Source: Mytilus edulis | Taxonomy: Eukaryota | Length of the DNA stretch: 64,000 bases | Assembly: GCF_963676685.1 (NCBI RefSeq) | Contig: NC_092347.1 | Coordinates: forward strand, 92,194,001-92,258,000 | Direction of reading: 5' to 3' | Part shown: positions 1 to 64,000 of the stretch, one piece after another | Numbering within the stretch: position 1 is the stretch's first letter | Layout of the letters: each line of letters opens with the position of its first letter | Made by a program: the position numbers and the translations under genes | The notes under the pieces: model-generated | Told to the model about the DNA's origin: nothing | Databases searched by the model: none | What the model saw: only the letters and a program-made list of their open reading frames with translations

Positions 1-1569
1 TACATCTTTAAAGCACTTTTGCTATTAAAATCGTCAAACTTTATTGAAAAAGAGAAAACTGTTGATCTCCTGAAAACTAGTTTTTAAAGTGGTACATAAC
101 ACTACAGGGAGATAACTCTGTAAAATCAGCTGAATGTTTTAAACACAATCTATTTAAAAGCCCCTCAATGATTAAAATTAGTTTTTTCCAAATTGCTATA
201 TATCCAATGAAATTTTTCAGACAAAGTGTGTGGTTCATTTTTTGAAATTTTCATATTTTTTGTAATATAGTCAAAGTAAATATTTCGTCAAATTTTATGA
301 AAATTAAAGAGCCAAATTAATTTTAGTCAAGGTGTTAGGTACTACCTTAATGGCCTTGTTTTAGCTTTATCTCTTTGTATTACTTTTGTCATGGAAGCCG
401 TGTCAACTTATTAGTTAAGATATAAACAACAATTTTTAAAGAAGGCAGCCTCCTTTAGTGAAAATTATGGGCAAAGTTTTCCCAACTTGGCTCATTGCAT
501 TCATTGGAAATCATTTTGATAAAAAGATTGACAAATGATTACCAATTGATGGCAAAACCTCACAACTTACCTAGGGCTAGGTGTTAAAAACGATTATACT
601 TCGTATCATATCTCATACACAGGATAAATTTAATACAAGTGCTTAAATTAGTCCCTATAACAACAATTGAGCAGCATAGGATAGAAGTCAACATTATCCA
701 AATGAATATTCATACATCTGTTTAATTATTTTGCAGATTGAAAAAAATCTGTCTGGAAATTTTGTAATTGTTTGAAAATTGAGTTGACATAAAAATCCTA
801 CACAATATAACAACATTCACCTTTTATTTCGTATTTTAATGTTCCAAAACCAATCAAAGTATTATATATGTATATGTTTACATGGGGCACTTGCATAATG
901 TTGATTTCTATCTGATGTTGCTCATTTTATAAACAAATTGAATGATTAAGTCTCATTCCTCAATATATTCAAATTGTTTTCCTTGCAGAGGGAATAATAA
1001 ATTTCAAAAAATACATTATATGTACGAGCAATAACTGTTCAAGTTCAAGAAAACACTTTAAAATACATAAGAACAGTTATGAAGATAACCTGTTTGCACT
1101 AAAATATCATTGTCTTAAAATCTGACAATTAATCTTATAAGTAATTGTAACATTTACAGTAAAGCTCAAACCAGCATAATTTAAACACAAAAGGGATCTT
1201 CATTAGTCTATATGTGGGAAACCAATAATATTGTCATGTAAATTATAATAAACTAGAAAAACATGAACAGAGCTTAAAATGTATACCCTCTTAAATTTAT
1301 ATCACTGTTGCAAATTTATATCCCCCTTTTTGTATCAATATGGCAAAGTTTTGTAATGCAAAGGATCCAAAATTTATATTAAAAACAAAATAAGAGAAAG
1401 AGGATAAATGCCAATAGATATTAATTATTCCCCGATAATTTCAAGAAAATCCAGTCAGATCAGAACATGCAATTTGTGGATGGAAAGCCCCACATTTACA
1501 TTGATCAATATATCCCATACTTGACTTAATATGGGTATTAACTAACAGAAGGGAGTCAATAATTTGGTG

Positions 1570-10541
<8,972 letters not shown>

Positions 10542-10845
10542 TGTTTTGGTTTTTTCGATGTGCATCGGGATGAAAAACAAAAGTTGGAACCAGTCCCGAT
10601 CATTTCTTATATTTTGAATTATGAAATTCATTTTAAGAAATTAAAAATGTGTAAAATAATAAATAAAAAATACAAAGAATAATTTAATGAATACAAAATG
10701 AGCGAATTGTCTTCCAGCGTGTTTTAAACTTTTACTGGTCATTATTTTCACTTTTTGATGGAAAACTCAAGAAGTTACCCGAATACCGGAAGTAGACCAA
10801 AGTAAACGTAAACAGTAAAAAATGTTTTTGCACTGTTAATTGAAA
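10542..10845. promoter_or_regulatory. Shared bidirectional promoter region of AK6 and PARP16
   Basis: Only 304 bp separate the divergent ATGs (10541 minus, 10846 plus). An ETS/GABP-type motif ACCGGAAGT lies at 10785-10793. Confidence 0.65.
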
Positions 10846-13800
10846 ATGTCAAGTGAATCAGTTGACAAACACTCGTTGTTGAAAGATAAAATAAAGTGTG
10901 ACCCACTTTCAGCAGACTTGCAATGGAGCTTATTTGTTGGTGCTCTTCAAAGCTACAGATTCGACACAGTGCTTCGGCCCTTCCCACCATCATTTTGTTT
11001 AGATAATGGTGAAAAGGATATCAAACGATTGGTAATTCATAATATTGAGTTTTAATACTTTTTCAAAATACCTAAGTACATGACTGGGTTTTATAATGAG
11101 ACAAAGTTATGATGGTCAGGATCTCCATGACCTGTCATATGATGGTTAAAATATCTTCCGCCACCGTCAAATGACCTACTAGTCCAAATAATTGTAACCG
11201 GAGAGCACGAATTCATTACAAAATTGCTTGTCTCCACCGAGACTCGAACCCGGGGCTTCTGTGTTACAACGCAACGCGCTAACCGACTGAGCTAAAGAAG
11301 TACTTCCTTAGCTCAACCGCTTACGGCTGACTAAGTATCTACTAAGTTTTTCTAAGGGAAGCAATCCCGTCACACTTCCCCCACCTCAAGAGTCATTATA
11401 CTCTATAATGATGATATTTTAATCTTTTTTATATTTATATTTTAACCTGGCTAGGTAATTCTTCTAACTGTGGGTTATTATTGTTGGGCGCCAATGTAAC
11501 CGGAGAGCATGAATTTCATTACAAAATTGCTTGTCTCCACCGGGACTTTTACCCGGGACCTCTGTGTTACAAGGCAGCGCGCTAACCGACTGAGCTAAAG
11601 AAGTACTTCCTTAGCTCAACCGCTTACGGCTGACTAAGTATCTACTAAGTTTTTCTAAGGGAAGCAATCCCCGTCACATAATTATGACGTCTTTGAAATT
11701 GACTTATGCAATCCACATTTCCTGTTTTAAACACGTTCAAACCAGCGAATTATGACGTCTTGAAAGGCTATTATAATTTTTTTCTTTGACGCCTTACTTC
11801 AACAGTAAGATGTCAAAGAAAAAAATTATAATAGCCTTTTAAGACGTCATAATTATTTGGACTACAAATGACCCAGGAAATTAAATCGTCAAAATATTTT
11901 TTGCCTTAAAACTTCGTCAAATGATCCGCACCATTGTCAAAATTTATTTTCGTTTCTCTAGCTGGTGCCATTTTGCTTACCAATTGCATTTGATTTCTTA
12001 GGCTTTTTGTATTGTATTATTATCACTATAAATCCAAAGGGACCTCCTTGATACAGTTGATGAAAATACAATGAACATGATGAATGGTGAAAGTTGACAC
12101 CACTTATACTCTCATTCCACCAGACAGGCTATCAAGAAACATCAACACTAATAGATACGAAGTACCATCTTGTAGGACCGAAGTGTGGAAGGAATCTTTT
12201 TACCCAAGGACGATACGAGACTGGAATGCCCTACCACATCCACTGCCACCAATGCAGGTAGTCTTGAATGCTTCAAGACTTACATGTACCTACATGAGAT
12301 GAACTAGATCAACTCCAAGATGTTTTAAATTCACTGTATATATGATGTATAGCACAAATTTTTATCAATTATTACTTATTTCTTGTCAAAATTTTAAATG
12401 CACATCCAAAAGTGGCAAAATAATCAACTTATTGATGGTGGCCACTTATTGGTAGAAGCAGTTTAAAAGCCTTGAGGAATATCTGGCTAAAGATCGCTTA
12501 TCACTTGTACAGGTAGATGTACATGATATCTGACAGGAGAACAATTGATGAAGATAGATGATTGATTGCATATTTAATTATGTTTGACATGTTTGATATA
12601 TATAATGAAAATATAGATTAGAAAATAATTTTTTATCCAGTTACAAAGATAAAAGTTTAAAATGTCAAACACATGCTTTGAAATTGACTTATGCAATCCA
12701 CATTTCCTGTTTTAAACACGTTCAAAATAAAACAAAAAACAACATAATTATACCAGTTCTTCTTATTTATATTGTATTCAATTTAACATTGTGTAAAGAA
12801 TATCAGGAAACATTAATATTGTCCAACTGCATTTTCTGACTTTTTTAGAATCACACATGAATAATTTGCTTGAATCTATTGGTTTTGATTTTCTCATCAC
12901 AAATAATCTGATTGTGTATTGGTTCACCATGCATGTTCAAGGGTTGTGATGTTTTTAAATCTTAACTTTTTTCTGCGTATTTCAATATTGCTTAAGACCA
13001 AACCTATTTCTACATTCTGCTTTGATGAACATGATGAATGTTTATTTTTTGTCTAATTTATAGGTTTGAATAAGTTATTAACAATAAGATATTTTTTATC
13101 TGAAATTATTTGAAATATTTTATTTTCTCAATAGATATTTTTTCCAAATTCAAAGTAATTTATATAATAATGAGTACTATCATGACTAGTGATAAAGTTT
13201 ATCATAAACTGTCAATATTTTCTAATGATGAAAAGTAATTAACCTTAAATTAAAATCAGTGATCATATTCTTATATTCATGAGATATGAGAGAGAAATAC
13301 ATTTTGTACTTTCATGATATTGTAGAAACTAAAACTGTATCACCAACTCTGGAAATTGGTAATTAATTTTATATATATTGTACATTTTTTTTACATGTAT
13401 TGTGTTCCAATTATACTTTTTTAGGAGCAATGTGCAGATAAAGTTACCAGTTTACAAGATGTATTGAAAAAATCTGATATTTGTGAAGAAATCCTAGACC
13501 TTGTCTCATGGGTATTAGATAAGCAGTTTCAGATACGTTCTTCACAGGATATTGGAGTAAGTTGTAAAATAAAAATAACAAATCAAATCAGACTAATATG
13601 CATTTAATACATGGATAAATTAAGGAAACAAAGAATCACTATATATATTGGGAATGTAGTATAAAGTGTTACTAGCCTGGCTTAGCCTTCTGGTATTGTC
13701 AGTTTTACTGACTGCAATAAGTTAACTGGGATGTAAGGTACAATAATAATGAACTGTATGTATTTTCTGCTTTTAATACCTAATTGTTTGCTTTGAAATC

Positions 13801-16800
13801 ACACTCAGATGTTTCACCCATTTAGGCTGGCCAAATGCATTGACCACATCCAATAATAAATCAGGCAGTGCTTAGCATACATAGCATAATGCATTAAATT
13901 GTATTTTCAAATACAATGCTGCTTATTTAAAATGATATGTTTTGAACTTCAAAGCCTTCAAAAGCCTTCTTTATGTCCATTTATAATTAAAAACAAATGG
14001 TATGGAAGTAATTTTACCTACACAGTAGCTCGACATCTATCAACAGCTCAAATACTGTGCAACTTTTTACTACCAAAAAAAATTATATCACTAAGTTTAT
14101 CAGTCATGAAGTTTGATTTTCATGATTTTAGCTTTTCTCCTTGTTCAGTTAAAGCCCTTTCCCTAGAATTAAATTTTTGGATGAAATACTTATTTTAAAA
14201 TTACTAGATTTCTGTTCAAAGGGAAATAACTAATTATTTTAACTTTCCCTAGAATTAATTTTTTGATGAAATACTTATTAATAACATTGTACTAGATTTC
14301 TGTTCAATGGGAAATAACTATATTTTTTTAAAGATGCATTGTATTAAAATTTATGCCATTTTGGCTTTTTTTCCTATTCTTTAGTAAATAATGTTTTAAG
14401 AATTTAGTGTTATGTTAGCTCCATTACAATAATTTTTTAACTGGTAGGGGACTATGCATGTATTGCCATGCAATACTCACAGAATGCTTGTTTGAACCAA
14501 GTTAAACATATTTCCAGTTTTATTTTAAAAAGATACTGCAATTACATAATTATGTTCTGTTCAGTTGCCTTTTAAAGGGCAAATTATCTTGGTCATTGGC
14601 TTGAATTATAGAAGTGATTGCCCACTGAAGATTAGATTTTACATAATCTTATTTTTATTTTGTAGTTTGAGGAGCTGAAGAAATTGACCAAAGACACAGG
14701 TACTTGTACTAAGCCAGACTACATATTTGAAGTTTTACCCAGTGAATCAGCAAGAGCTGCCTTTGAAGCAAAAAGAGATGGGCGAGCACTGATGTATGCA
14801 TATCATGGAAGTAGATTTGAAAATTTCCATTCTATACTTCACAATGGGTTGATTTCACATATGAATAAGGTAAGGGAGCTACCATTTGATTTTTATGGGG
14901 AGGCTAGGATGAAATTTGAAAAAAATAGGCAGGACAGGAGTTTTGAGTAAAAAAAAAAGGCAGGATGAGACACTTTGCAAAAAAAAAGACAGGATGACAA
15001 TTTAGGTAAAAAAAGTCAGGATAAACTAATAAAAAGTGGCAGGACCGAATAGAGTGAAAAATAAAAAGGCAGGACAGAGATTACAACTAAAAAAAAATGC
15101 AGGACAAAATTTTTCATCCTAGCCCCCCCATAAATAGCAAATGGTAGCTCCCTAACAACTTTAAAAAAAGATGATACACTTACGATACACCAGGATTTTA
15201 CTTCAACATTAATAAGCATAATTCATTTCTGTTACAATTAATGAACTATCTAAGATCTACTCTCCCTTTTAAATCGTGAACAGTAGACTTACAGTTCACT
15301 TGTATTTGGTTGTTGTAATTTGTTTTAGAGACATAAAAGTGATGACATTTAGGCATGTTTTATCAGAGACATAAAAGTGATAACATGTAGGCATGTTTTA
15401 GAGACATAAAAGTGATAACATTTAGGCATGTTTTATCATGATAGATAATTTGTTTTAGAGACATAAAAGTGATAACATTTAGGCATGTTTTTATCAGAGA
15501 CATAAAAGTGATAACATTTAGGCATGTTTTATCAGAGTCATAAAAGTGATAACATTTAGGCATGTTTTAGAGACATAAAACTGTTTTATCATGGTAGATG
15601 ATTTGGAATGCACATCTGATATGATCAAACACACTAAAGAGCAATATTACTCCAGATTTGACTCAGGTTATGCAAATTTTACTCCAAAAAATTGAAAGTT
15701 TGATATTCAGTTTTCCTTACATTATGTATACTTTTGTTTTAAATATTTCATATACATGATATACATTTAAAACTTAATAAATCAATAGACAACTTTCGAG
15801 TTTGATGCATTTCCGTCAAAAACTCTCGTTTAAGTGAACATCATTTGTGCGTTTAGGGGCGTCGTCACTTCCATTCCAATGTTGAGCGAGTGGTTGGAAA
15901 ACTAGAATTCTGTATTGTACGAATTATTCGGAAAATTGGAATTCTCAAAATTGACAATCAGCATTGCTGTCATTAGGGAATTGTCATTAAGTACCTACAA
16001 AACAACCATTATTTCTAGTTTATCCTGCACAGTGACGATCACTAAGACGCTTGATGAACGTAAACAGTGCAGGGATACAGGCGACACCCTCTATCTGGTA
16101 AATGACGTCATAAAGGCGCGTATAATTGACGAGTTTTTTCCGGTGACGGATGAACTCGCAAGTGGTCTATTGTATTTTTCTGTTTTTCTAGATTTCTGTA
16201 TTTGGTGAAGGAACATATCTCTCCAGTGAATTGTCAGTGTCTTTACACTACAGTCCTATGGGTTTAGGCTGGGAACATAGTACTCTAGGCAAGAAAATCA
16301 GCTGTGTGGCCTTGTGTGAGATGATTGATGATTCAGCTGTTAAATGTCAAACAAAAACAGGTACTTTTTATACTAGAACATACTTTCATAACACTGATCT
16401 TCACCCATATCAAATTTAAGCAAGGGTATTTTTTGCAGAATCTTTTAGATTAGTTATTGGTATGACGTTGGCGTCATCGTCGTCCGAAGACACATTGGTT
16501 TTTATACAACCGCAAAAATTAAAAATTTTTGGTCGTATATTGGTATCACGTTGGTGTCGTCGTCGTCGTCCGAATACTTTTGGTTTTCGCACTATAACTT
16601 TAGTATAAGTCAATAGAAATCTATGGAATTTAAACACAGTTTATGACCACAAAAGAAAAGTTGGGATTGATTTTGGGAGTTTTGGTCCCAACAGTTTAGG
16701 AATTAGGGACCAAAAAGGGCCCAAATAAGCATTTTCTTGGTTTTCGCACTATAACTTTAGTTGAAGTTAATAGAAATCTATACACATGTATTTAGATTTT

Positions 16801-19134
16801 TGATTATAGGCCCAGTTTTCAGTTGGTCCAAATCGGTGTTGAAAATTAAACTTTGTTTGATTTCAACAAAAATTGAATATATGGGGTTCTTTGATATATG
16901 CTGAATCTAACCATGTATTTAGATTTTTGATATTTGGGCCCTGTTATCAAATTGGTCCATATTGAGGTCTAAAGGGTCCAAAATTGAACTTAATTTGGTT
17001 TCATCAAAAATTGAATTCTTTGGGTTCTTTGATATGCTGAATCTAACCATTTAATAGATTTTGGATATTGGACCATAATAGGTAAATGTCCAATTTAAAA
17101 TTTTTAAGTTCTTAGACCACATTCATTCTGTGTCAGAAACCTATGTTGTGTCAACTATTTAATCACAATCCAAATTCAGACCCGTATCAAGCTTGAATGT
17201 TGTGTCCATACTTGGCCCAACTGTTCAGGGTTCGAACTCTGCGGTTGTATAAAGCTGCGCCCTGCAGAGCATCTGGTTTATTGTTTAAAATTAGTTTTTT
17301 TTTCAAACCAAGCTTTTAGTGCTTTTTTCTTAACAAGAAGACTTCTCTGATCATTTCCCGATACTTACGACTTTCATTTAAAGATCATGATTGTCTTGAT
17401 TGTAGATGATAATCAGAACAGATCACGAGCTACAGGAAGCATGGCTGGAGAAGTTCCAGATAAATATTATGTTGTACAAAACAATGAAGTTATTAGGATC
17501 AAATATTTACTGGTTTATGCACAGAAATCTGCTCCTTCCAGGTAAGTTAAAATTATCTACAAATACAGAATTAGTCTAAAGTATCCAAGAAAGGATATCA
17601 TTTCTAGCTCACCTGGCCCAAAGGGCCAAATGAGCTTTTCCCATCACTTTGCGTCCGTCGTCTGTCGTCCGTCGTCGTTAACTTTTACAAAAATCTTCTT
17701 CTCTGAAACTACTGCGCCAAATTAAACCAAACTTGGCCACAATCATCATTGGGGTATCTAGTTTAAAAGATTTGTCCAGTGACCCGGCAAACCAACCATG
17801 ATGGCCGCCATGGCTAAAAATAGAACATAGGGGTAAAATGCAGTTTTTGGCTTATAACTCAAAAACCAAAGCATTTAGAGCAAATCTGTTATGTGGTAAA
17901 ATTGTTTATCAGGTCAAGATTTATCTGCCCTGAAATTTTCAGATGAATCGGATAACCTGTTGTTGGGTTGCTGCCCCTGCATTGGTAATTTTAAGGAAAT
18001 TTTACTGTTTTTGGTTATTATCTTGAATATTATTATATATAGAGAAAAACTGTAAACAGCAATAATGTTCAGCAAAGTAAGGTTTACAAATACGTCACAT
18101 GACGGAAATGGTCAATTGACCCCTTAAGGAGTTATTGTCCTTTATAGTCAATATTTAACAATTTTCATAAAATTTGTAAATTTTTCTAACATTTTCCACT
18201 GAAACTACTGGGCCAAGTTCATTATAGATAGAGATAATTGTAAGCAGCAAGAATGTTCAGTAAAGTAAGATGTACAAACACATCACCATCACCAAAACAC
18301 AATTTTGTCATGAATCCATCTGCTTCCTTTGTTTAATGTTCACATTAGACCAAGGTGAGCAACACAGGCTCTTTAGAGCCTCTAGTTTTAAAATCTATAA
18401 AAAGTGAAACCAATGGTATAACCTTTGCACCACTGCAGGTTAAATGTCACCATATTTTTGTGTATCAAACATGATAAGAGTTCCAGATATGTTACAATTA
18501 TTAACATTTTTTAACTTTGAATTAATATCAAACTAGTAAATTAGTTGTTCATGATAAAAGTTAGTCTAGAGAGGTATTTCAAGCAAAGCAAATAAGATAT
18601 GCTTGACATTCATACACAAATTAATTTCTAATTTGGTAAATATATTATGCATGTGGAAAAAATCGAATCATTTTAGAATTACATATTTAATTGAGTGACT
18701 ACAAAGTTGGCTTTATTTGTAAAGACAGCAAAGACCATGTTGTACAGTTATTTGAGCGACTACAGCACATCATGATATAATGAAATCATGAAGAGCAAAA
18801 ACCATATTCTCATTCAATTGTAAAGGTTAAGTCATAATATTACTAATTGGAAATACCAATGATATGTTTATGATAAAAAGAAATGCTTTGGCCTTGTACT
18901 ATCATTTCTGAGATAGAAAGCTTTAAAAAAAATATGTTTATTTCTTTTTGCCGACTAATAATCATAAGTTTTTTTTTGTTTTCCAGGTCACTGACAAGTT
19001 GCTGGGTGTCATGGTTACATCAACATAAGTTTGCTGTTATGATGTTCCTGTATATATTAATATTAGGACTAGTTGGACTAGCCAATTCTCGAACATTTAA
19101 ATATTATTTTAGAAAGTATTTTAAAGCAAGATAA
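10846..19134 (+). CDS. PARP16: Protein mono-ADP-ribosyltransferase PARP16 (ER tail-anchored ART); join(10846-11031, 13425-13556, 14666-14869, 16192-16360, 17406-17541, 18987-19134)
   Basis: Six exons with GT-AG ends and consistent phases total 975 nt = 324 aa. N-terminal helical domain ([25 protein letters not shown]), catalytic motifs [33 protein letters not shown] and VPDKYYVV (H-Y-Y triad), and a C-terminal transmembrane helix [18 protein letters not shown] followed by a basic tail. Confidence 0.95.
11193..11678 (-). mobile_element. TRIM (miniature LTR retrotransposon) with tRNA-derived LTRs
   Basis: Two direct repeats 11193-11374 and 11495-11678, both TG...CA, with a 4-bp TSD TAAT (11189-11192 / 11679-11682). 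On the minus strand the PBS TGGCGCCCAAC (11483-11493) follows the 5' LTR and the PPT AGGTGGGGGAAG (11375-11386) precedes the 3' LTR. The 120-bp interior is non-coding. Confidence 0.9.
11229..11302 (-). pseudogene. tRNA-derived cassette (Thr-TGT-like) inside the TRIM LTR; second copy at about 11532-11605
   Basis: Minus strand reads TAGCTCAGTCGGTTAGCGCG (A box, D arm), an anticodon loop ...TTGTAA..., and CCGGGTTCGAGTCTCGG (B box, T arm). The acceptor stem is imperfect. Confidence 0.7.
11748..11864. repeat. Palindromic MITE-like element whose left arm starts near 11180 and is interrupted by the TRIM
   Basis: AATTATGACGTCTT...TATTATAATTTTTTTCTTTGAC is the inverse of GTCAAAGAAAAAAATTATAATA...AAGACGTCATAATT. 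The right end TTATTTGGACTA matches TAGTCCAAATAA at 11180-11191. Confidence 0.7.
12060..12460 (+). mobile_element. 3' fragment of a CR1/L2-type LINE
   Basis: ORF 12084-12302 contains [21 protein letters not shown], the typical C-terminal ORF2 motif (SFFPRT-WN-LP) of these LINEs. Boundaries are approximate. Confidence 0.7.
14874..15152. mobile_element. PIF/Harbinger (Tourist-like) MITE inserted in the donor site of PARP16 exon 3
   Basis: TIR GGGAGCTACCATTTG / CAAATGGTAGCTCCC with a 3-bp TSD TAA (14871-14873 / 15153-15155) and internal GCAGGA repeats. Confidence 0.85.
15325..15580. repeat. Minisatellite of about 34-39 bp (AGAGACATAAAAGTGATAACATTTAGGCATGTTTT), about 7 copies
   Basis: Direct tandem copies are visible in PARP16 intron 3. 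Confidence 0.9.
16503..17278 (+). mobile_element. Non-autonomous Helentron-type element
   Basis: Subterminal IR TATACAACCGCA / TGCGGTTGTATA, a (GTC)n microsatellite near the 5' end, degenerate internal repeats and T-rich flanks. Confidence 0.65.
17605..18386 (+). mobile_element. Non-autonomous Helentron-type (DINE-1-like) element; a related decayed minus-strand copy lies at about 7980-8300
   Basis: 5' TAGCTCACCT with hairpin TGGCCC-AAA-GGGCCA, then a (GTC/GTCC)n microsatellite, then 3' AGGTGAGC followed by hairpin AGGCTCT-TT-AGAGCCT and a T-run. Confidence 0.75.
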
Positions 19135-19552
19135 TAAAGTACATGATTTGAAAAACAAAGCAATTTGTTTTGATGCAAAAAATCGCTTACAAAATTGTAA
19201 GTGCCTTATTGACACCTAAATACTATCTAGTCTCATATCTATGACATAAGCAATGCAGGAATCATGTTGTTGTTTGCCAGTTATGCATTTTTTTACCACT
19301 AGACAAAATACTATTGCTGGGGATTTATTTGTCTGTGCTAGCATTCCCAAAAGTTATTCTCCAGATTTCCCCTACTAAGACTTTATTGTATTTAATCAAT
19401 GGTTTATAAAGAAACTGTTTTCAGCTTCAAGTTCAACGATCATACTTTTTTATAATTGCATTAGTCATACATTGTCATAGTAGAGAGAAATTTTTTTTTA
19501 CATTGAAGAGAACTGTTTTTGATTGCTGATCATTTAATAATATACTATTCAT

Positions 19553-20075
19553 ATGATGAAGACATAATCTTTCAATCAGTTTAATTGAGGTCTGGAGCTG
19601 GCATGTCAGTTAACTGCTAGTAGTCTGTTGTTATTTATGTATTATTGTCATTTTATTTATTTTCTTTTGTTACATCTTTTGACATCAGACTCAGACTTCT
19701 CTTGAACTGAATTTTAATGTGCGTATTGTTATTCTTTTACTTTTCTGCATTGGCTAGAGGTATAGGGGGAGGGTTGAGATCTCATAAACATGTTTAACCC
19801 CGCCGCAATTTTGCGCCTGTCCCAAGTCAGGAGCCTCTGGCCTTTGTTAGTCTTGTATGATTTTAAATTTTAGTTTCTTGTGTATAATTCGGAGTTTAGT
19901 ATGACGTCCATTATCACTGTACTATTATGCATATTTTAGGGGCCAGCTGAAGGACACCTACGGGTGCGGGAATTCTCGCTACATTGAAGACCCATTGGTT
20001 GCCTTCGGCTGTTGTTTGCTCTATGGTCGGGTGGTTGTCGCTTTGACATATTCACCATTTCCTTTCTCAATTTTA
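19553..20075 (+). mobile_element. SINE-like interspersed repeat; inverted copy at about 29621-30148 and partial copy at about 8445-8680
   Basis: The same sequence of about 500 bp (core CCTGTCCCAAGTCAG...CTCTGGCCTTTGTTAGTCTTGTATGA, tail CCATTTCC..TCTCAATTTTAT) occurs three times in the window in both orientations. The SINE class is inferred. Confidence 0.7.
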
Positions 20076-22022
20076 TTTTAGCTTACTAAAACATGCTCAA
20101 TATGGCTTCAGAGGTTTTTTTATGGACATGGAAGGTAAGAGTCAGCAGATCTTAATCTGATAAAGCTGACAATGTCTTAATATATATCAACATAAACCTT
20201 GAGGTAAAAAGGTCTGTTAACCGTAGTAAAGTAGTGGTCACACAAAGTGAAGGATAGGTTATATAAAACTTATCAATTGACACCCTTAATAGATAGTGAA
20301 TTATATTATGACCTCTTTAGTCATACTCAATTTCAATTTTGTTGGGTTTGAGCATTCCTGAAGAGAGTAAATAATGAAAAGTGTTTGGATCTAGATTATA
20401 TTTACATGTACACAATATGGTTAGAACAATTGTTCTGGTAATCAGTGGCAGTGTTTTCCCCAAATATTTCATTTAGAATTCTGGTAAATAGAAATTTTAA
20501 ATACCATCTTGTTTCAAAAAATTATAGCATCACATTCATATCATAATCTATAAGAAAACCACTTCAGATAGCATCACATTCAAGAAATATAGCATCACAT
20601 TACCATGATGCTAAAAGGCCCTGGGGAGAACACTGAGTAAATTCGTAATTAATTTTTTATCTTTGAATGGTTCATTTTAATTTATTGCTAATCTGTGATA
20701 TAAACAAGACTCAAATGTATTAAATGTTGTGCATGTTTTTGTTTTAATATTGTATCATTAGTAATGGTATCAGTCTTATATTCGACATGAAGAGGATTAA
20801 AATTAGAAACCTACATAGCACACACCCAAATGATTCAAAGTAGTAAATGACTTCATTGTTACCTTTAGATTTGATTTTTTTGGTGAAAATAGGACTTTCA
20901 GTGGCAAGAAAACTTTGTCTTCTGAAATCTGTATACTACTGGCTAGTGGTTTGATTAAAACAACTATTTTATTGGTGTTACCATATCCCATTCTGTTCTT
21001 TTTAACTATATAACTAGAAAGCTCCTGTTTTCTCTTTTCTTGTATTTTTTGTATTTTTTTTTATTTATAATGTACATGTCTGTCTTATTTTTCAGTTATT
21101 TTCATATTTCAAACAAACAAAATTATAGATGATGATTATTACCAAAACAGAATCTGTTAATTACATATGCTAGCATATTGAGGCAATTCAGCCTTAGTAA
21201 GTCAAACAAATGTGTATGAACAGGAACTAATGAGAATACAGAATTTGAACAAGTCACTGAAGAGGCATTAATTAATGAAATGCTCATCTGGTGCAGTAAA
21301 ATATGTCCTAATGCTACTGATAAATGCATTTATTATACTTTAACTTAAAGATATCCAAAAGATATCCAGTTTGCTTCAAAGGGGGGTCTTCAAAGAGAGT
21401 AGGGGTATTTCAACTAATGTTGCTTTTAATAACCTGTTTAAATTAGCTTTAAATACCTTATTTAATACTACCTTAAAGTAGAAAAATGTTTATAAATGTT
21501 AATGTTAGATGCATTTATTATTTAAAATCTGTCACCTTAAATATAAGGAGATTAAGTTAATCAATTCCTGTACATGTGATGATTGATTGTTGGTGGCCTG
21601 GCAATGTGAGTTTTAACTGGGAATATTATACTAAGTATGATAGTCCCAGGATTTAACTACATTAGTTTATGTATTCACATTTTAACATAATGAATATTAC
21701 TTGTAGTGCAATGTAGTGCAATTTTTAGAACTCAAATTTAATAAAATGGAGAAGTTTAATACTGAAAAATGTACAACGTTTTGTGTTTTGTATTTCTGTT
21801 TGATTTGCGTTTTGCTTTTCTGTTTTGTTTTGTTTTTCTTTTTATTATTTCTAATTTGAAGACTTGTTCGTTTTGCATACTTCTTTTAGTTTGATTTGTA
21901 TTTGTATTGAGGACCATTTTAAGATATTTGGTTTTTAAGGGTTTGTGTTTTCTGTTGATGCTTTTTTTATAACACTTAAAATTCTTCTAAATATTGCCTG
22001 AAGAAATCATGTAAGACATATT

Positions 22023-22875
22023 CAAAATCATTAAATTGTACTGCCTGAGTGACAGACTAATATCTCATTGACAAAATCATTAAATTGTACTGCCTGAGTG
22101 ACAGACAATATCTCATTGACAAAATCATTAAATTGTACTGCCTGAGTGACAGACTAATATCTCATTGACAAAATCATTAAATTGTACTGCCTGAGTGACA
22201 GACTAATATCTCATTAACATTAAATTGTACTGCCTGAGTGACAGACTAATATCTCATTGACATTAAATTGTACTACCTGAGTGACAGACTAATATCTCAT
22301 TGACATTAAATTGTACTACCTGAGTGACAGACTAATATCTCATTGACATTAAATTGTACTCCCTGAGTGACAGACTAATATCTCATTGACATTAAATTGT
22401 ACTACCTGAGTGACAGACTAATATCTCATTGACATTAAATTGTACTGCCTGAGTGACAGACTAATATTTCATTAACATTAAATTGTACTGCCTGAGTGAC
22501 AGACTAATATCTCATTGACAAATTCATTAAATTGTACTGCCTGAGTGACAGACTAATATCTCATTGACATTAAATTGTACTGCCTGCGTGACAGACTAAC
22601 ATCTCATCGACATTAAATTGTACTGCCTGAGTGACAGATTAATATCTCATTGACAAAATCATTAAATTGTACTGCCTGATTGACAGACTAATATCTCATT
22701 GACATTAAATTGTACTGCCTGAGTGACAGACTAATATCTCATTGACATTAAATTGTACTACCTGAGTGACAGACTAATATCTCATTGACATTTAATTGTA
22801 CTGCCTGAGTGACAGACTAATATCTCATTGACATTAAATTGTACTGCCTGAGTGACAGACTAATATCTCATTGAC
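22023..22875. repeat. Minisatellite with a 43-bp unit (49-bp variant adds CAAAAT), about 19 copies
   Basis: Unit CATTAAATTGTACTGCCTGAGTGACAGACTAATATCTCATTGA repeated head-to-tail with few substitutions and no spacers. Confidence 0.95.
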
Positions 22876-25379
22876 TTCACTGAGTTGTGTGATAGATTAA
22901 CTATACTTTTTAAGCTTAAAATTCGAGTGATCAGGGAAACAAACCTGTTCCTTTTCGACATTTTTTAGTTACACAGGGACAGTCGATACCAGGTTAGTAA
23001 AGACTATCACTGGGTTACAAGTTACAATAGTTCATGGTTCTTTTCATGAAAAAGTCGGAATCGTTCCTGTTAATTGTAATTACCCGTTCGCAAGCACATA
23101 ATCATGGGGAAATAGTTGTAATGAATATAGATCATTAGAAAAGTTGAGAAGACAGACCCATATAGTAATACAAATAAACATTTATTCACCCTTCCATATT
23201 GTATTAAAGAGCAATCTGCGACTATTATACTATACTTGTCCAAGCTGCAACAAGCACAATGCAATCGGTTTGGTAGAAATTTATCCTTAGAAAGAATCGA
23301 CATAGTTAATACTTTGGAAGGTAGTTAAGAAGGCTATTTATACTTGGAATTGACATCCTTGTTCTAGCCTTACACCGTTTGGAACAGCAATTACTGCACT
23401 TAATAACATTATATTCTATTTGTTAGATTTGATACATGTCATCAACGAAAATGCACATTGTCTATGTTCATAGATGTCAAACAATTCGAAATATACCAAC
23501 TTTTATCACTGCATATTCAGCCTGACCAAAATAAATAACGTTTTCAGAAGGTAAAGGAAGCAACGGAACGGATTAAATATTTAAGCTGACGAGGTGTTGA
23601 AGCTATTAAGTTAAACATTTCTAATTTAAACGTATTTTATTGGCCTATTTTATTCCACAGTAATGATATATATAGAAAGAGAGATTCATTTTGATTTCTG
23701 ATGTCAAATCTTAGAAGTAAAACATTAGATACAAAACATGTCTTAAACAACAAAATAAGATTCTGATTCAATCAAGTCTATTAAAGACCATATAAGTTTC
23801 TCGAGATAAGTTTAATCGTGCAGTAATACCAATTTTCGATCGGTTGGCGCTATAAAGTTGTCCAAATTTTAAAGAGGAATTTGAGCATTTAAAACCGAAA
23901 ATTCTGGAGAGATATAACAAAAACGGCTAATGTTTTCTTTTTACTGTTGGTGTGTCTTGAATTCTTTTTTCATGAATAATCAGTGAACTAAAAGTTCAGC
24001 GCATTCATCTGGAAGTGCTTCAGCGATACACAAAACAGTTTACAGCCATGTGCTTTTCATGATTAAGGTATATCCAGAAAAACGCTCCGAAGCCACACTC
24101 GAAATCTAACAGAGTTCTTTTCATTAACTGCTACCAGGTCGGTATCGGTGCTGGTGGAATGTTAGTCTCCAAGGTTATAATGACATCGGCTCCGTAGTCT
24201 GCCCTTTTGTACTGACATCATTAAAATTTTATAGGTTTTTTTCTAAATTGTTTGCTGGATAAATAACTGAGGTTCTAACTCCTTCTGTCAAGGTTGGTCC
24301 AAGATAAAGGCTACTCAATTTAGGTTCATGTTGGTCATATATAGCTCCCTAAGTTTTATGTCTTGTTCACCATTGGCTTCCAATTTCAATTCTTTTATAA
24401 TTGAGTGAGAGTTTCAGAGTTACCCTAGTGTATCTAGTTAAAAAGATATGTCTGGTGCCCCTTTTTCTGTTTTTTTTTACTACTGTAGCATGAATTGATT
24501 ACAAACATATGCCGATACTGATTTCAGCGTGTGCGGGTCGAGACCAAACATTTTGGAATTAACTGAACAGAAAACAAATGTCAATATGAAATGAAGAGTT
24601 GCAGAGCAAAGTTAATGATTTCAAAGAGGCAAAAAGACTATACATAACACGACAAAAAGACTATACATAACACGACAAAAAGACTATACATAACACGACA
24701 AAAGAAGACTACACCACAGGAAAAACATGTATTACCCGACCAATGCGTCATATACAGCATTGAACAACTGAATCATTTCAAAATGACACAATTTTCTCTG
24801 AACAATTATCAGGCTTTTCTCCTTTTACTCTATCAGGATTGTTATTGTAACATTTTAAAGCCAGGGGTGTATAAACACATATACACATTATTAGCTATAA
24901 GTCCAAAAGAGGCATAAAAAGAAAAACGAATTCGGCTACGGTGGTTCTTCGTGTGACGTTGTGTCTGGCCTACGACAGAAGAGACAGAGATTAGAATCCG
25001 GCAGTGGCGACGTAAAGTATTTGTGTAACGCTTTATTTTTTTTAGAAAGTAAAAGACCTGGATGCTGCATACCTTGTATACAGATACCTTATGTTACGAA
25101 GTTTCCGTGTCCATTGTTCTTGACAATCATTTTCATGGTTCAGTTACTGATTGATTATTTTTGTCGACCCTACGACAAAAGTCGCAAAAAGCTCGACATA
25201 GGGATAGTGATCCGGTGGCGGCGATGTTATCTAACTTCTTAAAAGCTTTATATTTTAGAACGTAGAAGACCTGGATGTATCATACTTAGTATATAGATGC
25301 CTTATATTACGTAGTCTGCGTCTTTTAGATGTCCATTGTCCTTGACCTCATATTCATGGTTCAGTGACTACTAACTAAA

Positions 25380-26350
25380 AAACAAGATTTAAACTTTTTG
25401 ACTGTTTTTTTATAATCTCATTTGAAATATTGCCCTGATTTTTTATTCATTGATGCATGAATTGCACCAGAAATTTCTCAAGTTATCTGTGATAAGGATA
25501 TCTTACTCAGTAAAAACTTTTGAATTTTCCAAATGACTTAAAAATTCTATTATATTAGGAGAAGGAGTTACTGGTTTTTTGTTCAGATTTTTAAAATATT
25601 CAGCCCACTAAGTGCTTGTTATATTTGATGATTGTTCTGGGTTTTTTTTGTCAGAATTTTTAAGGGATTCTAATAAAGTCCAATAACTTTTGGGGTTTTT
25701 CTCACGCAAGTTATCAAGTCGATCTATATGATCAGCACGGAATTGTCTATATTTAGTTTGTTTTTCTCGCTTTTCTGTATTTTTTCAGTAAAACAAGGAA
25801 TGAGGATCTAATATAAGGATCTCGGTTATATTTTTTAAAAAGCTTTTCTTTATCGCATAACTGTTTTTTTCATATTTATTAGGGGTAGGTCAAACCATTT
25901 AGACTTGACTTTTCTTTACTGTAGTAGTCGCATAACTGTTTTTTTTCATATTTATAAGGGGTAGGTCAAACCATTTAGACTTGACTTTTCTTTACTGTAG
26001 CAGTACCATTTACCTTTCATAACCCTTTTCTTGATGGAAATATTAGCTGCCTCATAAAGGATATTATTCAGATCGTGTATCATAATATTTGAGTCACCAG
26101 TATAGTTTGTGTTATTAAAAGGTTTTCTTATTTCTTTAATCAGTGGTGAAGCTAGTGCATTTTGGAATTTCTCTGCAAAATTTTCTTCCCATATATATTG
26201 GTTTGGAATAAAGTGAACATCTTTTTGCACTGCATTACATTTACAGTTAACCTTTAAACATTGTGGATACCTGGCAGTGATCAGAGAGCTAGGTTGGCTT
26301 TAAAATCATGAACCTTAAACAGTATATTACTTAAAAGACATTATCCGTAA
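25380..26350 (-). pseudogene. Degenerate L2/CR1-like LINE ORF2 fragment (end of endonuclease to pre-RT linker) nested in a Helentron-type repeat that starts near 25160
   Basis: The minus strand gives LSDHCQVSTMFK (SDH motif ending the APE endonuclease), LDNLREKNPKSYWTLLESLK, WAEYFKNLN and ISNEIIK, with stops and frameshifts. Confidence 0.6.
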
Positions 26351-29300
26351 CAGATCAAATATATTTGGTATATATAATGATAGTAATGTGAACATGTTTG
26401 TCTGGCAGGGTACATATGACCTTGACCTCATTTCATGGATTATTGGTCAATGATATTTTTCATATTTTTTTTAGTTTTTTTATTCCATAAGGAAAAGGTC
26501 AAATATACGGAATTGTCTATATTTAGTTTGTTTTTCTCGCTTTTCTGTATTTTTTCAGTAAAACAAGGAATGAGGATCTAATATAAGGATCTCGGTTATA
26601 TTTTTTAAAAAGCTTTTCTTTATCGCATAACTGTTTTTTTCATATTTATTAGGGGTAGGTCAAACCATTTAGACTTGACTTTTCTTTACTGTAGTAGTCG
26701 CATAACTGTTTTTTTTTCATATTTATAAGGGGTAGGTCAAACCATTTAGACTTGACTTTTCTTTACTGTAGCAGTACCATTTACCTTTCATAACCCTTTT
26801 CTTGATGGAAATATTAGCTGCCTCATAAAGGATATTATTCAGATCGTGTATCATAATATTTGAGTCACCAGTATAGTTTGTGTTATTAAAAGGTTTTCTT
26901 ATTTCTTTAATCAGTGGTGAAGCTAGTGCATTTTGGAATTTCTCTGCAAAATTTTCTTCCCATATATATTGGTTTGGAATAAAGTGAACATCTTTTTGCA
27001 CTGCATTACATTTACAGTTAACCTTTAAACATTGTGGATACCTGGCAGTGATCAGAGAGCTAGGTTGGCTTTAAAATCATGAACCTTAAACAGTATATTA
27101 CTTAAAAGACATTATCCGTAACAGATCAAATATATTTGGTATATATAATGATAGTAATGTGAACATGTTTGTCTGGCAGGGTACATATGACCTTGACCTC
27201 ATTTCATGGATTATTGGTCAATGATATTTTTCATATTTTTTTTAGTTTTTTTATTCCATAAGGAAAAGGTCAAATATACGGAATTGTCTATATTTAGTTT
27301 GTTTTTCTCGCTTTTCTGTATTTTTTCAGTAAAACAAGGAATGAGGATCTAATATAAGGATCTCGGTTATATTTTTTAAAAAGCTTTTCTTTATCGCATA
27401 ACTGTTTTTTTCATATTTATTAGGGGTAGGTCAAACCATTTAGACTTGACTTTTCTTTACTGTAGTAGTCGCATAACTGTTTTTTTTTCATATTTATAAG
27501 GGGTAGGTCAAACCATTTAGACTTGACTTTTCTTTACTGTAGCAGTACCATTTACCTTTCATAACCCTTTTCTTGATGGAAATATTAGCTGCCTCATAAA
27601 GGATATTATTCAGATCGTGTATCATAATATTTGAGTCACCAGTATAGTTTGTGTTATTAAAAGGTTTTCTTATTTCTTTAATCAGTGGTGAAGCTAGTGC
27701 ATTTTGGAATTTCTCTGCAAAATTTTCTTCCCATATATATTGGTTTGGAATAAAGTGAACATCTTTTTGCACTGCATTACATTTACAGTTAACCTTTAAA
27801 CATTGTGGATACCTGGCAGTGATCAGAGAGCTAGGTTGGCTTTAAAATCATGAACCTTAAACAGTATATTACTTAAAAGACATTATCCGTAACAGATCAA
27901 ATATATTTGGTATATATAATGATAGTAATGTGAACATGTTTGTCTGGCAGGGTACATATGACCTTGACCTCATTTCATGGATTATTGGTCAATGATATTT
28001 TTCATATTTTTTTTAGTTTTTTTATTCCATAAGGAAAAGGTCAAATATACGGAATTGTCTATATTTAGTTTGTTTTTCTCGCTTTTCTGTATTTTTTCAG
28101 TAAAACAAGGAATGAGGATCTAATATAAGGATCTCGGTTATATTTTTTAAAAAGCTTTTCTTTATCGCATAACTGTTTTTTTCATATTTATTAGGGGTAG
28201 GTCAAACCATTTAGACTTGACTTTTCTTTACTGTAGTAGTCGCATAACTGTTTTTTTCATATTTATAAGGGGTAGGTCAAACCATTTAGACTTGACTTTT
28301 CTTTACTGTAGCAGTACCATTTACCTTTCATAACCCTTTTCTTGATGGAAATATTAGCTGCCTCATAAAGGATATTATTCAGATCGTGTATCATAATATT
28401 TGAGTCACCAGTATAGTTTGTGTTATTAAAAGGTTTTCTTATTTCTTTAATCAGTGGTGAAGCTAGTGCATTTTGGAATTTCTCTGCAAAATTTTCTTCC
28501 CATATATATTGGTTTGGAATAAAGTGAACATCTTTTTGCACTGCATTACATTTACAGTTAACCTTTAAACATTGTGGATACCTGGCAGTGATCAGAGAGC
28601 TAGGTTGGCTTTAAAATCATGAACCTTAAACAGTATATTACTTAAAAGACATTATCCGTAACAGATCAAATATATTTGGTATATATAATGATAGTAATGT
28701 GAACATGTTTGTCTGGCAGGGTACATATGACCTTGACCTCATTTCATGGATTATTGGTCAATGATATTTTTCATATTTTTTTTAGTTTTTTTATTCCATA
28801 AGGAAAAGGTCAAATATACGGAATTGTCTATATTTAGTTTGTTTTTCTCGCTTTTCTGTATTTTTTCAGTAAAACAAGGAATGAGGATCTAATATAAGGA
28901 TCTCGGTTATATTTTTTAAAAAGCTTTTCTTTATCGCATAACTGTTTTTTTCATATTTATTAGGGGTAGGTCAAACCATTTAGACTTGACTTTTCTTTAC
29001 TGTAGTAGTCGCATAACTGTTTTTTTTTCATATTTATAAGGGGTAGGTCAAACCATTTAGACTTGACTTTTCTTTACTGTAGCAGTACCATTTACCTTTC
29101 ATAACCCTTTTCTTGATGGAAATATTAGCTGCCTCATAAAGGATATTATTCAGATCGTGTATCATAATATTTGAGTCACCAGTATAGTTTGTGTTATTAA
29201 AAGGTTTTCTTATTTCTTTAATCAGTGGTGAAGCTAGTGCATTTTGGAATTTCTCTGCAAAATTTTCTTCCCATATATATTGGTTTGGAATAAAGTGAAC

Positions 29301-29588
29301 ATCTTTTTGCACTGCATTACATTTACAGTTAACCTTTAAACATTGTGGATACCTGGCAGTGATCAGAGAGCTAGGTTGGCTTTAAAATCATGAACCTTAA
29401 ACAGTATATTACTTAAAAGACATTATCCGTAACAGATCAAATATATTTGGTATATATAATGATAGTAATGTGAAGATGTTTGTCTGGCAGGGTACATATG
29501 ACCTTGACCTCATTTCATGGATTATTGGTCAATGATATTTTTCATATTTTTTTTAGTTTTTTTATTCCATAAGGAAAAGGTCAAATAT
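25737..29588. repeat. Five near-identical tandem copies of a 769-771-bp unit
   Basis: Units start at 25737, 26507, 27278, 28049 and 28818 (ACGGAATTGTCTATATTTAG). The only differences seen are the length of one T run and one C/G change in copy 5. This explains the five identical 92-aa ORFs. Confidence 0.97.
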
Positions 29589-30564
29589 ATTTGGTATATG
29601 GAATACATGTGGGTTGAACGTAGAATTGAGAATGGAAATGGTAATGTGTCAAAGAGACAACAACCCGACCATAGAGCAGACAACACCACAAAGCCACCAA
29701 TGGGTCTTCAATGCAGCGAGGAACTCCCGCACCCAGAGAAGTCCTTCAGCTGGCCTCTAAACAAATATGTTACGAATTCAGTGATAATGGACGTCATACT
29801 AAACTCCGAATAATACACAAGAAACTAAAATTAAAAATCATACAAGACTAACAAAGGCCAGAGTCTACTGACTTGGGACAGGCGCAAAAATGCGGCTGGG
29901 TTACACATGGTTTTTTTTTAGATCTCAACCCTCCCCCTTGGCCTATACCTCAGGCCAATGTAGAAAAAACAAACGCACAACAATACGCATAGTAAAACTC
30001 AGTTGAAGAGACGCCCGTGTCCAATTTCAGAATAGGTTACAAAAGAAACTAAACAAAATGACAATAATACATAAATTAACAAAGGACTATACTAGCAGTT
30101 ACTGACATGCCAGCTCCAGACCTCAGTGAAACTGATTGAAAGATCATGGCAACATGTCTGTCTGACAAGGTTCATTTGACCTTGCCCTTATTTTCATGGT
30201 TCATTACCATCTATGTTTAGTTTGTGTGGTTTGGTCTATTTCTCATAAATGATAAGCAACTGCATGGTCAATTGTATTTGGTGTATGGAATGATTGTAAG
30301 GTGTACATGTCTGTCAGGCAGGGTTCTCTTGCCCATGTCTTCATTTTTATGTTTCATTTGTCAATGTTAAGATTTTGTGGATTGCCGCCTGTTTCTCATG
30401 TTCTATTATCGATTTGACTACTAAGTTTTGTTATTGAATGATTGTGAGGTGTATAGATGTCTGTCTGACATGGTTAATCTGACAGTGTCATTTGGTCCCT
30501 TGTGGAGAGTTGTCTTATTGGGAATCATGCCACACTCTTCTGTTTTACTTTCTATTGTAACTCA

Positions 30565-30724
30565 CAGTGGCGGATCCAGCCATTTTAAAAAGGAGGGTTC
30601 CTAACCTTGGACAAAAAGGGGGGTCCAACTATATGTTCGCATTCAAATGCATTGATCGGCCAAAAAAAAGGAGGTTCCAACCCCCGGACCCTCCCCCCCC
30701 CCCCCCCCCCCGGATCCGCCACTG
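30565..30724. mobile_element. Short MITE (CAGTGGCGGATCC family); related copy at 57473-57630
   Basis: TIR CAGTGGCGGATCC / GGATCCGCCACTG flanked by the direct repeat AACTCA (30559-30564 / 30725-30730). Confidence 0.8.
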
Positions 30725-32710
30725 AACTCATCAGCCGTCAACTGAAAATCCTTATGAGGAGGCTCATTTGGGTATAACATCATTAGTATGATCATTCTAT
30801 ATATACAGAGACATATATTATGTCTCTGATATCACATTGTTGGGTTGATGTTTAGACGAGTTGTATATGTCTCTGATATATATATATATAAGTTGCATAT
30901 ATTAAAGAAATCTAGGGAGTACACTGTAAGGCCTCGAATGATGCATGCCGTTCCGAAGTTGCAAGACTGCCTTTGAAAAATAAGATAATGTTAGGCTAGT
31001 ACTTGAAATTCTGGGACCATGTCAGAAGGAAGTTTAGTTCAACAAATATATAATGCTACAAAAAAAGCAACACATGGGTTAAAAGGTTGAATATTATTAT
31101 GTGATAGTCGTGTTTTACGGGGGTTCCATAAACGACAAGTCTAGGGTTCTTTGACATCACTTTATTAAGTTAACATAGGAATAAATAAATAACCCTGCAA
31201 TAACAACAGCATATAGTTATTACAAATATCAATATCACAGTCTTATCAAAGTCTTATACTATAAACATATAAATATTATACTGGCGTAATAACAATGTTA
31301 CAAGATCGCATATAATATTCTATTCCGTATACAATAATCTATACTGAGTATCAAGAATGCGGTGACATTCACAATATGCAATACACTCGCAATTATATCT
31401 TTCTAAATACAAATGCATGCTTTTGATAAGTCGTATCAAATAGTATATCATTATAATCAACCAAGCGTATTATAAACAAGTCGAATGTACTGTACTTCAT
31501 AAACGAGTGTCATTCATAAAACCTTTAACATACAAAGGTTATTATCTGTTCACTATAGTATTCTTTTAATTTCGTATGCACTACTGTAATGTATAATATC
31601 TATGTAGGTACAATATAATATAATATGACCCTTACCAATCTGTGGAACCAGGTTATATATCTAACATCTACAGTACAACCAGTATGTTACAGGGACATCA
31701 TAATCTATGTGTCCTGAAAATAATACACAATAGTAAATACTAGGATCTAGGAAAATAGTGATCCCTTACATAAAATACAGCATATTAAAGACTGATATAA
31801 TAAAATCAAGCTATTACACAGAATAACCATATATGACAATATGAATGCAATTGTCAATGTGACGTCATAGATCCATAACCGAAAGGTCAAGGTCACTTTC
31901 AAAATCATTCATAAATCTCCCTTTCTACATTCAAACTACAGATTCAAATCATATATTCTCAGATTAATACATCAACTATCTTACTCCTATCATATCTAAG
32001 GTCTATGGGCATACTTACCTATAAACGGGCAGAATTGTATAGCATGCACTACATACGCCTTTCATACACCACAAAGAATATAAAATCTACTTACCAGATA
32101 TAAAGAATGTAATTTCCAATAACTACAGTTGTTCCAAAGTATGGAAACTTCAGTGAATAATAACGAGCACTGAATATAATGTTTCTATATAAGTTTTATC
32201 ACTATATACGGTTTAAACAATAAGTATATATTAAATTTGTATGTCTCCAATTTTCAAGAGTTAACCACCATTACTTTATTTCCAAAATCTGAGGTGTGTC
32301 CAGAATGACCAATAAGAACTGACCATAAAGGTAAACAAGGTGTGACAATTAATTTACTAATGAGTTGGACAGGTAGATACTATTACAACTATGCCCAATG
32401 AAGTATGACTGACTAGAACTTTCATACATTTTAAAGTGTGAAGAGATAATGAACTATAAATCAAAAGATCAAATAATCAAAGTGAAGTAATCAAGTCTAA
32501 TATCTGGCATATCATAAAATGTAAAATACTAATAAATGAAATGCGTAAAAATATACTCTGTCACATTCTCCCCCTGCTGCGAGAATGTCTTCCAAGACAT
32601 AACTGGAATCATAGTGACAATAAACAAAAATATATAACAATGATCTTCCCCCTGTGTGAGGAAAAGACGTCCTCGTCTAATACTGGACAAAACTGAAATA
32701 CAAAAATCAT

Positions 32711-33739
32711 CTAATCATCTGGCTTAGTGATCAGCTTCAACATCGCTCTAGATACTTCATCAGCCATGTTGATAAACATTCCAGAGGATGCTGCAGTCCT
32801 AAGGTAGTCAGCACGAATCATCCATTCTGGTTGTGCACTCTTGGAGACTGGTGGTACAACAAAATCCTTGTACTTGGTTGTAGCTGTTGATGTCTTAGTT
32901 CTAGTAGATCGTCTTTGCTGTGGTTCTGGTGTACTAGTATCATCATTATCTTCCTCGTCATCATCAATGTTCTCATCTTCCGTGCTATCATCATCTGTTA
33001 CATCATGTAAAGCATCTGTTGCCAAATCATGTACTTGATCATCTAGTGATGTTTCGTGCTCTGAACCTCCCGATTCCTCAGGCAAAGAAGCGTCCTCCTC
33101 TAATTCAGAATGTTCCTCGGTGCGGTCCTGATCGTCATCAGCGTTACCGGGAACAGTAGCCTCCTCCTCAACCGATGCTATTTCATCATCTGCTTGGATA
33201 ACATCATCCGGTTGAATATCTTGTTGAACTTCTTGTTGAGGCTCTTCAACCACGACATACACCATTGATTCATCCTCACTCTCTGTGTTGGAGTCTGTTG
33301 AAACTTCTACTGGAGCAGGTTTCTTCTTAGGTGATGCTGGTTTTCGTTTACTTCTTCTTGGCAAAGGAACTGGTATCTGGTGAGTTGTGTTCTCTTCCAC
33401 AAGTTCCTCGTTGATGCTTCCAATAGGTAGTAAATGGTTCCTGTGAAGCGTTCGTTTTCTTCCATGACCATTTTCTTTCCTAACTACATAGACAGGTAGT
33501 TCTGTATTAGGCTGATCGAGGATTACATATGGTTCTTCTTCCCATTTATCCTGTAACTTGTGGGTTCCATCGAAGGCAAGAATCTTCACAAGTACTCGAT
33601 CGTCTTTATGTAAAATCGCTCCTTTAACTCTGATGTCATAAGCTTGCTTCTGTTTACCCTGTGATTTTACTGCAGCTGATGATGCAAGTTCATAAGATGT
33701 CTTTAACTTCTGTCTCAGATCTTCAACATACTTCGTCAT
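32711..33739 (-). CDS. Gypsy integrase C-terminal region plus a long acidic tail (catalytic core missing)
   Basis: KQAYD...DRVLVK...KLQDKWEEEPYVIL...YVV...RTLHRNHLLP is the post-core (GPY/F-like) integrase segment. It is followed by an E/D-rich low-complexity tail and RRSTR. Confidence 0.8.
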   Translation of the reverse strand: MTKYVEDLRQKLKTSYELASSAAVKSQGKQKQAYDIRVKGAILHKDDRVLVKILAFDGTHKLQDKWEEEPYVILDQPNTELPVYVVRKENGHGRKRTLHRNHLLPIGSINEELVEENTTHQIPVPLPRRSKRKPASPKKKPAPVEVSTDSNTESEDESMVYVVVEEPQQEVQQDIQPDDVIQADDEIASVEEEATVPGNADDDQDRTEEHSELEEDASLPEESGGSEHETSLDDQVHDLATDALHDVTDDDSTEDENIDDDEEDNDDTSTPEPQQRRSTRTKTSTATTKYKDFVVPPVSKSAQPEWMIRADYLRTAASSGMFINMADEVSRAMLKLITKPDD

Positions 33740-33745
33740 ACTTTT

Positions 33746-36652
33746 CTACTGTTGAAAGGCTTTCTCCTGTTCTTTATTCCACTGCCATGGTTGTTGCTTA
33801 TGGTCTTTCTTCGGTTTCTTTCCTCTAATCTTTTTACCTGTTGTTGGCATCAAATCCGTCAAAGGACGGGCAATCTTTGAGAAGTCTTTGATGAACTTTC
33901 TGTAATAACCAACGAAGCCTAGGAATTGGCGCACTTCTTCAGGTGTTGTTGGTCTTGGCCAATTAGTGACTTTGCTGATCTTATCTGGGTCTGGCTCAAC
34001 TCCTTTCTCTGATACGATGTGACCAATGTACTTCACCTTTCGTTGAAAGAAAGAACACTTCTTTGGAGATAACTTTAAGCCAACTTCTCGGAGACGCTGG
34101 AAAACTCTCTCGAGGCGATCTAGATGTTCGTCCAAGGTTTTCGAAAAGATGATTAGATCGTCTAAGTAGATGAAACAAATTCTTGCATGTAGATCACCAA
34201 GGCATTCTTCCATCAATCGTTGATATGTAGCTGGTGAATTTGCTAACCCAAATGGCAATCGGTTGAATTCGAAGAAACCAAGTGGTCCTACTGTGAAAGC
34301 TGTTCGTTTCTTATGTTCCTCCTCTAACTCCACTTGATGATAGCCTGACTTCATATCAAGCACTGTAAATATCTTATTGCCACCTAGCGAGTCAAGGATT
34401 TCTTCAATTCTCGGAAGTGCGTAGGCATCTTTGATGGATAGATTGTTCAGTTGGCGATAATCAACGCACATGCGGAGTTTCCCATCTTTCTTCCGTACTA
34501 AGACGACGTTGGACGACCATGGTGAATGTGAACGCCTAATGATACCTGCTGACAGTAGTTGCTGAAGATGATCTCTGACTTCATCTAGCATTGACGGTGG
34601 AATTCGTCGGTGTCGTTGCTTAAATGGAGTGTTATCTGTTAAATCTATCCGGTGTTTCACTAACGACGTATAACCAATGTCTGTATCGCTCTTGGAGAAT
34701 ATATCGTTATATCGGTTTATCAATTTCTTTCCTCGTTTAAGTTCATCTGGTTTCATATCGTCTGGTATGTGTATATCCTTGAGAATATCTATCTGATTGT
34801 TGTCATCTGGTTTTACTTGTTCTGTTGTTATGGTTACTGGTTGAAGTTCACATAAAAGAGATCTAGGTGCAACGGTTACGGTTCTTGTAGAAATGTTCGA
34901 AATGTGAACTGGAATATCATCTCGTTGATTCTGGTCGTATGTGATTATAGCTTGTACAATATCTAGGTCGTAAGGTATTACTGAGTTTGAAGTTGCATGA
35001 AGCATGGAAACGGTGGATGGATACGGTAACATCTTGTCCATATAGCCTTTGATAACTACTTCTGTGTTAGGTTGTATGATAATCGGCTTTGTTTCTGCTG
35101 ATTTCACCAGTGCTAAACGGTTATGTTGTCTTTCAAGTTCTTTCTCTCTTAATGTCATACATCTGAAGGCTAAATAGTATGGTGTTATCAGAGTAGCATC
35201 TTGTAGAAAACGTGTACCATGTTCTTGTTTGATGTCTTTCATAACTTCAGATAAGATGTTTGTTCCGATAAGTAGTGGTACTTCTTGATGATATTCGCTA
35301 TCGGGTATGATGAGAAATAAACCAGGTTGTATCTTGTTATCATTTGCTCCTTGAAGTTGCAAATCAGCTTCAATGTATCCCTTGTAAGGTAAACGTTGTC
35401 CATCGGCGCATTCTATTTTCAAAAGAAAACTGAGTGACTGTAATGGTGTAGAATAAAGATGTTGATTGTAAAAACTTTCGCTTATTGTTGATACAGTTGA
35501 ACCTGTGTCGAGAAGTGCTGTTGTGTTAATTCCATTAACAGTAATAGGAACTTCATTTGATGAACCAAGTAATCCTGATATAGGTGATTTCTGTTCAGTT
35601 TGTTGTGTTGATTGTTTCATGATGAATGATTGTTGGAGGTTCAGAGCACGCTGTGTCTTTCTTGAATGATCAAGTCGTACAGTGCAGTCTATAGAGTAGT
35701 GTCCTGGCTGTCTGCATCGCCAACATGTGAAATCATTCTGTTTGCGTCTTCTATGTTGTTCTACTGGTCTATATATAGTTGTTTCATCTGGATGATATGG
35801 TGTCCATGATGTATCTCTTCGTGACCATTGAATGTTAGTAGATGGTTGGTCACAATTTCTATCTTCCTTCAAAGCCTTGACATCTTGTGAGAGTTGTTTC
35901 ACCAATGCTGTAAGTTGCTGAATTTGCCTATTTTCTACTGTTGTTGTCGTTGATTTACTCGTAGCCTGTGTAGGTGGTTTCTTTTTCAAAGATGGTTTGA
36001 GGTTATGTTGATTCTCTATTTCTCTTGTAGCTTTCAGTAATGAGTGAAAATCGGTGATGGTATCTTTCTTGTAGCGGACAATATTCTTCATCTCCGGTCT
36101 TAATCCATCAAAGAACTTTGACGTAAGCATATCGTTGATGTTTTCCTCTGTGACATTCTTTCTGTTCTTGGCTTTGCTTAGTATTTCCTCTAATCGACAA
36201 GCCCATGTTGCAACGTCTTCATCATCTTGCTGTCTAGCCGTGTAGAATTGGCCAAGTAAAGCTTCAGGCTGATCAACAGATCCGTATATACTGTCCATCT
36301 TATCAATGATGTCGTCAATGGTTGCTTCAGGACCAAGTCTCATGGGAACCTTGCTAGCATCTCCACGTAGAGAACGTCTAATAGCCATCGTGATGGTTTC
36401 ATGTGTATGTCCTGTCTTGATGAGACACTGTACCTCATATCTCCATAGGTCGTATGGTGTACCAGTCTTCACATCTCCGGAAAACGCTGATATCCGCGGT
36501 AAATAGGCATTACATAAATCATCATCAGTTTCTTTGTAATCTTCCATCCAGGTCTTAAAATCATCTGGTGTCTGAGCGCATGGTTTGAGATCCATCTCCT
36601 TGAAGGCCATAACTATGTTGCTGATCTCATCCTTAGATAGATAATCCGACAT
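33746..36652 (-). CDS. Gypsy Gag-protease-reverse transcriptase polyprotein, truncated before RNase H
   Basis: PNMA-like Gag, zinc knuckle CWRCRQPGHYSIDC, aspartic protease LLDTGS, RT motifs LRMCVDYRQLN, LPFGLANSPATYQR and YLDD. It ends in the connection domain at WNKEQEKAFQQ*. Confidence 0.93.
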   Translation of the reverse strand: MSDYLSKDEISNIVMAFKEMDLKPCAQTPDDFKTWMEDYKETDDDLCNAYLPRISAFSGDVKTGTPYDLWRYEVQCLIKTGHTHETITMAIRRSLRGDASKVPMRLGPEATIDDIIDKMDSIYGSVDQPEALLGQFYTARQQDDEDVATWACRLEEILSKAKNRKNVTEENINDMLTSKFFDGLRPEMKNIVRYKKDTITDFHSLLKATREIENQHNLKPSLKKKPPTQATSKSTTTTVENRQIQQLTALVKQLSQDVKALKEDRNCDQPSTNIQWSRRDTSWTPYHPDETTIYRPVEQHRRRKQNDFTCWRCRQPGHYSIDCTVRLDHSRKTQRALNLQQSFIMKQSTQQTEQKSPISGLLGSSNEVPITVNGINTTALLDTGSTVSTISESFYNQHLYSTPLQSLSFLLKIECADGQRLPYKGYIEADLQLQGANDNKIQPGLFLIIPDSEYHQEVPLLIGTNILSEVMKDIKQEHGTRFLQDATLITPYYLAFRCMTLREKELERQHNRLALVKSAETKPIIIQPNTEVVIKGYMDKMLPYPSTVSMLHATSNSVIPYDLDIVQAIITYDQNQRDDIPVHISNISTRTVTVAPRSLLCELQPVTITTEQVKPDDNNQIDILKDIHIPDDMKPDELKRGKKLINRYNDIFSKSDTDIGYTSLVKHRIDLTDNTPFKQRHRRIPPSMLDEVRDHLQQLLSAGIIRRSHSPWSSNVVLVRKKDGKLRMCVDYRQLNNLSIKDAYALPRIEEILDSLGGNKIFTVLDMKSGYHQVELEEEHKKRTAFTVGPLGFFEFNRLPFGLANSPATYQRLMEECLGDLHARICFIYLDDLIIFSKTLDEHLDRLERVFQRLREVGLKLSPKKCSFFQRKVKYIGHIVSEKGVEPDPDKISKVTNWPRPTTPEEVRQFLGFVGYYRKFIKDFSKIARPLTDLMPTTGKKIRGKKPKKDHKQQPWQWNKEQEKAFQQ

Positions 36653-39600
36653 GGCTGTACAAAATAATAATACCTAAACTGTAAAAATAAAATGCTGAGA
36701 TGAAATCTGAAATAAACAAAAGCTTCTGAAACAAAGAAATGTTAAGTTCCTAAAAGAAAAAAATATGTCTGAAATGAATACCAATATATACCAAAAGTTA
36801 ATGCTAAAACAAAAAAAAAATGTTAAGTACCTACAATAGAAACAAAGTATCTGAAATAAAAAAATATATGAATAATATTAATTTATCCTAAAATACAAAG
36901 AAATTATCTGGAATAAATTAAATAAACAAAAAGTTTTTAAGTACCTATAACAAAAATAAAGATTCTGAAATCAAATAGAGAAAAAAATAAGATTAAGTAC
37001 CTGAAAACTAAAAGAAAACAATAAGATTAGTATCTGCAGTCTAATGTCTAATCTACAATAAAGATAGAATTAATGCAAATCCAAATATGATACAATATAA
37101 TCTGGAAATCTCAAAGAAATATCCTGTAAAAAAAAAAAAGATTAGTAACTCTATGGTCTGAAATCAAAATTATGATTAAGTATCAACAAACTCGACAACA
37201 GTGCCTAAATAAATATAGAGTGATATAATACTGGACTGAAATGACCAACTCCTCTGAAATAAACAGACTAGATGGTAAATGCAACTCTGCAATGGTAAAT
37301 CAATATACTGAAATCAAAATTCTGATTACTATATGTATACACAAAAATGGATCTGAGAAAACACTATATATAAGTATAATGTACACAGTGGCTAACAATA
37401 CCTCACAACTGAAAAGCAATGAGTATGTATAATAAAAACAAATATGAATAGTATCAATATACACGTACGTACCTTTTTTAAAGTTCCTACCCAGCTATGT
37501 CTCTGCAAATCACACACACCTAATACTCACCAAAATGTGTGCAATTTATTCCTTACTGAGTATGACTAGCTGCTACATATAATCAAAATATATGTAACTA
37601 TATAGGGGAATATATATAATACAATGTAATGTAAAGTAGAAACTGGTACTGCTGCTGCTGTAAATAATATCAATATATCATCAATGAAATCGCTGAAAGT
37701 CCTGAAACTTAAAATGTATTAAAGAATCAGTCAGTCAACAACAAGAACCGAAGCAACAGATCTACCTATACAACACAATGTAGACACCTATCAAGTACCT
37801 CAATAACCAGAACCTTATCAATCAAACAACACGTATACTTACTTAACTATGTATACTTCTAGTTCTTCAATGAGCTTTATACCTACTTCTTCAAATGTAC
37901 AAATTACTCCAGTCGGTTTCTTTCTGTACTTATATTCCTCACTTACCCTCAAATTTTTTGTAGGTGAATATCTACGACAGCAAAGTTCTGTGGAACTTTA
38001 CGAGTAAAAGAGTATTTGTCGTGTCTCTAGTCTTTGCAATAATCCTAACTGACAGATGTGGGGATTGGGCAGTTATGAATCTATTTAATATGTACAGAAT
38101 AATATGCAAATATCAACACAATATATATGTATTTACAAAGTCAAATATAATATATCAATTACAAACAGTAGCAACTGTTTATTCTTCTACCTATGTGTCA
38201 CACTTTAAATTCTAATGTAAATTAACTAACTGTAAAAGAGTTCGAAAGCTAATTATATAATCAAATTCTGAATGAAAGTTTAAAGTAATTTCAACAAAAA
38301 TTTACAACAAAAATTTAAATCCAAATACAGCTAATATGTCTGAAATAATTTCAAATAATTTCCGAAAAAAAATCAAAGAAATTTATTTAAAAAAAAAATT
38401 AAGTGACACAACAAAATGTGTATTACAAGTCAAGTACAAATAAACAAATACATTCAATGTCAATCAACTAATGAGTATATATCAAAAGTTTTACTAAATG
38501 ATGTTTATTTATAAAGTCAAAACACACACAGTGTATAAATACAACTCAGTTTAATAGTAACATCTATAGTCAATCGGTAATCTCTGAAGTGTATCGACAT
38601 CTACGGGTATCGTGTATTGCCAAAATACGATCAATTCTTCATAATCTACATTATCCACCAAAAACGTCTGATCTACCAGAAAAACTACGTTGGGCGCCAT
38701 TGTGATAGTCGTGTTTTACGGGGGTTCCATAAACGACAAGTCTAGGGTTCTTTGACATCACTTTATTAAGTTAACATAGGAATAAATAAATAACCCTGCA
38801 ATAACAACAGCATATAGTTATTACAATTATCAATATCACAGTCTTATCAAAGTCTTATACTATAAACATATAAATATTATACTGGCGTAATAACAATGTT
38901 ACAAGATCGCATATAATATTCTATTCCGTATACAATAATCTATACTGAGTATCAAGAATGCGGTGACATTCACAATATGCAATACACTCGCAATTATATC
39001 TTTCTAAATACAAATGCATGCTTTTGATAAGTCGTATCAAATAGTATATCATTATAATCAACCAAGCGTATTATAAACAAGTCGAATGTACTGTACTTCA
39101 TAAACGAGTGTCATTCATAAAACCTTTAACATACAAAGGTTATTATCTGTTCACTATAGTATTCTTTTAATTTCGTATGCACTACTGTAATGTATAATAT
39201 CTATGTAGGTACAATATAATATAATATGACCCTTACCAATCTGTGGAACCAGGTTATATATCTAACATCTACAGTACAACCAGTATGTTACAGGGACATC
39301 ATAATCTATGTGTCCTGAAAATAATACACAATAGTAAATACTAGGATCTAGGAAAATAGTGATCCCTTACATAAAATACAGCATATTAAAGACTGATATA
39401 ATAAAATCAAGCTATTACACAGAATAACCATATATGACAATATGAATGCAATTGTCAATGTGACGTCATAGATCCATAACCGAAAGGTCAAGGTCACTTT
39501 CAAAATCATTCATAAATCTCCCTTTCTACATTCAAACTACAGATTCAAATCATATATTCTCAGATTAATACATCAACTATCTTACTCCTATCATATCTAA

Positions 39601-40495
39601 GGTCTATGGGCATACTTACCTATAAACGGGCAGAATTGTATAGCATGCACTGCATACGCCTTTCATACACCACAAAGAATATAAAATCTACTTACCAGAT
39701 ATAAAGAATGTAATTTCCAATAACTACAGTTGTTCCAAAGTATGGAAACTTCAGTGAATAATAACGAGCACTGAATATAATGTTTCTATATAAGTTTTAT
39801 CACTATATACGGTTTAAACAATAAGTATATATTAAATTTGTATGTCTCCAATTTTCAAGAGTTAACCACCATTACTTTATTTCCAAAATCTGAGGTGTGT
39901 CCAGAATGACCAATAAGAACTGACCATAAAGGTAAACAAGGTGTGACAATTAATTTACTAATGAGTTGGACAGGTAGATACTATTACAACTATGCCCAAT
40001 GAAGTATGACTGACTAGAACTTTCATACATTTTAAAGTGTGAAGAGATAATGAACTATAAATCAAAAGATCAAATAATCAAAGTGAAGTAATTAAGTCTA
40101 ATATCTGGCATATCATAAAATGTAAAATACTAATAAATGAAATGCGTAAAAATATACTCTGTCACAATTATTCAAAATTTAGGTTTATCATATTAGTCAA
40201 AAAATATATGTAGGACATTCGTTCTGAATATACATGAAATATTTGCCACTGGACTTTAATTAAGCAAACCAACTGTAGGACATAGTCTTGATTAGCTGAC
40301 ATTTAAGGTAGCGCCTTCCTCATACTATTATCATTTATACATTTCTCGTTTTTGCTATTTATTTTGCCACTGACAACGGGTAAAAAAGACAGCATGATTT
40401 TAAAAAAAATTATCAGTGTTGCGACATTACAATAGAAATCTACACTTTACACTAGTTTAAATACGAAACTAAACTTACAGCTCTGTATTTCAAAG

Positions 40496-48746
<8,251 letters not shown>

Positions 48747-51374
48747 TCACATTGTAAGATTTTGTTTACAACAAATTATATCTAGGCCATTCCACTGATA
48801 ACAAACATGTATTAATTGTATAGTGTAAAAAAAAAAATTTGATTCACCTGTGACAAATGCTGCATAATCAGTCAGCAGTATAAACTATCTGTATAACATT
48901 TTATATTATGGAAGATAAAAAAGCTAGATGATTCATATCTTTTATATCACATTTTCCATTCAGTTACTATGAAATGACAATTTTTAGAAGAAATAATTTG
49001 CACAGTATACATGTTAAGTGAGCAAGACAGTTTATGTTTACTCTTGTTTGATATCTCAACCCCTCTGTCTTTTAAACTTGATCTGTGAACTGACATAAAG
49101 AAAATACAATAAAAATCATGACACAAAAATACATTCTTACACAATTCAAGGTATCTTGAACTACTTTTCTTGGTTCAGTAATCAATGTTTTAAATTAAAA
49201 CCAGTGCAAGCCCTGCATCTCAAGGAATTTCATCATATAATTTATCTATTTTTTTGGGGAAGGCAGGTAAAAAGACATTTCAGTGTTTTCATGTTCATAA
49301 AAAATGGTATATAAATGTGAAAGCTTAAGTTTACATTATTTACAAGATAATTCTTTCAAAATTGAAAGTTTCATGAAAAGCTGTGCAAAATGACTTCATT
49401 CTATAATTAAAATTAGTTGAGAATTAATTATTGTGTTCTTATTACTTGATTGATGTATGGACATTAATTCAGTGTGATGAAATGTTTGAACAAATATTTT
49501 TGTTTGTTTTTCAGATACATCAGAAACAGAAAATGAACACGATGAAAATAACATAGTGACCTTTTTAAGTGCTATTAGACTTTAACATATGTTTATTTAC
49601 AACATGAATGTTCATAAATACTACATTAAATTTTGTTTTGTAAATCTTTGATTATGTTGATGATATTGCTTATTATACCCTCAGTTCAATTTTGAACTGA
49701 AGATAAATTGTTTCAAACTTTCTGTCTGTCATGCTTTCCAGTGTTCTTGATTTTATTTTAAGGCTGCAGTGACAGCTTTGAAAATGTTTTTTTTTGTCAT
49801 GTCAATTTCTCTCAGTGTAACAAGATGACCACTGACTGAGAGTGAAGTTTGTATGGTATTCACACACAAGTAAACCAACAAACAAACCAAATCAACAGAC
49901 ACAAGAAACTATTAAAAATATATTTCATATTGAAATTGATACAGCAAAAGTACATATTTCTATATAAATGCAAACATTAGAAAAATACTAGTATTATATT
50001 TAAGTTTGCACAAGACAGTTGTTTTAAATATTAATTTTGTTCAAACTTGTTTTAAAAAGTATCGCTACTGAAAATTATTAATTGCTTACCTTAATATTCA
50101 AAACTATTAGTGGACTAAAACATTGCCTGATAGTGATGTTCCATTATAAGGTGTAACATCTTATTCCACCTTATGTAATAATGCTGTATTTTAATTGGAT
50201 GAGAGACATGGTATTTTTTACCAATTTCTATGTACCGGTATTGAGATTTTCTTTTCTCTGCCCGGGTATTTGTCATTAGGGAATTTCATGTGCCGGGTTA
50301 TTTGCTAGCAAATAAAACAGAAAGTCCCCAATCAAATGGCAGAATCAAAAGCTCAAACACATCAAATCGGAATTGATAACAACTGGCATATTCCTGACTT
50401 GGTACAGGCATATATATTCTTATGTAGAAAATAGTGGATTGAACCTGGTTTTATAGCTAGAAGTGTACACCGATCTCGGGGAACACTTGCAAATAATATC
50501 GGTTAAATGCTCAGCCTTTTCTATGTCTGTTTCTGCAACTTATCATAGTCACCACCATACTTGAAGAATATTAAAAAACTGGTGTATCCAGGTTTAAAAT
50601 CTTTATAGAAAGCAAAGAAATGTTTTATTTAACAAAAGGTGGTAAACAAAGGCAATAGTAGTATACATCTCTTCAATAGTCATAAACCGATTTAACGGAA
50701 ACAAATCTGGGTCACAAACCAAAACTGAGGGAAGCACATCAATAATAAGAGGGAAAAAAACAATCGAAACATTGAACTGCTACAAAAACCAACACACCAA
50801 CATAAATAGAAACAGACTATTTGATAACAACTGCCATATTCCTGACTTAATACTGGACATTTTAAGAAAAAAGTAAACCTAGTTTTATAGCTAGCCAAAC
50901 CTGCTTATGTGACAATGGTAAAACTACTGCTAAAATGATAACATTATAGGCTGTGACTATTATTCTAATATTACGGTATAATAGTCTCAGTTATTTTTTT
51001 TTATCTTTTATTTGTTTTTCAATAGTCAGGATTTTACACACCCCATTACACTACCACCTGACAATGGTATCAAGGGGTAAATACAGAATATATAAGAAAA
51101 AAATATAGCAATATATACAAAAAGAATCTCTGACTAATTAATTTTTAACAATAAAAATATTTTAGGTTACATATAAATTGTATTTGATTTTTCTCTCCTC
51201 TCTCTCTCTCTGACTTACTCACATACAACACTAAATACTTTCACTCATCTGTTTTGTTACAATATGTATCATGACTTACTTTTTAATACAATTTTTTTAA
51301 AGAAATAAATTTGCTCATAATTTATAAATTATTTCTTTTCTCTAAACTAAACATAGATAATATGAAAACAACAC

Positions 51375-54300
51375 TTAGTTAAATATTACATGTAAAGGAG
51401 ACCAAAATTTTTCACAGACTTGGACTTTATCATTTTTCTTTGCAATATGATTTTCAAGAAATTGGTATTTCTTTATTTTATTCTTTAACTCGATCATATT
51501 TGGTTTTGTTTCATTTAATTTACATTTATATATATAATTCTTTGTAATTATGATTAGCAGATTCAATAATAAACTTTCATGTTTGCAACCCAGAAACACA
51601 TTCTCTTTGTTGAGATCAAAATTTACAAAAAAAAGTTTCACAATATTGAAAAAAGACTGCCACAATTGAAAAGTTATTGGGCATTCAAAAAACAGGTGTT
51701 CAATGGTTTCTTCTCCAAGTTTACAAAAAGTGCATAACTTGGTATCTTTTAATTTGATTTTGTACAAAAAGGTATTCGTTGCTATAATTCTATGCAAAAA
51801 TTTATATTGAAAGGTTCTTAAATAAGCATCTCTACAAGACTTTTTTGTTATCATGAAATACTCTGACCATTCTGTAGTATCAATAACTAACAGCTCTGCC
51901 CATTTCAAAAATTTAATTGTTGGTAGTTGAATAACTTCATCTACTAAGTTTTTGTATACAAATTTGGCTTTCACATTACACCTGATTTTTTTTAAGAAAG
52001 TATCACCAGTGTTAGACTTATCTAAATCTTGATTTAGACAGTTATCTTTAAGGCATTTTTTCATAGCTTTAGGGATTTTTGATATCAAACCATAATATTT
52101 AATAAAATTGTTGGTTTGTACTTTTTCTTGAAATTGCTCAAATTTATAAAAAATCATATTTTCACGATTAATAAGGTCACTTACTGACTGCACACCCCCC
52201 TTTTCCCATTGAATGTAATATGGGAAATCATCCAAAGAAGAAAAGTTCAAAATATCTAAGGATAAAATGTCACTGACAGAAATCTCAGTAATAGGTTTTG
52301 CAGCGGAAAAGCATAGTAAAACATCCTTCCAGAAAGAATTTTTACATCTTTTAGCAATCTCAATCAGCTTTTCTTTCTGAAGATTTAAAACCCTTTCACC
52401 CCCATACTTCATAAGGTCTGCCAGTAACAACTGCTGCCAGCCACCGCTAGGGTTTGCCAGCAGTCTTTTTATCCAACTAATTTTCAAATAGATATTAAAT
52501 GAATGAAGATGTACCATATTAAGTCCACCTTGTGAAATATTACCAACAAGTGTGTTTCGCTTAATTCTGTCTGGTTTTCCATTCCATATGAAATCATAAA
52601 ATAATGAAGTGAGCTCTGTTAACCTGGAGTGTGATAGGTTTGGTAATGCAGTCAATAAATGGACCAACTTTGAAAGAGCAAGTGATTTAATTACTGTAAT
52701 TTTTCCTAATAATGTGAGTTTTCGATGTTGCCAGCTCTTCAAAATTGCAGAGACCTCTTTAATTTTCTTAGCAAAATTAATTTCTGTGATACAGCTTAAA
52801 TCTAAAGAAAATTCAATCCCCAAAAGTTTAAAATTTGAATGTGACCAATGAAGTTTTAAGTCTGGACATAAAATAAGATCAGAATATTTTTTACTTCCAA
52901 CCCATAGTGCTTTTGTCTTTGAAGCATTTATTTTCAAACCTGAAATTTTATAAAAAGATTCAAAACATGAAAGTGTTTCCCTCAACGATATTTCCCTTCC
53001 ATCTAACATAAGGAATGTGTCATCTGCGTACATGCTTAAAAGTGATTCATCATCATTGATAGTAATTCCCCTTATGTCAGGATTACCTTTTAATTTCAAA
53101 GATAATAATTCAACCCCAATTATAAATAAATAGGGAGATAGAGGATCTCCTTGTCTGCAACCTCTTTCTAAATGAAAAAACTTAGACATGTGTCCATTAT
53201 TTATAACACAACTTGATGCCCCTGAGTATAAAGTTTCAAACCATCTACATAAAGAAGGCCCAAAATTAAAGCTTTTCAAAGTATTTTTTAAAAATAACCA
53301 TTCCAAGGAATCAAATGCCTTTTCAAAATCAACAAGTAATAAAAGACCTGTCTTATTATTTTCCTCAAGATAGTGCATCAAATCATATAAAAGGCGTGTG
53401 TTCTCACCCATAAATCTGTCTTTAATAAAACCTTTTTGTGTGTCACTTATGATAAATGGTAAAATGGGTTTAAGTCTATTAGCTATAACAGCAGAAGCTA
53501 TTTTCATATCAGTATTCAAAAGACTAATAGGACGCCAGTTACTAATATACTGTCTGTCTTTTCCCTCTTTAGGAATGCAAGTTATTATACTTTGATACTG
53601 AAAATCAGAAAATTTACCCCCCGCATATCCAAAGTGAAGAGATCGAAAGACAAAAGGGCCAATATCTTTCCAAAAAAATTTATAAAAATCTACAGAATAC
53701 CCATCAGAACCAGGACTTTTACCATTTGTCATAAATTTTAAAGATTCAGCACATTCTTTAAAAGTTAAATTTCCTTCACAAAGATCACTTTGTTCTTCTG
53801 TAAGCTTAATGTTATGATTAAAAAATGATGTATCATTGCAATCTAATTTTTTGCTTGAATAAAAATTTTGTTGTTCCATCAGAATTTGTGATTGCTCTGA
53901 AATATGCTGACCTTTATCATCAATAAGTTCTGTTATGGTTTTCTTAATAAAATTTTTCTTTTCTAATTTACAAAAATAATTTGTACACTTTTCACCATTC
54001 TCATGCCAGTTAGCTCGGGATCTAAGCAGCAAGCCTTCAACTTTCTTTTGTCTACAATTTTCTAGTTCAAGTTTTTTTTCAAATAAAGATTTTTGAACCT
54101 CATCATTTGGAGAATGATTCATAATACTTTCAAAATTTAAAATATCATTTTCAAGTTTGAGAGTGACATTTTTTTCCTCTCTGGATTTATTAATGCTGTA
54201 ATTTATTGACAAGGATCTAATCTTCATTTTTAATATTTCAAAAAATGTTTGATCATTACATGACAACTCAACAGAAAGAAGATTTTCCATATCACCTGAC

Positions 54301-55135
54301 AGATGGTATTCCAAAATAGTATCATTAATACATGATTTAACCATTTTTATATAATCTGCATCTCTAAGTAACTGAGAGTTAAATTTCCAATAACTTTTGC
54401 CCCGTTTCTCTAAACAAGCTGAGAAGGTGAAAAGAATTGCCGAATGGTCTGTTCTATAACCAGGAATGATAATGGTATTCTTCATAAGTGGAAAAAGGTC
54501 TTCTGAAATTAAAAAATAATCAAGGCGACTTTGTTTTATTGGTGAGGACTGACGCCAGGTATATTTCCTATCTTCTGGATAGCATGTACGCCAAGGATCA
54601 AGTAGTTCAAAAACATCAATGATTTCATCAATTTTTTACGGGAGTTAGGGTTTCTATTATGTTTGATATTATATGTATCCATAAATTTATCTAATACAAC
54701 ATTCCAGTCACCACATAGTAAAACACTGGTGTTTTTAAAGATTAAAATATTCTGCATTATTGTGTCAAAGAATGAAGGTTCATCTGTATTATAACCATAC
54801 AAACATGCAAGACTTAATCTTTGTGAAAAAATTGTTATATCTAAAATAATGTAACGACCATTATCATCAATAATAGAATTATGCACAACAAAATCCAGAC
54901 CCTTTTTAAACATAACAGAGACACCTGCACTTTTACTGTCTTTATGACTGAAAAAGCACTTATTTCCCCATTCATCCTCCCAGTATTTTTCAATGTCTTT
55001 ATTGCTATGAGTTTCCTGAAAACACACTATGGAAGTATTTTTACTCCTAGCCCAATCAAAAACATCTGCCCTCTTTTTGGAGTTTGAAAAAAGACCCCTC
55101 ACATTCATTGATAATATCGTTACATTATTATCCAT
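51375..55135 (-). CDS. LINE ORF2 (APE endonuclease + reverse transcriptase + C-terminal zinc finger) split by one frameshift at about 54632-54637
   Basis: SMNVRGL, FQETH, CGDWN, SRLDYFL and TDHSA (endonuclease), GKSPGSDG, NWRPISLLN, DFEKAFD, RGCRQGDPLSP and YADD (RT), CTFC...HLFFEC. Adding one A to the A6 run joins ORFs 54536-55135 and 51375-54485 into about 1253 aa. Confidence 0.9.
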
Positions 55136-55620
55136 GATTATATCTGAAGGGATGATTTATAAAACATATAAGCAAGTTCATAAGTACAAATATACAATTG
55201 TAACACATAAGACATACACAAACATACACACATACAAACATAAGATGTCGCATATTATTTTCTTCATTCAACATAGAATGTATAAACTAATTTACAGTAT
55301 GGCATTATATAGTTATGAATAAATCTAGCAAAGGAATAGATGTTTTAAGGGGAGATAAGATTATATTAATTTCATAATAAATGTTAGAGTTATTTCCCCT
55401 ATACTCTATAGTGACAGTATAATTTATATTAATAAAAAAAAATAATAAAAAAATCTCTTATACTATTTACTATATATGTATCCAGGATTTTGTAATTTGG
55501 AGTTGACATGACACACTTCAGTATTTATCTTTCACATTTATATCTATCTATTTATACTGATAAAAACTGTACATTTTCCAAAAAATATTAACAAGTGTAA
55601 CAGACTTATATGAAAACTAA

Positions 55621-55972
55621 TTAATTTCCATCTTTTAATTTCTTTTTCATTTTTTCTTCTACATTGTCAAATAGATCAAATCTTATTCTGCTACTAGTTT
55701 CAGTTTTGGCATACACATTACAGTTATAAAACCATACATTTTCAAATTTTTCAGTGTTTTTAAGTCTTGCCATTAGTCCAAGATTGCGTTGTGATATGTC
55801 ATCATGCAATTTCACTTCATTTTTCAGGGATCTTTTTTGTCGCATTATCCGTATTTTAGTTTCAGTATTCTTTACCTTAACTATGACAGGCTTCTGATAA
55901 CCATCTTTCCCAGGTATTCTGTGGATGGCTAGTACATCACTGGGCTCAATATCTACTTTACAGTCACTACTT
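55621..55972 (-). pseudogene. C-terminal remnant of LINE ORF1
   Basis: Open frame SSDCKVDIEPSDVLAIHRIPGKDGYQKPVIVKVKN...LHDDISQRN...VWFYNCNVYAK resembles the L1 ORF1 RRM/CTD and is cut by the 5' truncation. Confidence 0.7.
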
Positions 55973-57664
55973 TACAGTTTAATAGTCTCAGTTATAGGTG
56001 ATGATGAATACAGTACAAATAAATTAAATGCAATTTTAACACTCAGGACTAAGAATTATATGAATAAATAATATAATACTACATTTTTCAACATGTAAAT
56101 TTAGTGATTTTTTTTTTAACGTCAGTGAAAGGATCCAGAATTTTCATAAATGGGGAGGGACACTGACTGCCTAAGCCTGGGGGGGGGCTATCCGGCCAGT
56201 CATGCCTCAGTGATTTCCTATATATATAATCAACCACTTTTTTCTGTTTTTTTATGCACCACAGGCACTTGTCTCAGAAAAAGAAATTCCTACATACCTT
56301 AATATAACACAGGCACTTCAATCTTGTCTCAGAAAAAAATCCCTATATACCTTAATATAACACTGGTTTAGTGCCTAGTTGTGAGGTGCACTACATGTAA
56401 CTAACTGTTTAAAATTGTGTTGTTTCGGTCATGACTTTTGCCATCTGTGTATTATTTTTTTTTTAAGTTGATTTGAAAATCTCACTAGAGATTGTGTTAC
56501 ATAATGTAGTTTATTGAATATCGACTCTAATTAAAACTCTTGAAAAACACATTGCATTTGTAGCCGGAGGGGATTTTACGTTGAATATTTCTGTGTCAAC
56601 TTTTACATATTTTACCCCAGACCTTGTAAAGAGTAGGTATCGGAATCCTGAGTCTCTGATCCTTCACATGTGGCTTTGTATGACTTAACATTAGAAGTTT
56701 TCGTAGTTTATTATATTAAATTACAATTTAGCAAATATCAACAATATTACAAAGATAAAAGTATTCAAATGTAAATAAGTTAAAACTCACAGAAAAGTGA
56801 CAAAATATGGTGAGGTCTGTGCAAGACCAGCAAGACTGACGATAGACATTTTGTTCTATATATAACAATGTTAACTTACAGTTAGTGGTAATTAAGGTTG
56901 CACAGACCATCAAGCTTTCTATATATGTAAAGCTATACAGCAGAGTGACTAGTGTCGACAAGCAATGTTACGTAGCTTTTCTTTCACAAAGCACCTACCG
57001 TAAAAAGTCTATATAAGCTCTCTAAATGATTTAGCAAATTTACAACAAATGGAAGTTTTTAACGACATTGACTGGCTATACAGCCCTTGCACAGCCGGTG
57101 TATATTTACCAATTGTTATCTCAGAATTAATGTTAATAGAGCAACTTGCCAAGATCAATAGAAAAGCTCTACAAGTAAATGATAAGTTGCAAATTTATCA
57201 AAATCTGTGAATATCTTCAACAAATTAAAGCGCAATAAAGTAAATAGATATAATGACATGTAAAACAATCATTTTTATCAATAATTTATATCAACAGTAA
57301 TATTTAAATGTTCAATTTCACAACAGTCTATTTTCAAAGGAAGTAATGTTGTTTTAAAAACTGGCTCTCCGCCACACATTGTTAGGAAATTATAAATATT
57401 CGGGTGTTAATTTTTTTCTGCATCTGAAAAATTTTCTACGACTCGATATGATTTGTATCAAAGGGTAAAAATCAGAGGCAGATTTAGGGGGGGGGGGCGC
57501 CCCGGCACCCCCCTTTTTGGGAAAAAATTTGGTTGCTTATATTGGGAATCACTGAAGAGTGACTGGAGCGGACCCCCTCTTAGGTCAGTCAGTGGGCCTC
57601 CACTTATGAAAATTTCTGGATCCGCCACTGAAAATCTTCTTTAAGATAAAAAGAACTTCACTTA

Positions 57665-57948
57665 GGCAGCAACCATTTGATTTTCTGGGGGGGGCTATGG
57701 TTTTTTTTTCTGGACAAATTTTTTTTTCTCGCCTGCAGCGAAAAACAATATATTTTTTTCGCGACAAGTCGAAAACATTTTTTTTCTTACAATTTTAGCA
57801 TTACATATAGTGGCAGCTGAGGGTGAAACAAACATTTTTTTTTTCTCAGAATCAAAAACAAATTATTTTTTTTCTCCAAAAACTGGAAACTAACTTTTTT
57901 TTCCAAAAAAAACCATAGACTCCCCCAGAAAATCAAATGGTTGCTGCC
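57665..57948. mobile_element. PIF/Harbinger-type MITE related to 14874-15152
   Basis: TIR GGCAGCAACCATTTGATTTTCTGGGGG / CCCCCAGAAAATCAAATGGTTGCTGCC with TSD TTA. Confidence 0.85.
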
Positions 57949-58982
57949 TTATATCGTCTTGGTACCTGTTTTGACGCGGACCAGAAATGACGCACCAATT
58001 TAGTTTTGGGTTTTATATTTCTAAACAAAAGATGTGACGTCATCGATAATTACTATTCATAACATGATGGTGAAGGTCATATGACTACAACATAGATGCC
58101 TCAAACTCTGTCCAGAAATGTTATTATTGCTTGAATTAGTAAAGATAATGCAATTTCTGCCATTTTATTAAGGTCAAAAACAGTCTACCCTTCCCAGAAT
58201 GATTATCAGTCCTAAATCCACTTTGGCCGGCAAAAGTATGTATGCACATGCTGCCCCAGTTTGTGTTTTTCAAATCATATGACTGTCATGTGACATGGTT
58301 TTACATTTAAGCGGGAATCACTGTAGAACAAATGATCGTCGCTTATATAATTTTCTATTGTTTATCGATTTTTATCGATTTTTTTCATTCATTGTACGAA
58401 GTATACATTGATAAATGTTTTAATGTCAATGTTGTTTTATGAATGCAATTACTTCTTATTTTCAAGTATATGGAATATATATGTCACTTTGATAAATTTT
58501 GAACAATTTTATATAAAATTTGAAATAAAATATAGGTTACAATTAAATTAATGAAAAAAATTGTGTTGCTATCAACATGATCATAAAAGTGACTGTAAAT
58601 GTCAAAATTTGTTATTAAAATTAAATTTGTTGAATAGTGTTAACTTTAAATTATCCGGATTGAAGCAATTTTTCGAACATCAGGTACACTGCAAGTGGTT
58701 TTTACTGGTTTGTTTATAGTGCGTCATTACTGGTACCCATCATAAGTTGACAGTCCGTTTGTAATGTTAGCAAACATGATTTTTATTGCTTTTACTGTTT
58801 CAAAAATCAACTGTTTAATGATTGAAATACATTAACAAGTGATCAATCTTTCATTCTATTCCGTGTTTCTTTTTCTTTTAAATGGTAGATTAAATGCAGA
58901 GACAAACACAACGTTAGGTGCGTCATTACTGGTTCCTCGGGGATAGTAGAAACTGTGAAAGATACTAATTCTATACAAATCA

Positions 58983-59093
58983 CAGGCACTTGTCTCAGAA
59001 TTTTTTCCCCCTTATATACCTTAATATAACAATTTGCCAGTTAAGTACCTTGTTTTATATTAAGTTATATATATTTTCTGAGACAAGTGCCTG
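58983..59093. repeat. Short palindromic MITE-like repeat; related half copies at about 56260-56362
   Basis: CAGGCACTTGTCTCAGAA ... TTCTGAGACAAGTGCCTG inverted repeat. Confidence 0.7.
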
Positions 59094-59964
59094 GGACACA
59101 AATCCTTGGATTTACAGACTTTCAAATATTTATATTTCCCGCATTTTTACTACTGGTCATGTGACTGTTCAAAATGGTGAACTGAAGGAAAACGAAACTG
59201 AAAGTGTTGCAATGTGAAACAGATACATGATAAGAATGAGTGTTGCAACAAATATTAGTCAATCAAAGTGGCAGTGTGTTTCATCTAAGTCATCAAAGAC
59301 TTGCACAAATGAAACAAAAGTGCAAAGACTACGTAAGTCTCATTTCGATAGTTTTATTTACATTAATTCATTTATAATTACATGATAATTAGGTTCGTCA
59401 TAGCAAATAGACAGAAATAGCTGTTGTCACCTCAAAAACTACTCTGGATACAGACCAATCTGAGCAGTTAGGGGGATAAGGACAAGCTATCACTAAATAT
59501 ATTGCAGACTAAGACTTTCAAGACTAATATCTTATTTTATACTTGGTGACCTATAGTTGTTAATGTCTGTGTCATTTTGGTCTTTTGTGGATAGTTGTCT
59601 CATAGGCAATCATACCACATCTTATTTTTTATATTTGGTGTATTCTGAGACTTCTAAATACATGTAACACAGAGATTGTTCACTAACATTTTCGAAATAA
59701 AACAATGTCTTCCGGCAAAGTTAACTACATTATTTTAACATACTGCGAAGACAGGTAATTTCAAAAAGACTGTAGGAGATGAATTTGAATTTCACAGCTG
59801 TGGAGAGTTGTCTCATTTGCAATCATACCACATCTACTTTTTTTATATTTGGTCTGAACCTTTTCCATTAATAATACAATATAATACAATAACTTAAGAG
59901 AATCTATAAATTTAGATTATTTTTACATCTCTGCAGGAAGAAACAAAACAATTAATGCTCATTC

Positions 59965-60490
59965 GAATCCATGACAAATCGCCCCACTGGCAAATCGCCC
60001 CACACCTAATCGCCCCACTTTTTCACAAACTCGCCCCACGGCAAATCGCCCCACTTTTTCACAAACTCGCCCCACTTTCTAAAAAAACGCCCCACTCTTG
60101 TTTACCAACTCGCCCTACTTATGAAAAGGGTAAACACCCATTGCAAATAGTTATGATAACATGCTCTCCTTATGAAAAGGGTTAAAATCCCTCTGAAATA
60201 CGGTCTGTCAACTGGCCCCACTCATGACAAATAGATAAACCACTAATAAAAAAGATGCAATCCCGTTGTATATCTTTGTCCCTGTTCAATAAGTTGGGCG
60301 AGTTGACAGGGGAAAAATTAACTGGATTTAACCCTTTTCACAAGTGAGGCGATTTTTTTAAAATGTGGGGCGAGTTGGTTAAACAGGTTGGGGCGATTTT
60401 TAAAATTTTTGTAATAGTGGGGCGAGTTGGTGAAAAAGTGGGGCGATTTGGTGTGGGGCGTTTTGCCAGTGGGGCGATTTGTCCTGCTTC
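59965..60490. mobile_element. Foldback/Mutator-like MITE with (TCGCCCCAC)n subterminal repeats
   Basis: GACAAATCGCCCCACTGGCAAA / TTTGCCAGTGGGGCGATTTGTC inverted ends, with a degenerate flanking direct repeat CTCATTC. Confidence 0.75.
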
Positions 60491-62424
60491 CACTCATTCA
60501 AATCCAATTGGTTTGTGTCCTGAGTATAAAGTAATTACGGAGACTATTCTCACATTCCTGGTTGGTAACAAAACACCATATCAGTCCTTTTCAAAATGTA
60601 TTGATAAATATTTTTCCTGGTCACATTCAGTAATTAGTAGTATTAAACTTTTATGCAAATGTGTCCACCCGACATTACTGAAGTCAAAATCAGTTTCTAT
60701 ATAATTTTGAAATTAAGATTTTTTAACCTGTACTGGCACAAATTCTTTTTGGTGTTGTTCTTTTCAGACTTTGTGTTATTATTCTTATGTGCATGTTTCA
60801 TTGTATAATACACTTCCTTTTAGGCAATGGTTACCGAAAACTATCACAATCAGGTATGCCTACATCATATTATGTACATGTATATGAACACTTATAAACA
60901 CATCTTTTGTGTACAACTCTCTCTGTGTATCTCTAAAATGAAAATAACTGGAATATATGTGTATCTAAATAAACTTTTTCTATGAAGTTTAAGATTGAAA
61001 TTACTAACATGATAAACAGTGTTCAGAAATTTTGAAACTTCCAGTGAAAATTCACATATAGATCTAATTGTTTTGAATATTATGGTAGTGGGAGGAAAAT
61101 GATACAATGAGACAGGAATGATATAGTTTCTTTTGATTGATAATTTCCATGTGCAGGAGGTTTCAAGATGTTTGAGGGCTGTTGGTTCACCAGCATCAAT
61201 AACATTAATATATTACATCTGTATATATACCTGATTTGTGTATGATGTGTATGTGTTGCCTAATATTTGGATTAACACCAATGATGATTTTAGGGTTTAT
61301 ATTTAATACATGTACATTGTGAATTGTAGGTTATACAGATGTAATATAGGTTCCTCTTTGTGTATTCATTCATTAAAAATAATTTTGTTTAACTGTTTAT
61401 ATTTACTTACACTTTGAAATTTACATCAGAAATTATGGATAGTTATTCTCTTTTCACAATTGGATTCAATGTCTGAAAAGTGAAAAGCTGGTTTACCAAT
61501 AAGTGTTATAACTACCTACATGACCTACATTTGTTCCTATTTACATTTTTTTTGGTAAAGATTACATGAAGTGCAATCAGACCCTATGGTACTAACTTTA
61601 TATCTATATCTTCCAAGGTATATCACTTACTTTGATAGTTCAAACAAAATAGTGCAGTGAAATAATCATTATTTAGGTCCTATCCAGTCAATGTCATGTA
61701 ATTTATTGGTAATATGTTTAACTTTGATATTTAAGTTACAGTATGATATATATGGGAATTACAATACTTGTCAAAAATACATTTATTAAGTAAAAATTGG
61801 TTATTGCTTTGGGGATGTACAGCGGGCAACTGCCAAACAGTGTCTATGCAACTGTTCAACCAAAACTTTTCAAATTTTGATATGTTGTTATTACAACCCT
61901 CGAGATACAACCATTTTTACAGAAAACTGGCCATTCCCGATAGTTTGATGAACGATACATAGTTCAAATTCAACATATAGACTAGCGATATTTATACTTT
62001 GTCCTTTACTCTCGGCGACCGAAACATTTTACAGCATTCCTGACGCGATTGGAAGCAGTACCTCTGGCCAAGGGAAGCCAGTCGAAATGGTACGGAATTG
62101 CTGATAAAATGTCGTCTATTTTGGGGAAGAAAGTTAAATGAACATTCAGACCACACAACCTATACAGTCTATACACAGCCTGACAACTTATTGTATTATT
62201 CTTTCCACGATGCAAGAGGACAAACACATGTTGGCAGAATAATTTTAACAAACATTTTCACAACAAAAACATTTTATTTTAATTTCTTTTTATAGTTTAC
62301 TTCCATACTTACAATGAACTTTCACTTTCACTTTCAGTTGCTATTAATAACGTTACTTATATATACCATTGTAACATTGTGACGTTTAAATTTTAACAAC
62401 CCGATTTTGTTCTTCAGCATGATT

Positions 62425-62485
62425 TTATGTATTGTTTTTATCCTGATGACGGTGCCCTAGGCACCGAAACATGTCGATCAATAAA
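62425..62485 (+). ncRNA. Minimal type I hammerhead ribozyme motif (Penelope-like element / retrozyme type)
   Basis: CTGATGA (62443-62449), extra C, stem II GGTGCC-CTA-GGCACC, GAAA (62466-62469), palindromic ACATGT stem III and a GTC cleavage triplet (62473-62475). Stem I is ATC/GAT extended by TATTG/CAATA. Confidence 0.7.
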
Positions 62486-64000
62486 TTTTCTGCAGCAGTC
62501 CCTAAAGTGTTGTTGTTATAAGACTCTCTACATTTTATGTTTTTTTATCATAACGACCCTGCATACCCGGCGAGGTATCCACTTTATGGACTCTACCGTA
62601 CTACAGACTCACCAGGCGTTGGTTCACTTTCGTTTGTAATTGTTGTTATTTAAAGTTTCACTTACTGTGCTTATCCAGTGACCTTTGGGGTATCACAATA
62701 GCAATGGCCAAAACGGTTTACCAAATTGCAGTTAGATTTCTTCTCCAACTAACTGATCAACTGGTAAAAGGTTTTAGCAGATTGCTCAAGTGAAATGTTG
62801 TTAGTATGAAGTGAGTGCTGTGAAATCAAAAGTAATACTTACCATCCAGATCCAGTTAGTTGATATTTTTGTCATTTGTTTCAAACACAAAAATGACTTA
62901 CTATAGTATGGGTCACTGAATAAGAAGGTCTAATTTTGACATGGAAACTTCTATCATAAACAGATTTTATAAATAGATAGTTCAAACCATTGTTTTGTAG
63001 ATGAAATTGGGGAACAGCAGTCAGCATTGTATAATAATCATAATCAATTTAAAAACAAACAACTTCGTCAACAAAGTAAAACAAAATGGCATTATAGAGA
63101 CACTCTATAGACAAAGCACATGTAATAAAAAATTTGAAAGACAAGAAGACATTTCATGCAATAGAAGAGACACAAGAGGGTATACATATGGTGTCCATTT
63201 GTCCATTTTTAAATCCCAAAAGTGTTTTAAGCTGTTTCAAGAATAAGAACAAAATGTAAATGTTACAGCCATAAATATTTTGTTTTCTCTATTGGTTATA
63301 TTTTCTGCTAAAATTTGTGGTTTGTATGGGAGAACTTTCAAAGAATGTGTTGACATCTTTCCTTGACTTTGATAAATATGGTTAAGATTAAAGGTATACG
63401 ACTTTGAAAAAAGTGGTTAAGATTAAAGGTACATGACTTTGGTAAATATGGAAAAGATTAAAGGAATACAATTATAGGCAAAAGTGCAGATGTCTGGGTT
63501 TAGTTCAGGTATATCAAAGTTGAAAGACAAAAAGTCCTTTCTTGTTACTGGTGAAAAAGGCCAAACATTTTTTCTCCAAACAATAATCCAATGAATAGTT
63601 AAAATATACTGTTGTAATACTTTTCAAGTTCTTTTGATATATCATTTCAATTTTAATTAAAACTCTGACTGAATGATTGATTGTTTTTTGGTAAACCATC
63701 TAGGGGGAAAATATCTCAATGCATAATCAAAAGGAAACTAATTGAAACAGAAATCCAATGAGTAGATCAACCAAACTGGGTCATTCTAGAATGAGTAGGT
63801 CAGGAAAACTGGGTCTTTCTGGGATGATCAGGTCTGGCAAACTAAATCAACCTAGGATGAAGGGCCTGTTTCTGAAAATTTGATAGTCTCTAAAAATATG
63901 TATATTGCAATAATTGCATACTCATGTAAATTCAGAAATTTTTGCATGCAATTAGTACAGAAAATGTTGAACAAAAGTGTAAATTAGTAAGACTAATTAT

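Follow-up and report, generated by a model that had tools for sequence, protein, structure and literature searches.

A catalogued Helenus element of Mytilus edulis with a sharp family RNA end and a covarying palindrome at its likely transcription start

The 486-bp element at 11193..11678 is, by sequence comparison, a member of an already catalogued family, Helenus-1/1B_MyGa of Mytilus galloprovincialis, and not a new one. (Coordinates refer to the window, the whole stretch of 64,000 nucleotides that was analysed.) With good confidence, we read it as a copy of this family that is likely transcribed by Pol III from a single G 12 nt before the A box, and whose helper in trans is likely one of several Gypsy families primed by tRNA-Lys. 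The element itself adds nothing to the catalogue; what the literature searched does not contain are the start-site reads and the covarying palindrome. The published description of Helenus called Pol III function unvalidated, carried no transcript data and left the Mytilus helper unnamed (PMC10886601). An RNA end confined to one base, spaced from the A box as expected, now offers a testable start for that use of Pol III. The palindrome supplies a concrete model of how a Pol III RNA could start and stop in two identical LTRs and undergo strand transfer, and it is a character by which single and multiple origins of animal Helenus might be told apart.

Layout, identity and dispersal of the element

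The original prediction placed here a 486-bp element with two LTRs, a PBS, a PPT and a 4-bp TSD, each LTR carrying tRNA-like A and B boxes, with mutations in the B box of the 5′ LTR but not of the 3′ LTR. All of this was recovered, on the minus strand:

11193..11678, minus strand: Helenus-1/1B_MyGa-type TRIM, 486 bp, from its layout and a by-eye match to Data S1 of PMC10886601
11495..11678, minus strand: 5′ LTR, 184 nt, TGTGAC...GGTTACA
11375..11494, minus strand: internal part, 120 nt
11193..11374, minus strand: 3′ LTR, 182 nt
11679..11682, minus strand: TSD ATTA, 4 bp, 5′ side
11189..11192, minus strand: TSD ATTA, 4 bp, 3′ side
11483..11493, minus strand: PBS TGGCGCCCAAC, beginning one base past the 5′ LTR
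11375..11387, minus strand: polypurine tract
11586..11597, minus strand: A box of the 5′ LTR
11544..11553, minus strand: B box of the 5′ LTR, with three bases altered in the window copy
11283..11294, minus strand: A box of the 3′ LTR
11241..11250, minus strand: intact B box of the 3′ LTR
11523..11526, minus strand: T4 run of the 5′ LTR, over which read depth does not drop
11583..11626, minus strand: 44-nt imperfect palindrome of the 5′ LTR, across the putative U3/R border
11600..11609, minus strand: perfect 10-nt palindrome core GAAGTACTTC of the 5′ LTR
11280..11323, minus strand: palindrome of the 3′ LTR
11609, minus strand: sharp end of the family RNA reads, likely +1 (G) in the presumed read direction

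Both LTRs have TG...CA ends and share the A box TAGCTCAGTCGG, but the B box that is intact in the 3′ LTR reads GGTAAAAGTC in the 5′ LTR. The two LTRs differ by nine substitutions and two one-base indels (4.9% divergence). With its damaged 5′ B box and this degree of divergence, the window copy is probably old and silent. The insertion lies in an arm of a small inverted-repeat element. The flanks of the TRIM, less one ATTA, equal the opposite arm at 24/24 bases, which fixes the TSD independently and argues against coincidence.

The inverted repeat at the insertion site is a partial copy (11180-11192 and 11679-11693) of a ~120-bp, MITE-like hairpin that also lies at 11748-11864, where its 51-nt arms are 94% complementary. 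This hairpin is a dispersed repeat (the best 40 of 889 candidates were scored), and all Rfam miRNA matches to the region fell far below cut-off. The window further holds five tandem units of ~771 bp at 25737-29589 (99.7-99.9% identical), a LINE-type endonuclease and RT in two overlapping frames on the minus strand at 51375-55156, and tandem arrays at 2069-2724 (period 168), 22029-22875 (period 43) and 45717-46625 (period 46).

Helenus (TRIMp3) was defined as a group of TRIMs with tRNA-derived LTRs (Kojima 2024, Biology 13:119; PMC10886601). Its animal members have 4-bp TSDs and probable Gypsy helpers, and the origin of the LTRs by SINE insertion is Kojima's proposal (PMC10886601). By eye, the 5′ LTR of the window copy agrees with Helenus-1_MyGa-LTR at 178/184 positions, the 3′ LTR at 176/183, and the internal part with Helenus-1B_MyGa-I at 117/120, for an overall identity of 96-97% (Data S1, PMC10886601). 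The published LTR, internal and total lengths are 183/125/491 and 182/120/484 bp, with 4-bp TSDs (Table S1, PMC10886601). In keeping with the group, the window element is non-coding and 486 bp long, with two LTRs, a 120-nt internal part, a PPT, promoter boxes, a 4-bp TSD and a PBS that is complementary to a tRNA 3′ end and common to four LTR families. The original prediction named Helenus as a class that might already be known; the class was right, and the caution was excessive, as the family itself is published.

Copies of the family are dispersed through the 1.37-Gb genome. With the best 40 of 563 candidates scored, 46 matches were found, 42 of which span at least 420 of the 486 bases at 89-100% identity. 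The 14-nt LTR end has 295 exact genome matches against one for a control, a count that pools the Helenus-1 family with a relative. The 30 best loci were surveyed for TSDs, less one belonging to the same tandem array as another. An exact 4-bp TSD was present at 19/29 insertions, compared with 3/812 cross-pairings, and at 18/23 insertions with both termini intact. One tandem array of three LTRs among these loci carries a TSD of its own, and four solo LTRs with TSDs were clear by eye among 30 loci. The A box is intact in 58/60 LTRs and the B box in 55/60. LTR pairs range from identical to ~6% apart, pointing to insertions of mixed age, some of them recent. Two Helenus-1 copies (L088 and L010) are rearranged as inversions that break at the palindrome or the LTR end, and relatives of Helenus-2 and Helenus-3_MyGa also occur in this genome.

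Neither outcome that the original prediction named as refuting it was found: other genomic copies have the LTR-PBS-PPT-LTR layout with TSDs, and the A and B boxes are conserved. Tandem SINE duplication by chance, or a pair of tRNA genes, would likewise put tRNA-like boxes into both repeats. Such an origin is refuted by the TSDs and the copy survey, and we regard it as almost certainly wrong given the TG...CA ends, the PBS and PPT, the fixed 4-bp TSDs, the solo LTRs and the lack of a tRNA call. A SINE2 would have a 5′ tRNA head, a 3′ tail, TSDs of variable length and no LTRs; this assignment was also set aside, since here TG...CA LTRs enclose the cassette and the element has a PBS, a PPT and a fixed 4-bp TSD.

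The cassette in the LTR is tRNA-like rather than a tRNA. ARAGORN with default settings made no tRNA call in the window or in 60 loci, relaxed calls on the cassette have an 8-nt anticodon loop, and Rfam tRNA scores (20.8 and 18.9 bits) lie below the cut-off of 29. A functional tRNA gene was therefore rejected on the default ARAGORN and Rfam results. What stands of the predicted cassette is a tRNA-derived type-2 promoter with conserved A and B boxes. A 13-nt stretch at the A box is the only part equal to the genome's tRNA-Lys(CTT), a match too common for assigning an isotype to the ancestral tRNA, and the TGT loop is insufficient for a tRNA-Thr label.

RNA of the family and the palindrome at its start

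Four raw RNA-seq runs (X21-X24) were mapped on the 5′ LTR and internal part. X21-X23 are stranded runs of one study and X24 belongs to another; they derive from other individuals, perhaps of another species, and are evidence on the family rather than on the window copy. X21-X23 gave 641, 2116 and 1540 mapped reads, or 74-256 per million. Among molecules at 11609, 207/259, 842/990 and 678/791 ended on that very base (80-86%), and in these reads the adapter directly adjoins it. From this base to the first T of the A box is 12 nt, a spacing within the range for type-2 Pol III genes. The strand ratio in X21-X23 was ~100:1 in one direction, with first mates on the plus strand, and in most stranded libraries first mates placed in this way correspond to RNA in the element's sense. 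With libraries of this usual kind the RNA would be sense, making 11609 its 5′ G. X24 contributed 58 reads (4.6 per million), which run the other way and show no end at 11609.

More than 99% of the reads have an intact B box, and the 5′ B-box variant of the window copy is nearly absent. Many reads derive from a sister subfamily whose internal part differs and resembles Helenus-1_MyCo by eye; with it go loose read ends at 11483 (206, 920 and 979 reads). Read depth is steady over the T4 of the 5′ LTR, indicating read-through, and in each run 36-86 reads span the boundary between the internal part and U3. Depth within U3 is flat. With a threshold of 15%, neither the 5′ arm nor the T-loop showed ADAR-type or m1A58 signatures.

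From these data, 11609 is likely the transcription start of the family RNA, on the strength of one study and a presumed library direction. Short reads cannot name the polymerase, and we infer Pol III from the spacing to the A box. The base before 11609 is a G and Pol III usually starts after a pyrimidine, which counts against a Pol III start at this position. The predicted Pol III transcription gains some support from the sharp end in X21-X23; X24 shows no such end. The same reads could instead record a cut, or a stop in library preparation, at a hairpin within a longer Pol II read-through RNA, the boxes being a relic. That 11609 lies inside a potential 22-bp stem, that the sharp end comes from a single study, and that about one-tenth of the depth continues into U3, so that a longer RNA over the site exists, all fit this account. 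However, a polymerase that stalled on the stem should do so at its foot (11583 or 11626) and not 5 nt from its axis, strand-changing joints are not listed in the reads, and the boxes are kept in 58/60 and 55/60 LTRs, as well as across families. RNase P, moreover, would presumably cut at the equivalent of tRNA +1, 11604, and not at 11609. We therefore give a cut or stop little credence and retain 11609 as the likely start.

The likely start at 11609 falls within the palindrome: it is the first base of the perfect 10-nt core, and the A box makes up the right arm. Pairing was counted over six copies, two from each of three Helenus families of the same genome. Across these, 97% of 132 cells are paired, compared with 27-54% in slid controls. 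Four of the 22 pairs have changed on both sides, including two at the axis; taken alone, and with only three families, such double changes were equalled in 44/500 shuffles. G-U pairs occur in nine columns and A-C in none, which suggests pairing in the sense RNA and would not be predicted for a palindrome acting at the DNA level. In one diverged LTR (L065) the palindrome is broken in the fixed register.

With a start inside the palindrome, only the 3′ LTR would supply a transcript of the left arm, and the initial 23 nt of the RNA are predicted to pair with the end of U3 to form a panhandle. Should Pol III terminate in the T-run that follows the 3′ LTR palindrome, the product would be a ~316-nt RNA whose terminal repeat (R) measures only 10-13 nt, with flush paired ends and three unpaired U, an arrangement of ends seen in many Pol III RNAs. 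For RNA run to the LTR end, the 5′ end is predicted to pair with the U3 of the 3′ LTR (z -4.4), and minimum-energy and centroid folds both prefer this end-to-end pairing. For RNA cut at the T-run after the palindrome, the same pairing is predicted in 11/11 two-LTR copies of three families. The z-scores stem largely from the palindrome itself. End pairing would hold donor and acceptor together for first strand transfer, and by analogy with Ty1 cyclisation this is the most likely service of the palindrome, dimerisation being the main rival.

The Pol III start could be correct and the palindrome nevertheless act as a local stem-loop of the 3′ LTR, which dimerises RNAs in the manner of HIV-1 DIS or Ty1 PAL or aids termination, with the RNA ending at the later T4. 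Self-complementarity persists as far as the axis, where both members of a pair have changed, much as in the dimer-initiation loops treated in the available part of PMC3592414, and a T4 does follow the tRNA-like part. Nonetheless, full-LTR RNA keeps the end-to-end pairing in both kinds of fold. The end-to-end form needs no loop and so pairs up to the axis as well, and the T4 of the 5′ LTR is read through. On balance the stem-loop seems rather unlikely, and the panhandle remains the preferred reading.

The palindrome extends well beyond mussels. In the available part of Data S1 (PMC10886601), inspected by eye and neither aligned nor scored, the arrangement is present in 53/72 bivalve, vertebrate and nemertean families: 33/51 bivalve families (including all 11 mytilid ones), 17/18 vertebrate and 3/3 nemertean. 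Judged in the same way, it is missing from the families with a retained tRNA acceptor arm (18 bivalve, 3 brachiopod), and from the ctenophore family and the wasp LTRs inspected; fungal and many wasp families fall outside this tally. The words hairpin, palindrom and inverted have no match in the main text of PMC10886601. The literature searched, whose coverage excludes subscription journals and Repbase reports, yielded no report of Helenus transcripts or of the palindrome.

We propose tentatively, with slightly more doubt than conviction, that most animal Helenus, and perhaps Ajax, form one old lineage in which the tRNA acceptor arm was swapped for a palindrome across the Pol III start. A single stretch of DNA would start transcription in the 5′ LTR and, in the 3′ LTR, provide both the closing arm and the stop. 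The RNA would be a closed panhandle of ~300-400 nt with a terminal repeat of 10-13 nt. This lineage would take in mussels, oysters, scallops, ribbon worms, coelacanth, sturgeon, carps and zebrafish, where LTR-11_DR has thousands of copies (PMC10886601). If true, a single lineage argues against independent molluscan and fish origins of Helenus, and the panhandle would be a compact way to copy a Pol III RNA by the LTR route. By eye, and in the available part of Data S1, the LTRs of Ajax-1_NGe and Ajax-1_LiLo share with nemertean Helenus families a short palindrome, a T-run and a tRNA-type A-box-like motif, here placed before the 5S piece; Ajax may derive from palindrome-type Helenus.

Candidate helpers among tRNA-Lys-primed Gypsy families

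Priming by tRNA-Lys, as predicted, is supported by the 11 PBS bases of the TRIM that are complementary to the genome's own tRNA-Lys(CTT); the complementarity is 13 nt in the Gypsy element of the window. Twenty tRNA-Lys(CTT) genes form a tandem array with a period of 1122 bp at 20.50 Mb of contig C3 in the same genome (G000; L109-L112), where they alternate with tRNA-Arg(TCG) on the opposite strand. The original prediction named as autonomous partner the Gypsy element 20 kb away:

31100..40166, minus strand: Gypsy-type element with gag, protease and RT, 1466-bp LTRs, TSD TAAT and a Lys PBS

This element does share with the TRIM the PBS, the terminus TGTGAC, a G-rich PPT and a 4-bp TSD, and with LTRs that are 99.8% identical it is a young insertion. 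However, no Pfam match to RNase H or an integrase core was found in it, and its RT runs straight into the apparent tail of the integrase region. Sister copies hold 1497 extra bp at this point, with RNase H and integrase domains. The loss is flanked by a 7-base overlap, and the same deletion junction is in no other copy among 41 matches. Lacking this stretch, the element either moved in trans or was broken after insertion, and its status as an autonomous element was rejected. Chromosomal nearness is, in any case, uninformative on mobilisation in trans.

An exact search with the PBS returned 16 places in four LTR families. There are at least four Lys-primed LTR families, three of which encode RT, RNase H and integrase in a single frame and have near-identical LTR pairs; the stretches of family C that were examined hold no frame of 250 aa. 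In the Lys-primed family comprising L046, L049-L051 and L102, the LTRs measure 1294 bp (99.7% identity between those of one copy) and the part examined shows no long frame; this family is possibly a large non-autonomous element.

The TRIM helper is likely one of the Lys-primed Gypsy families, and the termini of the TRIM were compared with those of clean copies (L089, L091 and L107 had cut or over-extended LTR ends, and L103 lay within other repeats). At the 5′ end the TRIM matches the family of the window Gypsy over 6 nt, compared with 5, 4 and 3 for the others, and 8 of the first 12 bases agree. At the 3′ terminus, by contrast, two other Lys-primed families match over 5 nt and the window family over 3, and the LTR-end/PBS junction is shared over 17 nt with these two against 11 nt with the window family. 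The two better-matching families also share the spacer base of the TRIM and have complete pol frames and young copies. BLAST of the TRIM against the window Gypsy and 20 stretches (10 copies of four Lys-primed families) returned the LTR-end/PBS junction only. In the 60 nt before the 3′ LTR no family rose above control, 86-251 of 300 controls being equally high. Helenus-3 has the TRIM's 3′ terminus and PBS but starts with TGTAGC, so the 5′ hexamer is not fixed.

Thus, comparison of termini and PBS with the Gypsy families, as originally proposed, confirms a common Lys PBS and does not single out the window family. Nor does the nearby copy hold up as autonomous partner, lacking RNase H and integrase while two families match the LTR-end/PBS junction better. 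The family that it represents might still be the specific helper: it has the longest 5′ terminal match of the four, the same PBS and a 4-bp TSD, its LTRs (99.4-99.9% identical) indicate recent activity, and its sisters carry RT, RNase H and integrase in one frame. The shorter 3′ match, the spacer base, complete frames and young copies of the two competing families, the control-level signal before the 3′ LTR and the variable 5′ hexamer make this specific assignment doubtful. We prefer the broader reading of one helper among several Lys-primed Gypsy families.

Comparison with known systems

The closest known system is Helenus-1/1B_MyGa itself, which the window copy resembles in sequence, lengths, 4-bp TSD, tRNA-Lys PBS and A and B boxes. 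The one difference is a mosaic, an LTR nearer to Helenus-1_MyGa joined to the 120-nt internal part of Helenus-1B_MyGa. The PBS of Helenus-1 had been assigned to tRNA-Lys(CTT) (Fig. S2), and a Gypsy helper and Pol III use had both been proposed for Helenus (PMC10886601). Another bivalve TRIM, biv-TRIM (Satovic 2019), likewise occurs in solo and tandem forms. As described in the available part of PMC6934838, however, it has no canonical PBS, its hairpin lies in the internal part and a tRNA-derived LTR is not described.

End-to-end pairing has a counterpart in Ty1, where, according to the available part of PMC3592414, the CYC5/CYC3 pairing is required for reverse transcription and palindromes near the 5′ end (PAL) were proposed to serve dimerisation. 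Ty1 is, in contrast, an autonomous Copia-type element transcribed by Pol II, and its CYC5 adjoins the PBS rather than +1 (PMC3592414, same part). Its sequence is unrelated to that of the TRIM.

Cassandra of plants offers the nearest parallel in promoter use. The available parts of PMC10886601, PMC7215508 and PMC10853983 describe a Pol III promoter in the LTR, a start in the 5′ LTR, a stop in the 3′ LTR and a short R, given as 18 nt in PMC10886601 and close to the 10-13 nt predicted for Helenus-1. Its promoter, unlike that of Helenus, is of type 1 and 5S-derived. Tandem arrays and a modelled LTR-to-LTR 'super-hairpin' complete the likeness; as far as the available parts of PMC7215508 and PMC10853983 go, the latter models the element as a whole, unlike the short covarying palindrome that surrounds the likely start in Helenus. 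With this modelled hairpin, end pairing in a Pol III TRIM has a precedent, and Cassandra may itself hold a hairpin that matches the Helenus palindrome.
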